Shown one piece after another: positions 1 through 60,602 of a stretch of 60,602 nucleotides of DNA. Made by a program: the position numbers and the translations under genes. The DNA comes from Chloroflexota bacterium (GTDB lineage: Bacteria; Chloroflexota; Limnocylindria; Limnocylindrales; CSP1-4), in NCBI GenBank assembly GCA_016200665.1, contig JACQEG010000073.1, positions 1 through 60,602 of the forward strand, written 5' to 3'. Every line of letters starts with the position of its first letter. Within the stretch, counting starts at the first letter, position 1. The notes under the pieces are model-generated. The model was not told the origin of the DNA. It saw only the letters and a program-made list of their open reading frames with translations, and ran no database searches.

Positions 1-264
1 GGCCGTCTCGATTCCAGGTCGTCGCCTCACTGGGGCGGGCGGGTCGTTCCCGTCATCTGCACATGTGGCGGGCGTTCGTCACCTCGCGACCCACTATCGC
101 GGCCTCCGCCGGGTCGTCCCGTCCCGCGCCGGTGCGACGCGGCGCGATGCGGCGCGATTGGGGCACGACCGCGGCGCGAGTGCGGCCACATTTGACCCAC
201 GCGGCAAGCGGCGACCTGATGCCGGACGACCTGGCACGGAGGCTGGGCTAGGATTCGCGGTCCC

Positions 265-1200
265 ATGGTGCAGACCGCGTCGTCGTCCCAGATGCCCGCT
301 GCCGGCAAGGCCGGCGAAGCCCTCAGTCCTGGCGAAGCTCGCAAGGCAGGCGAAGCTGGGAGGGCCGGTGAGCCGCTCATCAGCGCTCGCCGACTGACGA
401 AGCGGTTCGGCGCCTTCACCGCGGTCGACGGGATCGAATTCGAGGTCCAGCCGGGCGAGGCGTTCGGGTTCCTCGGGCCGAACGGGGCCGGGAAGACCTC
501 GACGATGCGGATGATCGGCTGCGTGTCGCCCGTGACCGAGGGGGAGCTGCGCGTGCTCGGCATGGATCCGGCGACGGACGGTCCGCGGATCCGGGCGAAG
601 ATCGGCGTCGTGCCCCAACAGGACACCCTCGACACCGAGCTGACCGTCCTCGACAACCTCGTCATCTACGGCCGCTACTTCGGCAAGCGGCGCCTGTCGA
701 TCGCCCGATCGCTCGTGAACCAGCCGGCGCTGATGCTCCTCGACGAGCCGACGACGGGGCTCGACCCGCAGGCGCGGCACCTGCTCTGGGACCGCCTCTA
801 CCGCCTGAAGCAGCGCGGCGTGACGCTCGTCCTGACGACCCACTACATGGACGAGGCCGAGCAGCTGTGCGACCGGCTGGTCGTCATGGACAAGGCGAAG
901 ATCGTCGCCGAGGGCTCGCCACGCCAGCTCATCGAGCGCTACTCGACCAAGGAGGTCACGGAGCTCCGGTTCGATCCGGAGACGCGCGACCGGCTCGACG
1001 GCCAGCTGGCCGAAGCGCTGCGGGGCCTTGCCGAGCGGATCGAGACGCTGCCCGACCGAGTCCTGCTCTACACGGACGATGGCGAGGCCGCGGTCGCAGC
1101 CGCCCACGAACGGGGGCTGCGGCCCGAGACCGTCCTCGTCCGGCGCTCGACGCTCGAGGACGTCTTCCTCCGGCTGACCGGCCGGAGCCTCATCGAATGA
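265..1200 (+). CDS. ABC exporter ATP-binding subunit (NodI/DrrA-like), apparently with an internal in-frame deletion
   Basis: Walker A GPNGAGKTS, Q-loop VVPQ, Walker B LLLDEPT and H-loop LTTHYM are present. The LSGG signature is absent: YGRYFG joins directly to KRRLSIARSL at 684/685. Confidence 0.85.
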   Translation: MVQTASSSQMPAAGKAGEALSPGEARKAGEAGRAGEPLISARRLTKRFGAFTAVDGIEFEVQPGEAFGFLGPNGAGKTSTMRMIGCVSPVTEGELRVLGMDPATDGPRIRAKIGVVPQQDTLDTELTVLDNLVIYGRYFGKRRLSIARSLVNQPALMLLDEPTTGLDPQARHLLWDRLYRLKQRGVTLVLTTHYMDEAEQLCDRLVVMDKAKIVAEGSPRQLIERYSTKEVTELRFDPETRDRLDGQLAEALRGLAERIETLPDRVLLYTDDGEAAVAAAHERGLRPETVLVRRSTLEDVFLRLTGRSLIE

Positions 1201-2120
1201 CCGCCACGGCCCGCGGCGCGGCGCCGAGCGCGGGCGCGGGCAGCGCGTCTGGCGCGGGCAGCGCGCCGGGCCCGGGTGCCACGCCGGGCGAAGAGTTCTT
1301 CGGCGAGGCGTGGGCCGGCGGCGGCTCGGCCGGCACGTCGGCGCTCAGTCGGATCGCCCGGGCCTATGAGCACCAGCTGCTCCTGTACCGGCGGACCTGG
1401 CGCGGCTCGATCTTTAACTCGTTCTTCTCGCCGACGATGTTCCTGCTGGCGATGGGCGTCGGCCTGGGGACGTACGTCGACCGGAGCGGCGGGGCAGCGA
1501 CCGCCGGCGTGCCGTACCTCGCCTTCATCGCCCCTGGCCTGCTCGCGGCGACGGTCATGCAGACGGCGAGCTTCGAGTCGACGTTCCCGGTCATCGCGGG
1601 CTTCGTCTGGGTCAAGCGCTACCACGCGATGTACGCCAGCCCGATCGGGCCGCGCGAGATCGCCCTCGCCCAGCTCGCCTGGTCGGCGACCCGGGTCACG
1701 GTCGTCGGCGCGATCTTCGTCCTGGTCACGCTGGCGTTCGGGGCCGTGCGCTCGCCGCTGATCGTCCTCGCGATCCCCGTCGCGACGCTCACTGGCCTCG
1801 CGTTCGCCACGCCGATCGCTGCGTTCGCGGCCACCCAGCGGACGATGAACAAGTTCAGCTACCTGTTCCGGTTCGCGATCACGCCGCTGTTCCTGTTCAG
1901 CGGCACGTTCTTTCCGGTCGAGCAGCTGCCCGCCGTCATCCAGCCGATCGCCTGGCTCACGCCGCTGTACCACGGCGTCGCACTGTGCCGGGCGCTCGCC
2001 CTGGGCACGGTCGGGAGCGACCCGACCGGGGCGGCGATCCACCTCGCCGTGCTCCTCGCCGTCTCGATCGGCGGCCTGCTCGCGGCGCTCGTCACCTTCC
2101 AGCGGCGACTCGCGACATGA
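1197..2120 (+). CDS. ABC-2 type permease (NodJ-like)
   Basis: ATG overlaps the upstream TGA (ATGA). Multiple TM segments and ABC-2 motifs YLAFIAPGLLA, FLFSGTFFPV, PLYHGV. Confidence 0.9.
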   Translation: MTATARGAAPSAGAGSASGAGSAPGPGATPGEEFFGEAWAGGGSAGTSALSRIARAYEHQLLLYRRTWRGSIFNSFFSPTMFLLAMGVGLGTYVDRSGGAATAGVPYLAFIAPGLLAATVMQTASFESTFPVIAGFVWVKRYHAMYASPIGPREIALAQLAWSATRVTVVGAIFVLVTLAFGAVRSPLIVLAIPVATLTGLAFATPIAAFAATQRTMNKFSYLFRFAITPLFLFSGTFFPVEQLPAVIQPIAWLTPLYHGVALCRALALGTVGSDPTGAAIHLAVLLAVSIGGLLAALVTFQRRLAT

Positions 2121-2950
2121 CGTCCCCGGGGCGCGAGCTCGCGACGGTCTTCGCGATGGCGCGGATCATCCCGCCGGGGTCGCTCGGCAGCCGCCGCGCG
2201 AGGTACCTGTTCGAGCGGAGCATCTACCTCTACCGCCGGCAGTGGCTGATGATCGCCTCGGGCTTCCTCGAGCCGCTGTTCTACCTGCTCGCGGTCGGCT
2301 TCGGCGTCGGCGCGCTCGTCGGGAGCCTGCCGGGGCCCGGCGGCCAGCCGATCCCGTACCAGGTGTTCGTCGCGCCGGCGCTCCTCGGTTCCTCGATGAT
2401 GAACGGCGCGATCACCGAGGTCATGTTCAACGCCTACGGCAAGCTCCGCTGGGAGAAGGTCTACGACGCGGTGCTCGCGACGCCGCTCGGGGTCGGCGAC
2501 ATCGCCCTCGGCGAGATCGCCTGGGCGGTCTTCCGGGGCGGCCTCTACGCGGTCGGGTTCGTCGGCGTCATGGTCGTGCTCGGCCTCGTCCGCTCGCCGC
2601 TCGTCGTCCTGACGATCCCGGGCGCCTTCCTCGAGGGCTTCGCCTTCGCCGCGGTCGGCCTGGCGGCGACGACGTTCGTGCGGGGCTGGCAGGACTTCGA
2701 CCTCATCCAGGTGGTCCTGCAGCCGCTGTTCCTCTTCTCGGCGACGTTCTTCCCGCTCGACCTGTACCCGGCGCCGCTGCAGGTCATCGTGCAGGTCACG
2801 CCGCTCTACCAGGCGGTCGCGCTCCTTCGTGAGCTCTCGCTCGGCGTCATCGGCCCCGGGATCGTGGTCCATGTCGCCTATCTCACGGTCATGGGCCTCA
2901 TCGGCCTGGTCGTCGTCTCCCGGCGCCTCGACAAGCTGCTCCTGCGATAG
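2117..2950 (+). CDS. ABC-2 type permease (second subunit)
   Basis: ATGA overlap with the previous gene. Motifs FVAPALLG, FLFSATFFPL, PLYQAV. Confidence 0.9.
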   Translation: MTSPGRELATVFAMARIIPPGSLGSRRARYLFERSIYLYRRQWLMIASGFLEPLFYLLAVGFGVGALVGSLPGPGGQPIPYQVFVAPALLGSSMMNGAITEVMFNAYGKLRWEKVYDAVLATPLGVGDIALGEIAWAVFRGGLYAVGFVGVMVVLGLVRSPLVVLTIPGAFLEGFAFAAVGLAATTFVRGWQDFDLIQVVLQPLFLFSATFFPLDLYPAPLQVIVQVTPLYQAVALLRELSLGVIGPGIVVHVAYLTVMGLIGLVVVSRRLDKLLLR

Positions 2951-2961
2951 GCGCCGCGGAC

Positions 2962-3699
2962 ATGGGGACCATGGCGGCGCGACCGGAGGCGACCGCAGCC
3001 CGGCGCGCGGCGCTGGCCGAGCTCGAGCTGGAGATCATCGGCTGCTTCAGGTGCCCGCGGCTCGTGGCGTGGCGGGAGCGCGTCGCCCGCGAGAAGGTCG
3101 CCCGCTTCCGGGACGAGCCGTACTGGGGCCGCCCGCTCCCCGGCTTCGGCGACCCGGACGCCCGGATCTTCGTCATCGGGCTTGCCCCGGCCGCCCATGG
3201 CGGGAATCGCACCGGCCGCGTCTTCACCGGCGATGCGAGCGGGGACTTCCTGTGGGCGGCGCTCCATCGGGCGGACCTCGCGGACCGGCCGTCGAGCCGC
3301 CACGCCGACGACGGGCTCACCCTCACCGGCGTGAGGATCGGGGCCGCCGTGCGGTGCGCGCCGCCGGCCAACAAGCCGACGATCGACGAGCGCGACAACT
3401 GCGCCCCGTACCTGGTCCGTGAGATCGCGGTGCTCGACGAGGTGCGCGTCATCGTCGCGCTCGGCCAGTTCGGCTGGGATGCCGCGCTCCGGGCGCTCGA
3501 CGCCCTCGGGGCGAGGCTGCCGCAGCCCAGGCCGAGGTTCGGCCACCTGGCCGAAGCCGAGCTCGCGGGAGCCGACGGCCGGCGCTGGGCCCTGCTCGGC
3601 AGCTACCACCCGAGCCAGCAGAACACGTTCACCGGACGGCTGACCGTTTCGATGTTCGACGCCGTGATCGAGCGGGCGAAGGCCCTGGCGAACGGCTAG
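2962..3699 (+). CDS. udgB: Uracil-DNA glycosylase, family 5 (UdgB-like, Fe-S)
   Basis: CxxC plus two further Cys, GLAPAAHGGNRTGRVFTGD and YHPSQQNTFTG motifs. Start may be 2971. Confidence 0.9.
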   Translation: MGTMAARPEATAARRAALAELELEIIGCFRCPRLVAWRERVAREKVARFRDEPYWGRPLPGFGDPDARIFVIGLAPAAHGGNRTGRVFTGDASGDFLWAALHRADLADRPSSRHADDGLTLTGVRIGAAVRCAPPANKPTIDERDNCAPYLVREIAVLDEVRVIVALGQFGWDAALRALDALGARLPQPRPRFGHLAEAELAGADGRRWALLGSYHPSQQNTFTGRLTVSMFDAVIERAKALANG

Positions 3700-3726
3700 C
3701 CGGCGGCGTGCCGGCGGGCGCCTGCG

Positions 3727-4578
3727 TCAGCTCGCCAGCCACCGCTCGACATAGCGGTCGAGCCGATCGAACACGACGCCGTCGAGGGCCTTCGCCTCGG
3801 CGATGAAGCGCTCGAGCATCGCCATCCGGTGGCCTCGGCCGATGCACTCCGGGTGCATCGTCACGGTCAGCAGGCCGCCCGGCGCGTGGTCGTAGGCGTA
3901 GTGCAGCTCGCCCGACCAGATCTCGAGGACCCGTGACGGCGCCGAAAGGGCGTCCCGCCCGGTCGCGGGCGCCGGCTCGAAGAACGGCCAGTCGTCGAGC
4001 GCCCAGTACACCGGCACCTGCGCGAGGCGACCCTCCTCGCCGAAGGTGGTCGGGCCGGTGGGGGAGTGACGATCACCGTGCCGAACGCGATACAGCCGGT
4101 AGTCGTCGGCCATCAGCGATGAGTCGTAGATGAATCCATGGTCCTCGACGAGCCGCAGGGTGTCGGGCCCGAGGGCCCAGTACGGCGCCCGGTGGCCGCG
4201 GGGCGCTGCGCCGGTGACCTCGCGGACCTTCGCGACGCAACGCTCGAGGATCGCGCCCTGTTCCTCGGCCGAAAGCGCCGAGAAGTCCTCGTGGTACCAG
4301 CCATGGCAGCCGATCTCGTGGCCGCCCGCCGCGGCACCGGCTTCGAGGATCGCCGCGGTCGTCGACGGGAAGGTCTCGAGGGTGTGGCCCGGCATGAACC
4401 ACGTCGCCGGGATCGACTCGCGGCGGAGCAGCTCCAGGATCCGCGGGATCCCGACCCGTGGCCCGAACTCGCCGTGCGACAGCTTGACCGGAGGGTCGCC
4501 ACGGCGAACGGCATCGGACAGCGAATCCCCGTCGAAGGTCAGGGCCACGGTCAGGCGCGGCGCGGTGGGCGTGCTCAT
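3727..4578 (-). CDS. Polysaccharide deacetylase family protein (PuuE/PgdA-like)
   Basis: LTFDGD, HEIGCHGWYHE, HRAPYW, YDSSLM, MHPECIGR motifs. Confidence 0.85.
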   Translation of the reverse strand: MSTPTAPRLTVALTFDGDSLSDAVRRGDPPVKLSHGEFGPRVGIPRILELLRRESIPATWFMPGHTLETFPSTTAAILEAGAAAGGHEIGCHGWYHEDFSALSAEEQGAILERCVAKVREVTGAAPRGHRAPYWALGPDTLRLVEDHGFIYDSSLMADDYRLYRVRHGDRHSPTGPTTFGEEGRLAQVPVYWALDDWPFFEPAPATGRDALSAPSRVLEIWSGELHYAYDHAPGGLLTVTMHPECIGRGHRMAMLERFIAEAKALDGVVFDRLDRYVERWLAS

Positions 4579-4584
4579 CGGCGG

Positions 4585-4590
4585 ATCCTA
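4585..4590 (-). promoter_or_regulatory. -10 hexamer TAGGAT, 6 nt before the ATG (probable leaderless transcript)
   Basis: Plus-strand ATCCTA at 4585-4590, ATG at 4578, no SD sequence between them. Confidence 0.55.
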
Positions 4591-4692
4591 GCCCGTTGGC
4601 GCCTCTGTCCCCATGGGGACGGTGACCCGGCCCCACAGTCGAGCCAAGCGGTCGAGAGGTTCGTCTCGGCTCTTTGCCGCTTCCCACGTGGC

Positions 4693-5457
4693 ATGGAGCC
4701 GGAGGACCCTCACACGCCTGACGTCGCCCCTCGCCCGCTGTACCGGAACGTCGTCCTGAGCCGGCTCCGCCCCGCTGTTCGCGAGCAGCTGCTCGAGGGA
4801 GCCGAGCTGCTGCGGATCGTTCCCGGGGCCGTGCTCCAGGAGCCGAACCGCGAGGCCCCGTACGCCTACTTCCCGGAGGATGGCCTCGCGTCCGTCGTCG
4901 CCGTCATGGAGGACGGCTCGATGGTCGAGGGTGTCAGCACCGGGCTCGACGGGTTCGTCGGGATCCCGCTGTTCCTCGACACGCCATCGACGACCCGGGT
5001 GATCTGGCAGGTGCCGGGTTCGGCCTACCGGGTCCCGGCCGAGGTCTTCAAGCGGGTCGCCCGCCAGGATTCCGTGGCGATCGGTCTCATGGGCTACGTC
5101 CAGGCGGCGATCGACCAGACCGTGCAGGTCGCGGGCTGCAATCGCCGCCACTCGATCGTCCGGCGCGCGGCCCGCTGGCTGCTGATGACCCACGACCGCG
5201 TCGAAGGCGACACCTTCATGCTGACCCAGGAGTTCCTCGCGACCATGCTCGGGGCTGGGCGCCCCAAGGTGACGGTCGCCGCCCAGCGCCTCCAGTCGGC
5301 GGGGCTCATCTCGTACCGCCGCGGGACGGTCGAGGTCCGCGATCGGGCGGGCCTGGAGGCGGCGGCGTGCGATTGCTACGCCGTCATGGCGCAGGCGTTC
5401 CCGGGTCGAAGGCACGATCGCGGCGGCGCCGGCGGGCTCGAGGCAGCCTCGAGCTGA
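4693..5457 (+). CDS. Crp/Fnr family transcriptional regulator
   Basis: cNMP-like fold followed by CNRRH..ARWLL.THDR..TQEFLA.MLG..RPKVT..GLISYRRG..ACDCY. Confidence 0.85.
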   Translation: MEPEDPHTPDVAPRPLYRNVVLSRLRPAVREQLLEGAELLRIVPGAVLQEPNREAPYAYFPEDGLASVVAVMEDGSMVEGVSTGLDGFVGIPLFLDTPSTTRVIWQVPGSAYRVPAEVFKRVARQDSVAIGLMGYVQAAIDQTVQVAGCNRRHSIVRRAARWLLMTHDRVEGDTFMLTQEFLATMLGAGRPKVTVAAQRLQSAGLISYRRGTVEVRDRAGLEAAACDCYAVMAQAFPGRRHDRGGAGGLEAASS

Positions 5458-5489
5458 CGATCGGCTCGGAGCTTCCCGGCGTCCCCCGA

Positions 5490-5915
5490 TCAGCCTGTGG
5501 GCCGGCCCTCCTCGAGCAGCTCGCCGCCGCGCGCCAGCGCCAGCTGCTCGAGGCGTCCGGTCGCAGCCGGGCCTGGATGCGTCCCCCATGTCGCGAGGAT
5601 GTACGGCTCGCCATCGATCGCAAGATCGCGAACGGCGACCGCCGTGGCGTCCACCCCGAGGAGCGTGGCCAGCTCCGCGGCCAGCGGTACGCCGTCGTGC
5701 GGGCCCGGTAGCGCAAGGCCGACCAGGGGCCGCCGCGAAGCGGACCGGCCGGCGCCCCGGCCGAGGAGGACGACCACCGGCAGCTCCGTCGACGGGATCA
5801 CCCAGTCGGGGCCGTCGCGCTCGCACCGGAGCTTCCCGGTCGCGCACCAGCGGCGCAGGCGGTGCTCGGGTTGGCGTGTCTCCCCGGCGACCTCGGGAAG
5901 CGTCAGGAGGATCAT
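5490..5915 (-). CDS. HTH_17 (excisionase/MerR-like) DNA-binding domain protein with an unknown C-terminal domain, 141 aa
   Basis: MILLTLPEVAGETRQPEHRLRRWCATGKLRCERDGPDWVIP fits the HTH_17 pattern (LT..EVA......LRRW...G.L......W.I). Confidence 0.7.
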   Translation of the reverse strand: MILLTLPEVAGETRQPEHRLRRWCATGKLRCERDGPDWVIPSTELPVVVLLGRGAGRSASRRPLVGLALPGPHDGVPLAAELATLLGVDATAVAVRDLAIDGEPYILATWGTHPGPAATGRLEQLALARGGELLEEGRPTG

Positions 5916-6074
5916 CGGTCGCCTCGGCCGGAGCCGATCGTCGGGAGCTGCCCGCGCGGGGCCGGCATCTGCCGGTTCGGTGCTACTGTACCCCCGGGAA
6001 CAGAGGCAGCCGCCTCCCAACCTCGTTGCAGTTTGCCGAGGGAGTGACGGCCGTCCGAACGAAGGTCGAGCCCC

Positions 6075-6839
6075 GTGACCCGGGCGACCGCGCGGAATCG
6101 GCTGCTCGACGCGCTCTCGGCGGCGGATCAGGCCGTCCTCGCGCCTGACCTCACGCTGGTGCGCCTGCCCTTCAGGACGACGCTCCATGAGCCCGGCGAC
6201 GAGACGCCGTTCGTCCACTTCCCCGATTCGGGGGTGCTCTCCGTGCTCACGGTGCTCGTCGATGGCACGACCGTCGAGCTGGGCCATGTGGGCAACGAGG
6301 GCATGGTCGACATCTCGGTCTTCCTCGGCCTGGAGGCCTCGGAGTCGCGGACGATCGTCCAGGTGCCGGGCATGGCCCGGCGGATGCCGGCCGACGCCTT
6401 CCGGGCCCACCTCCGGACGATGCCTGCCCTTCGACGCCTCATCGGGGCCTACGTCCTGGAGTTCTTCACGATGGTCGCCCAGACGGCGGCGTGCAATCGC
6501 CGCCATCCCATCGAGCAACGGCTCGCCCGCTGGATCCTCATGAGCCACGACCGGGTCGCCGAGCCGGAGTTCCCCGTGACCCAGGACTTCCTGGCAGAGA
6601 TGCTGGGTGCCGTCCGGCCGAAGGTCACGGAGGCGGCGGCCGACCTCCGCCGCCGGGGCCTGATCAGCTATCACCGCGGCCGGCTGCGGGTCGAGGACCG
6701 GGCCGGTCTCGAGGCCGCCGCGTGCGAGTGCTACCACCTGATCTGGGAGCGCTTCGACCGGTTCGAGCGGCGGCCCGCGCCCACCGCCGTCGGACCGGCA
6801 CCGACCGGCCGATCGTCCGAGGGATCGACTCGCCCATAG
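6075..6839 (+). CDS. Crp/Fnr family transcriptional regulator (paralog of 4693-5457)
   Basis: Same motif set: ACNRRH, ARWILMSHDR, TQDFLAEMLG, RPKVT, GLISYHRG, ACECY. GTG start. Confidence 0.85.
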   Translation: MTRATARNRLLDALSAADQAVLAPDLTLVRLPFRTTLHEPGDETPFVHFPDSGVLSVLTVLVDGTTVELGHVGNEGMVDISVFLGLEASESRTIVQVPGMARRMPADAFRAHLRTMPALRRLIGAYVLEFFTMVAQTAACNRRHPIEQRLARWILMSHDRVAEPEFPVTQDFLAEMLGAVRPKVTEAAADLRRRGLISYHRGRLRVEDRAGLEAAACECYHLIWERFDRFERRPAPTAVGPAPTGRSSEGSTRP

Positions 6840-6851
6840 ACTGTCCGGAGC

Positions 6852-7949
6852 ATGGCCCGGACCGACTACTACGCGACCCTCGGCGTCGAGCGCGGCGCCA
6901 CCGACGCCGAGATCAAGAAGGCGTTCCGCCGGCTTGCCCAGCAGTGGCACCCGGACGTCAACACCGACCCTGCGGCCGCGGAGCGGTTCAAGGAGCTCAA
7001 CGAGGCCTACCAGGTCCTCTCCGACCCGGATCGCCGCCATCGCTACGACCTGTTCGGGGCGGCGGGCGTCGAAGCCGACGTCGCGGCCGGGTTCGGGGGC
7101 TTCGCCGACATCTTCGACGCGTTCTTCGGTGCCGCGGCCGGCGGCGCCCGACGGGGCCGGCCGCCGACCGGCTCGGACCTTCGGTACGACCTTCGGATCA
7201 CGTTCGAGGAAGCGGTTCTCGGGACGGAGAAGGAGATCGAGTTTCCGGTCCTCGGGCGGTGCGACACGTGCGGCGGCAGCGGCGCGAAGCCAGGCACGGA
7301 GCCGACGACCTGCCCGCAGTGCAACGGCCGTGGCGAGGTTCGCGCCGTGCGCCAGACGATGCTCGGCCAGATGGTCAACGTGACGGCCTGTCCTCGCTGC
7401 CGGGGCGAGGGCCGGATCGTCGAGACGCCCTGCGAGACGTGCAGGGGCGAGGGCCGGACCGAGCGGCGGAGGACGCTCCGGGTCAGCATCCCGGCGGGCA
7501 TCGACGAGGGCCACCAGATCCGGCTCTCCAACGAGGGCGAGGCGGGGCTCCGCGGCGGGCCGCCGGGAAGCCTCTACGTCGCGGTCCACGTCACCGCCCA
7601 CCCGAGCCTGAAGCGCGACGGGACCGAGCTCGTCTACGAGGCGCGGATCGGGCTCGCCCAGGCGGCGCTCGGGACGCGGATCGAGGTGCCGACCGTGGAG
7701 GGCCACGAGGAGGTCGAGATCCGCGCCGGGACGCAGCCCGGGACGGAGATCCGGCTCCGCGGCAAGGGTGTGCCGCATCTCCGGCGGCCGGGCAGCCGCG
7801 GTGACCTCCACGTCGTGGTCGACATCGCCGTCCCGACCCGACTGTCTCGCGACGAGCGGGAGGCGCTCCAGGCCTACGCCCGCGCCGCCGACGAGCCGGT
7901 CTCCGAGGGCGGTGGGCTGCTCGAGCGGGTCAAGGACAAGCTTGCCTGA
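6852..7949 (+). CDS. dnaJ: Chaperone DnaJ
   Basis: J domain with HPD, G/F-rich region, four CxxCxGxG repeats, C-terminal domain. Confidence 0.97.
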   Translation: MARTDYYATLGVERGATDAEIKKAFRRLAQQWHPDVNTDPAAAERFKELNEAYQVLSDPDRRHRYDLFGAAGVEADVAAGFGGFADIFDAFFGAAAGGARRGRPPTGSDLRYDLRITFEEAVLGTEKEIEFPVLGRCDTCGGSGAKPGTEPTTCPQCNGRGEVRAVRQTMLGQMVNVTACPRCRGEGRIVETPCETCRGEGRTERRRTLRVSIPAGIDEGHQIRLSNEGEAGLRGGPPGSLYVAVHVTAHPSLKRDGTELVYEARIGLAQAALGTRIEVPTVEGHEEVEIRAGTQPGTEIRLRGKGVPHLRRPGSRGDLHVVVDIAVPTRLSRDEREALQAYARAADEPVSEGGGLLERVKDKLA

Positions 7950-8883
7950 GCCCGCTTCGCCGGGCGCGTGGCTGGAGCTCGCCGTCGAGGCGGACCCGGA
8001 GGCCGTCGAGGCCGTCAGCGAGATCCTCGGCCGCGTGGCGAGCGGGGGCACGAGCGTCGAGCCGGCCTTCGAGCTCGTGGAGGAGGGCCTGGCAGCCCGC
8101 CTCGATCCGTCCCGGCCCGCGACGGTGCGCGCCTACGTGCCGGCTCGCTCGCGGGCGGCCGCGGACGCCGCGGCTCGCGAGGTCGACGCCGCCCTCGATC
8201 ATCTCCGCGCGTTCGCCCTCCGCCCGATCGGGGACCTCCGAACCCGGCTCGTCGACGAGGCCGACTGGGCGGAGGCCTGGAAGACCCACTTCCCGGTGCT
8301 CCGGATCGGGCGTCGGATCGTGGTCCGGCCGACGTGGCGCCGTCACCGGGCGACACCGGGCGAGGTGGTGCTCGCGCTCGATCCCGGGATGGCGTTCGGC
8401 ACCGGGCTCCACCCGACGACGCGGCTGTGCCTGCTGGGCCTCGAGGTGCTCGCCGACGAAGGTGCCGTCGCGGGCGCTCGCGTCGTCGACGTGGGCTCCG
8501 GCTCAGGGATCCTCTCGATCGCGGCCGCGAAGCTCGATGCGACGGACGTGCTCGCCATCGACATCGACCCGATCGCCGTCGAGGCGACGCAGGCCAACGC
8601 CGCGCGGAACCGCCTCGGGAGCGTGATCCGCGCGAGGGCCGGCAGCCTGCCGACCGGCGAGCCGCCGGCGGACCTCGTCCTCGCGAACCTCATCGCCTCG
8701 CTGCTGGTGCGCCTGGCGCCCGAGGTCGCCGCCGCGGTGCGCCTCGACGGTCGATGGCTCGCGTCGGGCATCTTCCGGGATCGCGAGGCAGACGTGCGGG
8801 CCGCGTTCGACGCCGACGGGCTCGTGACGACCGACCGCTGGGCCGAGGAGGACTGGGTCGCGCTCGCCGGCTCCCGGCGCTGA
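7942..8883 (+). CDS. prmA: Ribosomal protein L11 methyltransferase
   Basis: DWAEAWK, LDPGMAFGTGLHPTT, DVGSGSGILS, ANLIA motifs; follows dnaJ. TTG start inferred. Confidence 0.93.
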   Translation: MPEPASPGAWLELAVEADPEAVEAVSEILGRVASGGTSVEPAFELVEEGLAARLDPSRPATVRAYVPARSRAAADAAAREVDAALDHLRAFALRPIGDLRTRLVDEADWAEAWKTHFPVLRIGRRIVVRPTWRRHRATPGEVVLALDPGMAFGTGLHPTTRLCLLGLEVLADEGAVAGARVVDVGSGSGILSIAAAKLDATDVLAIDIDPIAVEATQANAARNRLGSVIRARAGSLPTGEPPADLVLANLIASLLVRLAPEVAAAVRLDGRWLASGIFRDREADVRAAFDADGLVTTDRWAEEDWVALAGSRR

Positions 8884-8891
8884 CCCGCCCG

Positions 8892-8897
8892 TACAAT
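8892..8897 (+). promoter_or_regulatory. -10 hexamer TACAAT upstream of the HIT gene
   Basis: Near-consensus hexamer immediately after the prmA stop in a very GC-rich background. Confidence 0.5.
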
Positions 8898-8937
8898 GCC
8901 TCGCCGTGACGTCCGTGACCGCGCTCCTGCCAGGTCG

Positions 8938-9303
8938 ATGAGCGAGCGTCGCGACCGCGACCCCGGGTGCCTCTTCTGCCGGATCGTCGCGGGCGAGATC
9001 CCCTCGGAGCCCGTGGCCGAGGCCGACGACGTCATCGCGATCCGCGACATCTCGCCGCGAGCTCCCAGCCACGTCCTCCTCGTGACGCGCGAGCACATCC
9101 CGTCGGCGGCCGACCTCGGCGCCGCGGATGGCCCGCTGCTCGGATCGGTGTTCGAGCTCGCTGCCTCGATCGCCCGGGCCGAGGGCATCGCCGAGACGGG
9201 CTATCGCGTCGTCACCAACGTCGGCGAGTGGGGCGGCCAGACGGTGCCGCACCTGCACTTCCACCTGCTCGGGGGCCGGTCGATGTCGTGGCCGCCCGGC
9301 TGA
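8938..9303 (+). CDS. HIT family nucleotide-binding protein (HinT-like)
   Basis: CLFCRIVAGEIP N-terminus and histidine triad GQTVPHLHFHLLGG. Confidence 0.93.
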   Translation: MSERRDRDPGCLFCRIVAGEIPSEPVAEADDVIAIRDISPRAPSHVLLVTREHIPSAADLGAADGPLLGSVFELAASIARAEGIAETGYRVVTNVGEWGGQTVPHLHFHLLGGRSMSWPPG

Positions 9304-9344
9304 CGCCGCGCCGCGGGCCGTCGCCGCCTCGCGTCATCCTGCTC

Positions 9345-9848
9345 ATGCTCCTCGGCATCGCGGCCGTCGCCGTCGGGTGCGTCGCTCCCCGCCGCGCACC
9401 GACCTACCCACCCGCCGGGGTCACGCAGCCACCCGCCGCCGGCCGCACGGACGCCGCGCAGGTCGCCGTCGTCCAGGCGCTCACCGCGGCAGGCTTCGCG
9501 GCCGGCGAGCCGCAGCAGCCTTACCGGCCCCCCGAGGACGCCTGGTTCGCCGCCGCGTCCCGGACGATCGTCCAGGTCTCGGTGCTGAACGAGACGACCC
9601 CGCGCTTCGTTGCCCTGTACGCATTCGACTCGGCGGCCGACGCCGCGATCGCCGCCGCGGACCAGGCGAGCTACGTCACCAGCGGGCCGGGCCGCCTGTT
9701 CTTCACCGGCGACACGCGGTTCACGATCCGCCTGCTCGGATCGGTTGCGGTCTTCTTCGCCTGGGCGCCGGGGACCGCCGATCCGAGAGCGGCGGACATC
9801 CAGGCCGCGCTCGAGACGATCGGCACGGCCGTCGCGATCCCGGCCTGA
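9345..9848 (+). CDS. Hypothetical lipoprotein
   Basis: Hydrophobic leader with lipobox AVGC and a Pro-rich linker. Start uncertain (could be about 9300). Confidence 0.7.
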   Translation: MLLGIAAVAVGCVAPRRAPTYPPAGVTQPPAAGRTDAAQVAVVQALTAAGFAAGEPQQPYRPPEDAWFAAASRTIVQVSVLNETTPRFVALYAFDSAADAAIAAADQASYVTSGPGRLFFTGDTRFTIRLLGSVAVFFAWAPGTADPRAADIQAALETIGTAVAIPA

Positions 9849-9852
9849 GCGG

Positions 9853-9900
9853 CCACTCCGGCCGGCAGTCCCACTCCGGCCCGCAGTCCCTCTCCGGCTC
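9853..9900. repeat. 18-bp tandem repeat, about 2.6 copies, between convergent genes
   Basis: ccactccggccggcagtc / ccactccggcccgcagtc / cctctccggctc. Confidence 0.8.
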
Positions 9901-11554
9901 AGCGAACCTCGAGCGGGACGTCGACGGCGGCCCACGACCGGATCCGATCGCGCTTCACCTTGAGGGTGTGGGTTCGCGGGAAGTCGGCCTCCGGCCACAG
10001 CCGCCAGGCCGCGATCCGCTGGTTCGGCCCCAGGTGGCTGTTCGCCTCCTTGACCGTGACGTCGATCGTCCGGCGGAGGTCCTCCGGCGGCACCGTCGGG
10101 TCGAATGGGAGGGCAGCGGCGGAGCCCGGCAGGCCGTGCGTGCCGGGCGCCAGGAGGATCGCCTCGATCCGGCCCGGTCGCGTCTCGATGACGACCGAAT
10201 CGCGGATCCCGGCGACGCGGAGGGCGTTCTCGATGTCCTCGGGGTACACGTTGAACCCGTTCGGCAGGACGATCATGTCCTTCTTGCGGCCAGACAGGAT
10301 CAGGCGCCCCTCGGGGTCGAGGTGGCCGATGTCGCCGCTGCGGTACCAGCCGTCATCGGTGTAGGCCTCGGCGGTGCGCACCGGGTCGTCCCAGTAGCCC
10401 TTGAACAGCGGCCGGCCGCGGAACTGGATCTCGCCGTCCTCGGCGATCCGCATCTCGATGCCCTCGGGCGTGCGGCCGACGGTGCCGAGCCCGTGATCGT
10501 CGAGGGTCGTGCACGAGCCGGTCCCGGATTCGCTCGCGCCGTAGCCCTGCAGGACGATGACCCCGAGGTCCTCCCAGGCCTGCTGCAGGGCGGGCGGCAG
10601 GAACGCCCCTGCGGAGACGAACAGGCGCAGCCCGCCGCCGATGCGCTGGTGGACGCTCCGGAAGATGAGCCGCCTCGCCCAGATCGGGAGGGGCCGGGCG
10701 ATCCGCCGCAGTCGCTCGAAGCCGGCCCGGCGCCCGGACCGATCGACCTCGCGCTCGATTGCGCTCCAGAACAGGTCGAGGGCCTGCGGCACGAGGATCA
10801 TCGAGGTGACCCGCTCGTTGCGCATCGCCTCGAAGATCACCCGCGGGTTGAGGCTCCGGACGTAGAGGACGCTGGCGCCCACCGAGAGCGCGTACAGCAG
10901 CGCCACCGACTGCTCGAGGAGGTGCGACAAGGGCAGGATCGAGACGATCCGGTGCTCCAGGTGCGGGATGATCCGGTGGAAGGACTCGATCGAGGCCACG
11001 ACGTTGTCGTGGGCCAGCATCACGCCCTTCGGCGTCCCGGTCGTGCCGGACGTGAAGATGAGCTCCCAGACGTCCTCCGGCTCGGGCCGTGGCATGGCCG
11101 CCAGCTGCGCCTCCCAGTCGGCCGGGAACGATGCGTCCGGCTCGGCGGTGAGGTCCTCGACGGTCGAGGTCGGGAAGTGCTCGAGCCTCGCCTCGCGCGG
11201 ATCCGGGGCATCCCGGCCGGTGCCGATGACGAGCCGCTTGGCGCCCGACGTCGCGACGACGCCGTCGATCGCGTCGGCCGCCATCCGGAGGTCGAGCGGG
11301 ACGAGGATGAGCCGTGCCCGGATCGCCCCGAAGTAGACGGCCGGCAGCGCCGGCGTCGAGGGCGACCAGGTCAGGATCCGGTCACCGGGCTTGAGGCCCA
11401 GGGCCAGGAGCCGCCACGCGGCGATTCGCGAGCGCCGCGCCAGCTCCCGGTACGACCATCGCTCCGCCGTGCCGTCGTCGCGCCACAGCCCGAGCGCCGG
11501 TCGATCCCCGTTCTTCGCGACGGCCTCGTCCATCAGGTCGAGGAGGGTCTGCAC
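9899..11554 (-). CDS. AMP-dependent acyl-CoA synthetase (long-chain fatty acid-CoA ligase-like)
   Basis: FTSGTTGTPKGV, GYGASE, YRSGDIG, RKKDMI..NVYPEDIE, catalytic K in TLKVKR. Confidence 0.9.
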   Translation of the reverse strand: MQTLLDLMDEAVAKNGDRPALGLWRDDGTAERWSYRELARRSRIAAWRLLALGLKPGDRILTWSPSTPALPAVYFGAIRARLILVPLDLRMAADAIDGVVATSGAKRLVIGTGRDAPDPREARLEHFPTSTVEDLTAEPDASFPADWEAQLAAMPRPEPEDVWELIFTSGTTGTPKGVMLAHDNVVASIESFHRIIPHLEHRIVSILPLSHLLEQSVALLYALSVGASVLYVRSLNPRVIFEAMRNERVTSMILVPQALDLFWSAIEREVDRSGRRAGFERLRRIARPLPIWARRLIFRSVHQRIGGGLRLFVSAGAFLPPALQQAWEDLGVIVLQGYGASESGTGSCTTLDDHGLGTVGRTPEGIEMRIAEDGEIQFRGRPLFKGYWDDPVRTAEAYTDDGWYRSGDIGHLDPEGRLILSGRKKDMIVLPNGFNVYPEDIENALRVAGIRDSVVIETRPGRIEAILLAPGTHGLPGSAAALPFDPTVPPEDLRRTIDVTVKEANSHLGPNQRIAAWRLWPEADFPRTHTLKVKRDRIRSWAAVDVPLEVR

Positions 11555-11560
11555 GCGGCG

Positions 11561-11566
11561 AGCCTA
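11561..11566 (-). promoter_or_regulatory. -10 hexamer TAGGCT, 6 nt before the GTG start (probable leaderless transcript)
   Basis: Plus-strand AGCCTA at 11561-11566; start at 11554. Confidence 0.55.
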
Positions 11567-11595
11567 CGCCTCGGGCGGACGGTCGGAGTCGTCGA

Positions 11596-11627
11596 GCGGC
11601 GCCGGCATCGTTCGATGCCGGCGCCGC
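11596..11627 (-). terminator. Perfect 15-bp inverted repeat, probable terminator of the 11654-13249 gene
   Basis: gcggcgccggcatcg-tt-cgatgccggcgccgc, about 26 nt downstream of the stop; no U-tract. Confidence 0.65.
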
Positions 11628-11653
11628 GGTCAGGCGGGACCGATGGCCGGGCC

Positions 11654-13249
11654 CTAGTTGATGCCCTTGCCGGACAGCTGGGTCGAGATCGCCGTGTGGT
11701 CGCACGAGCCCGTGTTCGAGGCCGAGGCCGTGCAATTCGATGACGGCGTGTTGAGCGCGTCGTTCCGGTACTGGTCGTCGCTGTAGACGATCGAGGCGAG
11801 GCCGGTCAGCGGATTGATCGCGACGCCGAAGTCGTCGTACAGGTCGCGGTTGCCGGTGCAGGCGATGCCCGAGAGGCAGACCCCACCGTAGTGGACGATC
11901 GGGGTCGCCGCCGTCTGGCTGAACGAGGCCTTCGATGACGTCGCATTCAGGCTCTGGGCGAAGTAGACGGACCACGCGGCCGTGGCCGGGTAGCTGTCGG
12001 GCGGGTTGACGCCGTCGAAGTAGCTCGTGCCATACCAGACGATATCGATCTTGCCGGCGGCGCCGGCGACGCTCCACGGCATGATCGCCGTCGCCGACGG
12101 CGCCTTGTTGACCTGCTTCGGGGCGCTCCAGTGGACGCCTTGGTCGCTCGACCAGGCGTAGTAGACGTTGTGGTGGTCGCTGAAGACCGAGTAGACGTTG
12201 CCGGCGGCGTCGACGCTCACCTGGGTGAATTGGGCACCGTAGGCCACGGTCTTGTCGGGGTTCACGTAGACGACCCGATCGGTGAACGACTGGCCGCCGT
12301 CGGTCGAGACGGCCACGTACACCGTGTTGAGGCAGGAGAACCCGCCGCAGCCGGACGTGTCCAGGATGTTGGAGGGGCCGCTGAACGTCTGGTACATGAC
12401 GTGGCTGGCCGGGTCGATGGCGAGGTTGCCACTCGAGTTGTTGTCGCCCATCCACAGGTGATCGGCGTCGAACGCGCTGGCCGGCGGACCGAAGGTCGCG
12501 CCGGCGTCCGTGCTGCAATTGATCCAGTAGTTGGCATAGAGGTCGTGGTAGGAGACGCAGACCTTGCTCGCGCCGTCGGCCGCGATCCACTCGCGATCGT
12601 CGCCGGGGACCGATGCACTGACCGGGTTGAGCGACCAGCTCGTGCCGTTGTCCGCGCTCGTCGAGACGGAGACGTTCGCGAGCGTCAGGGACGTGACGTA
12701 GACGTTGTAGCTGCCCTGGGCATTGGCCGCGGGTGCAACGGCGACGTCGACGTCGCCGCCGCCGGGGGCGAAGCCCGAGTCCTGTGTCTGCGAGGCGTCG
12801 TTCGGGCCGGGCAGCGACGCGAAGTGGCGCCCGCCATCGGTCGACTTCCAGGCGATCGTGCCGCTCGTGACGCCGTTCTCCGACGCGGCCCAGAACGTCC
12901 CGTCGCGGCCCGCCCGGATCATCGGCTCCGCGGCGAGGTTGCTGCAGCGAGCCTGGGCCTCGGGCGTCGCGCCGGGGCACACGCTGCCGACCGCCTGGGG
13001 CGGGGTCGCCGCGAGACCGAACGTCGTGAACGTCGGGCCGGATCCGCCGGCCCCACCACCCCCGCCCCCGCCGCCTCCGCCATGGCCGGTGCCGGCCGCT
13101 CCGACCGGTGCGACGGACCCGCCGATCAGGATGGCGGCCGAGACCACGACGAGGGACGGACGCGCGACCGCTCGCGCGATTCGACTTGGCACCACCGCAG
13201 GCGACCTCCAGAATTCGGGTTGGCGGCGGATTGATATCGCCCCGGTCAT
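11654..13249 (-). CDS. Secreted Asp-box (BNR) beta-propeller protein, sialidase-like fold
   Basis: Signal-like hydrophobic segment, poly-Gly linker, five Asp boxes ([45 protein letters not shown]). Start uncertain. Confidence 0.75.
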
Positions 13250-13341
13250 TCCGGCGACACCCCGGAAGCGGCCTCCGGCCATTACGGATCGCTCGCGACC
13301 CAGCGAGCCGCGCGGCCGGTGACAGGCTCGGGGAGAGGGGC

Positions 13342-13347
13342 TACACT
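13342..13347 (+). promoter_or_regulatory. -10 hexamer TACACT upstream of rpsU
   Basis: Hexamer about 100 nt upstream of the rpsU start. Confidence 0.4.
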
Positions 13348-13450
13348 CCGGCGGCTCCGGGCGGCGTCAACCGCGGGAGCCGGACCGCGCCCGTCGGGCC
13401 ACGAGCGCGAAGGCCGTCGCAGACCACAGCCCGAGGGGGTGAATCCGGGA

Positions 13451-13636
13451 TTGGCAGAAGTCCGAGTTGGTGAGAACGAGACGTTCGAAAGCGCCCTGCG
13501 TCGCTTCAACAAGAAGATCCAGCAGAGCGGCATCCTCGCGGAGGCTCGCCGGCGCGAGCACTACGAGAAGCCGAGCGTGAAGCGGAAGCGCAAGGAAGCG
13601 AAGCGCAAGAAGAACGCGCGTACGCCGCAGGGCTGA
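13451..13636 (+). CDS. rpsU: 30S ribosomal protein S21
   Basis: [20 protein letters not shown]...[19 protein letters not shown] start preceded by GAGGGGGTGA. Confidence 0.96.
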
Positions 13637-13705
13637 TCGGACGGCGGTCTCGATGACCGGTCCGGGCGCGATGCGCCCAGGCCGCGACTGCCAGGTGCCG
13701 AACCC

Positions 13706-14161
13706 GTGACCCTTCGCCAGCGCCTCAAGGACGAGATCACGGCCGCGATGCGGTCGGGTGAGGTGCTGCGCCGCGACACCCTCCGGATGGCCGAGAACGC
13801 CATCTACAACGGCGAGAAGCGCGACCGCCGGACCTACGACGACGACGAGGTCGCGGCCGTCATCGCCAGGGAGGTCAAGACCCGCCGCGAGTCGGTCGAG
13901 GCCTTCCGGGCGGGCGGGCGCGAGGACCTCGCGACGAAGGAGGAGGCCGAGATCGGGATCCTCGGCGCCTTCCTGCCCGCGCAGCTCAGCGACGTCGAGC
14001 TCGACGCCCTCGTCACCGAGGCCCTCGCCGCCACCGGCGCGGCGTCGCCGCGCGACATGGGCAAGGCGATGGGCTGGCTGGCGCCCCGGACGCGAGGCCG
14101 CGCCGACGGCCGGCGCGTCAGCGAGGCGGTCACCCGCCGCCTCGCCGGAGCTGCCTCGTGA
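13706..14161 (+). CDS. yqeY: GatB/YqeY domain protein
   Basis: LKDEITAAMRSG, RRESVEAF..GGREDLA.KE.AE, DMGKAMG, GRADG motifs; follows rpsU. Confidence 0.92.
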   Translation: MTLRQRLKDEITAAMRSGEVLRRDTLRMAENAIYNGEKRDRRTYDDDEVAAVIAREVKTRRESVEAFRAGGREDLATKEEAEIGILGAFLPAQLSDVELDALVTEALAATGAASPRDMGKAMGWLAPRTRGRADGRRVSEAVTRRLAGAAS

Positions 14162-16350
14162 CCGCCGCCGCAACCCCGGATCTGAGCCGGCCCGAGGCGA
14201 TCCTGCCGGGCGGCCGCGACCTGATCCGCCTGATCGTCACCGCCGGCACGCTCATCCTCGCGATGACGGCGATCCTCGGGGTCGACCTCTCGCCACGGCT
14301 GAACCTCCAGGTCGGCGATCTCGCCCCAACGGACATCAAGGCCCCGAAGGCGATCTCGTTCACGAACCCGATCCTCACCGCGCAGGCCCAGCAGGCTGCC
14401 CGCGACCAGGTCCCGTTCCAGTACGACTTCACCTCCGAGCGGGCGATCGCGATCTCGACCGAGCAGCTCGCCGCCTTCGGCCGCCGGGTCCTGCCGCTCG
14501 ACACCGCGTTCGATCCCAGGACGACCGCAGCGCAGCGCCAGTCGCTCCTCGACCAGGCCCTGCCGGACCTCACCGCCGAGACCCGCACGACGCTCCTCAG
14601 CCTCGACGCCAAGCGCTGGACCGCGGTCCGGACCGAGGCCGTCCGGATCCTCGACGTCACCGAGCGGACCGAGCTGCGCGACACGGAGGCGGCCGATGTT
14701 CGCCAGCACCTCACCGAGCGGATGGCGGGTGGCCTCTCGGACAGCGAGCGCCAGCTCGCCGCCGAGCTGATCTCGCCGCTCGTCGTCCCGAACAGCTCGT
14801 TCAGCCAGGCCCTCACCGACAAGGCCAGGGAGGATGCCGCCGCGGGCGTCACGCCGGTGATCGATCGCTTCGTCCAGGGCCAGGTCATCGTCCGGCTCGG
14901 CTCGAAGCTCGACGACGTCGACATCGCCAGGATCCACGCGCTCGGCCTCGATACCGCCGCGCCGGACGTCGCCGGGGTCGGCGGCTGGTTCCTGCTGACG
15001 GGCCTCCTCGTGCTCCTGCTTCTCGGCTGGATCTGGCGGTTCCGGCGGGCTTTCTGGCACCGCAGCAACGTCCTGCTCCTGCTGGCGCTCCTCGTCCTGA
15101 TCGCAACGTTCGCGGTGAAGCTCACCGCCGGGCGTGCCGCCATGCCATTCGCCCTGCCGGTCGCAGGCATCGGCATCCTCGTGACGGTGCTGCTCGACGC
15201 CGAGATCGCGGTCGTCGTCACCGCGGTCGCGGCGATCCTCACGGGCGCCGTCAACGGGCCGTCGCTCGAGCTCGGGACGTACGTCCTCCTGGGCGGGATC
15301 GCGGGGATCCTCGCGATTCGCCGGGGCGATCGGCTCGCGACGTTCATCCAGGCCGGGGCGGCGGTGTTCGTGGCCCAGGCCATCGTCGTGACGGCGTTCT
15401 CGCTGCTCGGCGAGCGCGACCCGACCGGCGTCCTCCAGCTCATCGGCGCGGCGGGGCTGTCCGCCGGGATCGCCGCCGTGGCGACGATCGGCAGCTTCGC
15501 GGTGCTCGGCAGCGTGTTCGGGCTCCTGACGGTGTTCCAGCTCCTCGAGCTCGCGAACCCGTCACAGCCGCTGCTGCGGCGCCTCCTCATCGAGACGCCG
15601 GGCACGTACCACCACTCGCTGATGGTCGGCAACCTCGCCGAGCGCGCGGCCGAGGTCACCGGCGCGGACCCGCTCATCACCCGCGTCGCGGCGTACTACC
15701 ACGACATCGGCAAGCTCGCCAACCCGGCGGCGTTCATCGAGAACCAGGCCGGCGGCGAGAACGTCCACGATCAGCTCGCGCCGGAGGAATCGGCCCAGAT
15801 CCTCAAGCAGCACGTCGCCGATGGGATCGATCTCGCGTATCGCTCGCGGCTGCCGAAGCCGCTCATCGCCTTCATCCCGCAGCACCACGGGACGGCGATC
15901 ATGAGCTTCTTCCACGCCAAGGCCCGGGAGCTCGCGGCCGAGCCCTACGGCGGGCCCGGGAGCGAGGATGGCCGGCGCGCGGCCGAGGCCGTCGACCCTC
16001 GCCGCTACCGCCATGCCGGCCCGAAGCCGCAGTCCCGCGAGGCGGCGTTGATCATGCTTGCCGACGGCGTCGAGGCGTCCGTCCGCTCGCTCTCGTCGCG
16101 GGACGAGCCGGCGATCCGGTCGATGGTCCAGCAGATCATCGAGGAGCGGATGAGCGACGGCCAGTTCGACGAGTGCGACCTGACGCTGCGCGACCTCAAG
16201 CGGATCGAGGATGCGTTCGTCGCTCAGCTCCTGGGCATGTACCACCAGCGCGTCGCCTACCCGCAGAACAAGGTCGTCGAGCTCGAGTCGCGGCGGGCGG
16301 CCGCGGGTGGCGATCGCCGGGGCGACGGTGGCCCACCCGACCGAGCCTGA
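14158..16350 (+). CDS. 7TM-HD (HDIG) phosphohydrolase, PgpH-like cyclic-di-AMP phosphodiesterase
   Basis: Extracellular domain, 7TM region, then PGTYHHS..YYHDIGK..QHHGT..MLAD.VEA; located before ybeY. Confidence 0.88.
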   Translation: MTAAATPDLSRPEAILPGGRDLIRLIVTAGTLILAMTAILGVDLSPRLNLQVGDLAPTDIKAPKAISFTNPILTAQAQQAARDQVPFQYDFTSERAIAISTEQLAAFGRRVLPLDTAFDPRTTAAQRQSLLDQALPDLTAETRTTLLSLDAKRWTAVRTEAVRILDVTERTELRDTEAADVRQHLTERMAGGLSDSERQLAAELISPLVVPNSSFSQALTDKAREDAAAGVTPVIDRFVQGQVIVRLGSKLDDVDIARIHALGLDTAAPDVAGVGGWFLLTGLLVLLLLGWIWRFRRAFWHRSNVLLLLALLVLIATFAVKLTAGRAAMPFALPVAGIGILVTVLLDAEIAVVVTAVAAILTGAVNGPSLELGTYVLLGGIAGILAIRRGDRLATFIQAGAAVFVAQAIVVTAFSLLGERDPTGVLQLIGAAGLSAGIAAVATIGSFAVLGSVFGLLTVFQLLELANPSQPLLRRLLIETPGTYHHSLMVGNLAERAAEVTGADPLITRVAAYYHDIGKLANPAAFIENQAGGENVHDQLAPEESAQILKQHVADGIDLAYRSRLPKPLIAFIPQHHGTAIMSFFHAKARELAAEPYGGPGSEDGRRAAEAVDPRRYRHAGPKPQSREAALIMLADGVEASVRSLSSRDEPAIRSMVQQIIEERMSDGQFDECDLTLRDLKRIEDAFVAQLLGMYHQRVAYPQNKVVELESRRAAAGGDRRGDGGPPDRA

Positions 16351-16933
16351 CCGGACTCGCGCGCTCTACGTCGGGGCCTGCCGGATCGACCTGGTCCGGC
16401 GGGGCGGCACCGCAAGGCTCCTGAGCGACGCGCGCCTGGCGCGTTCGGCCACCCGGGCGCTCGAGGCCGCCGGGGCGCCGACCCCGGCGAGCGTGACGAT
16501 CGTCCTCACCGACGACGAGGAGCTGCGGGACCTCAACTTCGCCCACCTGGACCGGGACGAGCCCACCGACGTCCTGTCCTTCCCGATGCTGCCGCCCGAA
16601 GCGTACCCGCCACACCCAGGTTCCTTGCCCACCCGCGCCGGCGCCGCTCCGGCCGCGGGCGCTCACGGACCCGCGACCCCCGGGACGGCTGGCCCCGCTA
16701 CGTCCGGCCGGACGCACATCGGCGACGTCGCGATCTCAGTCGAGCGGGCCATCGACCAGGCGGAGGCGGGCCGTGGCGGCCAGACCGGCGACATCCGCTG
16801 GTCGCCCGCGGACGAGCTTCGGCTGCTCGTCACGCACGGCGTGCTCCACCTCTGCGGCTGGGACCACGCCGAGTCCGCGGAAGAGGCGGCGATGCGCGCT
16901 CTCGAGCAGCGCCTGCTGGCCGAGGGCCGTTAG
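16328..16933 (+). CDS. ybeY: rRNA maturation endoribonuclease YbeY
   Basis: LN..H.D.DEPTDVLSFP, IGDVAIS, HGVLHLCGWDH zinc motif. GTG start inferred. Confidence 0.92.
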   Translation: MAHPTEPDRTRALYVGACRIDLVRRGGTARLLSDARLARSATRALEAAGAPTPASVTIVLTDDEELRDLNFAHLDRDEPTDVLSFPMLPPEAYPPHPGSLPTRAGAAPAAGAHGPATPGTAGPATSGRTHIGDVAISVERAIDQAEAGRGGQTGDIRWSPADELRLLVTHGVLHLCGWDHAESAEEAAMRALEQRLLAEGR

Positions 16934-18810
16934 GGGAACCGCGAGGCAGCTGGCGGCGGCGTCGCCACGGCGGGCACGAGGTACCAGTCCTCGGCGTTCC
17001 AGGTGACAGGCCCACCTGGGTCGGAGAAGAAGTTCCCGAGGCCCGGTTGGCCGGCGGATGGAATTCGGACGAGGGCGACGTCCTTGCGGGACCCGATCGG
17101 GATCTCCACGACGGCGCTGGCGATCGCCTCCTGCAGGTGGTCCATCGCCACCTTGATCGCCGCAAGGTCCACCGTGGACGCGACCGCGTCGATCGCGTCA
17201 TCGATCGCGCGGATGCTGACGCGACCATCGTTCTCCCCAACCGGCTCGATGAAGCCGCTGTGGTACCGGAGCCGGAAGTCGAGGGGGTCGTAGAACGAGG
17301 TCAGCGCCATCACCGCGGCGTCGTAGTTGCCCTGCGGCACCGAGCACTCGGTCGGGGCGGCGGAGGGACGGCTGGCCGCGGTGAGCGTCGAGGACGGGAC
17401 GAACCGGAGCTCCATGGCGATGCCGATCGAGGATCCGGCCGTCCGGACGATGCCGGCTGCGGCGCGGTGCCGGGCGTCGTCGGTCGTGCAGAGGCGAAGG
17501 ACGGCGGGCTGGCCGTCAACTGACCGTACCAGCCGTCCCCCGGTCATCCGCCAGCCACCCTGGTCGAGGGCCGCGAGCGCGTTGTCCCGGCTGAGGGGAT
17601 CGCGGGCGATCTCCTCGTAGAACCATGCCTGCGGGGCCACGACGCCCTGGGCGACCTGCTCCTCCCCGTCTGGCCCGAGTGCGTCGGCCAGCGCCGTCGT
17701 ATCGATCACGAAGGCAAGGGCCCTGCGGATCGCCGCGTCGCCCGCGACGGGGCTCGCGAGATTGAAACGAAGGGTGTCGTAGGCGAATCCCGGGGCGGCC
17801 GCGATCTCGTCCCGCAGCCCGGCGGATTCGAGGCTCGGGATGTCGGCCCATCCGAGATCGGTGGCCAGGTCGATGTCGCCGGCCCGGAATGAACCGACGA
17901 GCGCCGCGGCGGTCGGCAGGACCCGGATCGTCAGCCCGTCCAGGTGAGCGCGGGCGGCACGATGGCCCGCGCGATAGCCCTCGTTTCGCACGAGCTCGAA
18001 CGTTGAGCCCGCAACTCGCGATACGTGGAACGCGCCCGAGGTCGGCAGGGTCACCAGCTCGGTGAGGCTGAACGGAGATCCGGATTGCAGATCGGCGACC
18101 GACCGGGCCTCCAGCGCATGACGTGGGAGGGGGATGAGCGCGTGCGTGATGTACGCCTCGAACGGCGACTCGTACCGAATCACCATGACGTCGGGATCGA
18201 CGCAGTCGACGGCCGAGATCGGACCGTAGACGGGCTGAAGCTCCGGCGCGACGTCGCGCAGCCAATCGGCGGTGTACTGGAAGTCGGAACAGGTCAGCGG
18301 GGTCCCATCGGACCAGGTGGTGCCCGATCGAAGACACCACAGGACCGACATCGGGCCGCCGAGGGCGCCATCGCCGCTGAGCTCCACCATGCGGTTCATG
18401 AGCGTCGGCACCCGCACCGCAAGGTCCGGAGCGGCCTTGTAGTCGGCCGTCCACATCGTCAGCCCGGACCACGTCGCCTCGGTCAGCACGGTGTCGCGAG
18501 GGTCGACCGCTCGCAGCGGATCGAAGATCTCCGGCGCCCTGAGGACACCGACGGTCACGTGGCCGCCGTCGGAACCCGGGGAGGGGGAGTAGCTCGAGTT
18601 GAAGATGTCCACGGGCTCGGTGACGCCGCTCGGCAGCGGCGTCTCGAACGAGCCCGGGTCCCGGCACGCCCTGACGGGGTCTGAGACCAGGCTCTGAGCG
18701 GACGGTTCCGGCGAGGCGAGGTGACCCGTCGGCACGGGCGTTGGGACCGTGGGGCTGCAGGCGGCCAGCAGCGCGATCGCGACCATGGCCAGGGCCCGGA
18801 ATCGGCGCAT
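16930..18810 (-). CDS. ABC transporter substrate-binding lipoprotein, family 5 (peptide/nickel type), orphan
   Basis: Lipobox LLAAC, SD GGAGG, and family-5 features (LRSGTTWSDGTPLTCSDF, SGAF.V, IRRALAFVID). No permease adjacent. Confidence 0.85.
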   Translation of the reverse strand: MRRFRALAMVAIALLAACSPTVPTPVPTGHLASPEPSAQSLVSDPVRACRDPGSFETPLPSGVTEPVDIFNSSYSPSPGSDGGHVTVGVLRAPEIFDPLRAVDPRDTVLTEATWSGLTMWTADYKAAPDLAVRVPTLMNRMVELSGDGALGGPMSVLWCLRSGTTWSDGTPLTCSDFQYTADWLRDVAPELQPVYGPISAVDCVDPDVMVIRYESPFEAYITHALIPLPRHALEARSVADLQSGSPFSLTELVTLPTSGAFHVSRVAGSTFELVRNEGYRAGHRAARAHLDGLTIRVLPTAAALVGSFRAGDIDLATDLGWADIPSLESAGLRDEIAAAPGFAYDTLRFNLASPVAGDAAIRRALAFVIDTTALADALGPDGEEQVAQGVVAPQAWFYEEIARDPLSRDNALAALDQGGWRMTGGRLVRSVDGQPAVLRLCTTDDARHRAAAGIVRTAGSSIGIAMELRFVPSSTLTAASRPSAAPTECSVPQGNYDAAVMALTSFYDPLDFRLRYHSGFIEPVGENDGRVSIRAIDDAIDAVASTVDLAAIKVAMDHLQEAIASAVVEIPIGSRKDVALVRIPSAGQPGLGNFFSDPGGPVTWNAEDWYLVPAVATPPPAASRFP

Positions 18811-18910
18811 CGTGCCTCCAGCGATGTGTACCGCCCTCGCGGCGCCGACGTTCATCTCCCCCTACCATCGCCGCAACGCCCCGTTGGACTCGTTCCCGGG
18901 GCCGTTCGGC

Positions 18911-19624
18911 GTGTCCACGGCGAGGAGGACGTTCGAGATCGAGAAGATCGTCGTCGGGCTCGGGAATCCCGGCGAGCCGTACGCGAAGACCCGCCACAAC
19001 GTCGGCTGGATGGTCCTGGACCGCCTGGCCGATCGGGCCGGGTGGTCCGGTCGTGGGCGCGATCGCGATGCCGCGGCGACGATCGGCGGTCGGTACCAGG
19101 GCCTCGACCTCCTGCTCGTCAAGCCGATGACGTTCATGAACGAGTCGGGGATCGCCGTCCGGAAGGTCCTGGCGCGCACCCGGGCGCCGCTCACGGAGAT
19201 GCTCGTCGTCGTCGACGACTTCGCCCTGCCCTTCGGCAAGCTGCGGTTCCGCGAGGGCGGCGGACCGGGCGGCCACAACGGCCTGCGGTCGATCATCGGC
19301 GAGCTCGAGAACGAGCAGTTCAGCCGGCTGCGGGTCGGGATCGGCTCGCCCGATGCCGGGTTCCGGGATCACGTCCTGTCGGTCTTCCGGCCGGACGAGC
19401 GCGAGCGACTGCCGGAGCTGCTCGATGCCGCTGCCGACGCGGTCGAGGCCTGGGCCCGCGAGGGCACGAGCCGGGCCGCGACGCGGTTCAACCCGTTCGA
19501 GCTTCGACCGGCTGACGAGGCCCGTAAGGCGCCGGCCGGCGAGGTCGACGGGCCGCCGGACGAGCAGGGCATCCGCCGGACGAAGACGGGCTGGCGCAAG
19601 GTCCGGCCCAGCACCGAGTCGTGA
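18911..19624 (+). CDS. pth: Peptidyl-tRNA hydrolase with a C-terminal extension
   Basis: KIVVGLGNPG, TRHNVG, KPMTFMNESG, DD, GGHNGL. Start uncertain; GTG at 18911 is the nearest in-frame start. Confidence 0.93.
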   Translation: MSTARRTFEIEKIVVGLGNPGEPYAKTRHNVGWMVLDRLADRAGWSGRGRDRDAAATIGGRYQGLDLLLVKPMTFMNESGIAVRKVLARTRAPLTEMLVVVDDFALPFGKLRFREGGGPGGHNGLRSIIGELENEQFSRLRVGIGSPDAGFRDHVLSVFRPDERERLPELLDAAADAVEAWAREGTSRAATRFNPFELRPADEARKAPAGEVDGPPDEQGIRRTKTGWRKVRPSTES

Positions 19625-19634
19625 GGCGGCGTCG

Positions 19635-22600
19635 ATGACCGCGCCCGTCCTGCGCGGGCGGCGCGGCTGGGAGCGCCACGTCGCCGAGCGGTCCGCCGCC
19701 GAGCGAGCGATGCCCGGCCGCCGGATCCCGGACCTCTCGGCGCTGCCGCCGTTGCTGGAGCCCGCCGGCGCGTTCGCCAGCCTCCGGGAGCGCCTCGGGA
19801 AGCCGACGGAGCCGGCCGGTCGAGGACGACACGCGGGTCTCACCTCCGTGCCGCACGGGGCAAAGAGCTACCTTGCCGCGGCGCTGGCGATCACCGCCGG
19901 TGAGCGGATCCTGTGGATCGCCCGCGACTCCGAGATCGGCGACCGGGTCGCCGAGGAGCTCGGGGCGTGGATGGGCGATCCCGCCAGCGTGGCGGTCTTC
20001 GAGCCGCGCACGGCCCTCGCCTACGAGCGCAGCGAGCTCGTCGCGGACGAGACCGCGGCCCGGGTCGCGGCGTTGTCCGCCTGGCGGAGCGGCCGCGCCA
20101 GGATCCTCGTCGCGAGCGTCCAGGCGCTCGTCCAGCACACGATCCGGCCCGAGGACCTGCCCGCCGACCCCCGTGTCCTGCGCACCGGCGCGCGAGTCAG
20201 CCAGTCGGTGCTCCTGGCCGAGCTGCTCGCGCTCGGCTACGACCCGGTCCTCGAGGTCGCAGGGAAGGGCGAGCTCGCCCGCCGCGGCGGCCTCATCGAC
20301 GTGTTCCCGCCGTCGGCGGACCTGCCCGTTCGCATCGAGCTGTTCGGGGACGAGGTCGAGTCGCTGCGGCGCTTCGACCCGACGGATCAGCGGTCCGTCG
20401 GGCGGACCGACGAGGTCACGCTGCTGCCGGCCTCGGAGTTCCTCCTGCCGCCGGGCGGCGAGGCGCTCCGCGCGCGTCTCGGCCGGCTCGTGTCGCGGTT
20501 GCCGGAACGGCTCGCGGCCGACCTCGAGCGGCTGGCCGCGGCCCACGGCGGCGAGACGCAGTCACGTGCCGCGAACGTCGGCGACGCGGCCGAGGTCTGG
20601 GCGCCGCTGCTCGCGACCGCGACGGGCCTCGACCATGTGCCACCAGAGGCGCTCCTCGTGCTCGACGAGCCGGCCGACCTGGCCGAGGCCGCCTCGTTCC
20701 TGTGGCGCCAGGCCGACGAGCGTCGCGACGAGCTGACCGCGGCCGGCGACCTGCCGAAGGACTGGCCTCCCACGCTCCTCGGACCTCGAGACTGGAAATC
20801 GCGCCTCCTCGGGGCCCGGACGCTCGAGCTGACGTGGGAGTCGGAGGCGGCCGCCGACGCGACGATCGCGGGTGGCGGCAAGTCGTCCGGCGACCTGTTC
20901 GGCTGGCACGAGCCGTCGCTGCCGCCCGGGCGGGCGGCGCGGATCGCCGAGGCGGTCGAGCTGTGGCGCGGCGGCGGCACGGGGCCCGGCGGCGGCACCC
21001 CGCCCCGGATCGTCATCGCGTCCGACCAGGCGCCGCGCCTCGCCGAGCTCCTCGAGGAAGCGGAGGTCGCCGCCGGCGTGACCGACGTCATCACGGAGCC
21101 GCCGCCACCCGGCGCGGTGGCGCTCGTGGATCGGAGTCTGAACGGCGGCTTCGAGGGCGGCCCGGACGGCCTCGTCTTCGTGACGGATCGCGAGCTCTTC
21201 TCGAACGTCCGGGTCCGGCGACCGAAGGCGATGCGGCGGGTCGTGCCTCGGGACATCCTCGAGCGCCTGACGCCCGGTGACCTCGTCGTCCACATCGATC
21301 ACGGGATCGCCCGCTACGAGCGGATGCTCCGGCGCAGCTCCGGCACCGGCGACGAGCGCGACTACCTCGAGCTGTCGTTCGCCGGCGGCGACGCGATCTT
21401 CGTCCCGGTCGAGCAGATCAGCCGGGTCAGCCGCTACTCCGGTGGCGAGCACCCCCAGCTCTCGAAGCTCGGCGGGACCGAGTGGCTGCGGACCAAGCAG
21501 CGGGTCCGCAAGGCCGTCACCGACCTCGCCGAGGAGCTCCTCGCGCTGTACGCCTCGCGCGAGTCCGCCGAGGGCCACGCCTACGCCGAGGACGGGCCGT
21601 GGCAGGCCGAGCTCGAAGCCTCGTTCCCGTACGAGGAGACGCCCGATCAGCTCCGCGCGGTCGTCGAGGTCAAGCACGACATGGAGCGCGTCCGGCCGAT
21701 GGACCGGCTCGTCGTCGGCGACGTCGGCTACGGCAAGACCGAGGTCGCGCTCCGGGCGGCGTTCAAGGCGACGCAGGACGATTCCCAGGTCGCGGTGCTC
21801 GTCCCGACCACCGTGCTCGCGGCCCAGCATTTCGAGACGTTCCGGGCCCGCTTCGCCGCGTTCCCGCTCAAGGTCGCGCTCCTGTCGCGGTTCGTGTCGA
21901 AGGCGGACCAGGAGAAGACGGTCGCGGGCCTCTCCGACGGCACCATCGACCTCGTCATCGGGACCCACCGCCTGCTCTCGAAGGACGTCCGGTTCAAGGA
22001 CCTCGGCCTCCTCGTCGTCGACGAGGAGCAGCGCTTCGGGGTCGCGGCCAAGGAGCGGCTCAAGCAGCTCCGGCGCGAGGTCGACGTCCTGACGCTCTCG
22101 GCCACGCCGATTCCGCGGACCCTGAACCTGGCGCTCGCCGGCGTCCGCGACATGAGCGTCATCGAGACCCCGCCCGAGGACCGCCTCCCGATCCAGACGC
22201 GCGTGGCGGAGGCGAGCGCCGGGCTCGTGCGCGACGCGGTCCTCCGCGAGCTCGATCGTGGCGGCCAGGTGTTCTACGTCCACAACCGGGTCGAGACGAT
22301 CGAGGCCCAGGCCGAGCAGCTCCGCAAGCTCCTGCCCGACGCCCGGATCGTCGTCGGTCATGGCCAGATGGCCGAGGGCCACCTCGAGAGCGTCATGCTG
22401 ACGTTCGCGGCCGGCGAGGCCGACGTCCTCGTCTGCACGACGATCATCGAGTCCGGGCTCGACATCCCCAACGCCAACACGATCGTCATCGACCGGGCAG
22501 ATGCCCTCGGGCTCGCCCAGCTCTACCAGCTCCGCGGTCGTGTCGGTCGCAGCTCGCGGCGCGCCTACGCGTACCTGCTGTACCGGCGGCGCGAGCGGAT

Positions 22601-23288
22601 GAGCGAGGATGCGCGCAAGCGCCTCCAGGCGATCTTCAACGCCTCCGAGCTCGGGGCCGGCTTCCAGATCGCGCTGTCCGACCTCGAGATCCGGGGCGCC
22701 GGCAACATCCTCGGCGCCGAGCAGTCGGGCTTCATGGCCGCCGTCGGCTTCGACCTCTACTCGCGCCTCCTCGCCGAGGCCGTCGAGGAGCGCAAGGCCG
22801 AGCACGAGCACCGCGCGCCGGTGGTCGTCGCGCCGCAGGCCGTCCTCGACCTGCCGGTCGAGGCGCACCTGCCCGACGAGTACGTCCCCGACGAGGCCCA
22901 GAAGCTCGAGCTATACCGTCGCCTGGCCCGATCGCGAACAGCCGGCGACCTCGCCGCCTTCCGACAGGAGGTCATCGACCGTTTCGGCCCGATGCCCCAG
23001 CCGGTCCTGCGGCTCGTCGAGGTCGCCGAGCTGCGCCTCGCCGCGGAAGGCGCCGGCGTCTCCTCGATCTCGCGCGAGGAGGGTCAGCTCGTGGTCCGGT
23101 TCGGCGCCGGCCTGTCTCGCGCGGCGGCGATCCGCCTGGTCACGCCCGCGGCGCTGCCCGGGGTCCGCGGATCGGATCTCTCGTTCATGAGCAACCAGGT
23201 CCGGATCCGCCTGCCGAAGGACCCGCTCCGGGGCTGGCAGCTCACCCAGGCCGTCGTCGCCCGTCTCTCGGCCGAATCGGTGTCATAG
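19635..23288 (+). CDS. mfd: Transcription-repair coupling factor
   Basis: UvrB-like N-terminus (RGGLIDVF), CarD-like domain (GDLVVHIDHGIARY), GDVGYGKT, DEEQRFG, SATPIPRT, QLRGRVGR, DLEIRGAGNILG. Confidence 0.97.
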   Translation: MTAPVLRGRRGWERHVAERSAAERAMPGRRIPDLSALPPLLEPAGAFASLRERLGKPTEPAGRGRHAGLTSVPHGAKSYLAAALAITAGERILWIARDSEIGDRVAEELGAWMGDPASVAVFEPRTALAYERSELVADETAARVAALSAWRSGRARILVASVQALVQHTIRPEDLPADPRVLRTGARVSQSVLLAELLALGYDPVLEVAGKGELARRGGLIDVFPPSADLPVRIELFGDEVESLRRFDPTDQRSVGRTDEVTLLPASEFLLPPGGEALRARLGRLVSRLPERLAADLERLAAAHGGETQSRAANVGDAAEVWAPLLATATGLDHVPPEALLVLDEPADLAEAASFLWRQADERRDELTAAGDLPKDWPPTLLGPRDWKSRLLGARTLELTWESEAAADATIAGGGKSSGDLFGWHEPSLPPGRAARIAEAVELWRGGGTGPGGGTPPRIVIASDQAPRLAELLEEAEVAAGVTDVITEPPPPGAVALVDRSLNGGFEGGPDGLVFVTDRELFSNVRVRRPKAMRRVVPRDILERLTPGDLVVHIDHGIARYERMLRRSSGTGDERDYLELSFAGGDAIFVPVEQISRVSRYSGGEHPQLSKLGGTEWLRTKQRVRKAVTDLAEELLALYASRESAEGHAYAEDGPWQAELEASFPYEETPDQLRAVVEVKHDMERVRPMDRLVVGDVGYGKTEVALRAAFKATQDDSQVAVLVPTTVLAAQHFETFRARFAAFPLKVALLSRFVSKADQEKTVAGLSDGTIDLVIGTHRLLSKDVRFKDLGLLVVDEEQRFGVAAKERLKQLRREVDVLTLSATPIPRTLNLALAGVRDMSVIETPPEDRLPIQTRVAEASAGLVRDAVLRELDRGGQVFYVHNRVETIEAQAEQLRKLLPDARIVVGHGQMAEGHLESVMLTFAAGEADVLVCTTIIESGLDIPNANTIVIDRADALGLAQLYQLRGRVGRSSRRAYAYLLYRRRERMSEDARKRLQAIFNASELGAGFQIALSDLEIRGAGNILGAEQSGFMAAVGFDLYSRLLAEAVEERKAEHEHRAPVVVAPQAVLDLPVEAHLPDEYVPDEAQKLELYRRLARSRTAGDLAAFRQEVIDRFGPMPQPVLRLVEVAELRLAAEGAGVSSISREEGQLVVRFGAGLSRAAAIRLVTPAALPGVRGSDLSFMSNQVRIRLPKDPLRGWQLTQAVVARLSAESVS

Positions 23289-23305
23289 CGAAGGAGTCTC
23301 CAGCC

Positions 23306-23599
23306 ATGGCCAGGGTGATCAGCATCGTCCGTGGCGACATCCCGGCGGAGCGCATCGCGGGTCTCGTCGCGGCGTACGGCGAGGCCATCGAGCACGGCCG
23401 CCCGCCGGCAATCGTCGAGACGTTCCTCGCCAGCGGATCTGGGACCGTGGCGATCGTGACCGTCTGGCGGGAGCGCGCCGATCTCGAGGCCATGGTCGCG
23501 TCCGGCGAGGAACCCCTGGCGCGCCGCCTCATTCGGGAGGCCGGCGGTGCCCCGCAGGTGGAGTTCCTCGACGTCCTCCTCGGCGCCGGTCCGGGCTAG
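23306..23599 (+). CDS. Hypothetical protein, 97 aa, possibly ABM/dimeric alpha+beta barrel-like
   Basis: SD AAGGAG and ATG. Ferredoxin-like alternating pattern ending in IVTVWRERADLEAM. Confidence 0.7.
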   Translation: MARVISIVRGDIPAERIAGLVAAYGEAIEHGRPPAIVETFLASGSGTVAIVTVWRERADLEAMVASGEEPLARRLIREAGGAPQVEFLDVLLGAGPG

Positions 23600-23729
23600 C
23601 CAGCCGAGCGGCCATCTCGCAGGGTCCGTCGCCCCGCCGCCCGGTGACGAAGGGCACTGGCAGTCGCGAGGCCCCCTGCCACGCTGGCCGCGACTCAGTG
23701 CGTGGCGAGCGTCCCGGGGGAGGCGAACG

Positions 23730-24465
23730 GTGCGCTCGCGTTCGGTGTCGGTCCTGGCCCTGCTCCTCGTCGCGGTCTTCGCGGCGGCCTGCGCGGCGGG
23801 TCCCGCTGGCAGCCCAGCTGCTCACCCCGGCGGGCCGCCAGGTGATCCTCGACGTCTGGGAGCCGAACCGCTTCACGCGGCCGCCGACGGCCGACGACGT
23901 CCTCCTGACGACCCACGTTCACATGGACCACTACATCTCGGGCGTCGTCAAGGCGTTCCCGGGCCGGAAGCTCACGTTCGAGACCGGTCAGATCGTCCTG
24001 CCGGACGTCAAGATCACCTCGATCGCCGCGGGCCACAACGAGGGCGATCACCTCGCCGCGAAGGACGGCACCGACTACATCTTCCTCATCGAGATCGACG
24101 GCGTCCGGATCGCCGATTTCGGCGACCTCGGGCAGAAGCGGCTCAGCGACGACCAGATGGCGCAACTGGGCCGGGTCGACGTCGCGATCTCCCAGCTCGA
24201 CAACGACATGAGCGGCATGGCCGCCGTGAACCACAAGGGCCTGAACCAGATGCAGCAGGTGGGCCCGATGGTGTTCATCCCGACGGCCCACATCTCGCAC
24301 GAGACCATGCAGCAGGCCGCCGCGGCCTTCCACAGCACCTTCACCCTTGACCCATCGATCACCCTGACCCAGGCAGACCTGCCGAGCGCCACGACGATGC
24401 TCGTCATGGGCATGCAGGCCCGGTTCTACGGCAAGTTCCTGGCCCTCAAGCCCAACGACTGGTGA
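23730..24465 (+). pseudogene. Lipoprotein metallo-beta-lactamase-fold hydrolase, frameshifted at about 23793-23815
   Basis: [10 protein letters not shown] and GTG at 23730 give signal peptide VLALLLVAVFAAAC in one frame. The MBL domain (VILDVW, THVHMDH, GHNEGD, FGDLGQ, IPTAH) is in the +1 frame. Confidence 0.75.
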
Positions 24466-24489
24466 TCCGGGGCGGGCCGGGCCCGACGC

Positions 24490-25389
24490 TCAGGGACTGA
24501 CGGCCCGCTGTCCTCGCACGGCCTCCGCGAGGCGCTCGACCGAACGGACCGAGAGTGGCTCGAGGCCGACCATGAGGTGGGTCACGCCGAGGTCGGCGTA
24601 GGCGGCCAGCACGGCGGCGAGCTCCTCGAGGCTGCCGTCGAAGGCGTGGTCGTCGGGCTCCGGGACCGGAGGCTGATCCGGGTCGCGAACGCTGATGCCC
24701 ACGGTCGGCTGCACGTCGGCCCGTGATCGGCCGGCGGCCGCCAGCGCAGCGTCGAAGGCGGCCAGCTGCTCCGCCAGGCGATCGTTCGGCGCGCCGAACC
24801 AGGCCGTGTTCCAGAGATCGGCGTGCTCCGCCGTGAGCCGGAGCATCCGGTCGCGCCGGGCCGCGACAAGGATCGGGATGGGGCGATCCGGCTTCGGGGC
24901 GAGGGCTGACCGCTCGACGTCGTAGAACCGGCCGTGGTGGGTCACCTCCTCGCCGGCGAGGAGCCGGGTGATGATCCCGAGGGCCTCCTCGAACCGTCCG
25001 ACCCGGTGATCGAACGGCAGGCCCATCGCGTCGTACTCCGGTTCGTGCCAGCCGCAGCCGAGGCCCAGCACGAACCGCCCATTCGAGATCGCGTCGAGCG
25101 TGACCGCGAGCTTCGCGGTGAGGGCGGGCGGCCGGAAGGACGTGCAGACGACGAGGTGGCCCAGCGTGATCCGCCGGGTGACGGCCGCGATGCCCGCGAG
25201 CCAGGTCCAGGCCTCGTGCAGCCCGGAGAGCCGGCCGTCGTCGGCCCGATAGAGGAAGTGATCGGCGAGCCAGGCCGAGTCGAGGCCGCCGTCCTCGACG
25301 GCCCGCGCCACCGCCGCGGCCTCAGCGAACGAGGGCAGGCCCGACGGCCCGTCGCTGTCGCTGATCGGGAGCATCACGCCGACCTTCAT
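24490..25389 (-). CDS. LLM class flavin-dependent oxidoreductase
   Basis: MKVGVMLP, WLADHF, RPPALTAKLAVTLDAISNGRFVLGLGCGW..E, GIPILV-like region, ADLWN. Confidence 0.9.
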   Translation of the reverse strand: MKVGVMLPISDSDGPSGLPSFAEAAAVARAVEDGGLDSAWLADHFLYRADDGRLSGLHEAWTWLAGIAAVTRRITLGHLVVCTSFRPPALTAKLAVTLDAISNGRFVLGLGCGWHEPEYDAMGLPFDHRVGRFEEALGIITRLLAGEEVTHHGRFYDVERSALAPKPDRPIPILVAARRDRMLRLTAEHADLWNTAWFGAPNDRLAEQLAAFDAALAAAGRSRADVQPTVGISVRDPDQPPVPEPDDHAFDGSLEELAAVLAAYADLGVTHLMVGLEPLSVRSVERLAEAVRGQRAVSP

Positions 25390-25396
25390 CGCCGGC

Positions 25397-25449
25397 AGTG
25401 TAGGTTCGGCACGGCGCCGGGCTCGTGGATGCCGGTGCGCTGACATACT
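25397..25449. promoter_or_regulatory. Back-to-back -10 hexamers (TACACT on minus, CATACT on plus) for divergent leaderless genes
   Basis: Minus TACACT at 25397-25402 is 7 nt from ATG 25389. Plus CATACT at 25444-25449 is 6 nt from ATG 25456. Confidence 0.55.
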
Positions 25450-25455
25450 CCCGCG

Positions 25456-26880
25456 ATGCCCGCCGCAGCCGCCGCCCCGATCCCGGCCGGCCTTTGGTCC
25501 CCGGAGCGGCGAGGCCTGACGCTCGGGCTCGTCCTCACGATCACCCTCGTCGCGGCGGAGGCTCTCGCCGTGCCCACCGCGATGCCGATCGTCGCCCGCG
25601 ACCTCGGCGGCCTCGAGCTGTATGGCCTGGTCTTCTCGGGATTCTCGGTCGGGGCGCTGCTCGGGATCGTGGTCGTCGGCGCGCTCATCGACCGCGAGGG
25701 CGTCGTCCGGCCGTTCGTCGGCGGCCTGCTGCTGTTCGCGCTCGGGCTGACGATCGGCGGCCTCGCGCCGTCGATGCCGGTGCTCATCGGGGCCCGGTTC
25801 ATTCAGGGCATCGGCGGTGGGGCCATTCCGCCGGTCGCCTACGTCGCCATCGGCCGGGCCTTGCCGGAGAGCCTCCGGCCGCGGATGTTCGCCTACCTCT
25901 CGACGGCCTGGGTCCTGCCGGGGATCTTCGGGCCGGCGATCGCCGGGTTCGTCGCCCAGGAGCTGCACTGGCGGCTCGTGTTCCTCGGCCTGCTGCCGCT
26001 CATCGCCCTGCCCGGCGCGCTGGCGACGCGTGCCCTCGTGGTCCTCCACGAGGCCCATCCGCCGCGCGGCTCGGATCGCTCACTGCGGGCGCGCGCCGCC
26101 GAGGGCCTCGCGATCGCCATCGGCGTGACCCTCTTGACCGTCGCCCTCGAGACGGACCAGCCGCTCCTGACCGCCGGCCTGGGCGCGGCGGGTCTCGTCG
26201 TGACCCTCCTGCTCTTCCGCCGCCTCACGCCGCCGGGCACGCTGACCCTCGCTCCGGGCTACCCCTCGGCCGTCCTGCTGCGGGGCGTGCTCACCTTCGC
26301 CTTCTTCGCGGTCGATGCCTACGTGGCGCTGCTGCTGGTCGAGGTTCGCGGCTGGACGGCGACGGCGGCGGGCATCGCCCTGACCGCCGCGACGGTGTCG
26401 TGGACCGCGGGCTCGTGGGTCCAGGCCAGGCTCTCGGTCCGCTATCGGCCGGAGCGGTTCGTCCGGATCGGCTTCGTCATCGTCACGATCGGGATCGCCG
26501 GCCTCGGCCTGATCCTCGATCCCGCGGTCCCGGCCGAGCTGACGGTGCCGATCTTCGGGATCGCCGGCTTCGGGATGGGGCTGACCTACTCGCAGTTCGC
26601 CCTCATCGTCCTCCGAGACGTGCCCGGCCGAGGACAGGGCGCCGTGACCTCGGCGCTGACGCTCAGCGACACGATCGGGACCGCGCTCGGGCTCGGCGTG
26701 TCCGCGGCGATCGTCGCCGCTTCGTACCGCGCCACCGCCGGGCCCGGTCCGGGGATCGGTGGCGCGATCGCCCTGGGGGCGCTCGTCGCGGCGCTTGGCT
26801 TCGTCATGAGCTTCCGCCTGGGCGGCGGCACCCCGCGCGACGCCGCGACCTCCCGCGGCGCGGCAGGGGCGCTGGGGTAG
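25456..26880 (+). CDS. MFS transporter (DHA2-like, about 14 TM)
   Basis: GALIDREG motif A variant, LIGARFIQGIGGG, and many TM segments. Confidence 0.88.
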   Translation: MPAAAAAPIPAGLWSPERRGLTLGLVLTITLVAAEALAVPTAMPIVARDLGGLELYGLVFSGFSVGALLGIVVVGALIDREGVVRPFVGGLLLFALGLTIGGLAPSMPVLIGARFIQGIGGGAIPPVAYVAIGRALPESLRPRMFAYLSTAWVLPGIFGPAIAGFVAQELHWRLVFLGLLPLIALPGALATRALVVLHEAHPPRGSDRSLRARAAEGLAIAIGVTLLTVALETDQPLLTAGLGAAGLVVTLLLFRRLTPPGTLTLAPGYPSAVLLRGVLTFAFFAVDAYVALLLVEVRGWTATAAGIALTAATVSWTAGSWVQARLSVRYRPERFVRIGFVIVTIGIAGLGLILDPAVPAELTVPIFGIAGFGMGLTYSQFALIVLRDVPGRGQGAVTSALTLSDTIGTALGLGVSAAIVAASYRATAGPGPGIGGAIALGALVAALGFVMSFRLGGGTPRDAATSRGAAGALG

Positions 26881-26937
26881 ACTCGACGTTCCGCGTCCCG
26901 GATCGGCTCCGCCCAGTCACAGGAGGTTCCCGCCACC

Positions 26938-27459
26938 GTGTCCGCCGAGGCCCTTCGGGCCAAGATCCGGGAGGTCCCGGACTTCCCGAAGCCCGGGATC
27001 CTGTTCTACGACATCACCACGCTCCTCAAGGACGCCGCCGCGTACCGCGAGTCGATCCAGCTGATGCTGGAGCCCCACAAGGGCGAGGGCATCGACCTCG
27101 TCGTGGGCATGGAATCCCGAGGGTTCATCTTCAGCGCGCCGATGGCGTACGAGCTGGGCGTCGGTCTCGTGCCCGTTCGGAAGCTCGGCAAGCTGCCGGC
27201 GGACACGGTGTCCGTCGAGTACGCCCTCGAGTACGGCTCGAACACCCTCGAGATCCACCGCGACGCGATCCAGCCGGGGCAGAAGGTCCTCATCGTCGAC
27301 GACCTGCTCGCGACGGGCGGCACGGTCCAGGGCACGATCGAGCTGGTCGAGCGGTTGAAGGGCGAGGTCGTCGGCCTGGCGTTCCTCGTCGAGCTCGACT
27401 TCCTCAAGGGCCGCGAGCGGCTGCAGGGCCGCCGCGTCACGAGCGTCATCCGCTATTGA
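26938..27459 (+). CDS. apt: Adenine phosphoribosyltransferase
   Basis: IREVPDFPKPGILFYDITTLL, ESRGF, RKLGKLP, LEYG, IVDDLLATGGT. SD AGGAGG. Confidence 0.96.
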   Translation: MSAEALRAKIREVPDFPKPGILFYDITTLLKDAAAYRESIQLMLEPHKGEGIDLVVGMESRGFIFSAPMAYELGVGLVPVRKLGKLPADTVSVEYALEYGSNTLEIHRDAIQPGQKVLIVDDLLATGGTVQGTIELVERLKGEVVGLAFLVELDFLKGRERLQGRRVTSVIRY

Positions 27460-27466
27460 CCCACCG

Positions 27467-28786
27467 TTGACGACGCCGGCCGATCCTTCGCGACGGGCGT
27501 TCTTCCGGCGGTTCGCCGGGGACCTCATCGCGTCCGCGGCCGAGGTGACCAAGGTCGTCAACGATCTCCGCGAGCAGTCCGCCTCCGAGGCGTCCACGCT
27601 CCTCCGCGAGGGCGGCGCGTTGCCCGAGGCGGGTGTCGCCGCACCGACCGGCTATCGCAGCCCGTTCCGGTTCGACGATGACGACCTCCTCGTCGTCGAC
27701 CAGCGTCGCCTGCCCGACGCGCTCGTCGAGCTGCCGGTCCGGAGCGCGCCCGAGGGCGCCCAGGCCATCCGCGACCAGGTCGTCCGCGGCGGCCCGGCGA
27801 TCGGCCAGGTCGCGGCGCTCGCGCTGGCCCTGACCGCCCGATCGGTCCGCCTGGCGCAGCCCTACGCCCGCCGCGCGATCCTGTTCGGCGCGACCAACGC
27901 GCTCCGGAACACCCGCACGACGCCGGTCAGCCTCGGCCGGGCCATGGATCGGATGATGACCCGCTATCGCGATGCCGGAGAGCTGTCCGAGGACGGCGAG
28001 GCGATCGCAGCCGCGCTCTGGGACGAGGCGATGGCGCTCGTCGCCGAGGCGACGGCGGCGCACGGCCGGATCGCCGATGCAGGGCTGGCCTTCCTCTCCT
28101 GGCCCGCGGATCGGCCACTCCAGGTCCTGACCCACGGCAACACGGGGCCGCTCTCGTCCGGCCAGTTCGGGACCGCGCTCGGGATCGTCCAGGCTGCCCA
28201 CCACGCCGAGCGCCCGATCCACGTCTGGGTCGCCGAGAGCCGGCCGGACCTGGCCGGCGCGCGGCTGACCGCGTGGGAGCTCGGCCAGAGTGGCGTCGAG
28301 CACACGCTCCTGGCCGACGGGGCCGCCGCGTCGATCATGGCCGACGGCCGGGTCGACCTCGTCCTCGTGGGGGCGGATCGGATCGCCGCCAACGGCGACA
28401 CGGCGAGCGACGTCGGCACCTATCCGCTGGCCGTCCTCGCCGCCCGCCACGGCGTCCCGCTCCACGTCGTGGCCCCGCTCGCCACGGTGGACCTCGCGAC
28501 GGCCGACGGTGCCTCGATCCCGATCGAGGGGCGGGCCGCGGAGGACGTGGCTGCCGTCCGCGGGATCCGGATGGCGCCGCTCGGCACCCACGTCTTCAAC
28601 CCGGCATCCGACGTGACGCCCGCGGACCTCGTGACCGCGTTCATCACCGACGCCGGGGTCCTGCGCCCGCCGTATGCGGCCTCGCTCCGGGCCGCCGTCG
28701 AGGCACGGCCGGGCCCCGGCGTCGCGGGGGCAGAGGCTGGAGCCGAGGCCGGCACGGGTGCCGGCGCCGGCGCGGGCGCCGCCTGA
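27467..28786 (+). CDS. MtnA/eIF2B-like family protein with a degenerate active site and an N-terminal extension
   Basis: DQRRLP, VRGGPAIG, FGTALG, ESRP..GARLTAWEL, VGADRIAANGD, FNPASDVTP match MtnA, but THGN replaces THCN and ASDVG replaces ANKIG. Confidence 0.85.
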   Translation: MTTPADPSRRAFFRRFAGDLIASAAEVTKVVNDLREQSASEASTLLREGGALPEAGVAAPTGYRSPFRFDDDDLLVVDQRRLPDALVELPVRSAPEGAQAIRDQVVRGGPAIGQVAALALALTARSVRLAQPYARRAILFGATNALRNTRTTPVSLGRAMDRMMTRYRDAGELSEDGEAIAAALWDEAMALVAEATAAHGRIADAGLAFLSWPADRPLQVLTHGNTGPLSSGQFGTALGIVQAAHHAERPIHVWVAESRPDLAGARLTAWELGQSGVEHTLLADGAAASIMADGRVDLVLVGADRIAANGDTASDVGTYPLAVLAARHGVPLHVVAPLATVDLATADGASIPIEGRAAEDVAAVRGIRMAPLGTHVFNPASDVTPADLVTAFITDAGVLRPPYAASLRAAVEARPGPGVAGAEAGAEAGTGAGAGAGAA

Positions 28787-28797
28787 CGAGGACGCCG

Positions 28798-29658
28798 ATG
28801 TCGACCGTCGCCATCCGGCGCGCCGAGGCTGGCCCAGTTGCGGCCACGACCCGCGATCGAGCCGTGCTGCGTGAGTTCCTCGAGCGCGACCGGCTCTTCG
28901 CCGCCTACGCGATCTGCGACCTCGACGAGCGGGAGTTCCCCCGCACCCGCTGGGCGCTTTCGCGCCAGGCCGACGAGGTCGTCGCGCTCGGCGTGTCGTA
29001 CGAGGGCAGCTCGCCGCAGCCGCTGCTCGTCATGGGCTCCGACGCCGGCATCCAGTCGATCCTGCGTGACGTCCTGCGGCCGCGGCTCGCCTACATCGCG
29101 GCGCTGCCGTCGAGCCTGCCCGCCGTCGGCCGCCGCTACCACCTCGACCCGGGGCCGGCGATGGTCCGGATGGCGGTGACAGCGGACCGGTTCCGGCCCG
29201 TGGAGGATCCGGGCGTGGAGCGACTGTCGCCCCTCGACACGCCGGAGCTCAACCGCCTCTATCGCCTCGGCTTCGGGTCGTGGCTGCCGAGCCAGGCCGT
29301 CGTCGAGGGCGTCTACTACGGCCTTCGGATCCGGAACCGGCTCGTTGCCGCGGCCGGCACGCACATCGTGAGCCGGGATGCCCGGCTGGCCGTCGTCGGC
29401 AACGTCATGACGGCGGCCGAGTTCCGAGGCCACGGCTACGCGAAGGCGGTCACGGCCGCGGTCACCGCCGAGCTGCTGGGTTTCTGCGACGATGTCGTCC
29501 TCAACGTCCGGGCCGACAACCCACCCGCCCTGAACGCCTATCGCCGGATCGGCTACGTCGAGCACGTCCGATACGAGGAGCGGCTCGCGCGGCGCACGGG
29601 CTCCCTGCTCGGTGAGATCGGGGCGGCGCTCCGCCGCCGCCTCCTACCCGGAGACTGA
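28798..29658 (+). CDS. GNAT family N-acetyltransferase (C-terminal GNAT, N-terminal accessory domain)
   Basis: VGNVMTAAEFRGHGYAKAV acetyl-CoA motif; N..ALNAYRRIGY. Confidence 0.85.
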   Translation: MSTVAIRRAEAGPVAATTRDRAVLREFLERDRLFAAYAICDLDEREFPRTRWALSRQADEVVALGVSYEGSSPQPLLVMGSDAGIQSILRDVLRPRLAYIAALPSSLPAVGRRYHLDPGPAMVRMAVTADRFRPVEDPGVERLSPLDTPELNRLYRLGFGSWLPSQAVVEGVYYGLRIRNRLVAAAGTHIVSRDARLAVVGNVMTAAEFRGHGYAKAVTAAVTAELLGFCDDVVLNVRADNPPALNAYRRIGYVEHVRYEERLARRTGSLLGEIGAALRRRLLPGD

Positions 29659-29684
29659 CCGCCACATGACGACCGCCACATGAC
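29657..29684. repeat. Perfect 14-bp tandem duplication spanning the ahcY start
   Basis: gaccgccacatgac occurs twice, at 29657-29670 and 29671-29684. Confidence 0.9.
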
Positions 29685-30954
29685 GACCGACACGACCGCC
29701 TCGCACGACGTCACGGATCTCGGCCTCGCCGCCGAGGGCCTCCGCCGGATCGAGTGGGCCGAGCGAGAGATGCCCGTCCTCCGGACGATCCGGACCCGCT
29801 TCGAGCGCGAGCGGCCGCTGGCCGGGGTGCGGATCGGGGCGTGCCTGCACGTGACGACCGAGACGGCCAACCTCATGCGAACCCTGGCGGCCGGTGGAGC
29901 CGAGGTCACGCTCGCGGCGTCGAATCCGCTCTCGACCCAGGACGACGTCGCGGCGGCGCTCGTGTCCGAGTTCGGGATCCCGGTCCACGCCCGGCGCGGC
30001 GAGGACCGCGACACCTACTACCGGCATCTGAACGCCGTGGCCGACGCCCACCCCGCGGTGACGATGGACGACGGCTGCGACCTCGTATCGTTGCTGCACC
30101 AGGACCGGCCAGGCCAGGTCCGCGAGGTCACGGGCGGGACCGAGGAGACGACGACCGGCGTCATCCGCCTCCGGGCGATGGCCGCCGACGCGGCCCTCGG
30201 CTATCCGGTCATCGCGGTCAACGAGGCCCAGACCAAGCACCTCTTCGACAACCGCTACGGGACCGGCCAGTCGACACTCGACGGGATCCTCCGGGCGACG
30301 AATCTCCTCATCGCCGGACGGAACGTCGTCATCGCCGGCTACGGCTGGGTCGGTCGAGGGATCGCGATGCGGATGGCCGGCCACGGCGCCCACGTCGCGA
30401 TCGTCGAGGTGGATCCCGTCCGGGCGCTCGAGGCGCTCATGGACGGCTACCAGGTCATGACGGTTGGGACCGCCGCGCCATGGGGCGATCTCTTCATCAC
30501 GGCCACCGGCAACGTCAACGTCTTCCGGCGCGAGCACTTCGCGGCGATGAAGGAGGGCGCCGTCATGGCCAACAGCGGCCACTTCGACGCCGAGCTGGAT
30601 CTCGCCGCGCTGCGCGAGATGGCGGAGGGCCACGTCCGCGACGTGCGCAGGGACGTCCAGGAGTTCGATCTCGGTGGCAAGCGGGTGAATCTCGTGGCCG
30701 AGGGCCGGCTCGTCAACCTCGGCGCGGCGGAGGGCCATCCGGCCGCGGTCATGGACATGAGCTTCGCCAACCAGGCGCTCGCGGTCGAGTACGTGCTCGC
30801 CCACCACGCCGAGCTCGAACACCAGGTCTACGGCGTGCCGGAGGCGATCGATGCGGAGGTCGCCCGATTGAAGCTCGCGGCCTTCGGCATCACGCTCGAC
30901 GCCATGACGCCGGAGCAGGCCGAGTACGTCGCCTCATGGAAGCACGGCACGTGA
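29680..30954 (+). CDS. ahcY: S-adenosyl-L-homocysteine hydrolase (short type)
   Basis: [65 protein letters not shown]. Confidence 0.97.
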
Positions 30955-31029
30955 TCCGGCCCAGAACCCGGACGGCCCTTGGGCGGTAGTTCGAACAGCC
31001 CCGCGTCTTCGCCCACCAAAGGGAGTGGC

Positions 31030-33018
31030 ATGACACAGCCGGCACGGAAGGTCGCACCGTACGGCGCCTGGGCATCGCCCCTTGCGCTCGATCGCCTCAC
31101 GGAGGGGGTCGTGTTCCTGAGCGAGCCGCGCGCGGCCGATGGCGTGCGCTGGTGGCTCGAGGGCCGGCCCGAGGAGAGCGGCCGCCAGGTCCTCGTCCGG
31201 CGCGACCCGGACGGCACCATCACCCGCCTGACCCCGAACGGCTTCAACGCCCGCTGCCGGGTCCACGAGTACGGCGGCGCGGCGACCCTCATCGTCGGCG
31301 ACCTCGTCATCGTGTCCGACTTCGCGACCGGCCGGCTGAACCGCGTCGTGACCCCGGAGCACCTCCAGCCCTTCACGCCCGAGAAGGCCTGGCGCTTCGC
31401 CGACCTCGAGCCGGACCTGCGGCACGGCCGCCTGATCGCGGTACGCGAGGACCACGAGCCCGAGGTCGTGGACCGCCACGGCGAGTGGGTCAACGAGCTC
31501 GTGACGATCGATCTCGCCACCGGTGCCGTCGCCGTCGTCGATCGAGGCGCCGACTTCTACGCCGCACCGCGGCTGTCACCGGACGGGCGACAGCTGGCCT
31601 ACGTCCGCTGGAATCACCCGAACCTGCCGTGGGATGGCACCGAGCTGCTGCTGGCCGACGTGGCACCCGACGGCACGATCGAGCGCGCTCGGGTCATCGC
31701 CGGCAGCAGTGACGACTGGATCAGCCAGCCCCGCTGGTCCCCGGCCGGTGTGCTCCATTTCGCCGCCGAGCCCGATGGCTGGATGAACCTCTTCCGGCTG
31801 CGGTCGGACGGCACGCCCGAGGCCATCGCCCCGATGGCGGTGGAGTTCGCCGAGCCGGAGTGGCAGTTCGGCAACCACACCTACGACTTCCTGCCGGACG
31901 GCTCGATCCTCGCGGTCGGGCGGAGCGGCGGTCGCGACCGCCTGTACCGCATCGCCCCCGGCGGCGGGGCCACCGGCGGCGGGGCCACCGTCGTCGAGAC
32001 GCCGTTCAGTGAGATCGCCGCGGTGGCGATCGACGGCGGCACCGCGATCGTTCGCGCGGCCGGCCCGACGGAGCCGGGCCAGATCGCCGAGGTCGACCCC
32101 GCCTCCGGTGTGGTCACCGCGCTGCGGGTCGGGACGCCGTTCCGGCCGGATCCGGCCGTCGCCTCGGCGCCGGAGCACATCGAGTTCCCGACGGCGAACG
32201 GCCTGACGGCCCACGCGAATCTCTACCGCCCGCACAACACCGGCTTCGCAGCGCCCCCCGGCGAGCTGCCGCCGCTCATCGTGACGTCCCATGGCGGGCC
32301 GACCTCGTCGGCGTTCTCGGGCTGGGCGACGGGTCTCCAGCTGTTCACGAGCCGGGGCTACGCGGTCGTGGACGTCGACTACGGCGGCAGCACCGGCTAC
32401 GGCCGCGAGTACCGCAAGCGCCTCAACGGCCAGTGGGGGATCGTCGACGTCGAGGACTGCGTCGCGGCCGCCCAATGGCTGGCGGAGCAGGGGATCGTCG
32501 ACGGCGTGCGCCAGGCAGTCCGCGGCGGCAGCGCGAGCGGCTTCACGACCCTCGCCGCGCTGGCCTTCACGGACCAGTTCGATGCGGGCACGACGTACTT
32601 CGGGATCGGCGACCTGCGGGCCTTCGTCAAGGACACCCACAAGTTCGAGTCGCGCTACCTGGAGACGCTCGTCGGACCGTGGCCGGCCGAGCGCCAGCGC
32701 TACCTCGATCGGTCACCGGCGCTCCACGCCGATCGGATCACGGCACCGGTCCTCGTCGAGCAGGGCGCGGAGGACCGCGTCGTGCCGCCGCAGGAGGCCG
32801 AGCGGATCGTCGACGCGTTGTTCGAGCGCCGGGTGCCGCACGCGTACCTGCTGTTCCCCGGCGAGGACCACGGCTTCCGGAGCAGGGACGCGATCATCGC
32901 GTCGTTCTCGGCCGAGCTGTCGTTCTACGCCCAGGTCTTCGGCTTCGAGCCGGCGGACGCCATCGATCGCCTGGAGATCCGGTTCCTCGACGAGTGGCGC
33001 TCGCGGCGCGCGGGCTGA
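31030..33018 (+). CDS. S9 family (prolyl oligopeptidase-like) peptidase
   Basis: N-terminal propeller; HGGPT, nucleophile GGSASG, EDRVVPP and GEDHGF catalytic triad. Confidence 0.92.
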   Translation: MTQPARKVAPYGAWASPLALDRLTEGVVFLSEPRAADGVRWWLEGRPEESGRQVLVRRDPDGTITRLTPNGFNARCRVHEYGGAATLIVGDLVIVSDFATGRLNRVVTPEHLQPFTPEKAWRFADLEPDLRHGRLIAVREDHEPEVVDRHGEWVNELVTIDLATGAVAVVDRGADFYAAPRLSPDGRQLAYVRWNHPNLPWDGTELLLADVAPDGTIERARVIAGSSDDWISQPRWSPAGVLHFAAEPDGWMNLFRLRSDGTPEAIAPMAVEFAEPEWQFGNHTYDFLPDGSILAVGRSGGRDRLYRIAPGGGATGGGATVVETPFSEIAAVAIDGGTAIVRAAGPTEPGQIAEVDPASGVVTALRVGTPFRPDPAVASAPEHIEFPTANGLTAHANLYRPHNTGFAAPPGELPPLIVTSHGGPTSSAFSGWATGLQLFTSRGYAVVDVDYGGSTGYGREYRKRLNGQWGIVDVEDCVAAAQWLAEQGIVDGVRQAVRGGSASGFTTLAALAFTDQFDAGTTYFGIGDLRAFVKDTHKFESRYLETLVGPWPAERQRYLDRSPALHADRITAPVLVEQGAEDRVVPPQEAERIVDALFERRVPHAYLLFPGEDHGFRSRDAIIASFSAELSFYAQVFGFEPADAIDRLEIRFLDEWRSRRAG

Positions 33019-33031
33019 CACGACCCGAGCC

Positions 33032-33664
33032 ATGGGCGGTCCGAGTCCGTCGTACCCGGTGCGGCCGCTGGAGGACCGTCGTGAACGGCCGTGGGGCTTC
33101 CTCGGGCTGATCGGTCTGGTGCTCGCCCTCGCCGTCGCCCTGCTCGTCGGACCGGGGCTCCTCGCGCCGGGCCCATCGGCGCAGCCGAGCGTGGCGCCGT
33201 CCAGCGATCCGCATGTCGTCGTCACCGGCACGCTCGGGACGTTCGCGATCGCGTTCGACTACGCCGGCCAGGCGTTCGTTGTCAGCCGGACCGTCGGGTC
33301 GTCGACCATCGAGCTCGTGCGACAGCCGCTGCCCGCCGACCAGCCCCAGCTGCCGAGTGGCGCACCGATCTTCGGTGTCTCCGAATGGTCGGCGGCCTGC
33401 CCCGGCCTCACCGGCGGCGAGCCGATCCGCATCCTGTTCGGCAGCATGTACCCGCCCAACGACCCGGTCTACCGCGGGCCTGCCGCCGCCTGGACGATCG
33501 CCGAGGACGGGCTGTTCGTCATCGTCCTCGAGCCGGGCCACGTCGACCCCGGTGCCGAGATCCGGCTGGGCACGGCCTCCGGCAGCATCGGCGTCGACGC
33601 GCGTGCCTTCGACTACGCCCTCAACAGCGGCGCGAGCCAGTCCTCGGGCTGCTTCGTGGCGTAG
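33032..33664 (+). CDS. Hypothetical membrane-anchored protein, 210 aa
   Basis: Single N-terminal TM (GFLGLIGLVLALAVALLVG), P/S linker, beta-rich domain with two Cys. Confidence 0.7.
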   Translation: MGGPSPSYPVRPLEDRRERPWGFLGLIGLVLALAVALLVGPGLLAPGPSAQPSVAPSSDPHVVVTGTLGTFAIAFDYAGQAFVVSRTVGSSTIELVRQPLPADQPQLPSGAPIFGVSEWSAACPGLTGGEPIRILFGSMYPPNDPVYRGPAAAWTIAEDGLFVIVLEPGHVDPGAEIRLGTASGSIGVDARAFDYALNSGASQSSGCFVA

Positions 33665-33684
33665 TCTCGCCCCAGGAGGCAGAC

Positions 33685-34116
33685 ATGCAGTGGGTCACCC
33701 GTGAGCACCCGAAGACCGATCGGGTCGCCTGTCCCTGGCTGATCCGGCACTTCATCGATCCGGGGGCGGAGATCGTCTATGTCGCCCGAGATGACGTCCT
33801 GCCATACGCCGAACGGACCGGCGCGACGAGCTTCGATGCGCCGGGCGCGCAGTACACCCATCGCGACGGCAAGTGCTCGTTCGAGGTCCTCGTCGAGGAC
33901 TTCGGGGTGACGGATCCGTCGGTTGTGCTGATGGCCCAGGTCATCCACGGCGCCGACGTCTCGGACGACATCGACGTCACGCCCCAGTCGGCCGGCCTGC
34001 TTGCCATCGCCGACGGCTTCGCGCTCCTCGACGTCGACGACCAGCGCCAGCTGGAGCTCGAGCTCCCGGTCTATGACGCCCTCTACGCCTGGGCGAAGGA
34101 CCAGCTCAGCCGCTGA
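33685..34116 (+). CDS. Chromate-resistance ChrB C-terminal domain protein (ChrF-like)
   Basis: WVTRE.PKTDRVACPWLIRHFIDP.AE, FDAPGA.YTH..GKCSFE, YDALYAW. SD AGGAGG. Confidence 0.88.
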   Translation: MQWVTREHPKTDRVACPWLIRHFIDPGAEIVYVARDDVLPYAERTGATSFDAPGAQYTHRDGKCSFEVLVEDFGVTDPSVVLMAQVIHGADVSDDIDVTPQSAGLLAIADGFALLDVDDQRQLELELPVYDALYAWAKDQLSR

Positions 34117-34154
34117 CCCCGCCTGGCACGCGCGAACGTGGCCCAAGGCACGGG

Positions 34155-34262
34155 TCAGGCTTCGGCGACGACCGCGATCGAGATCCGCACCTCCGCCATG
34201 TCCAGGGGGTGCTTCGCGCCGCTGCCTGGCCTGGGCGGCGCCGAATGCGGCGTGGCGGGCAT
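34155..34262 (-). CDS. Possible small ORF, 35 aa (or 14 aa from ATG 34200)
   Basis: MPATPHSAPPRPGSGAKHPLDMAEVRISIAVVAEA, in the kynU frame just downstream of kynU. The C-terminal half has host-like G/C-ending codons. Confidence 0.3.
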   Translation of the reverse strand: MPATPHSAPPRPGSGAKHPLDMAEVRISIAVVAEA

Positions 34263-34322
34263 TGTGCCAGCGGCAGATCCGGTCCGGATCGACCGCATCG
34301 GATCGACGCTCGGCCCTCGGTG

Positions 34323-35552
34323 CTACGCCGCGAGGAGGCTCCTCAGGGCGGCGAGGCCGCGATGGACGTCCTCGAACGAGGTCGTCAGCGGCGAGAGGCC
34401 GATGCGAATGGAGTCGGGTGCGCGGAAGTCCGGGATGACCTTTTGGGCGATGAGCGCAGACGTGAGCTGGCGCGCGTCGGGGTGGCGGATCGAGAGGTGG
34501 GCACCGCGGCGGGCGGGGTCGCGTGGTGAGCCGAGCGAGCAGCCGAGCGGGGCGAGCCAGGCGTCGAGGAGCTCGATCGCGTAGCTCGTCAGAGAGGTGC
34601 CCTTGGCGCGGATCGCGGCGATGCCGGCCTCGGCGGTCAGCGCGACGCCGGCCTCCGCCGCGGCGAGGGCGATGATCCCGGGCGTCCCGACGAGCCAGCC
34701 GCCGATGCCCGGGCGCCGCTCGAAGCGGGGGCCCATCTCGAACTGGTCGCGCTGGCCGAACCAGCCCTGGATCGGCGGGTGAAGCTCGGCCTGCAGCTCC
34801 CGCCGGACGTAGAGGTAGGCCGGTGCACCCGGACCGCCGTTCAGGTACTTGTAGGTGCAGCCGACGGCGAGGTCGACGCCGTTCGCGGCGAGATCGACGG
34901 GGATCGAGCCGCCGGCGTGCGACAGGTCCCACAGGACGAGCGCCCCGGCATCGCGCGCGGCGGCCGTCGTCGCGGCGATGTCGACGATGGCCGCCGAGCG
35001 GTAGTTGACCGCGGAGAGGATCAGGAGCGCGGTGTCGTCGCGGATCGCCTCGACGATCTGGTCGGTCGCGAGGCCCTCGATCGGGTCCCCGTCGAGCCAG
35101 CGGATCTCGAGGTCTCGCTCCCGTGCCAGGCCCTCGACGACGTAGCGATCGGTCGGGAACTCCGAGCGTTCGACCACGACGACGGGGCGGTCCGGGCGGG
35201 CGTCGAGCGCCGCGCTCGCGAGGCGGTACAGGTTCACGGTCGTCGAGTCCGCGACGGCGACCTCGTCGTCCCGCGCGCCCAGGACGCCGCGGGCGAGCAG
35301 GTCACCCACCCGCAGCGGGTACTCCAGCCAGCCCTCGAACGCCCAGCCGCGGATGAGGGCCTCGGACCACGTCTCGCCCACGCGGCGGATCGCCTCGAGC
35401 GCCGCGCGGGGCGGCCGGCCGAGCGAGTTGCCGTCGAGGTAGACGACCTCGGGATCCGGGATCGAGAAGCGGCCGCGGAAGGCGCGCAGCGGGTCGGCCA
35501 CGTCGAGCTCGCGGGCCCGTTCGAGGAGATCGACGCCTGGTCCGCCGGCCAT
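34323..35552 (-). CDS. kynU: Kynureninase
   Basis: [46 protein letters not shown] (PLP lysine), GWFG, RGAHLS, DFRAPD.IR.G. Confidence 0.93.
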
Positions 35553-35560
35553 CGATGGGC

Positions 35561-35594
35561 AGTCTAGGGGGCCGCTCCGGCTCGGTGGTAGGCT
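35561..35594. promoter_or_regulatory. Divergent -10 hexamers (TAGACT on minus for kynU, TAGGCT on plus for metK), each 8 nt from its ATG
   Basis: 50-bp intergenic gap with no SD on either side. Confidence 0.55.
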
Positions 35595-35602
35595 CGCCCG
35601 CA

Positions 35603-36826
35603 ATGACCAGCATCGTCGACGCCGCGGAGTACCTGTTCACGTCCGAGTCGGTCACCGAGGGCCACCCGGACAAGATGTGCGACCAGATCAGCGACGCGAT
35701 CCTGGACGCGATCATCCGCGAGGATCCCGACGCCCGGGTGGCCTGCGAGACGGCGACGACGACCGGCCTCGTCGTGGTCCTCGGCGAGATCACGACGACG
35801 ACGTACGTCGACTTCCAGGCGGTCGTCCGGGAGACGGTCCGCGACATCGGCTACACCCGGTCCGACTACGGCTTCGACTACGAGACCTGCGGCACCCTCA
35901 TCTCGGTCAAGGAGCAGTCGCCTGACATCAAGATGGGCGTCGACGCGGCGCTCGAGGTCCGGGGCGAGAAGGTCGCCGTCGAGGAGCTCGGGGCCGGCGA
36001 CCAGGGAATGATGTTCGGCTACGCCTGCCGCGAGACCCCCGAGCTCATGCCGCTGCCGATCGCGCTGGCCCACCGGATGGCGCGCCGCCTGGCGGACGCC
36101 CGCAAGTCGGGCCAGCTGCCGTACCTCCGACCGGACGGCAAGACCCAGATCACCGTCGAGTACGCGAACGGCACGCCCGTCGCGGTCAGGACCGTCGTCG
36201 TCGCGGCGCAGCACGATCCCGACGTCCGGCTCGACCACCTGCGCGACGACCTCATCGAGGCGGTCGTCCTGCCCACGATCCCGCGGAACCTCCGCCCGAA
36301 GGACCCGATCATCCATGTCAACCCGACGGGCCGGTTCGTCGTCGGCGGGCCGATGGGCGACGCCGGGCTGACCGGGCGGAAGATCATCGTCGACTCGTAC
36401 GGCGGGATGGCCCGCCATGGCGGCGGCTGCTTCTCCGGCAAGGACCCGACGAAGGTCGACCGTTCCGGGGCGTATGCCGCGCGGTGGGTCGCCAAGAACG
36501 TCGTCGCGGCCGGCCTCGCCGATCGCTTCGAGCTCGAGATCGCGTACGGGATCGGGATCGCCCACCCCGTGTCGCTGTCGATCGAGACGTTCGGCACGGG
36601 GCACGTCGACGACGAGCTGATCCTGGAGCTCATCAGGCGCCATTTCGACCTGCGGCCGGCGTTCATCATCGCGGCGCTCGATCTCCGCCGGGCGATCTAC
36701 CGCCAGACAGCGACCTACGGCCACTTCGGCCGGCCGGACCTCGACCTGCCGTGGGAGCGGACCGACAAGGCGGCCCTCCTCGCCGCCGAGGCCGGGGTCG
36801 CGCTGCCCGAGCCGCTCGCGGTCTGA
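35603..36826 (+). CDS. metK: S-adenosylmethionine synthetase
   Basis: [61 protein letters not shown]. Confidence 0.98.
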
Positions 36827-36861
36827 CGCTGCGGGTTTGACCTGGATCCGGCGGTCGCTGG

Positions 36862-37647
36862 CTAGGACGCCCGGCGCCGGATGACCTCCGCGCCCAGGAT
36901 CAACGTCAGGCTCGCGGCCATGAGCAGCACGGCCGTCGCGATCATGACCGGCAGCGTCGTCGCGAAGCGCAGCTGGCCGTAGAGGTAGACCGGGAAGGTC
37001 GGATCCTTGCCGGCGAGGAACAGCGCCAGCGCGAACTCGTCGAACGAGACCGTGAACGCCGTGATCCAGGCCGACGCGATCGCCGGCGCGGCGATCGGGA
37101 CGAGGACGAGGAGGAGCGTTCGGGGGTAGGTCGCCCCGAGGTCCATCGCCGCGTCCTCGAGGCCGCGATCGAAGCCGACGAGGCGGGCGAAGACGATGAG
37201 CGTCGTGTAGGGCAGGGCAACGACCACGTGGGCAAGGCCGATCGTCACCAGCGACAGGGGGATGCCGGCGGCCCGGAACAGCACGAGCAGGGCGACCGCC
37301 AGGACGACGTAGGGGACGATGAGCGGCAGCGTCGCGAGGCCGGTCAACAGGCCCTTCGCGCGGAACTCGAAGCGGCTCAGGAGGATCGCGATCATCGTCC
37401 CGAGGATCGTCGCGACGAGGCTGCTGCCGACCGCGACGAGGAGGCTGTTGCCGACCGCATGGAGGAGCGCCGGCGTCGCGAAGAGCTTCTCGTACCACTG
37501 GAACGTGAAGCCCTTCAGGGGAAACGTCAGCGAGGTGTTGGCGTTCACCGAGAAGAGGAACAGCAACCCGATCGGCAGGTAGAGCAGGAACAGCAGGAGC
37601 CAGACGTAGCCGCGGAGGGCCGGCGCGGCGCGCTTCGACGCGCTCAC
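36862..37647 (-). CDS. Polyamine/amine-type ABC permease (PotC-like)
   Basis: GFTFQWY, LPLIVPYVV, EAA loop LEDAAMDLGA, SFDEF. Confidence 0.9.
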   Translation of the reverse strand: MSASKRAAPALRGYVWLLLFLLYLPIGLLFLFSVNANTSLTFPLKGFTFQWYEKLFATPALLHAVGNSLLVAVGSSLVATILGTMIAILLSRFEFRAKGLLTGLATLPLIVPYVVLAVALLVLFRAAGIPLSLVTIGLAHVVVALPYTTLIVFARLVGFDRGLEDAAMDLGATYPRTLLLVLVPIAAPAIASAWITAFTVSFDEFALALFLAGKDPTFPVYLYGQLRFATTLPVMIATAVLLMAASLTLILGAEVIRRRAS

Positions 37648-37675
37648 GACGCCCTCACGTCGTCGCCTGCGAGCC

Positions 37676-38587
37676 TCATCGGCCGATCAGCCGGCGCGGC
37701 TGGACGACTCGGAAGCCCACCATCACGAGCGCGAGCGTCGCGCCCAGCATGACCATCGAGAGCGCCGACCCGAGCGGCCAGTTGGCCGCGCGCGTGAAGA
37801 AGTCCTGGATGATGTTCCCGAACATCGTCCCGCTCGGGCCGCCCACCAGCAGCGGCGTGACGTACTCGCCGACGGTCGGGATGAAGACCATGAAGAACGC
37901 GGCGACGACGCCGGGCAGGCTCAGCGGCAGGGTCACGCGGCGGAGCTGCTGCCACGGGCTGGCGTAGAGGTCCGCCGCCGCATCGTGGAGCCGGTCGTCG
38001 ATCCGGCCCATCGCGGCCAGGATCGGGAGGGTCGCGAAGGGGATCCACACGTAGACGAGCGTCACGACGACCGCGCCGCGGTTGTAGAGCAGGGCGTCCA
38101 GTGGCGTCTGGATGATCCCGGTGCCCAGCAGGACCGAGTTGATGACGCCCTCGGAGCCGAGCATGAGCTTCCAGGCCATGACCCGGAGGAGGTAGCTCGT
38201 CCAGAACGGGACGAGCAGCAGGATGAGGTAGATCGTCGCCCGGCGGCCCGCCCGGAACGCGAGGAAGAACGCGATGGGATAGGCGAGGAGGGTCGAGATC
38301 GCGGCGACGCCGAGGGCGATGAGCGCCGAGGTCCCGAGCAGCCGCCAGTAGCCCTCCGACGCGAACGCGGCCTGGTACTGCTTCAGCGTCGGGGCGAACG
38401 GCGCGAGGAGCTGGCCGGAGAGGTCGGCCCGGAACGACAGCGCCGCCATGAGCAGGAGCGGGACGACCAGGAACAGCGCCAGGGCGACCGTCGAGGGCAG
38501 CGACAGGAGCCAGAACGACCGTCGCCGAGGGTCGGGTGGGCGGCGGGCGTTCGCGGGCCGCTGCTGAACGTCGGCGCCGGCCGTCAC
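37676..38587 (-). CDS. Polyamine/amine-type ABC permease (PotB-like)
   Basis: LAYPIAFF, PFWTSYLLR.MAW, EAA loop DAAADLYAS, EYVTP.LVGG, NWPLGSA. Confidence 0.9.
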   Translation of the reverse strand: MTAGADVQQRPANARRPPDPRRRSFWLLSLPSTVALALFLVVPLLLMAALSFRADLSGQLLAPFAPTLKQYQAAFASEGYWRLLGTSALIALGVAAISTLLAYPIAFFLAFRAGRRATIYLILLLVPFWTSYLLRVMAWKLMLGSEGVINSVLLGTGIIQTPLDALLYNRGAVVVTLVYVWIPFATLPILAAMGRIDDRLHDAAADLYASPWQQLRRVTLPLSLPGVVAAFFMVFIPTVGEYVTPLLVGGPSGTMFGNIIQDFFTRAANWPLGSALSMVMLGATLALVMVGFRVVQPRRLIGR

Positions 38588-38627
38588 GTCCGCGAGGGCG
38601 TGGTGGGGCCGGCGCCGACCGCTCCGA

Positions 38628-39779
38628 TCACTGGGAGGCCTTGACCTCGGTCCACATCGCGGTCCAGGCGTCGCGCTGCGCAGCCGTCAGGTTCGGGGTG
38701 AAGTTGGTCTTCTGGAGGATCGACGGGTCGTCGATCGAGAACGCCGTCTTGAGGGTCGGGTCGGTGATGCCGGCCATGACCTCACCGTTCGATGAGCCGT
38801 AGTAGTAGTTCGTGACGAGGTTGTTGCCGGTCAGCGTTCCGAGCTTCTCGTCGAGGAACCGGAGCGCGAGATCGTAGTTCGGGTCGTTCGCCCGGATCCC
38901 GTAGACGCCGACCCAGGAGTTCCGACCCTCCTTGGGGTTGGCGTAGGCGACGGGGACGCCCTGCCCGAGCAGCGTCGCGTACGCGCCCTGCCAGGCGTAG
39001 GCCAGCCAGACGTCGCCCGAGGCCATGCTCTGGACGAGGTCGGGCTCGCCGCCCCAGTACGTCTTGTCGAGCTTGGCCTGGTCCGTCCACTCGGTCTTGA
39101 CCTGGGCGAGCTGCGCATCCGTGATGGCGGTCTCGTCCCAGCCGTGAATGTACGAGGACACGGTCACGGCGGCGGGGCCGTCGTCCCACATCGAGATGTG
39201 GCCCTTGTACTTGGTGTCGAAGAGCGCCGACCAGCTGTCGACCGAGCTGACCTTGTCGGTCCGGTAGAGGATCGAGGTGAAGCCCCAGTCCCACGGCACG
39301 AAGTACTGCTTGCCGTTGATCTGGCCGATCTTCTTGAACGAGTCGGGGACCTTGTCCCAGTTCTTGAGCTTGGAGGTGTCGATCTCGGCCACGAGGCCCT
39401 CGTCGACGTAGAACTGGAGCCAGCCCGTGTAGGGATGGAAGATGTCCGCCTGGCTGCCGGCCTTCATCTTCGTGTACTGCTCGGCGTCCGAGTTCCCGAA
39501 GTCGAAGGTGACCGTGACGTTCTTGTACTTGTTCTTGAAGTCCTGCCAGAAGATCTCCTGGTCGTAGCCCGACCAGTCCAGGACGTTCAGCGAACCGGTG
39601 ACCTGGTCCGGCGGGGTGTCCGTCGGTGGCGGCGTCGCGGCCGCTTCGCTGGGCGGGGGCGTCGCCTCGGAGCCGCTGGTGGGGCCGGTCGAGGCCCCGC
39701 CGGTGCAGGCCGCCGCGACGAGCAGAATCGCCGCGAGGCCGGCCGAGCCCCGCAGCAGGCGTGATTCCGTGGGACGCAT
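38628..39779 (-). CDS. Polyamine-type ABC substrate-binding lipoprotein (PotD-like)
   Basis: SD AGGAGG, lipobox LVAAC, LNVLDWSGY, VPWDWG, DSWSALFD, PKEG. Confidence 0.88.
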   Translation of the reverse strand: MRPTESRLLRGSAGLAAILLVAAACTGGASTGPTSGSEATPPPSEAAATPPPTDTPPDQVTGSLNVLDWSGYDQEIFWQDFKNKYKNVTVTFDFGNSDAEQYTKMKAGSQADIFHPYTGWLQFYVDEGLVAEIDTSKLKNWDKVPDSFKKIGQINGKQYFVPWDWGFTSILYRTDKVSSVDSWSALFDTKYKGHISMWDDGPAAVTVSSYIHGWDETAITDAQLAQVKTEWTDQAKLDKTYWGGEPDLVQSMASGDVWLAYAWQGAYATLLGQGVPVAYANPKEGRNSWVGVYGIRANDPNYDLALRFLDEKLGTLTGNNLVTNYYYGSSNGEVMAGITDPTLKTAFSIDDPSILQKTNFTPNLTAAQRDAWTAMWTEVKASQ

Positions 39780-39873
39780 CCGATCCTCCTGCCGACCCGC
39801 CGCGCCGGTCCCCGTCATCGGCCGTGCGTCGCTCGCGGCCTCCTGCAGCGAGACTTCAGTCGGGTTGGCCGGG

Positions 39874-39902
39874 ATCGTACGAGCGCCCTCGGGGAAGGTC
39901 AA
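39874..39902 (-). promoter_or_regulatory. sigma70-type promoter TTGACC-N17-TACGAT for the potD-like operon
   Basis: Plus-strand ggtcaa at 39897-39902 and atcgta at 39874-39879, with exactly 17 nt between them. Confidence 0.65.
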
Positions 39903-39927
39903 TGGGCTGAAGCTATACTGCAGCGCC

Positions 39928-40491
39928 ATGGTCAGTGAATCGGTCGGCCTCGACCTCGGCGGCCGTATCCGGACGCTTCGCCTGTCGCGCGGCGCCACCC
40001 TTCGCGAGCTGGCTTCGAACGCCGGCGTGACCGAGAGCTTCCTGTCCCAGGTGGAGCGGGGCGTCGCGAGCCCCTCGATCGCGTCTGTCCAGCGAATCGC
40101 CCGGGCGCTGGACCGGACGATCGCCGAGCTCTTCACGGAGGACCAGCCCGTCGGCGTCGTGGTTCGGCGAGCGGATCGGCGGCGCGTCGCCTACCCGGGC
40201 CTCGGTGCCGTCGACGAGTTCCTGACCCGATCGGGAGAGGGCCGGCTGCAGCTGATCCTCTCGACCGTCGAGCCTGGCGGCGGAACGGGCGACGAGGCGT
40301 ATGCCCACGACTCCGACGAGGAGGTGGTCGTCGTCCTCGAGGGCTCGCTCGACCTCTGGGTCGGCACCGAGCACCACCACCTCGAGACCGGTGACGCATT
40401 GACCTACGCGTCGCGGATCCCGCACCGCAACACCAATCCCGGGCCGGGCATCGCCAGGCTGCTGTTCTGCATGACGCCGCCGTCGTACTGA
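39928..40491 (+). CDS. XRE-family HTH plus cupin transcriptional regulator (PuuR-like)
   Basis: IRTLR..RG.TLRELA..AGVTESFLSQVERG..SPS and a C-terminal cupin (H..EE..VVLEG, IPHR..NPG). TATACT lies 8 nt upstream. Confidence 0.92.
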   Translation: MVSESVGLDLGGRIRTLRLSRGATLRELASNAGVTESFLSQVERGVASPSIASVQRIARALDRTIAELFTEDQPVGVVVRRADRRRVAYPGLGAVDEFLTRSGEGRLQLILSTVEPGGGTGDEAYAHDSDEEVVVVLEGSLDLWVGTEHHHLETGDALTYASRIPHRNTNPGPGIARLLFCMTPPSY

Positions 40492-40533
40492 GGCTGCGAC
40501 GCCCGGAGTCCGTCCCCCCGATAGGATGGCGCG

Positions 40534-41610
40534 GTGTACGCGGTCATCCTGGCCGGCGGAGGCGGGACGCGGCTCTGGCCCCTGAGCCGACCCGAGACGC
40601 CGAAGCCGTTCCTCCCCCTGCTCGGCGATCGGTCGCTCCTCCAGCTCACGGTCGACCGCCTCGTCGACCACCCGGAGCTGCAGCTCGGGCCGGGTGACGT
40701 CACGGTCGTCACGGACCGCCGCTACGCCGGCCTCGTGCGCGACCAGCTCGCCGGCGTGCACGTGCTCGCGGAACCCACGGGTCGCAACACGGCCGCGGCC
40801 ATCGCGCTCGCGACGCTCACGATCGAGCGTGATCCGGCCGAGGTCATGCTCGTCCTGCCGGCGGACCAGCTCATCGCGGAGGGCATGGAGGCCGCCTACC
40901 GCGGCGTCCTCGCCGCCGCGGAGGCCGAGCTCGCCCGGGGCTTCCTGGACGTCGAGGATCCACTGGTCACGCTCGGGGTCCCGCCCACCCGGCCGGCGAC
41001 CGAGTACGGCTACCTCGTCCCGGACACGAGCCGCGGCCAGACCCGGACGCTCACCGCCTACCCGCTCCTGCGCTTCCAGGAGAAGCCGACCGTCGAGCAG
41101 GCGATCCAGCTGCGGAACAACCCGGGCACCGCCTGGAACGCCGGGATCTTCGTCTGGCGGCGCCGCGCGATCCTCGCCGCGCTGGCGAAGTACACGAGCC
41201 TTGTCACGCTCCTCGGGCCGCTCGCGAACAGCGAGATCGGCCTGGCCCAGGCCTACGACCACGTCCAGCCGGTCTCGATCGATCGGGCGGTCATGGAGAG
41301 CGCGGCGAGCGACCACCGGGTCGTCATGGGCTCGATGGCCGTCGGCTGGGACGACCTCGGCAGCTGGACCCAGCTCCTCGCCGCGGTCGGGGCCGGCGGC
41401 GAGGGCCGCGTCGTCCAGCCGAACGAGGCTGCGGCGGCGACCGAGGACGACCTCATCATCGAGCGGACAGCCGGCCGGCTGTCGGTCTCTGAGGGGCCGC
41501 GCACGGTCCTCGGCCAGAGCGCCTCGGCGCTCATCACCGGTGGCGCATCATTCCGCCCACGGATCGAATCGCTCGTCGGCCGCGTCGCGGCATGGGAGGA
41601 ACGCCAGTGA
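40534..41610 (+). CDS. manC: Mannose-1-phosphate guanylyltransferase (no fused isomerase domain)
   Basis: VILAGGGGTRLWPLSR...PKPF, EP.GRNTA, PADQ, EYGY, FQEKP, WNAGIF, SID.AVME, WDDLGSW. TAGGAT lies 6 nt before the GTG. Confidence 0.9.
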   Translation: MYAVILAGGGGTRLWPLSRPETPKPFLPLLGDRSLLQLTVDRLVDHPELQLGPGDVTVVTDRRYAGLVRDQLAGVHVLAEPTGRNTAAAIALATLTIERDPAEVMLVLPADQLIAEGMEAAYRGVLAAAEAELARGFLDVEDPLVTLGVPPTRPATEYGYLVPDTSRGQTRTLTAYPLLRFQEKPTVEQAIQLRNNPGTAWNAGIFVWRRRAILAALAKYTSLVTLLGPLANSEIGLAQAYDHVQPVSIDRAVMESAASDHRVVMGSMAVGWDDLGSWTQLLAAVGAGGEGRVVQPNEAAAATEDDLIIERTAGRLSVSEGPRTVLGQSASALITGGASFRPRIESLVGRVAAWEERQ

Positions 41611-43070
41611 GCCCTGCGGCGGCACCATCGCCGATCGTCTTCGGGACCGACGGCTGGCGGGCGCGGATCGCCGACGAGTTCACCTTCGAGAACGTCCGGC
41701 GCTGCGCCGCCGGCGTGGCGCGCTACGTGGTCGAGCGCGGCGAGCAGGCAAAGGGCGTGGTCATCGCCTACGACCGGCGGTTCGCCTCCGAGCACTTCGC
41801 CGCGGCGGCGGCCGAGGTCCTCCTCGCCAGCGACATCCCGGTCGCCTATGCCGCCCATGCGGTGCCGACCCAGATGAGCTCGTTCGAGGTCCTCGAGCGC
41901 GGCGCGGCGGCGGGCATCGTCATCACCGCCAGCCACAACCCCTGGACCGACAACGGCTTCAAGGTCAAGGCCCCGACCGGCTCGGCCGGGGGCCCGGAGA
42001 TGCTCGCGGTCATCGAGAAGGCCATCGCCGAGGACGCGCCGATCGAGCGCCGGCCGTTCGCGGACGCCGAGGCGGCCGGGCTCGTGGAGCGCTTCGACCC
42101 GTACGAGGGCTACGAGCGCTACGTCCGGCGGACCGTCGATCTCGATGGCCTCAAGGCGGCCGACGTCTCGGTGCTCGTCGAGCCGCTGTGGGGCGCGGGC
42201 GTCGGCTGGCTGCCGCGACTCCTGGCCGGCGGCAGGATCCGGGTCACGGAGCTCCACCAGGAGCGGAACCCGTACTTCGGCGGCGTGAACCCGGAGCCGA
42301 TCCGGCCCAACGTCGACGAGGCCCTGGGGATCCTGTCGCGCGGCGGCTATGACATGGGCCTGCTGCTCGACGGCGACGCGGATCGCGCCGGAGCGGCGGA
42401 CGAGTAGGGCGGCTTCATCCACCAGCTCGAGGTGACAGGCCTGCTCATGTACTACCTGGCCGAGCACCTCGGCAAGCGGGACCCGGTCGTCATCTCGGTG
42501 AACAACACCTCGATGGCCGCCCGGCTCGGCGAGCGCTACGGCATCACGGCCTACGAGAGCCCGGTCGGCTACAAGTACATCGGCCCGAAGATGATCGAGA
42601 CCGGCGCGATGATGGGTGCCGAGGAGTCCGGCGGCTACGGCTTCGGGATGCACCTCCCGGAGCGCGACGGGGTCTATGCCGACCTGCTGCTGCTCGACCT
42701 GTTCCTGCGCGAGAAGGCCCGCGGCGTCTGGCCGGTCTCGAAGATCGTCGCGAAGTTCCACGAGATCGCCGGTCCGTCGTTCTACCGCCGGATCGACGTC
42801 CACGTCGAGCGATCGACCTACCCCGACGTGAAGCGCCGGCTGCTCGTCGGGCTGGGCGACACGCCGCCGACCTCGCTGGCGGGCCGGCCCGTGACCCGGA
42901 CCGATCGCCTCGCCACGAATGACGGCTACAAGTTCCTCACGAGCGATGGCTCGTGGCTCCTCATCCGGACGTCCGGCACGGAGCCGCTCGTCCGGATCTA
43001 CACCGAGGCGTCGACGCCCGACGCCCGCGAGGCGCTGCTCGCCGTCGGGGAGCAGCTCGTCCGTGGCTGA
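41607..43070 (+). pseudogene. Phosphoglucomutase/phosphomannomutase interrupted by an in-frame TAG at 42405-42407
   Basis: FGTDGWR, TASHNP, DGDADR before the stop; VGYKYI, GAEESGG, RDG, IRTSGTEPLVRIY after it in the same frame. Read-through length would be 487 aa. Confidence 0.88.
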
Positions 43071-43494
43071 CGCCGATCCGCCGCCCGACCTGCCGCCGGC
43101 CGAGTGGGTCGTCCCGCCACCGCCGGCGGGCGATCTCCCGCGGCGGGTCGACAAGCCGTGGGGCAACGAGCTCATCTGGGCCTGGACCCATCGTTACGTC
43201 GGCAAGATCCTGACGATCGAGACGGGCAAGCGCCTGTAGATCCAGTACCACGAGCGCAAGGACGAGTGGATCCACGTGCTCGACGGCCGGCTCCGGCTCA
43301 GCCTCGAGACCGATGACGGCGCGATCGAGGTCCGTGAGCTCGCGGCGGGCGCGTCGGCCCACGTGCCGACCGGCCGGACCCACCGCTACGAGGCGATCGA
43401 GCGGTGCCGTCTCGTCGAGGTCTCGACCCCCGAGCTGGACGACGTCGTGCGGGTCGAGGACGACTTCGGACGCGAGGGCACGAGCGCCCCGTAG
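43063..43494 (+). pseudogene. Cupin protein (type II mannose-6-phosphate isomerase C-terminal-like) interrupted by an in-frame TAG at 43237-43239
   Basis: VDKPWGNE..GKIL.I..GKRL*IQYHERKDE...H.PTGRTHR..EVSTPELDDVVRVEDDFGR, all in one frame. Confidence 0.85.
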
Positions 43495-43629
43495 GCCGCC
43501 GGATCCGCTGCTGACCCGGGCCGCGGCCGGGGTGTAAGGTTCGCCTGCGACCGCCTCGCCCGGTCGGACGGTGCAGGACCGGACGGCGATCGCCGCAGCC
43601 CCGACAAGGGGCCCGGAGGGTCTGTCGAG

Positions 43630-43908
43630 ATGCACAGCTCCCTGATCGGCAAGGTCGAGAAGGCGAATCGCTACGCCCGTGAGCTCGATCGAATCTCGGT
43701 CGAACGGATGGCGCTCACGTTTCGTGGCGACAACGACACCCATCACGTCAGTCTCGACGCCGGTCAGTGGCATTGCACCTGCCACTACTTCGAATCCTGG
43801 AACGTCTGCGTTCACCTCCTGACCCTCCAGAAGGTCTTCGGGGTCATGCTCCCCGACGATGCGCAGGTGTCGATCTACAGCGCGGCCCAGGTGAGCGCGA
43901 CCGCCTGA
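43630..43908 (+). CDS. Small SWIM-type zinc-finger protein (family I recall as typical of Chloroflexota)
   Basis: MHSSLIGKVEKA.RYA, FRGDND.H, CTC...CVH ligand set. SD GGAGGG. Confidence 0.8.
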   Translation: MHSSLIGKVEKANRYARELDRISVERMALTFRGDNDTHHVSLDAGQWHCTCHYFESWNVCVHLLTLQKVFGVMLPDDAQVSIYSAAQVSATA

Positions 43909-43953
43909 TCGCAAGGGTCCGAGCCGCGGCCCGGGCAGTCACCAACGACGAGC

Positions 43954-43983
43954 TCGAGGCCGGGTCGACGGACCCGGCCTCGA
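43954..43983. terminator. Perfect 13-bp inverted repeat, probable bidirectional terminator
   Basis: tcgaggccgggtc-gacg-gacccggcctcga between convergent genes. Confidence 0.65.
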
Positions 43984-44029
43984 TCGTGCGTCCCGCGCGT
44001 CGCACGGCGCATCGCAGCTCGCGGGCGAC

Positions 44030-45115
44030 CTACTGGCCCGCGCCGAGGATGAGGCTGCTCGGGCAGCCGCTCCCGGAGCAGCCGCTGACCGTGACCCGGG
44101 TGATCGCCGACGTCGAGCCGACGAGGCCCTCGTTCGCCGGGGTGGGGAACAGCGCCCGCCAGTCGTAGGTCGCCGTGGGTGACCACAGCACGGTGTAGAG
44201 GCCGTCCGTCGCGGCGCTGGGGTACATGGTCGTCACCGTGGTCCACGTGGTCGACCCGAGCGGGCGACGCTGCAGCAGCACGGACCGGCGGCTGAGCGGG
44301 TCGCCCGCCATCGCTCGATTGGTGGTGGTGTCGAGGGTGATCTTCAGCGTCGAGCTGAACGCCACCGTGGCCCCGACGTAGACGCTCGTCGGCGAGATCG
44401 AGAGCGACAGCGCGGTCGCGAGGTTGAGACAGTCGGACACCGGATCGGAGGCCGTCTGGCGTTCGTACTCGAGCTCGAGGCGGGCGACGTCGCAGTCGCC
44501 GAACACGTGCTGGTTCCAGCCGGCCTTCGGGCGGGAGTGGGCCGAGGCCTGGACCACGGCGTCGGTGAAGTCGCTGCCGTCCGAGTAGTTCACGTGGTGG
44601 CCGAGGATCTCGATGTGCCCGAGCTCGTCCAGCATGACGTTCTCGACGTCGTAGCAGCCGTCCGTGAACGTCGACTGGGCCTGGCACCACCGCAGCGTGC
44701 CCCAGTCGAACGTCCAGCCGTGCGGTCGGAACCACAGGCCCGCGAAGCTGACCGGCACGCCGGTCCGGTCGACGCAGGCGATGGCGTAGCTCGGGCACGG
44801 CATCGTGGCGCTGTATGCCACGGGGCTCGGCGCGCCGGACTGGCGGGCGAACGTCGCCGCTCTCGAGGCCCGGCTCTCGCCGACATCCGTCGCGCCGGCG
44901 TCGATCGCGGGGATCATCCACGACGGCGGGACGTAGCCCGATGCCCATGTGTAGCCGACGACCTGGTTCTGATACCAGGTGCGGGTGCCGAACAGTGGAT
45001 CCGGCCCGTGGGCGAACGCCGGCACCGGGGCGAGGGCGGCGAGGGCGACGAGGACAGTGAGCCCGAGGCCGAGCGCCGGGCGCCGACGGTCGGCTGGGTG
45101 CAGGAGCGTGTTCAC
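44030..45115 (-). CDS. Secreted metzincin/matrixin-like protein with a DExxH variant motif and a C-terminal beta-sandwich
   Basis: Signal peptide ending AFA-H, motif LDELGHIEILGHH, Cys pairs, S/T-rich C-terminal domain. Confidence 0.7.
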   Translation of the reverse strand: MNTLLHPADRRRPALGLGLTVLVALAALAPVPAFAHGPDPLFGTRTWYQNQVVGYTWASGYVPPSWMIPAIDAGATDVGESRASRAATFARQSGAPSPVAYSATMPCPSYAIACVDRTGVPVSFAGLWFRPHGWTFDWGTLRWCQAQSTFTDGCYDVENVMLDELGHIEILGHHVNYSDGSDFTDAVVQASAHSRPKAGWNQHVFGDCDVARLELEYERQTASDPVSDCLNLATALSLSISPTSVYVGATVAFSSTLKITLDTTTNRAMAGDPLSRRSVLLQRRPLGSTTWTTVTTMYPSAATDGLYTVLWSPTATYDWRALFPTPANEGLVGSTSAITRVTVSGCSGSGCPSSLILGAGQ

Positions 45116-46206
45116 GAGAGGACCTCCCCGGCGGCGCTGGGGCGGATGGCATGCGGCTCGCCGGCCGGCTGGCCGACGGCGATCTGGTCCGGTGCGAGCT
45201 CGAGACCGGCAGCGGCGATCCCGCCGCGAGCCACCGGCCGCTCCCCACGTGCCAGCCCCCGCAACGGGCGGACGGTGCCGCTGGTGAGGTCGACGACGAG
45301 CGCGTGGTCGCCGGTGCCGTCGGCGACGACGGCGACCAGCAGGTGGCCGTCACCGGTGAGGCCTGCCGCCGACGCGTCGGCGACCAGCGTGGTCGGGCCG
45401 CCGGCCGATCCGTCCCAGGCGAGGATGGCGCACGGCAGCCCATCGCATGCGGCCCAGGTCACGAGCCGGTCGCCGGCGAAGCCGAGCATCGGGCCCTGGC
45501 CGCTGCCGCGAAGCACGATCGGCGCGTCCGACGGACGGGCGAGATCGAGGATCCGGGTCAGGCACGCACGGTCCTGGCATGACTGGACGGCGAGCCGGCG
45601 GCCCGTGGGATCCAGGACGAGGTCCGTCGCCCACACCGTGCCGAAGTGGAGCGATGCCGGCAGGGGCTCGAGGATCCGCTGCGGTCGCTCGGTCCCGGCG
45701 GCGAGGCGCCAGACGCCGAGGTCGGCGCGCGTCGATCGATCGACGAGGTGCATGAGGATCGACCCGTCGAGCGGGTCGGCGATCGCCCGACGGACGACCG
45801 AGGCGGTCGCGTGGACGGTGGTCGCGCAGCCACGCACCGACACGAGCTGGACGATCGAGCGAGCGCCGTCGTCGGCCGTCACCACGACGACCCCGTCGAT
45901 CGGTCCGGTCATCGCGCTCTCGGCGGGGAGGTCCGTCGTCGCCGCGACCTGGCCGGCCTCGCCGACGTAGAGCCGCCGGCCCACGAGGCCGCCATCGGCA
46001 TCGAGGTGGGCCTCGGTCCTGAAGAACGCTCCCGGCTCCGCCGCCGCTCCCGGGCCCAGGGGCGGGGTGGTCGCGCAGGCGACGAGCCCTGGCAGTGGCG
46101 AGGAGCGCCCGGCCTCGGCCGCGGGCAGCAGGCGCGTCGCGGCGAGGAGGCCGCCGGCTCCGGCAAGGAGCAGCACGGCCAGGATCCAGCGTGGACGCTT
46201 CGACAT
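45112..46206 (-). CDS. Secreted or anchored hypothetical protein, probable beta-propeller
   Basis: SD GGAGGT, N-terminal hydrophobic helix, blade-like segments (LDPTGRRLAVQSC, LTGDGHLLVA), Cys pairs. Overlaps the next gene by 4 nt. Confidence 0.7.
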   Translation of the reverse strand: MSKRPRWILAVLLLAGAGGLLAATRLLPAAEAGRSSPLPGLVACATTPPLGPGAAAEPGAFFRTEAHLDADGGLVGRRLYVGEAGQVAATTDLPAESAMTGPIDGVVVVTADDGARSIVQLVSVRGCATTVHATASVVRRAIADPLDGSILMHLVDRSTRADLGVWRLAAGTERPQRILEPLPASLHFGTVWATDLVLDPTGRRLAVQSCQDRACLTRILDLARPSDAPIVLRGSGQGPMLGFAGDRLVTWAACDGLPCAILAWDGSAGGPTTLVADASAAGLTGDGHLLVAVVADGTGDHALVVDLTSGTVRPLRGLARGERPVARGGIAAAGLELAPDQIAVGQPAGEPHAIRPSAAGEVLS

Positions 46207-46308
46207 CGATACCTCCGCGGCGGGGATCGCCGGCGAGAGGGGGCGCGACGGGAGCATCGCAGCGGCCGCTTATCCGCGGCTCACCCGCGGCCCGTGCTAG
46301 GCTCGGCG

Positions 46309-46446
46309 GGTCCCTCCAGGGGACACACTGCGCGGTCGCGAAGCCGGTGGAACTCCGGCACAGTCCCGCTACGGTGACCAGGGCCCTCGGGCCCGGAAGT
46401 CCGGTCGCCGACCCGCAGTGGATGCTCGACCTTCGAGAGAAAGGGT
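46309..46446 (+). promoter_or_regulatory. Cobalamin riboswitch (compact form)
   Basis: GAAGCCGGTGGAACTCCGGCACAGTCCCGCTACGGTGA core, GGAAGTCCGG..CC junction, enclosing stem cactgcg/cgcagtg, -10 TAGGCT at 46298-46303; precedes a B12-type importer. Confidence 0.85.
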
Positions 46447-46455
46447 AGGCACCGC

Positions 46456-47496
46456 ATGCGGCTCTCCCGACCATTGGCATGGCTCGTCGCCGTGCTCGTC
46501 CCCGTCCTGGCGGCCTGCAGCGGGACGACGCCCTCGGGCTCACCCGGCGGGTCGAGCGCTTCAGGCCAGCCCTCGAGCTCCGCTGAATCGAGCGGCCCGA
46601 CGGCCTCGCCGATCGCCTATCCGCTGACCCTCACCGACGACGAGGGCACGGCGGTCACGATCCCGGCCGCGCCGAAGACGATCGTCTCCCTGACCCCGGC
46701 CACGACCGAGACGGTCTTCGCGATCGGGGCCGGCCCCGAGCTCGTCGGGCGGACCGATTCGGACGACTACCCGCCGCAGGCGTCCGCGGTGAAGGTCGTC
46801 GTCAAGCTCGGCCGCGTCGACGTCGAGCAGGTCGTCGGCCTCTCCCCCGACCTGGTCCTCGCCGGCGGCGACGGCTTCACGCCACCGGATGTCGTCGCGC
46901 AGCTCCGGTCGCTGCACATCCCGGTGATCGTCGTCTACGCGAAGGACGTCGCCGGCGTCCTGGCGGACATCCGGCTCGTCGGCCAGGCGGCCGGCCATCC
47001 CGGACCTGCCGGCGACCTCGCCGACTCGATGGCCCAGCAGATCGACGCGATCCGGGCCGCGACCGACGGCATCGACCGGCCGTCGGTCTTCTACGAGATC
47101 GATGCCACGGCCGCGATCTACACCGCGGCCGACCAGTCGTTCCTCGCCGAGATGCTCACGATCGCGGGCGGCGACCCGGTGACGACCGGCAGCACGACCG
47201 CCTATGACATCCCGCTGGAGAAGCTCGTCGCGGCGGACCCCGCGATCATCCTGCTAGGGGACGCGGCCTACGGCGTCACGCCGGATGTCGTTGCGGCGCG
47301 GCCCGGCTGGGGCACGATCGCCGCGGTCAAGGCCCGCCAGATCCTGCCGGTCAATGACGTCGTCATCACCCGGCCGGGACCGCGCCTCGTCGAGGGCCTC
47401 ATCGACCTCGTCCGGGCGATCCATCCGGAGCTCGGGATCGAGCCGCTCGGCTCCGGCGCGCCCCCGGTGCCGAGCCCGGCTCCGGCTGGCTCGTAG
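46456..47496 (+). CDS. btuF: Cobalamin/iron-siderophore ABC substrate-binding lipoprotein
   Basis: Lipobox LAAC, TLTDDEG..V.IP..P..IVSL.PA.TE, DVEQVVGLSPDLVLA, TRPGPRLVEG; riboswitch upstream. Confidence 0.88.
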   Translation: MRLSRPLAWLVAVLVPVLAACSGTTPSGSPGGSSASGQPSSSAESSGPTASPIAYPLTLTDDEGTAVTIPAAPKTIVSLTPATTETVFAIGAGPELVGRTDSDDYPPQASAVKVVVKLGRVDVEQVVGLSPDLVLAGGDGFTPPDVVAQLRSLHIPVIVVYAKDVAGVLADIRLVGQAAGHPGPAGDLADSMAQQIDAIRAATDGIDRPSVFYEIDATAAIYTAADQSFLAEMLTIAGGDPVTTGSTTAYDIPLEKLVAADPAIILLGDAAYGVTPDVVAARPGWGTIAAVKARQILPVNDVVITRPGPRLVEGLIDLVRAIHPELGIEPLGSGAPPVPSPAPAGS

Positions 47497-47516
47497 CGGC
47501 CGCGGGAGCACGCAGC

Positions 47517-48593
47517 GTGGCCCACGCCTCCGCGCTCCGGGCCGGCGCCCGCCCCCGGGCGGCGTACCTGCGCTCGCGCCGCCCGATCGCCCTCGCGGCG
47601 GCCGGCATCGTGGCGCTCGTCCTCGTGTTCGTCGCCGGCGTCGCTGCCGGCACCGTTGCGGTGCCGATCGGCGAGACGGCCGGGATCCTCGCCCACCGGC
47701 TCCTCGGGCTCCAGGTGCCGGTCACGTGGACGCCGGCCCAGGAGACGATCGTCTGGGACCTCCGGCTGCCGCGGGTCCTCACGGCGATGACCGTCGGCGT
47801 CGGGCTGGCCGTGGCCGGCGTGACGTTCCAGGGCCTGCTCCGCAATCCGCTCGCCGATCCGTACGTCCTGGGCACCGCGTCCGGCGCGGCCCTCGGGGCC
47901 GCGATCGCGGTCATCCTGCCGGTCCGAACCGTGATCCTCCACTTCGGGCTGCTGAACGTCCTCGCCTTCGTCGGGGCGCTCGCCGCGGTGACGCTCGTCT
48001 ACCGCCTCGCCCGGATGGGGGCGGGCGGCCAGACGACGAGCCTCCTGCTTACCGGCTATGCCGTCGGGTCGCTGCTGGCGGCCGGGCTGGCGATGGCGAT
48101 GTACCTGTCCGGGGCCGGCCTGCGCCAGATCTTCACGTTCCTGCTCGGCGGCTTCGAGGCGTCGTCCTGGGAGCGGCTCGCCGCCGCCGCGCCGCTCATC
48201 GCGATCACGTCGATCCTCATCGGGCTCCGGGCACGGTCGCTCAACGGCCTGCTCCTGGGCGAGGAGGCCGCGGCGCACCTGGGCGTGGACGTGCGGCGGG
48301 AGCGGGCGATCCTGCTCGCCCTGGCCTCGCTGGCCACGGCGGCGGCAGTCGCGGTCTCGGGCCTCGTGGGATTCGTCGGCCTCGTGGCGCCGCACGTGGT
48401 CCGGCTCGTCGTCGGCCCGAGCGCGCGCCTCGTCCTGCCGCTCTCGGCGCTCCTCGGGGCGAGCCTCATGGTCGGCGCGGACCTCGTCGCCCGGCTCGTG
48501 GGCGAGATTCCCGTCGGGGTCGTCACCGCCCTGGTCGGGGCGCCCTTCTTCCTCGTGCTCCTGCGCCGCTCGCGCTCGGGCTACGAGCTGTGA
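47517..48593 (+). CDS. btuC: Cobalamin ABC permease (FecCD family)
   Basis: IVWDLRLPR, FQGLLRNPLADPYVLG, LGEEAAAHLG, GFVGLVAPH, GAPFF. Confidence 0.9.
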   Translation: MAHASALRAGARPRAAYLRSRRPIALAAAGIVALVLVFVAGVAAGTVAVPIGETAGILAHRLLGLQVPVTWTPAQETIVWDLRLPRVLTAMTVGVGLAVAGVTFQGLLRNPLADPYVLGTASGAALGAAIAVILPVRTVILHFGLLNVLAFVGALAAVTLVYRLARMGAGGQTTSLLLTGYAVGSLLAAGLAMAMYLSGAGLRQIFTFLLGGFEASSWERLAAAAPLIAITSILIGLRARSLNGLLLGEEAAAHLGVDVRRERAILLALASLATAAAVAVSGLVGFVGLVAPHVVRLVVGPSARLVLPLSALLGASLMVGADLVARLVGEIPVGVVTALVGAPFFLVLLRRSRSGYEL

Positions 48594-49342
48594 CCGCGCA
48601 TCTCCGCCTCGACCACCTCACCATCGCCTACCGCGGCCGGCCCGCGGTGCGCGACGTCAGCCTCGAGATCGGGGCGGGGGAGCGAGTCGCGCTCGTGGGC
48701 CCGAACGGCGCCGGCAAGTCGACGCTCCTGCGCGCCGTGGCCGGGCTCGTGGAGCCCGCCGCCGGGTCGGTCGAGCTGGACGGCACCCCGATCGGATCCC
48801 TCGGCCGCCTCGCGGTGGCTCGCCGGGTCGGCGTCGTCCCGCAGCTCCCGGTCCTGCCGTTCGCGACGACCGTCGAGCAGGTCGTGGCCCTCGGGCGGTT
48901 GCCCCACGAGCACCCGATCCGTGGCCTGCGCCCGGTCGATCGATCGATCATCGCCGAGGCGATCGAGCGGGTCGGCGTCGGTCACCTCCTCGGCCGCGAC
49001 GCCCGCGAGCTGTCGCTCGGCGAGCGCCAGCTGGTGCTGCTGGCGATGGCCGTGGCCCAGGCGGCGCCGATCCTCATCCTCGACGAGCCGACCGTCCACC
49101 TCGACCTCCGCCACCAGGTCGAGGTCATGGACCTCCTGGCCGACCTGAACGCGCGCGAGGGCACGACGATCCTCGCCGTCCTCCACGACCTGCGCCTTGC
49201 CGCGCACTTCTTCCCGCGGCTCGTGCTCCTGGACGGGGGCAGCGTCGTCGCCGACGGCGCCCCGACCGAGGTCCTCAGCCCCGACCGGATCCGCGACGTC
49301 TTCGGCGTCGATCCGGAGCTCGTCGCGCTCGCGACCGCCTAG
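48590..49342 (+). CDS. btuD: Cobalamin ABC ATP-binding subunit
   Basis: GPNGAGKST, signature variant LSLGERQ, ILDEPT.HLD..HQ, H-loop VLHDL. GTGA overlap. Confidence 0.88.
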   Translation: MTAHLRLDHLTIAYRGRPAVRDVSLEIGAGERVALVGPNGAGKSTLLRAVAGLVEPAAGSVELDGTPIGSLGRLAVARRVGVVPQLPVLPFATTVEQVVALGRLPHEHPIRGLRPVDRSIIAEAIERVGVGHLLGRDARELSLGERQLVLLAMAVAQAAPILILDEPTVHLDLRHQVEVMDLLADLNAREGTTILAVLHDLRLAAHFFPRLVLLDGGSVVADGAPTEVLSPDRIRDVFGVDPELVALATA

Positions 49343-49415
49343 GGCTCGCGGCCGCCCCGGCGAGCCGCCTGCCGATCGTCGAACCTCCGGCGAGGTGCGC
49401 CGGTAGCATCAGGCG

Positions 49416-50399
49416 ATGCCTGCCACCACCCCCAAGCCGTTCCAGTTCCTCATCGACGCCCGCGAGATCGTCTCCGGCGCCGAGCTCGCCGCCCGGGCTC
49501 GCCGGGCCGAGGCCATCGGCTATCACGAGCTCGTCGTCCCGGATCACCTGATCCCGCAGCTCGGCCCGGTCGCGACGATGGCGTACATCGCCGCGGTGAC
49601 CGAGAGGATCCGCGTCGCGGCGTTCGTCCACAACAACGACCTCCGCCACCCGGTCGTCCTCGCCCAGGAGCTCGCGTCCATCGACGTCCTGTCCGGTGGC
49701 CGTCTCGACGTCGCCATCGGAGCGGGCTGGAACCAGCCCGAGTACGACCGCATCGGCCTCCCGTTCGACCCCGTGCCCGTGCGCCAGGCCAGGCTCATCG
49801 AAGCCATCGCGGTGCTGAAGGGCGCCTTCGCGGACACGCCCGAGGGCGGCTTCTCGTTCGAGGGCGAGCACTACCGGATCAGCGGCCTCGATGGCCAGCC
49901 GAAGCCGGTCCAGCGGCCCCATCCGCCATTCCTCATCGGCGGCGGCGGTCGCAGGACGATCGAGCTTGCCGCCCGGGAGGCCCAGATCGTGGGCCTCGCG
50001 CCACGGATCCTGTCGGGCCAGCGCGCCGAGCCCCGCTCGGTCACGGTCGCCGGCACCGCGGAGAAGATCGAGTGGGTCCGGGCCGCCGCGCCGGAGCGCT
50101 TCGACGGCCTCGTCTTCAACGTCTACCCGACGCTGACGGGCATCTCCGTGACCGACCACGCCCGATCCGAGGCGAAGGACGTCGTGGCGGCCACTGCCCA
50201 GCGGACGGGTGTCGAGCTGATGGTCGAGGAGCTGCTCGAGTCGCCGCACGTCTTCATCGGCTCGATCGACGAGCTCGAGCAGAAGCTCATCCGCCTGCGG
50301 GAGCAGCTCGGGATCAGCTCGTTCATGGTCGGGGTCCTGGGCACGGCCGACGCGCCGGGCGTCCTCGATCCGCTCGTGGAGCGCCTCGCCGGCCGCTAG
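49416..50399 (+). CDS. LLM class oxidoreductase, probably F420-dependent type
   Basis: PDHL, RHPVVLAQELASIDVLSGGRL..IGAGW...EY, PVQRPHPPFLIGGGG, SPHVFIGS. TAGCAT lies 6 nt upstream. Confidence 0.85.
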   Translation: MPATTPKPFQFLIDAREIVSGAELAARARRAEAIGYHELVVPDHLIPQLGPVATMAYIAAVTERIRVAAFVHNNDLRHPVVLAQELASIDVLSGGRLDVAIGAGWNQPEYDRIGLPFDPVPVRQARLIEAIAVLKGAFADTPEGGFSFEGEHYRISGLDGQPKPVQRPHPPFLIGGGGRRTIELAAREAQIVGLAPRILSGQRAEPRSVTVAGTAEKIEWVRAAAPERFDGLVFNVYPTLTGISVTDHARSEAKDVVAATAQRTGVELMVEELLESPHVFIGSIDELEQKLIRLREQLGISSFMVGVLGTADAPGVLDPLVERLAGR

Positions 50400-50998
50400 G
50401 GCTTCTGCAGGCCGCCCGGGAAGAATGGGATCCCGCCGGGGATCGTCGTCGGGACGACGTCCTTGATGTCCTTCGGGAGCAAGGGCCCGAGCAGGAGCAG
50501 GACGATCGGGACCGTCGTCTGCTCGAGGAGGCCACCGATCGTCGAGTCGTCCACCTGGGTCCGGATGTCCTTGAGGACGCCCGTCTCGACGAAGGTCGAC
50601 GGCAGGCCGGAGCCGATCGTCGAGAACGTGTGGAGGATGACGATCGCCGCCGAGGCGATCAGGACGCCCTCCGCAAAGCCGAGCACGGCTCCGAGCGACT
50701 TGTCGGCCACCTCGGACAGCCCGTGCTGCGGGGCCCGGGCGAGGAGCGGCGTTGCGAACAGGTTCAGGGCGAACAGGATCACCGGAAAGGCGACCACGTA
50801 GCCGACCATCTCGGCGTATGGCTCCGGGATCTTCGGCAGGACGCCGTGGACGATCGCGCCGGCGGGGGCGCGCAGGTACGTGCTCGCGAGGAACGACACG
50901 CCCAGGAACGCGAGCCCCACGAGCCGCCGCAGGAAGCCGCTCCGCCAGCCGGCGAGCACGAGGCCGCCGATGAGGAACAGCAGCACCAGATCCGCCAC
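50396..50998 (-). CDS. cvpA: CvpA (colicin V production) family membrane protein
   Basis: GWRSGFLR.L and DK.LGAVLG..EG motifs, 4 TM. SD GGGGAGGG before the GTG. Confidence 0.82.
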   Translation of the reverse strand: MADLVLLFLIGGLVLAGWRSGFLRRLVGLAFLGVSFLASTYLRAPAGAIVHGVLPKIPEPYAEMVGYVVAFPVILFALNLFATPLLARAPQHGLSEVADKSLGAVLGFAEGVLIASAAIVILHTFSTIGSGLPSTFVETGVLKDIRTQVDDSTIGGLLEQTTVPIVLLLLGPLLPKDIKDVVPTTIPGGIPFFPGGLQKP

Positions 50999-51030
50999 GG
51001 GACGCCCTCCCCAACTGCCTTGCCGACGAC

Positions 51031-51195
51031 CTAGGTCGGTCGCCGGCTCCCCGACACGATCGCCCGCCGCACCAGCAGCCCGAACGAGGCGCCGATCCCG
51101 GCAAGAAGCCCGAACGCAACGGCGATCGCGCCGAGCAGGCGCACCAGGCGCGGAGGCCCGGCGGGGCGCCAGTCCGGAATCGTCCGCCCGGGCAC
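51031..51195 (-). CDS. Small single-pass membrane protein, 54 aa (not in the ORF track)
   Basis: VPGRTIPDWRPAGPPRLVRLLGAIAVAFGLLAGIGASFGLLVRRAIVSGSRRPT. It fills the gap between the gcvT-like stop (9 nt upstream) and the cvpA SD. Confidence 0.65.
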   Translation of the reverse strand: MPGRTIPDWRPAGPPRLVRLLGAIAVAFGLLAGIGASFGLLVRRAIVSGSRRPT

Positions 51196-51204
51196 CTCGG
51201 GGGC

Positions 51205-52410
51205 TCAGGCGCGCTTGCGCGGCAGATCGAGGAACGGGAGTGGCACGACCGTGGCCGCGACCCGGCCGCGGCGGCCCTCGACCGTCCACTCGACGGACAG
51301 CTTCGAGCCGGCGGCCTCGTACGAGGCCGGCACGGAGGCGAGACCGATCGCCTCCTTCAGGATCGGGCTCCAGCCGAGGCTCGTGACCTTGCCGATCTGG
51401 CGGTCGCCCCGCAGGACGCCCGGCGCGAAGACCGGCGCGGCGGCGCGGCTGACCGCGGGCGAGATCGCCGGTGGCAGGTCCTGGGCCGAGTAGAGGCCCT
51501 CGATGCCGTACCAGTCCAGCGCGACGCCGACCAGGCGCCGGGCCGGGCCGCCCCGTGCCGCCTCTCGCCGGAGTGCCAGCTGGCCCACGAACGGTGCCTT
51601 GTCGAGGTCCACGAGGCGGCCCATCGCCAGCTCGTAGGGGGAGTAGTTCTGCTCGGGGTTGAGGGCGTGCCGGGCGGAGGTGTAGTCCACCTCGAGGAGC
51701 ACCAGCCCAGCCTCGAGCCGGACGACGTCGAGGGCGAGCATGCCGGCGGGTCGGATGCCGTATGCGGCTCCGGCGGACGCAAGCGCGTCCCAGGCCTCGG
51801 TGGCCCGATCGGCCGGGATCCAGACCTCGTACCCGAGGTCGCCCGTGTACCCGGTCCGGGAGACGCCGACGGGGATCCCGGCAAGCATCGCGTCGCGCCG
51901 GCGGAAGAAGCGCAGGTCGGCGAACGAGGTACCGGTCGCGGCCTCGAGGACCGCTCGCGAGAGCGGCCCCTGGAGCGCGATCGCGGCGAGCGCCTCGGTG
52001 ACGTCCTCGATCGAGACATCGAGGCCGCGGGCATTGAGCGTCAGCCAGCGCTGCTGCGGGTCCGCCGCCGTCCACAGGAACTCGGACTCGGCGATCCGGT
52101 GGACCGTGCCGTCGTCGATGACCTTGCCGTGCTCGTCGCACCACGGGGTGTAGAAGACCTGGCCGACGCTGAGCTTCGAGGCATCCCGGGTGATGACCCG
52201 ATCGACGAGCCGCGGGGCGTCCGGTCCGCTGACCCGGTACTTGAACAGCGGCGTGACGTCGATGAGCGCCGCCGCCTCGCGGATCGCGTTGTACTCGATG
52301 TCGTGGGCGTCGGCGTAGGCCGAGGCCGCCCACCAGCCCGACCACTCGCGCCACTGGAGCTTGCGGTTGAGCGGCGCGGTACGGGGATGGAGCGGCGTCC
52401 CGAGGCTCAT
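51205..52410 (-). CDS. Stand-alone GcvT-like aminomethyltransferase/demethylase family protein
   Basis: EYNAIREAAALIDVTPL, GKVIDDGTV, ALQGPLSR, SRTGYTGDLGYE, R.EAG, KVTS..WSPILK..IGLA. Confidence 0.88.
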   Translation of the reverse strand: MSLGTPLHPRTAPLNRKLQWREWSGWWAASAYADAHDIEYNAIREAAALIDVTPLFKYRVSGPDAPRLVDRVITRDASKLSVGQVFYTPWCDEHGKVIDDGTVHRIAESEFLWTAADPQQRWLTLNARGLDVSIEDVTEALAAIALQGPLSRAVLEAATGTSFADLRFFRRRDAMLAGIPVGVSRTGYTGDLGYEVWIPADRATEAWDALASAGAAYGIRPAGMLALDVVRLEAGLVLLEVDYTSARHALNPEQNYSPYELAMGRLVDLDKAPFVGQLALRREAARGGPARRLVGVALDWYGIEGLYSAQDLPPAISPAVSRAAAPVFAPGVLRGDRQIGKVTSLGWSPILKEAIGLASVPASYEAAGSKLSVEWTVEGRRGRVAATVVPLPFLDLPRKRA

Positions 52411-52432
52411 CGCCGCCAGTATCGCGACTTCG

Positions 52433-53440
52433 TCAGGTGCCCGCCGGGGCCTCCGCGTCGGCTGGGGCCGCCGTGGTGGCGTCCGGGGCCCCCACGGCCG
52501 GCGCGTTCGGTGGCTCGGGTGCCACGTATGGCATCGCCGGCTCGGCCAGGCCGAAGGCGAATGCCACGACGATCAGCGCCTGCCCGACCCCGAGGGACAG
52601 GAAGCCGAGGGCGTAGTCGACGTCCTCGAGCCCGAGGCCGCCGCCGAGCAGCACGGGCGACTGGATCGTGGTCATGACGACGCCGGCGAGGATCGCAACG
52701 TCATCGAGGAGCCCAGTCATCGTGGCCCCGACCGCGGCCGCGGTCGTCGCGATCGCCGGCCGTCGGCTGTCGCCGACCCCGCGGATGACGATCCACAGGA
52801 GATACAGCCACGCGCTGAGCTGGGCATAGACCACGAGGTTCGACAACACGAGCAGGCCATCGAGCCCGGGGATGCCCGTCTCCGGCACGTTGAGGAGATC
52901 CCGCCCGAGGGCCGCGAGCAGCGTCACGAGCCCGGCCCCGAGCACGAGGTTCGAGAGGCCGGCCGTCGATGGCGAGGGGCGCAGCGGGCTGAGCGCCGCC
53001 AGACCGCGCGCGATCAGGAGCCAGGCCACCAGCTTCGCGAGCGATTCCAGGACGCCGATCTCGACGTACAGGGCGTTGAGGCTGGCCGGGCCTTCGAACC
53101 AGCTCTGGACCGGCCGCCCGAAGGCCGTCACGAGCGCGATCGTCACCGCCCCGGCGAACACGAGCGGCGTGGCCCGCGCGGCATCCGGCCGGCGGAGCAC
53201 GAGCACGGCCGGCAGCAGGATCCACAGGTCGTGCGGGATGAGCATCGCGTAGAGCCCGAATGGGTCGATGCCGACGAAGGAGCGCGGCTGGAGGATGCCG
53301 ATCGATCGCGAGACGACGTCGAGGAAGGCGAGGATGACGAAGGCCCGCGCGACGACCGGCGCCTCGCGCCAGGCCCGCTCGACCGGCTCGCGCAGCCATG
53401 GCGGCACGCGCATCGGATCGACCACCCCGGTGCCGGCCAT
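52433..53440 (-). CDS. Hypothetical polytopic membrane protein (about 8 TM)
   Basis: Alternating hydrophobic segments. TACGCT lies 7 nt before ATG 53440. Confidence 0.72.
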   Translation of the reverse strand: MAGTGVVDPMRVPPWLREPVERAWREAPVVARAFVILAFLDVVSRSIGILQPRSFVGIDPFGLYAMLIPHDLWILLPAVLVLRRPDAARATPLVFAGAVTIALVTAFGRPVQSWFEGPASLNALYVEIGVLESLAKLVAWLLIARGLAALSPLRPSPSTAGLSNLVLGAGLVTLLAALGRDLLNVPETGIPGLDGLLVLSNLVVYAQLSAWLYLLWIVIRGVGDSRRPAIATTAAAVGATMTGLLDDVAILAGVVMTTIQSPVLLGGGLGLEDVDYALGFLSLGVGQALIVVAFAFGLAEPAMPYVAPEPPNAPAVGAPDATTAAPADAEAPAGT

Positions 53441-53517
53441 GGCCGACAGCGTAAACGGGCTGTCACGCGGTCCGGTAGAGTCCGGATCGTCCCATCGGTG
53501 TCGCACCGGAGGTCCGC

Positions 53518-55176
53518 GTGCCCCAGCGCTACGACGCGATCGTCATCGGCGGCGGCCACAACGGCCTGATCAGCGCCGCCTACCTGGCGCGCGCCGGGCT
53601 CCGGACGGTCGTCCTCGAGCAGCGCCACGTGCTGGGTGGCGCGGCGGTCACCGAGGAGATCTTCCCGGGCTACCGCTTCAGCGTGTTCTCGTACGTGGTG
53701 TCGCTGCTGCGGCCGGAGATCATCCGCGAGCTCGACCTGCCGCGCCACGGCCTGGACATCCTGCCCCTCGACGGCACCTTCACGCCGCTCCACGCGGGCG
53801 AGGGCCGGCCGGCCCCGATCGGTCCCGACGGCCGGAAGATCGGCACCGGCGATTACCTGTGGCGGGTCAACGACCACGGCCGGACGGTCCGCGAGCTGCG
53901 CCGCTGGTCGAAGCTCGACGCCGAGGCCTACGAGGAATACGGCCAGCTCATGGTCGACATGGCCCGGTTCATCAAGCCGATCCTGTCGATCGTCCCGCCG
54001 GACCCGGCCTCGAACGACCCGCGGCCGCTGCTCCCGCTCGGGGGTCTCCTTCGAAGCTTCCAGAAGCTGACCGAGCGCCAGCAGGCCGTGTTCGTCCAGC
54101 TCATGACCATGTCGGCCTTCGACTTCCTCAGCCAGTGGTTCGAGACCGACCCGCTCAAGGCCACGATGTCGGCGTCCGGGATCATCGGCACGTACCAGGG
54201 GATCAAGAGCCCCGGCACGGCCTACGTCCTGCTCCACCACTACATGGGCGAGATCGACGGGGCCTTCCGGGCGTGGGGCATCCCGAAGGGCGGCACCGGC
54301 GGGATCTCGGAGGCGATCGGCCGCGCGGCGGTGGCCAATGGCGCGGAGATCCGGATGGAAGCCGCCGTCGTCAACATCCGCACCCGGGGCGGGCGGGCCA
54401 CGGGCGTCGTCCTCGAATCCGGCGAGGAGCTCGAGGCCGACGCGGTCCTCTCGTCGCTCGACGTCCGGCGGACGTTCCTCGACCTCCTCGAGCCCGGCAC
54501 GGTCGAGCCGTCCTTCGAGGAGGAGGTGCGGCGGTTCAAGTTCCGGGGCTCGTCGGGCAAGGTCAACCTCGCCCTCGATGCCCTGCCGACGTTCACGTCG
54601 CTGCCCGAGCCCGGCGAGCACCTTCGGGGCGCGATCTCGATCTCGCCGTCGACGGCCGACATGGAGCGCGCCTACGACGACGCGAAGTACGGCCACTGGA
54701 GCCGGAAGCCGTACGTCGACGTCATCATCCCGACGCTTGTCGACCCGTCCATGGCGCCGCCCGGCAAGCACGTCATGAGCTGCTTCGTCCAGTACGCGCC
54801 CTACCACCTGGCCGAGGGCCTCGGCACCTGGGACGACAACCGCGAGGCGTTCGGCGACGCCGTCGTCAACCGGATCGCCGAGTTCGCGCCGGATCTCCCG
54901 TCGAAGATCCTCCATCGGAACGTCCAGACGCCGCTCGACATCGAGCGGACGACGGGCCTCAGCGAGGGCAACATCTTCCAGGGCGAGCTCTCGCTCGAGC
55001 AGCTGTTCTTCAGCCGGCCGGTGCCCGGCTACGCCCGCTTCCGAACGCCGATCCGGGACCTGTGGCTGTGCGGCTCGGCGACCCATCCCGGCGGGGGGAT
55101 CATGGGCGCCAACGGCCGGATCGCGGCGATGGAGCTGCTGGCGTCGCGGCGCCGCGGGCCCGGGAGGCCGGTATGA
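53518..55176 (+). CDS. FAD-dependent oxidoreductase, phytoene dehydrogenase/PYROXD2-like (copy 1)
   Basis: IVIGGGHNGL..AAYLARAG..VLE....GGAA, PKGGTG, GNIFQGEL, LCGSATHPGGG.MG.NG. SD GGAGGT. Confidence 0.88.
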   Translation: MPQRYDAIVIGGGHNGLISAAYLARAGLRTVVLEQRHVLGGAAVTEEIFPGYRFSVFSYVVSLLRPEIIRELDLPRHGLDILPLDGTFTPLHAGEGRPAPIGPDGRKIGTGDYLWRVNDHGRTVRELRRWSKLDAEAYEEYGQLMVDMARFIKPILSIVPPDPASNDPRPLLPLGGLLRSFQKLTERQQAVFVQLMTMSAFDFLSQWFETDPLKATMSASGIIGTYQGIKSPGTAYVLLHHYMGEIDGAFRAWGIPKGGTGGISEAIGRAAVANGAEIRMEAAVVNIRTRGGRATGVVLESGEELEADAVLSSLDVRRTFLDLLEPGTVEPSFEEEVRRFKFRGSSGKVNLALDALPTFTSLPEPGEHLRGAISISPSTADMERAYDDAKYGHWSRKPYVDVIIPTLVDPSMAPPGKHVMSCFVQYAPYHLAEGLGTWDDNREAFGDAVVNRIAEFAPDLPSKILHRNVQTPLDIERTTGLSEGNIFQGELSLEQLFFSRPVPGYARFRTPIRDLWLCGSATHPGGGIMGANGRIAAMELLASRRRGPGRPV

Positions 55177-56921
55177 CGGCGACGCGCATGCCCGCCACGA
55201 GCGCCGGACCGGCGGTCGCGCCGGGCCAGACCGTCGGCCAGCCCGCGGGCACGAAGCGCGGCCCCTGGGACGCTATCGTCATCGGCGGCGGCCACAACGC
55301 CCTCGTCTGCGCCGCCTACCTCGCCCGCGGCGGGCTGCGGACCCTCGTGCTCGAGCGCCGCGACCGCGTCGGGGGTGCGGCGGACACCGCCGAGCTTGGC
55401 CCGGGCATCAAGGTCCCCGCGGCGGCCCACACCGTCGGCCGGCTGCGGCCGTCCGTCCAGCGCGACCTCGACCTCAGGCGCCACGGGCTGTCGCTCGTCG
55501 CGCCGGACGTGCGCGTCTTCGCGCCCCTGCCCGGGGCATTCGTCCCTCGCGGCAGCCGGAAGGCGGCGGCCGGCGCAGGCGGGCCGGACGGCCGGGCCGT
55601 CACCCTGTGGTCCGATCCGCAGCGCACGGCGATCGGGCTGCTGGCCCGCTCGCCGCGAGACGGTGCGGCCTACGAGGCGTTCGATCGGCGGGTGCGCGAG
55701 CTCGGGAAGTTCCTCGAGGTGCTCGGCCGCGAGACGCCGCCGGACATCCGTTCGCCGAAGGTCGGCGACGCGTTCGCCGGGCTCCGGCTCGGGCGGTCGT
55801 TCCGCAACCTCGGCGGCGAGGGCGCACGGACGATCCTGCGCGTCCTGCCGATGGCCGTCGCGGACCTCGTCGGCGAGGCGTTCGAGGACGATGCCCTCCG
55901 AGCGGCCATTGCCTGGCGGGGCGTTCGGTACGGCGCGGTCGGGCCGTGGTCGGCGGGCACCGCGACGGTCCTGCTGGAGGATGGCGCGGGCAACGATGGC
56001 GGGGCCGCGGGCGAGATGGTCTTCGCGCGCGGCGGCCCCGGAGCGCTGGCCGAGGCCCTCGCCGCCGCGGCCCGAGCGGCCGGCGTCGAGATCCGGACCG
56101 AGGCGGAGGTCACGGCGGTCGCGAGTCGCGACGGCCGCGCGACCGGCGTCGTCCTCGCGAGCGGCGAGGAGATCCCGGCGCGGGCGGTCGTCTCCGGGCT
56201 GGATCCCAAGCGGACGCTCCTCGGGCTCGTCGATCCCGTCGCCCTCGGGCCGTCGCTCGGCTGGCGCGCCGGCAACATCCGGACGCCGGGCGTCGTGGCC
56301 AAGGTCAACCTCGCGCTACGGAAGCTCCCGACGTTCCCTGCCGCCGGCGACGACCAGCGGCTGCTCCGCGGCCGGATCCTCGTCGCGCCGGGCATCGATG
56401 CCATGGAGCGCGCCTTCGATCCCGCGAAGTCCGGCCACTGGAGCCCGGCCCCGGTCCTCGAGGCCACGATCCCGTCGCTCGTCGACCCGTCCCTCGTCGA
56501 CGGTGCGCGGCCGGGCACGCACGTCATGAGCGTCATCGCCCAGTACGCGCCGTACCGGCTCGACCCGTCGCTCGGTGACTGGGAGGGCCAGCGCGAGGCT
56601 TTCGGCGACGCCGTCGTCGCGGTGCTCGAATCCGTGGCACCCGGCATCGCCAAGCTCATCAGCCATCGCCAGGTGCTCACGCCGGTCGATCTCGAGCAGC
56701 GCTACGGCCTCACCGGCGGGCACCCGCTCCACGCCGAGGCCGGGCTCGATCAATGGGCGCTGTGGCGCCCGCTCCTCGGCCACGCCCGCTACCGAATCGC
56801 GCTGGAGCGGCTGTACCTCTGCGGCTCGGGCGCCCACCCCGGCGGCGGCGTGACCGGCGGCCCGGGCCAGAACGCGGCCCGCGAGGTGCTGACGGACCTT
56901 CGTGGACGCGCCGCCGGCTGA
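55173..56921 (+). CDS. FAD-dependent oxidoreductase, phytoene dehydrogenase/PYROXD2-like (copy 2)
   Basis: IVIGGGHNAL..AAYLARGG, ARGGPG, GHPLHAE, LCGSGAHPGGG.TG.PG. ATGA overlap with copy 1. Confidence 0.88.
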   Translation: MTATRMPATSAGPAVAPGQTVGQPAGTKRGPWDAIVIGGGHNALVCAAYLARGGLRTLVLERRDRVGGAADTAELGPGIKVPAAAHTVGRLRPSVQRDLDLRRHGLSLVAPDVRVFAPLPGAFVPRGSRKAAAGAGGPDGRAVTLWSDPQRTAIGLLARSPRDGAAYEAFDRRVRELGKFLEVLGRETPPDIRSPKVGDAFAGLRLGRSFRNLGGEGARTILRVLPMAVADLVGEAFEDDALRAAIAWRGVRYGAVGPWSAGTATVLLEDGAGNDGGAAGEMVFARGGPGALAEALAAAARAAGVEIRTEAEVTAVASRDGRATGVVLASGEEIPARAVVSGLDPKRTLLGLVDPVALGPSLGWRAGNIRTPGVVAKVNLALRKLPTFPAAGDDQRLLRGRILVAPGIDAMERAFDPAKSGHWSPAPVLEATIPSLVDPSLVDGARPGTHVMSVIAQYAPYRLDPSLGDWEGQREAFGDAVVAVLESVAPGIAKLISHRQVLTPVDLEQRYGLTGGHPLHAEAGLDQWALWRPLLGHARYRIALERLYLCGSGAHPGGGVTGGPGQNAAREVLTDLRGRAAG

Positions 56922-58242
56922 CGGCCCGGCGAGGGCCGCGGGTCTGCTGGACGACGCTCCGCCAGGCCGGCGCTTCGTCATCGCGGCGATCGTCGCCGGG
57001 ATGCTCGCGACGGCGATCGCGTGCTGGCTGCTCGACATCCTCGCCCGGCTCGGCGCGTGGGGCCCGCTGTCCGATGCCCTGTTCGTGACCCCGTTCTGGC
57101 ACGACGCCGTGGCGTCGTCGCAGGGCCTGCTGCCGTACCGCGACTACTCGCTCGAATACCCGCCCCTGAGCCTGCCGGTCCTGCTCCTGCCGGGCCTGTT
57201 CGCCGGACCGGGCCTGACCGAGGCCGGCTACAGGGCGGGCTTCGAGCTCGTCATGTCGGTCTGCTCCGTGGCCCTCGTGCCGATCGTCGTCCTGACCGTC
57301 GTCCAGCTCCGCGGTCGTCGGTTCGACCTCGTCGTCGCCACCGTGATCGTGGCCCTGTCGCCGCTCCTGCTGGGATCCCTCGCCATCTCGCGCTACGACG
57401 TGTGGCCCGCCCTGCTCACCGCCGTGGCGACGTGGGCGATGGTGTCGGGACGATTCCGCTGGGCCTTCGCGATCCTGGCGCTGGGAGTGCTGGCCAAGGT
57501 CTATCCGGGGTTCCTCATGCCGGTCTTCGTCGCGTACGCGTGGCGCCTGGCGGGCCGGCGCGAGGCGATCATCGACACGGCCATCGGCGCGGCCGTCGGC
57601 CTGGCGGGCATGCTGCCGTTCGTTGCGATCGATGCCGCCGGAGCGCTGGATCCGTTCACCCGGTTCATCGCCCGCCCGCTCCAGGTGGAAAGCCTCGGCG
57701 CGACGGTCCTGATGGCGCTGCATCACTGGCTCGGCACGGACTTCGGCCAGTTCGCCTACACGTACTTCTCGTTCAACCTCGTCGGCTCGCTGCCGTCCGC
57801 CGTCGCGGCGATCCAATCCGGCGTGCTCGTCGCGGTCCTGCTGGCCATCTGGCTGGCCGCCGCGCGGGGCCCGGCCGACCCGGCTCGGCTCGTCGTCGCC
57901 AGCGCGGCGGTGCTCGCGGCCGACGTGGCCCTCGGCAAGGTGCTCTCGCCGCAGTACGTGGTCTGGCTGGTCCCGCCGGTCGCCGTGCTCGCCGGGATCC
58001 GGGGCGTGCGACCCCTGGTGGCCGTCGCGATCGTCCTCGGCCTCACGCAGCTCTACTACCCCGCGATGTACCAGGCCTACCTGCGGTTCGACACCGGCGC
58101 GATCCTCACGATCCTTGAGCGCAACCTCGCGCTCGTGCTCCTGGCGCTCTACCTGGCGGCCGCGAGCGGCACGTTCGGGCCGCTCACGCGCCTGCGGCAG
58201 CGCGTGGCCGCCCCGATCCGCCCGCCCCTCGGTCGCCGATGA
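56902..58242 (+). CDS. GT-C fold glycosyltransferase (GT87/DUF2029-like)
   Basis: PYRDYSLEYPP, SRYDVWP, LAKVYP, KVLSPQYVVW; polytopic membrane protein. Confidence 0.82.
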   Translation: MDAPPADGPARAAGLLDDAPPGRRFVIAAIVAGMLATAIACWLLDILARLGAWGPLSDALFVTPFWHDAVASSQGLLPYRDYSLEYPPLSLPVLLLPGLFAGPGLTEAGYRAGFELVMSVCSVALVPIVVLTVVQLRGRRFDLVVATVIVALSPLLLGSLAISRYDVWPALLTAVATWAMVSGRFRWAFAILALGVLAKVYPGFLMPVFVAYAWRLAGRREAIIDTAIGAAVGLAGMLPFVAIDAAGALDPFTRFIARPLQVESLGATVLMALHHWLGTDFGQFAYTYFSFNLVGSLPSAVAAIQSGVLVAVLLAIWLAAARGPADPARLVVASAAVLAADVALGKVLSPQYVVWLVPPVAVLAGIRGVRPLVAVAIVLGLTQLYYPAMYQAYLRFDTGAILTILERNLALVLLALYLAAASGTFGPLTRLRQRVAAPIRPPLGRR

Positions 58243-58254
58243 GCGCCAGCCGCC

Positions 58255-58364
58255 CATAACGTCGGACGACAGCCCCGCCAGGCCCCTCGGAGAGGCTCTC
58301 CGCCGACGCCATGAGCATTGGACGCCGGATCCGTCGGCAGAAAGCCGCCTCCTCCGACGTTGCG
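58255..58364. other. Nested inverted-repeat element in a convergent intergenic region
   Basis: AACGTCGGA (58258-66) / TCCGACGTT (58353-61) enclose GGAGAG-G-CTCTCC (58289-301) and gccgacg / cgtcggc (58302-08 / 58332-38). Confidence 0.45.
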
Positions 58365-58418
58365 AGCATGAGACGCACATCCTGGCCTCGCCCTCGGAGT
58401 CCAGGGCGGCGCTGTGGC

Positions 58419-59624
58419 CTAGGTCGCGGCCGGTCCCTCCTCGGGCTCGACGTCGCGATCCACGCGCGGATCGGGCTCGCGCGGCCGGCGCACGGCCCGA
58501 CCCTCTCGCTCACCGACGCGGCGAGCGGCGCGCATCGTGACCGAGCCTTCCTCGCTCGGGCGTGCCAGCAGGTGGAGGAAGAGCGCCGAGAGGACCGCGG
58601 CGATCGGGATCCCGAAGATCGCCCCGCCGATCCCGGCGAGCTTCAGGCCGATGAACACCGAGGCGAGGACCACGATCGGGTGGATCCGGAGGGCGTCGCC
58701 CATGATCCGCGGCTGGAGGACGTTCAGGAGGATGAGCCAGCCGACGCCGACGACGATGAACGTCCCCAGCACCACATCCGGCTTGAAGAGGATCGCGACG
58801 AGGACCGGCGGGATCCACGCGACGAACGGCCCGAAGAACGGGATCGCCATGAGGACGCCCGCGGCGGCGGTCGTCACGGCCGCGTAGTCGAGGCCGAAGG
58901 CGATGCTCGCGGCGAGCGTGATGATCGCGAAGATGATCCCGGTGATCGCCTGGCCCCGCAGGAAGCCACCGAACGATCGAGCGACCGCCTCCTCCAGGAG
59001 CTGGGCTTCCGTCTGGGCCCCGCGGGGCACGAGCCGGAACAGGAACGCGAGCAGCCGGTCGCGGTCGGCGACCATGTACAGCGACAGGATGATGACGAGC
59101 AGCAGGTTGCCGATGGCCCCGAGGCTCGCAACCGCCAGCTGCTGGAGCGGGCCCATGAGCTGCGCGGCGTACGCGCTCAGGTTGTCGAGGAACGCGTTCG
59201 CCTGGGCGAGGAGGTTGATCTGGAACAGTCCGAACGCGTCGATTTTGGCCTGCCACGGCTCGAGGATGCCCGGCAGGTTCGTCCGGAGCTCGGGCAGGCT
59301 CGCGATCAGCTGCCCGATGGAGCCGACCAGCGCCGAGGCCACGTACAGCGACAGGATGACGATCGTGCTGAAGAGCAGGAGATAGACGATCAGCACCGCG
59401 CCTGCCCGCGACAGGACCGGCACGGCCTTGCGCAGCCCGGTGACGGCCGGGCTGAGCATGAAGGCCAGGAGCCAGGCCAGGAAGAAGATGAAGATGAGGT
59501 CGGCGAACGTGTCGAAGACCTGGCCGACGTAGCCGAGGACGATGAACGTCAGCGCGACCGCGGCCAGGACGAGGATCGCGTCGAACCAGCGGCGCTCGCG
59601 AGGAGTCAATTCGAACCCCATCAC
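58419..59624 (-). CDS. AI-2E family (PerM/UPF0118) transporter
   Basis: GFLRGQA, IPFFGP, NVLQPRIMG..L.IHPIVVL.SVF.G....G..GAIFGIP.AA. Confidence 0.92.
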   Translation of the reverse strand: MMGFELTPRERRWFDAILVLAAVALTFIVLGYVGQVFDTFADLIFIFFLAWLLAFMLSPAVTGLRKAVPVLSRAGAVLIVYLLLFSTIVILSLYVASALVGSIGQLIASLPELRTNLPGILEPWQAKIDAFGLFQINLLAQANAFLDNLSAYAAQLMGPLQQLAVASLGAIGNLLLVIILSLYMVADRDRLLAFLFRLVPRGAQTEAQLLEEAVARSFGGFLRGQAITGIIFAIITLAASIAFGLDYAAVTTAAAGVLMAIPFFGPFVAWIPPVLVAILFKPDVVLGTFIVVGVGWLILLNVLQPRIMGDALRIHPIVVLASVFIGLKLAGIGGAIFGIPIAAVLSALFLHLLARPSEEGSVTMRAARRVGEREGRAVRRPREPDPRVDRDVEPEEGPAAT

Positions 59625-59637
59625 GCGCCGCCGGGGC

Positions 59638-60602
59638 TCATCGGAGGCCCATCTTCTCGCGGACCTCGGCCATCGTGGCGGCCGCCGCGGGGGCGAGACG
59701 CGCCGCTCCGGCGGCGAGGATCTCGTCGATCCGACCGGGATTGGCCATCAGCTCGAGGTAGCGCTCGCGGGCCGGCGCGTACTGGCCGATGATCCGGTCG
59801 GCCAGCAGCTTCTTCGTGTCGACGCAGCCGGTTCGCGCGGTCCGCTCGCCGTCCCAGATCGTCTCGTAGTCCGGCCCGAAGAAGCGATGGAGCTGGCAGA
59901 CGTTGCAGATCTCGGGCCGGCCGGGCTGGGTCCGCAGGATCCGCTGGGTGTCGGTGACCATCGACATGACCTGCTTCCGGATGACCTCCGGCGCCGCGAG
60001 GATGTCGATCGTGTTGCCGACCGACTTGCTCATCTTCCGCGCGCCATCGGTGCCGAGCACGGTCGGCGCCTCGGTGAAGACCGCCTCGGGCTCGGGGAAC
60101 GTGAAGCCGTAGCGGCGGTTGAACGCCCGCACGATCTCGCGCGACAGCTCCAGGTGCGCCGCCTGGTCGCGCCCGACCGGCACGAAGGTCGACTTGTAGA
60201 TGGCGATGTCGGCCGCCTGCAGGACCGGATACGTGAGCAGCCCGTGATTGATGTCGTCGGGCTGGGTCTCGCGCTTCTCCTTGTAGGTCGGCGTCCGCTC
60301 GAGCCAGCTGACCGGCGTGACCGTCGCGAACAGCCACGCCAGCTCGGTGTGCTCCGGGCGATGGCTCTGGACGAACAGCGTGCAGCGCTCGGGATCGAGC
60401 CCCAGCGCGAGGAGCGAGGCCGCCATGTCCCGGGTCCGCTGGCGCAGGACGTCCGGATCGTGGGTGCTCGTCAGGGCGTGATAGTCGACGATGCAGTAGA
60501 TCGCCTCGTACTCGTCCTGGAGCCGGACGTAGTTGCGGATCGCGCCGAGGTCGTTGCCCAGGTGGGCGACCCCCGACGGCTGGATGCCGCTGAAGGTGCG
60601 GG
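59638..60602 (-). CDS. trpS: Tryptophan-tRNA ligase (5' end outside the window)
   Basis: FSGIQPSG..HLGN, IVDYHA, YPVLQAADI, VPVG.DQ..HLE, KMSKS. Confidence 0.96.
   Translation of the reverse strand, partial: RTFSGIQPSGVAHLGNDLGAIRNYVRLQDEYEAIYCIVDYHALTSTHDPDVLRQRTRDMAASLLALGLDPERCTLFVQSHRPEHTELAWLFATVTPVSWLERTPTYKEKRETQPDDINHGLLTYPVLQAADIAIYKSTFVPVGRDQAAHLELSREIVRAFNRRYGFTFPEPEAVFTEAPTVLGTDGARKMSKSVGNTIDILAAPEVIRKQVMSMVTDTQRILRTQPGRPEICNVCQLHRFFGPDYETIWDGERTARTGCVDTKKLLADRIIGQYAPARERYLELMANPGRIDEILAAGAARLAPAAAATMAEVREKMGLR

Follow-up and report, generated by a model that had tools for sequence, protein, structure and literature searches.

An MtnA-like gene in a SAM by-product locus

Within the 60,602-nt window (the whole stretch of DNA analysed), the interval 27467..28786 (+ strand) holds an MtnA-like ORF which we call X, a name used also for its positional counterparts in relatives. 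X starts with TTG and encodes a protein of 439 aa that is N-terminally extended and has a non-canonical active site. It lies in a SAM by-product locus with the order MFS-apt-X-GNAT-ahcY ... metK, all on the + strand: an MFS transporter, which is a conserved upstream member of the locus (25456..26880); apt, encoding adenine phosphoribosyltransferase (26938..27459; NF002636, 237 bits), 7 nt upstream of X and syntenic in all relatives; a GNAT (FR47-like) acetyltransferase directly downstream (28792..29658); ahcY, encoding S-adenosylhomocysteine hydrolase (29680..30954; TIGR00936, 612 bits); and, in the same island and in the same arrangement in relatives, metK, encoding SAM synthetase (35555..36826). 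The GNAT was considered as a dedicated partner of X and rejected: of 301 genomes surveyed in the class, 294 have an orthologue, lineages without X included.

Profile searches matched residues 106-401 of X to PF01008 (E 4e-62) and placed X above the cut-off of the NCBIfam MtnA equivalog TIGR00512 (334.5 vs 279 bits). In the AF2 model (mean pLDDT 91.4), residues 67-413 (27665..28705, +) form an MtnA/eIF2B-type fold with pLDDT >94, which Foldseek superimposed on 2YRF, 2YVK and 1T9K with TM 0.93-0.95 and rmsd 1.7-2.2 A. Bacterial MtnA/M1Pi proteins (EC 5.3.1.23; B. subtilis 2YRF/2YVK, T. maritima 1T9K, P. horikoshii 6A34) have the same fold and are 34-37% identical to X; unlike them, X carries an extra N-terminal helix and linker of 66 aa.

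This extension, which the original prediction had put at about 60 aa, is real (~66 aa) and common to the homologues, which share it from the same start position (ATG, GTG or TTG). It consists of a long amphipathic helix at residues 7-48 (27485..27610, +; pLDDT 70-80), modelled by AF2 as one continuous 42-residue helix and containing the hallmark RRAFFRRF at residues 9-16 (27491..27514, +), and of a Gly/Ala/Pro-rich variable linker at residues 49-66 (27611..27664, +; pLDDT ~57), which connects the helix to the fold and differs in length and sequence among homologues. Along ~34 residues of the extension, hydrophobic side chains are spaced 3-4 positions apart, a pattern that indicates an amphipathic helix and not a uniformly hydrophobic core. 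Searches of the extension against Pfam, NCBIfam and PDB sequences returned no significant match. A shared targeting peptide was considered and rejected: the motif occurs once in the window genome (G000), and an HMM of the extension, run on 401 Chloroflexota genomes, matched only the X genes of families f1 and f2, plus three marginal hits.

X is the sole PF01008 gene in the window genome, and a search for a second canonical mtnA, which the original prediction had proposed, found none in this 82% complete assembly; because of that incompleteness, a second copy could sit in the missing part. Of 24 genomes of congeneric species, 22 carry a single canonical mtnA in this MFS-apt-X-GNAT-ahcY order, and by position X is orthologous to canonical MtnA. 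MTA phosphorylase (MTAP) is present in the window genome (contig C52, 294 bits). The assembly has no class II aldolase (PF00596) gene; the syntenic site at which the genus otherwise has this putative MtnA partner lies on contig C93 and shows a clean deletion. In relatives, a second PNP-type phosphorylase and thyX adjoin the aldolase, and their absence from the window genome is most likely an assembly gap, not evidence, because C93 ends before the place where they would be expected. The presence of a class II aldolase was also considered as a family-wide proxy for pathway loss and proved uninformative, as it has many paralogues and does not follow whether X is canonical or not: genus g6 has aldolases and no X, and two congeners with canonical MtnA have no class II aldolase. 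Of the aldolase evidence, the syntenic deletion in the window genome alone holds.

Active-site residues, authenticity and selection

X was aligned residue by residue to the solved MtnAs 1T9K, 6A34 and 2YRF/2YVK. Canonical positions are given in B. subtilis MtnA numbering, with residue roles as they were reportedly described with the structure of that enzyme by Tamura et al. in 2008. Ligand roles were assigned to X positions via the structure of the homologous R15P isomerase (R15Pi), whose 1-phosphate ligands are Arg22, Arg65, Gln166 and Lys215 (PMC5789824).

At the site of the catalytic Cys (Cys160), X has Gly224 (codon GGC, 28136..28138, +; THGN vs THCN); the second catalytic residue, Asp240, is retained as Asp304 in GADRIA (28376..28378, +). 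The canonical ETRPYLQG/ETRPxLQG segment reads ESRPDLAG (28235..28258, +), with the Tyr changed to Asp261 and the 1-phosphate ligand Gln199 to Ala263. Similarly GDTANKIG reads GDTASDVG, in which Ser314-Asp315 (28406..28411, +) replace Asn250 and Lys251, the Lys being a ligand of both 1-phosphate and sugar, and RPTAxNL reads RTTPVSL (27914..27934, +), with Arg150 (= Arg94) retained and P151T, A153P and N155S changed. Both phosphate-site Arg are thus present in X (R107 = Arg51; R150), and the four-ligand 1-phosphate site (Arg51, Arg94, Gln199, Lys251) is incomplete, with two of four kept. Glu257 and Asp382 of the pocket are also retained, and the NPAFD motif is altered. The alignments and profile matches bear out the earlier reading of THGN, ESRPDLAG, RTTPVSL and ASDVG on an MtnA scaffold, and residue by residue the predicted Cys>Gly, Gln>Ala and Lys>Asp changes with the Asp and both Arg kept.

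A set of 143 canonical MtnAs has 70 positions conserved to 90% or more; X departs from the canon at 11 of them and its nearest canonical relative (P0006) at none. The changes in X include the catalytic Cys, which none of the 143 sequences lacks, half of the 1-phosphate ligands (two of four) and seven other conserved positions. In R15P isomerase, a paralogue of MtnA, a C135S mutant is inactive (PMC5789824). Judging from these residues, X would no longer be able to run the canonical MtnA reaction, the canonical isomerase machinery apparently being gone; some sugar-phosphate binding or a different chemistry may persist, because Asp304, Glu257 and both Arg remain. R15P isomerase (T. kodakarensis 3A11/3VM6, P. 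horikoshii 5YFJ) has the same fold as X and possesses the Cys/Asp pair and the Arg/Arg/Gln/Lys 1-phosphate site, whereas X is without the Cys, Gln and Lys, and X scores 137 bits against the R15P isomerase model TIGR00511, below its cut-off of 314. The source organism, a groundwater Chloroflexota bacterium, carries an MtnA look-alike devoid of the catalytic Cys and of half the phosphate site.

The gene was recovered with 0 differences in Logan contigs of two groundwater-metagenome runs, and the same substitutions were found on independent contigs from other samples. Because the two runs and the independent contigs agree, sequencing or assembly error is excluded; the original prediction had argued that the NKI>SDV change, needing several base substitutions, is not a single sequencing error. 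Other letters at 28407-28412 in the run contigs were considered as a polymorphism of the source organism; this was rejected, since they belong to short pieces of the canonical MtnA (ANKIG) of other community members.

The losses are common to the nearest relatives (84-86% identity to X) and to further ones (66-70%). The ORF is intact in all nine variant-clade sequences (66-86% identity), across which the N-terminal motif is nearly identical. Inside subclades already carrying the losses (WIN-L039, WIN-L040 and L041-L038) dN/dS was 0.20-0.21; it was 0.18-0.19 for close canonical pairs and 0.20-0.33 for old non-canonical lineages, only close pairs being informative as dS nears saturation in distant ones. 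The X branch is ~2-2.5 times longer than that of its canonical sister. X is kept by purifying selection and is neither decay nor artefact: strain-specific decay, which the original prediction had named as the outcome that would speak against it, fails on the shared losses and a dN/dS of ~0.2. Its description as a pseudo-enzyme or altered-ligand protein fits, because the machinery appears lost and yet the protein is kept by selection.

Distribution of the extended family and repeated loss of the active site

An undescribed extended MtnA-like family spans a Limnocylindrales-like order of Chloroflexota. We define it here by three features, all of which are found in the window protein: i) the RRxFFRxF helix followed by a variable linker; ii) the apt-X-GNAT(-ahcY) position; iii) the body residues R68, R80, Q114, R135 and G232. 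In catalytic and non-catalytic members alike, these body residues are 86-100% conserved and R9, R10, F12, F13, R14 and F16 of the extension are 92-100% conserved; across the family, the extension is the best-conserved part, its RRxFFRxF helix being conserved better than the active site. All extension-bearing copies found lie in the apt-X-GNAT-ahcY locus, and conversely each copy at that locus bears the helix. About 30 of 37 extension-bearing representatives are non-canonical, and the short MtnA representatives (expected length 330-400 aa) are canonical. The active site is canonical throughout in some genera of the extended family, the window's own among them for the most part, and genera with a non-canonical X often have a separate short canonical MtnA that adjoins a class II aldolase.

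Among 141 close relatives, Cys-to-Gly arose at least six independent times, the replacement always being Gly, and in P0033, P0057, P0113 and P0121 it is the sole change. The active-site set (~25 normally invariant pocket positions) is relaxed only in non-canonical members. In 59 such members the pocket positions are the least conserved, with a majority residue of 19% at position 315 and 20% at position 381. E257, D304 and D382 are kept, as is R150 in most members; the Asp304 position is Glu in 47% of members. Replacements vary by subclade at the Asn-Lys site (SD, ND, GA, GV, AV, ST) and at the Gln site (A, T, V, E): the window and P0007/P0008 subclades have two new pocket Asp, and a Glu occupies the Gln position in the P0014/P0026/P0116 subclade.

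Streamlined genomes of 1.0-1.4 Mb retain the apt-X-GNAT order, their X having an identity of only 26-29%, and in genus g6 X is cleanly deleted, suggesting that the retained role may be dispensable in some backgrounds. The stages present in the family are therefore a canonical site, Cys-to-Gly only, a dismantled pocket, an X of 26-29% identity, and deletion. The comparison demonstrates, in the window lineage, one recent and independent transition from enzyme to predicted non-enzyme.

A probable retained role of X and its alternatives

On balance we think it probable that X is a former MTR-1-P isomerase, now a pseudoenzyme preserved because of a non-isomerase role that is linked to the extension and common to the family. 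Under this model X would descend from a working MTR-1-P isomerase, and a second, non-isomerase role shared by every family member would maintain it under selection. In many lineages the active site has been dismantled (Cys to Gly, with the phosphate-binding Gln and Lys gone as well), and there the helix motif, body residues and fold stay conserved (dN/dS 0.2-0.3). The retained role would depend on the helix, via protein-protein or possibly membrane contact, and the remnant sugar pocket may matter as well, which would make X a ligand-sensing or scaffolding subunit in the handling of SAM by-products. Isomerisation of MTR-1-P or 5-deoxyribose-1-P has probably ceased in the organism; adenine would still be recovered by MTA phosphorylase and Apt. 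A broader proposal, which we put forward tentatively as a possibility with the balance against it, is that the extended MtnA homologues are moonlighting proteins, each serving the handling of SAM by-products as a regulatory or scaffold subunit whose helix docks a partner and whose pocket senses a ligand, and that they would be bacterial analogues of the eIF2B regulatory subunits.

Several alternatives were weighed against the pseudoenzyme. The retention of Asp304, Glu257, Asp382 and both Arg, the new acidic residues in the pocket (the two Asp of the window and P0007/P0008 subclades; the Glu of P0014/P0026/P0116) and the persisting purifying selection could mark a retooled enzyme, in which the old pocket takes a different, probably non-phosphorylated or cationic substrate (a nucleoside, MTR, 5-deoxyribose or an amino sugar are candidates) and the chemistry is performed by Asp304 together with the new Asp261 or Asp315. 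This we regard as unlikely, since the replacements at the Asn-Lys and Gln sites differ between subclades, the pocket is the least conserved part of the 59 non-canonical members, the Asp304 position is so often Glu (47%), and no common base replacing the Cys is visible. That X is instead a still-working MTR-1-P isomerase, using a Cys-independent mechanism such as a hydride shift, is the least credible of the readings: although it scores above the TIGR00512 cut-off, keeps Asp304 and both Arg, and has relatives changed at the Cys only (the four named above), the Cys is invariant in the 143 canonical sequences, replacing the Cys by Ser abolishes activity in the paralogous isomerase (PMC5789824), and ten further conserved pocket residues are changed in X, including the phosphate-binding Lys to Asp.

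A decaying relic, left after loss of the salvage branch, drifting towards deletion and intact-looking only because the loss is recent, is largely refuted by the dN/dS of ~0.2 in clades that already share the losses. Moreover the ORF is intact in 9 of 9 variant-clade sequences with a nearly identical N-terminal motif, and much older non-canonical lineages as well as streamlined genomes retain X; we therefore consider a relic very improbable, despite the aldolase deletion in the same genome, the ~2-2.5-fold longer branch of X and its deletion in genus g6. On the other hand, the extension might be a Tat signal or signal-anchor and X an exported or membrane-tethered binding protein: RRxFF(R) resembles the consensus S/T-RRxFLK, typical members have a ~16-residue uncharged Ala/Gly/Thr-rich stretch followed by R-x-S-A, TatC is present in 12 of 12 genomes tested, and TIGR02811 (formate_TAT) gave weak sub-threshold matches (E 0.03-0.05; 14 bits vs a cut-off of 48). 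Pfam TAT_signal and the general NCBIfam Tat-signal models, however, were absent from the matches at an E-value limit of 10. A conserved Asp/Glu lies three residues past the motif, Glu26, Lys29 and Asp33 break the would-be h-region in the window clade, and the amphipathic pattern and continuous 42-residue AF2 helix argue against a signal, as does the cytoplasmic phosphosugar on which canonical family members act. The window protein has the RR motif, with Asp19, Glu26, Lys29 and Asp33 interrupting the region behind it; neither an h-region free of charges over 12 or more residues nor a Tat HMM match above the cut-off was found in it, so that export or tethering seems improbable.

For the pseudoenzyme, a parallel may be found in eIF2B alpha/beta/delta, subunits that derive from this enzyme fold. 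The comparison with eIF2B regulatory subunits made in the original prediction is apt: in eIF2B-alpha the catalytic Cys is Gly (S. pombe) or Ala (human) and the 1-phosphate ligands are lost (PMC5789824), and X likewise has a small residue for the Cys and has lost 1-phosphate ligands (two of four), a likeness that is a functional analogy only. The eIF2B subunits, which work non-catalytically, belong to the PF01008 fold family as X does, with only 20-22% identity. According to the titles of PDB 7KMF and 7KMA, the remnant pocket of eIF2B-alpha binds sugar phosphates. The gamma/epsilon partners and translation role of eIF2B have no equivalent in bacteria, and unlike in eIF2B, inactivation in the X family is independent, recent and repeated; the RRxFFRxF helix is unrelated to eIF2B.

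IMG and NCBI name the extended-family proteins MtnA, and the proteins pass the NCBI MtnA equivalog cut-off; for the non-canonical members, the databases thereby appear to assign a wrong name. Because such proteins pass the cut-off and carry the MtnA name, salvage of methionine or 5'-deoxyadenosine is probably over-predicted, and this touches an order of Chloroflexota widespread in groundwater, soil and freshwater. The family offers many independent, datable conversions from enzyme to putative non-enzyme, with Cys to Gly coming first each time, and its canonical and non-canonical orthologues share one locus in sister species. It may thus serve as a natural experiment showing how MtnA/R15Pi-type isomerases could give rise to eIF2B-type regulatory subunits; were the moonlighting proposal true, an enzyme-to-pseudoenzyme transition would be seen in progress, repeated many times. 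The RRxFFRxF helix is a new conserved element, and its binding partner, once identified, is expected to point to the second function of the family.

Fold and active site of X

X, the MtnA-like protein encoded at 27467-28786 (+) from a TTG start (439 aa), consists of an N-terminal RRxFFRxF helix, a linker and an MtnA/eIF2B-type domain (PF01008, E 4e-62), and scores 334.5 bits against TIGR00512, the NCBIfam MtnA equivalog (cut-off 279), so that annotation pipelines would call it MtnA. In alignments to the solved MtnAs 1T9K, 6A34 and 2YRF, THCN is replaced by THGN, ETRPxLQG by ESRPDLAG and GDTANKIG by GDTASDVG, with the GADRIA Asp and both Arg unchanged; these alignments bear out the original prediction (Cys>Gly, Gln>Ala and Lys>Asp, with Asp and both Arg retained), and the codons of the altered residues lie where it had placed them. 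In B. subtilis MtnA numbering (Tamura et al. 2008) the site comprises Cys160, Asp240, Arg51, Arg94, Gln199 and Lys251. The AlphaFold2 model of X (mean pLDDT 91.4, 90 homologues as input), a predicted structure, superposes on B. subtilis MtnA with an rmsd of 1.7 Å and a TM of 0.95. Residue roles for X were transferred from the paralogous ribose-1,5-bisphosphate (R15P) isomerase, in which Cys135 and Asp204 are catalytic, C135S is inactive, and the 1-phosphate is held by Arg22, Arg65, Gln166 and Lys215 (PMC5789824).

As a measure of change we used 70 reference positions, each >=90% identical in 109 short canonical MtnAs (active site intact) and also in 34 extended canonical ones. Eleven of the 70 are altered in X (A109G, P151T, A153P, N155S, C224G, A230S, Q263A, N314S, K315D, E360D and F381S), none in its nearest canonical relative (P0006, ~70% identical to X) and 0-3 in other canonical relatives. 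Read from alignment, the canonical catalytic and phosphate-binding set has been lost in X. The gene was recovered with 0 differences in Logan contigs from two groundwater-metagenome runs; variant letters near 28407-28412 in Logan contigs belonged to short fragments of other organisms' canonical MtnA. X ends in a low-complexity Gly/Ala/Glu tail (28706-28783, ...GAEAGAEAGTGAGAGAGAA) of low pLDDT, whose length differs between relatives.

Shared losses and purifying selection

Among the 120 best database homologues of X, 105 are canonical. FastTree placed X inside a nine-member clade (support 88) with three subclades: the window's X with homologues P0003, P0004 and P0005; P0007 with P0008; and P0014 with P0026 and P0116. 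Gly occupies the Cys position in all nine, the Asn-Lys site reads SD, ND, GA, GV or AV, the Gln site A, T, V or E, and synteny was the same as in the window in the 5/5 clade relatives with DNA fetched. Nei-Gojobori dN/dS for X pairs within subclades already sharing the losses was 0.199 (window and locus L039), 0.206 (window and L040) and 0.213 (L041 and L038), and 0.18-0.19 for comparably close canonical pairs; distant pairs, whose dS saturates near 0.6-0.7, were left out. Close-pair values of ~0.2 indicate that X is no neutrally drifting relic, and purifying selection acts on it. Strain-specific decay, the counter-case named with the original prediction, is contradicted by this range and by the Cys -> Gly change shared among the nine clade members. 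Within old non-canonical lineages (active site altered), dN/dS was 0.20-0.33.

The tree of the 141 close relatives shows at least six Cys -> Gly events (Gly in 15/15 cases) and no fewer than four losses of Lys. Cys -> Gly is the sole active-site change in P0057, P0113 and P0121, and is joined by Asn -> Ser in P0033 and by Lys -> Arg in P0046, both otherwise canonical. The existence of Cys-to-Gly-only sequences suggests Cys -> Gly as the usual first step, and these five sequences may be first-step intermediates.

A relaxed pocket and a conserved helix

A full HMMER search covered 1.84 billion 50%-identity representatives, and the best 150 matches were used. Among these, short representatives whose length is as expected (330-400 aa) read RRP-HCN-ET-Q-D-NK-FD, and ~30 of the 37 bearing the RRxFFRxF extension were non-canonical: Cys -> Gly in most, loss of Asn-Lys and Gln, and often Glu for the catalytic Asp. 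The RR motif is absent from a few of the non-canonical representatives (P0155, P0156, P0157, P0159 and P0197). Where members are named, they belong to Candidatus Limnocylindrales or Chloroflexota MAGs; their IMG and NCBI label is MtnA. In 401 Chloroflexota genomes an HMM of the extension matched no other gene and essentially nothing elsewhere.

Comparison of 59 non-canonical extended, 34 canonical extended and 109 short canonical sequences revealed that in the non-canonical group constraint is gone precisely in the pocket (R107, A109, I112, G113, T152, A153, N155, L156, N225, Q263, T268, D304, R305, A313, N314, K315, T318, I351, I353, E360, N378, F381 and T384). At residue 224, 93% of the 59 have Gly. 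Canonical or not, the extended sequences keep R9, R10, F12, F13, R14 and F16 at 92-100% conservation, and both groups also conserve R68, R80, Q114, R135, A181 and G232, which short MtnA does not. AlphaFold2 predicts the extension as a single helix (residues 7-48, pLDDT 70-80) and the linker behind it at low confidence; the hydrophobic residues of this helix, one every 3-4 positions across ~34 residues with conserved acidic/polar residues between, identify it as amphipathic. The family has turned non-canonical many times independently, X being one case, and its best-conserved feature is this N-terminal helix.

We infer a second, helix-linked function of the extended family, kept after catalysis is lost. 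By analogy with the eIF2B regulatory subunits X may now serve the handling of SAM by-products without catalysis, in a binding, regulatory or scaffolding role; in eIF2B-alpha the place of the Cys is taken by Ala or Gly, and the ligands of the 1-phosphate are missing (PMC5789824). That X is instead a retooled enzyme seems unlikely, as non-canonical members conserve the pocket less than any other part. The RRxFF motif, the presence of TatC and a weak TIGR02811 resemblance would suit an extension acting as a Tat signal or signal-anchor, but the would-be h-region is broken by charged residues and no Tat HMM matched the extension, making this reading highly improbable. Still less credence goes to slow decay of a gene under such selection, and least of all to X being still an isomerase with its phosphate-binding set altered. 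As a non-catalytic protein, X would be a PF01008 pseudoenzyme, a kind already known, here from a bacterium and with a conserved N-terminal element that appears to be new. Nothing was found in the full-text literature on MtnA as a pseudoenzyme or on Limnocylindria and methionine salvage.

Locus, distribution and pathway context

In the window X lies in an island of luciferase-like monooxygenase (-), MFS, apt, X, GNAT, ahcY, S9 peptidase, kynureninase-like aminotransferase (-) and metK. One homologue each was present in 22/24 species-representative genomes of the window's genus, always with THCN, ETRP[YW]LQG and AN[KQ] and always within the order MFS-apt-X-GNAT-ahcY; this same place, held in congeners by a canonical copy, makes X the positional orthologue of canonical MtnA. 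X is the one PF01008 gene in the source assembly (2.37 Mb, 82% complete), where the suggested search for a second canonical mtnA found no other MtnA homologue. The GNAT (28792-29658) is FR47-like, with an N-terminal half of ~170 aa outside the assigned domain; it is present in 294/301 genomes of the class, always beside apt, X and ahcY.

Those 301 genomes were searched with PF01008 and 70 loci were read, in which all extension-bearing copies sit in the apt-X-GNAT-ahcY locus. X is canonical in genera g1, g5, g9, g11 and g22; non-canonical, with a short canonical MtnA encoded at another site (typically beside a class II aldolase), in g3, g7 and part of g4; and non-canonical and alone in g10, g17, g18 and other members of g4, g12 and g24. 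Two PF01008 copies occur in g12 (G115), g24 (G296) and g8 (G073), where reading covered some copies only. The short MtnA is immediately adjacent to the aldolase, with X non-canonical, at G298:C8:21264-22738 (genome:contig:positions), and the same pairing recurs at G062:C10:5662-7211, G226:C72:5246-6747 and G214:C8:627760-629261; it is likely a working salvage or DHAP-shunt pair. Throughout g6 (loci L119-L121) X is absent by clean deletion, apt being followed by GNAT across ~85-105 bp in an otherwise intact locus. The sister family f2 (streamlined 1.0-1.4 Mb genomes G025-G028, loci L113-L116) keeps apt-X-GNAT, with an X of ~400 aa that has an RRSFLRSI... N-terminal helix, is 26-29% identical to the window's X and to the canonical relative P0118, and scores below PF01008 detection; no recognisable active-site motif was found in it.

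The source genome (G000) has MTA phosphorylase. In 14/15 congeners a single class II aldolase gene is flanked by genes for an ABC ATPase and a MIP channel; in G000 these two genes stand ~340 bp apart outside the window (contig C93:3286-5217; compare L034:7620-10340), no aldolase remnant was found in that gap, and the loss is a real deletion. This aldolase, a putative MtnA partner only, scores below every NCBIfam cut-off, and aldolase presence does not follow X across the family.

Second copies of the extended protein were seen outside the locus at L106 (G079:C24), very divergent and on a long branch, and at L117 (G090:C14), seemingly truncated or frameshifted past ~240 residues and probably a decayed paralogue.

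Follow-up and report, generated by a model that had tools for sequence, protein, structure and literature searches.

Here we describe a trio of neighbouring genes in a soil and groundwater bacterium, encoding two PYROXD2-related flavoproteins (F1 and F2) and a folate-binding GcvT-like protein. Judging from their families and neighbourhoods, the three proteins probably constitute a split, folate-coupled oxidative N-demethylase. The adjacency of the trio is found in three gene orders, in Chloroflexota, Actinomycetota, Acidobacteriota and Alphaproteobacteria, and thereby in at least four phyla. The original prediction, which had read this locus as a demethylation system, is supported both by the co-occurrence of the genes and by the evidence on carotenoids presented below.

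In the mechanism that we infer, along with the complex and its electron acceptor, F1, which falls on the PYROXD2 branch within the CrtI/amine-oxidase fold, would use its FAD to attack an N-methyl group of a small amine or amino acid, oxidising the C-N bond so that an iminium or carbinolamine results. The GcvT-like protein would bind tetrahydrofolate (THF) and take over the one-carbon unit as 5,10-methylene-THF, a capture through which no free formaldehyde would be released. F2 would either form a heteromer with F1 or catalyse the next demethylation step; that it forms a heteromer is a guess, to which we give about even chances.

Anatomy of the locus

Since the window (the whole stretch of 60,602 nucleotides that was analysed) has a GC content of 72%, genes were called by third-position GC. 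F1 (53518-55176, plus strand; 552 aa) has a GTG start with a GGAGG (53508-53512) 5 nt upstream, and F2 (55173-56921, plus strand; 582 aa) starts at its own ATG, which overlaps the F1 stop as ATGA. With a mutual identity of 44%, the two are indeed the coupled, divergent paralogues they had been taken for. The stand-alone GcvT-like gene (51205-52410; 401 aa, Pfam GCV_T and GCV_T_C) lies on the minus strand, in agreement with the folate-type gene predicted there, and a multi-TM protein (52433-53440, minus strand; 335 aa) is encoded between it and F1. The divergent intergenic region (53441-53517), which was predicted as a shared control region, measures exactly 77 bp from the multi-TM start at 53440 to the F1 start at 53518, and contains the likely promoter of F1-F2. 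A -10-like TAGAGT (53476-53481) can be read from its sequence, with TAGACT, TAGAGT or TACAGT at a comparable distance 5’ of F1 in many orthologous loci, and the region carries an inverted repeat (GACAGC-N8-GCTGTC) at 53445-53464. A scan for sigma-70 consensus promoters and terminators yielded nothing at this GC content, and the window contains no module-specific transporter or regulator.

Two membrane genes had also been noted beside the trio. Both are present on the minus strand, but the gene for the small CvpA-like protein (about 50399-51010, start uncertain; Pfam Colicin_V, 55.4 bits) lies just beyond the 51205-56921 region in which it had been placed, and it has no counterpart among 80 related loci. 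The multi-TM protein matches neither Pfam nor NCBIfam models, and weak relatives of it (33-39% identity) occur in only two of the 80 loci. Around half of the congeners do without its gene, as does a sister family with 1.1-Mb genomes; in these, the GcvT-like gene and F1 diverge directly from each other across gaps of 68-258 bp. We therefore reject both membrane genes as parts of the module, as we do the GT87-like gene (56902-58242), which is not conserved alongside the trio in the 80 loci.

Conservation of the trio and its neighbours

The set of 80 species-level loci, drawn from Chloroflexota, Actinomycetota and Acidobacteriota, shows F2 directly downstream of F1 in 78 cases. Where at least 3 kb of upstream DNA is available, a GcvT-like gene (48-86% identical) is present upstream in 63 of 66 loci; three loci (L059, L060 and L101) have 9-10 kb of upstream DNA and lack it. 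Relative to F1, this gene is divergent in 68 loci and co-directional in three, and it lies less than 400 bp from F1 in 39 of 71. The only gene families common to more than a quarter of the 80 loci are F1, F2 and the GcvT-like protein. Same-strand GcvT-F pairs exist in other Chloroflexota families, a paralogous GcvT’-F’ pair is found in congeners, and an F1-F2-GcvT operon is located on four alphaproteobacterial replicons (Rhizobium, Fuscovulum, Parasedimentitalea and Shinella). The co-occurrence anticipated by the original prediction is thus found in four phyla and three gene orders, and an arrangement that is seen in 63 of the 66 testable loci, across three phyla, and that has two further gene orders elsewhere is far beyond chance.

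F1 and F2 are kept in all 25 genomes of the genus (the source genome and 24 congeners), and the trio is retained in streamlined relatives of 1.0-1.4 Mb. Pairwise identities of F1 and of the GcvT-like protein correlate strongly in a mirror-tree comparison (r = 0.96), which may reflect shared phylogeny only. Within Chloroflexota the module is patchily distributed: 31 of 151 sampled genomes (21%) are positive. At least 595 matches were found among species-representative genomes, and many Acidobacteriota, Actinomycetota and Alphaproteobacteria have them. Among 29 Chloroflexota genomes with distant F homologues (44-49% identity), 13 have no GcvT-like match at E <= 1e-60, and the coupling to GcvT is therefore a trait of a subfamily rather than of the whole flavoprotein family.

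The neighbouring genes suggest that methylated amines are catabolised. PurU, which is typically found next to sox clusters, immediately follows F2 in 16 acidobacterial loci, and other neighbours include APC permeases, GbcA-like Rieske oxygenases, aldehyde dehydrogenase, PotD-like ABC transporters, omega-aminotransferases, TetR and BetI-type regulators, and a 680-aa flavoprotein of the OYE/Fe-S amine-dehydrogenase type. A link with PotD-type importers, which had been proposed, is seen in all four annotated alphaproteobacterial loci, and these also hold GbcA-like Rieske oxygenases and omega-aminotransferases. The Fuscovulum island additionally contains a DMSP-lyase-family gene. No electron acceptor such as ETF, and no lipid or isoprenoid genes, are conserved near the module.

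Protein families and competing readings

The GcvT-like protein belongs, by its Pfam matches (GCV_T, PF01571, 210.6 bits; GCV_T_C, PF08669, 50.2 bits; both above the gathering score), to the GcvT-fold THF-binding superfamily. Its best NCBIfam match, at 287.6 bits and below cut-off, is to the C-terminal THF domain of trimethylamine N-oxide demethylase (Tdm), and its closest PDB entry is Tdm as well (9q59, 192.7 bits). The Tdm model is matched only at positions 388-682 of 763, its equivalog cut-off is 1100, and the 401-aa protein lacks the N-terminal Zn catalytic domain, so that a full Tdm can be rejected. Further matches are to dimethylglycine oxidase (DMGO, 1pj5; 102.5 bits), to dimethylglycine dehydrogenase (DMGDH) and to the soxA model (158.9 bits). 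Residues D100, Y188 and E195 align with D96, Y188 and E195 of Thermotoga maritima GcvT; D100 and E195, the folate-site Asp and Glu of T-proteins, are invariant across 69 module-linked orthologues, and position 188 is Y in 65 of these and F in four. When this protein served as query, a first homologue search returned only close Limnocylindria relatives, at 78% identity or more.

A role in canonical glycine cleavage can be rejected for the GcvT-like protein. The GcvT equivalog models are not reached (TIGR00528, 150.4 versus 235.85 bits; PRK00389, 210.7 versus 300), and the genome has a separate canonical gcvT-like gene, only 32-35% identical to that of the window, which adjoins gcvH on contig C80, with gcvP on C63. 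The lack of gcvP and gcvH in the window, noted originally, is borne out by these locations. In a tree, moreover, the GcvT-like protein clusters with other flavoprotein-linked GcvTs, apart from the genome’s canonical gcvT (support 91/94). We propose that it captures the one-carbon unit. The THF domain of Tdm, its closest solved relative, binds THF with a Kd of about 149 nM, and formaldehyde is channelled to it to form methylene-THF (PMC13619132).

Could the GcvT-like protein instead be the demethylase itself, transferring a methyl group from S, O or N straight to THF in the manner of DmdA or LigM, with F1 and F2 oxidising the demethylated product or a precursor and no one-carbon unit handed over? 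The characterised stand-alone enzymes of the GcvT family, DmdA, LigM and DesA, do act without a flavoprotein, the DmdA and LigM models are matched at 124 and 77 bits, respectively, and the DMSP-lyase-family gene of Fuscovulum would suit such chemistry. However, the Tdm THF domain (287.6 bits) and GcvT (210.7 bits) score well above these models, and PurU and the GbcA-like Rieske oxygenases suit a one-carbon flow that starts from N-methyl groups and runs at the formaldehyde level. That the GcvT-like protein is strictly paired with a single flavoprotein subfamily, furthermore, suggests a shared reaction, and we consider direct methyl transfer unlikely.

Both F1 and F2 have an Amino_oxidase match and a GxGxxG motif, and F1 also matches NAD_binding_8; matches to DAO cover short stretches only, mainly at the Rossmann N-terminus. 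Orthologues of F1 in three phyla are 65-91% identical to it. Its AlphaFold2 model (pLDDT 82.6) is nearest, in a Foldseek search, to CrtD (4rep, TM 0.74), with CrtI-type 4dgk among the top matches, followed by nicotine, monoamine and putrescine oxidases, such that the modelled fold fits flavin amine oxidases and CrtI-type enzymes alike. Along its full length, F1 is 40% identical to mouse PYROXD2 (P0224; 548 columns, 384 bits, E 2e-131) and has the LLHHxMG, GNIF and HPGGGxMG motifs in common with it, which places F1 in the PYROXD2 family as defined by full-length similarity and shared motifs, rather than by phylogenetic orthology. F2 shows 35% identity to mouse PYROXD2, again along the full length, and the HH pair and the N of GNIF are missing from every F2 orthologue. 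We propose F1 as the catalytic subunit, and F2 as a partner subunit or second-step enzyme. An in-frame TGA flagged in one F2 orthologue (G029/L013) is the natural stop, read through at the alignment end, and in-frame TAG flags in F2 orthologues of the genus look the same, since the alignments stop at query residues 547-551.

Human genetics connects PYROXD2 with methylated amines. [quoted passage not shown] The association with methylamines and N-methyl-lysine which the original prediction had mentioned is therefore correct.

The resemblance of F1 and F2 to desaturases raises the question of whether they act on something other than a methyl group, by desaturating C-C bonds or oxidising amines in a lipid, isoprenoid or polyamine, with GcvT linked only indirectly, for example by shared regulation or formaldehyde detoxification. 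The nearest solved folds are the carotenoid desaturases 4rep and 4dgk, a fold common to C-C desaturases, the best NCBIfam model is CrtO, and some F-type homologues occur without GcvT. Against this, every CrtI and CrtO score is far under its cut-off (CrtO, NF045689: 273.1 bits for F1 and 195.2 for F2, versus 1000; crtI_fam, TIGR02734: 113.3 and 99.4, versus 238.1), and phytoene/squalene synthase (PF00494) was found in none of the 25 genus genomes, in a search of which the positive controls worked in eight known genomes. The adjacency to GcvT, held through three gene orders and four phyla, and the lack of conserved lipid or isoprenoid genes nearby also make a non-methyl substrate quite improbable.

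The chemistry could in principle serve biosynthesis, in a reductive methylase dependent on folate and FAD that, like ThyX, TrmFO or MnmEG, methylates a metabolite with methylene-THF and reduced flavin. Methylation by flavin and methylene-THF exists, and retention of the trio in 1.1-Mb streamlined genomes could fit a housekeeping role. We nevertheless regard this as very improbable, given the catabolic character of the neighbours (transporters, aminotransferases, aldehyde dehydrogenase, PurU, Rieske oxygenases of the N-demethylase type and TetR repressors) and the patchy spread among Chloroflexota; the association of PYROXD2 variants with N-methylated lysines also speaks against it, albeit without indicating a direction. 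Lastly, that F1 and F2 are pigment-making carotenoid ketolases or desaturases of the CrtO/CrtI kind, for which only family-level similarity can be cited, is close to refuted: their scores are far below the cut-offs, a carotenoid role is very unlikely because all 25 genus genomes lack phytoene synthase yet keep F1 and F2 (in the source genome PF00494 is absent throughout, beyond the window from which crtB had already been noted as missing), and where the sister family does have a phytoene synthase gene, it is on another contig or separated from the module by over 20 kb.

Candidate substrates and comparison with known systems

For the split N-demethylase that we favour, the neighbourhoods allow no narrower choice of substrate than an N-methylated amine or amino acid of small size. 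If PYROXD2 is a guide, the leading candidates would be free N-epsilon-methyl- and dimethyl-lysine, together with related N-methyl amino acids. The frequent occurrence of GbcA-like Rieske oxygenases nearby makes the di- and monomethyl intermediates formed from a betaine-type quaternary amine further candidates. It is a tentative and somewhat doubtful extension that the trio represents, in bacteria, the prototype of the reaction of PYROXD2: its folate-coupled demethylation would salvage free N-epsilon-mono- and dimethyl-lysine, as well as related N-methyl amino acids (N-methylpipecolate, for example), set free in protein turnover or imported from outside. If true, this would assign a reaction to a human orphan disease gene, PYROXD2 being a mitochondrial flavoprotein tied to a severe infantile metabolic disorder. 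PYROXD2 would gain a testable function, with bacterial operons from culturable hosts as an easy route to its reaction. Given its wide distribution, the module may also be an overlooked methylated-amine sink in soil and water. In the literature covered by our search, many subscription papers lying outside it, we found neither a description of the GcvT, F1 and F2 module nor an enzymatic assignment for PYROXD2.

To our knowledge, folate-coupled N-demethylation by flavoproteins is so far known only for DAO-type enzymes. Should the proposed reaction be correct, CrtI/PYROXD2-type flavoproteins would join this chemistry in an unusual split, three-protein form, constituting a previously unrecognised demethylase class built on the CrtI fold. 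DMGDH/DMGO, sarcosine dehydrogenase (SARDH) and 4-methylaminobutyrate oxidase (MABO) share the proposed logic, in which flavin-dependent oxidation of an N-methyl group is followed by capture on THF by a GcvT fold. In these enzymes, however, a DAO-type FAD domain is fused to the GcvT-like domain in a single chain, whereas here an Amino_oxidase of the CrtI/PYROXD2 type is unfused, and two of the three polypeptides are paralogous flavoproteins. The trio may work like these enzymes, yet it is not a member of their class. Heterotetrameric sarcosine oxidase (SoxABDG) and N-methylglutamate dehydrogenase are likewise multi-subunit flavoenzymes with a GcvT-like THF site, but homologues of SoxB, SoxD and SoxG are not present, and subunit families and architecture differ. 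The dimethylamine monooxygenase DmmDABC reportedly has a separate THF-binding subunit beside an N-demethylating oxidoreductase; its catalytic subunits are presumably unrelated to F1 and F2.

Among solved and curated relatives of the GcvT-like protein, the C-terminal THF domain of Tdm (9q59) comes closest, but catalysis in Tdm falls to an N-terminal domain that contains Zn and no flavin; this domain is absent here, where the THF module is separate and paired with flavoproteins. CrtI, CrtD and CrtO have the same overall FAD fold as F1 and F2 and give weak family-level HMM matches, but these remain far below cut-off, in a genus without a carotenoid pathway and among wholly different neighbours. 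Mammalian PYROXD2, finally, resembles F1 (40%) and F2 (35%) over its full length; we know of no reaction assigned to it and of neither a paralogous nor a GcvT-type partner.

The trio as a conserved unit

The GcvT-like gene and the genes of two PYROXD2/CrtI-like FAD flavoproteins, F1 and F2, form a unit (hereafter the trio), a conclusion that we hold with high confidence. Since the window has a GC content of 72%, its genes were called by third-position GC content. By the names of close homologues, its genome belongs to Candidatus Limnocylindrales (Chloroflexota). On the plus strand lie F1 (53518-55176, 552 aa, with a GTG start preceded by GGAGG) and F2 (55173-56921, 582 aa), each with an Amino_oxidase match and a GxGxxG motif; the two are 44% identical, and the F1 stop and the F2 ATG overlap as ATGA. 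A 77-bp gap (53441-53517) separates F1 from a minus-strand gene for a 335-aa multi-TM protein without any family match (52433-53440), which lies 22 bp upstream of the gene for the 401-aa GcvT-like protein (51205-52410, minus strand; GCV_T 210.6 bits, GCV_T_C 50.2 bits). A CvpA-like membrane protein is encoded at about 50399-51010, also on the minus strand (Colicin_V 55 bits). The original prediction had described just such a divergent arrangement, with coupled flavoprotein paralogues facing GcvT-like, multi-TM and small TM genes, and was right wherever checkable. Its membrane genes are present in the window and do not belong to the conserved trio: in a sister family of the same order, no membrane gene intervenes between the GcvT-like gene and F1, which lie side by side in divergent orientation.

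Adjacent orthologues of the trio are present in 40 relatives, including this sister family with its 1.0-1.4 Mb genomes (G025-G040). These genomes are about 90% complete, have a TetR gene downstream of F2 and a phytoene-synthase-family gene elsewhere, and their 63-65% GC is uncommon at such a small size. Adjacency at the order level is partly general synteny, because a BtuF-like binding protein and FecCD-type permease that neighbour the trio in the window (46456-48593; best models the B12 transporter BtuF/BtuC) also lie a few kb upstream in the sister-family locus L014. A pattern scan of species-representative genomes returned at least 595 F1 relatives, the best 80 of which (65-91% identical to F1) were used for locus counts; these 80 come from Limnocylindria, Actinomycetota (Gaiellaceae, Solirubrobacterales) and Acidobacteriota (Terriglobia, Vicinamibacteria, Pyrinomonadaceae, Thermoanaerobaculia). 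F2 comes next after F1 in 78 of the 80 loci. Of the 66 loci whose upstream DNA extends to 3 kb or more, 63 have a GcvT-like gene (48-86% identity) there, and three lack it despite ample sequence. Relative to F1, this gene is oriented divergently in 68 loci and lies on the same strand in three. When all neighbouring ORFs were clustered, any family beyond the trio occurred in at most 19 of the 80 loci. Gene order varies elsewhere: GcvT precedes F on one strand in other Chloroflexota families, and in Rhizobium sp. SL42, Fuscovulum ytuae, Parasedimentitalea marina and Shinella zoogloeoides a TetR gene is divergent from an F1-F2-aminomethyltransferase operon. The co-occurrence that had been proposed as a check is thus seen in several gene orders across Chloroflexota, Actinomycetota, Acidobacteriota and Alphaproteobacteria.

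Mean conservation is highest for F1 (74%), followed by GcvT (61%) and F2 (52%). The pairwise identities of F1 track those of GcvT (r = 0.96), a correlation that common ancestry alone could produce. Among 29 Chloroflexota genomes with more distant F homologues (44-49% identity), 13 lack a GcvT-like match at E <= 1e-60, so that GcvT coupling marks a subfamily and not the whole F family. In an even sample of 151 Chloroflexota genomes, 31 carry F1-type genes, a patchiness that fits an accessory catabolic trait.

Several congeners (G005:C10, locus L016; G006:C26, L020; G017:C1, L017; G010; G015; G022) possess an extra pair of paralogues, GcvT' (about 41-43% identity) and F' (about 50%), on one strand. 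This pair is adjoined by a divergent BetI-type TetR in L016 and L020, with acyl-CoA synthetase or dehydrogenase genes close by in L016 and L017; it was not found in the window's own assembly (2.37 Mb, 82% complete).

Regulatory sequence and surrounding genes

In eight Limnocylindria loci (L025, L027, L030-L033, L035, L036), a -10-like TAGACT some 40-90 nt upstream of F1 is immediately followed by the inverted repeat CTGCAT-N7-9-ATGCAG, which is probably a repressor operator of the F1-F2 operon. This palindrome is absent upstream of the window's F1, where a -10-like TAGAGT (53476-53481) and a different inverted repeat, GACAGC-N8-GCTGTC (53445-53464), are found.

Downstream, a gene at 56902-58242, whose longest ORF shares 20 nt with the end of F2, encodes a 446-aa multi-TM protein that weakly resembles GT87 glycosyltransferases (22.5 bits, below cut-off); in other lineages this gene is not kept behind F2. 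An F420-dependent LLM-class oxidoreductase gene (49416-50399; 261 bits against a TIGR03621 cut-off of 213), which converges end to end with the CvpA-like gene, suggests that this Limnocylindria lineage uses F420. Farther away, an ORF of 271 aa (41592-42407) looks truncated, since it clusters with 487-aa sister-family proteins.

Flavoproteins and their proposed folate-binding partner

A role of F1 and F2 in carotenoid synthesis, which would have spoken against the original prediction, can be almost ruled out: all 25 genomes of the genus keep both flavoproteins, yet none encodes a phytoene or squalene synthase. Scores against the CrtO model (F1 273, F2 195 bits; cut-off 1000) and the CrtI-family model (113 and 99 bits; cut-off 238) lie far below threshold. 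The AlphaFold model of F1 (pLDDT 82.6) is nearest to CrtD (4rep, TM 0.74), 3ka7 and CrtI, followed by nicotine, monoamine and putrescine oxidases at 13-18% identity; with both groups among its matches, the predicted fold alone would permit C-C or C-N oxidation.

For the kinship with PYROXD2, a human sequence served only as bait to retrieve PYROXD2 proteins from the database, and the comparison used mouse PYROXD2 (P0224). F1 matches it over its full length at 40% identity (384 bits, E 2e-131) and F2 at 35%. The motifs LLHHxMG, GNIF and HPGGGxMG occur in both F1 and PYROXD2; all F2 orthologues examined keep the FAD fingerprint and lack the HH pair and the Asn of GNIF. The human variant rs2147896 accounts for about 50% of N6-methyllysine variance (PMC8109053), in agreement with the association given in the original prediction. 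The function of PYROXD2 was still termed unclear in a 2022 clinical paper (PMC8777681), and no enzymatic assignment was found in the literature searched.

The GcvT-like protein falls under every cut-off of the GcvT equivalog models. Its D100, Y188 and E195 align with D96, Y188 and E195 of the Thermotoga maritima T-protein, the Asp, Tyr and Glu of the folate site. Among 69 orthologues, D100 and E195 never vary, and Y188 is Tyr in 65 and Phe in four. In our tree, all flavoprotein-linked GcvT-like proteins form a single group (support 91/94), which excludes both the canonical gcvT and the fused-protein GcvT domains of the window's genome. That canonical gcvT adjoins gcvH on contig C80, and gcvP lies on C63, so the window does lack gcvP and gcvH, as had been noticed. 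Among curated models, the GcvT-like protein best matches that of TMAO demethylase, Tdm, in its C-terminal THF domain (287.6 bits over model positions 388-682 of 763), which is also the nearest solved structure (9q59, 192.7 bits). This domain binds THF at ~149 nM and turns channelled formaldehyde into methylene-THF (PMC13619132).

A putative split N-demethylase

In Acidobacteriota, the formyl-THF deformylase PurU stands right behind F2 in 16 loci, and near the trio are APC permeases (16 and 13 loci), a Rieske oxygenase with glycine-betaine monooxygenase GbcA as best model (nine) and an aldehyde dehydrogenase (six). Alphaproteobacterial operons are flanked by GbcA-like Rieske oxygenases, an omega-aminotransferase, TetR, a 680-aa OYE/Fe-S flavoprotein of amine-dehydrogenase type and a PotD-like ABC transporter, the kind of importer that had been suggested as a neighbour. 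These genes differ by lineage and agree in pointing to a putative stepwise demethylation of methylated amines, then transamination, with surplus one-carbon units passing via folate.

Together with the chemistry of the Tdm THF domain, these catabolic neighbours make a split, folate-coupled oxidative N-demethylase the best explanation of the trio, one that we consider moderately likely. In this scheme, catalysis would fall to the flavoprotein F1, F2 would serve as its partner or as a second-step enzyme, and the one-carbon unit would be captured by the GcvT-like protein. As to substrate, analogy with PYROXD2 would favour N-epsilon-methyl-lysines and N-methylpipecolate, and the Rieske, BetI-type and aminotransferase neighbours would favour intermediates of a betaine-type omega-amino compound.

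We found no description of the trio module in the literature searched, and its interest lies in its commonness and its link to PYROXD2. The proposed chemistry is already known; what would differ is the carrier, another flavoprotein family, split into three proteins.
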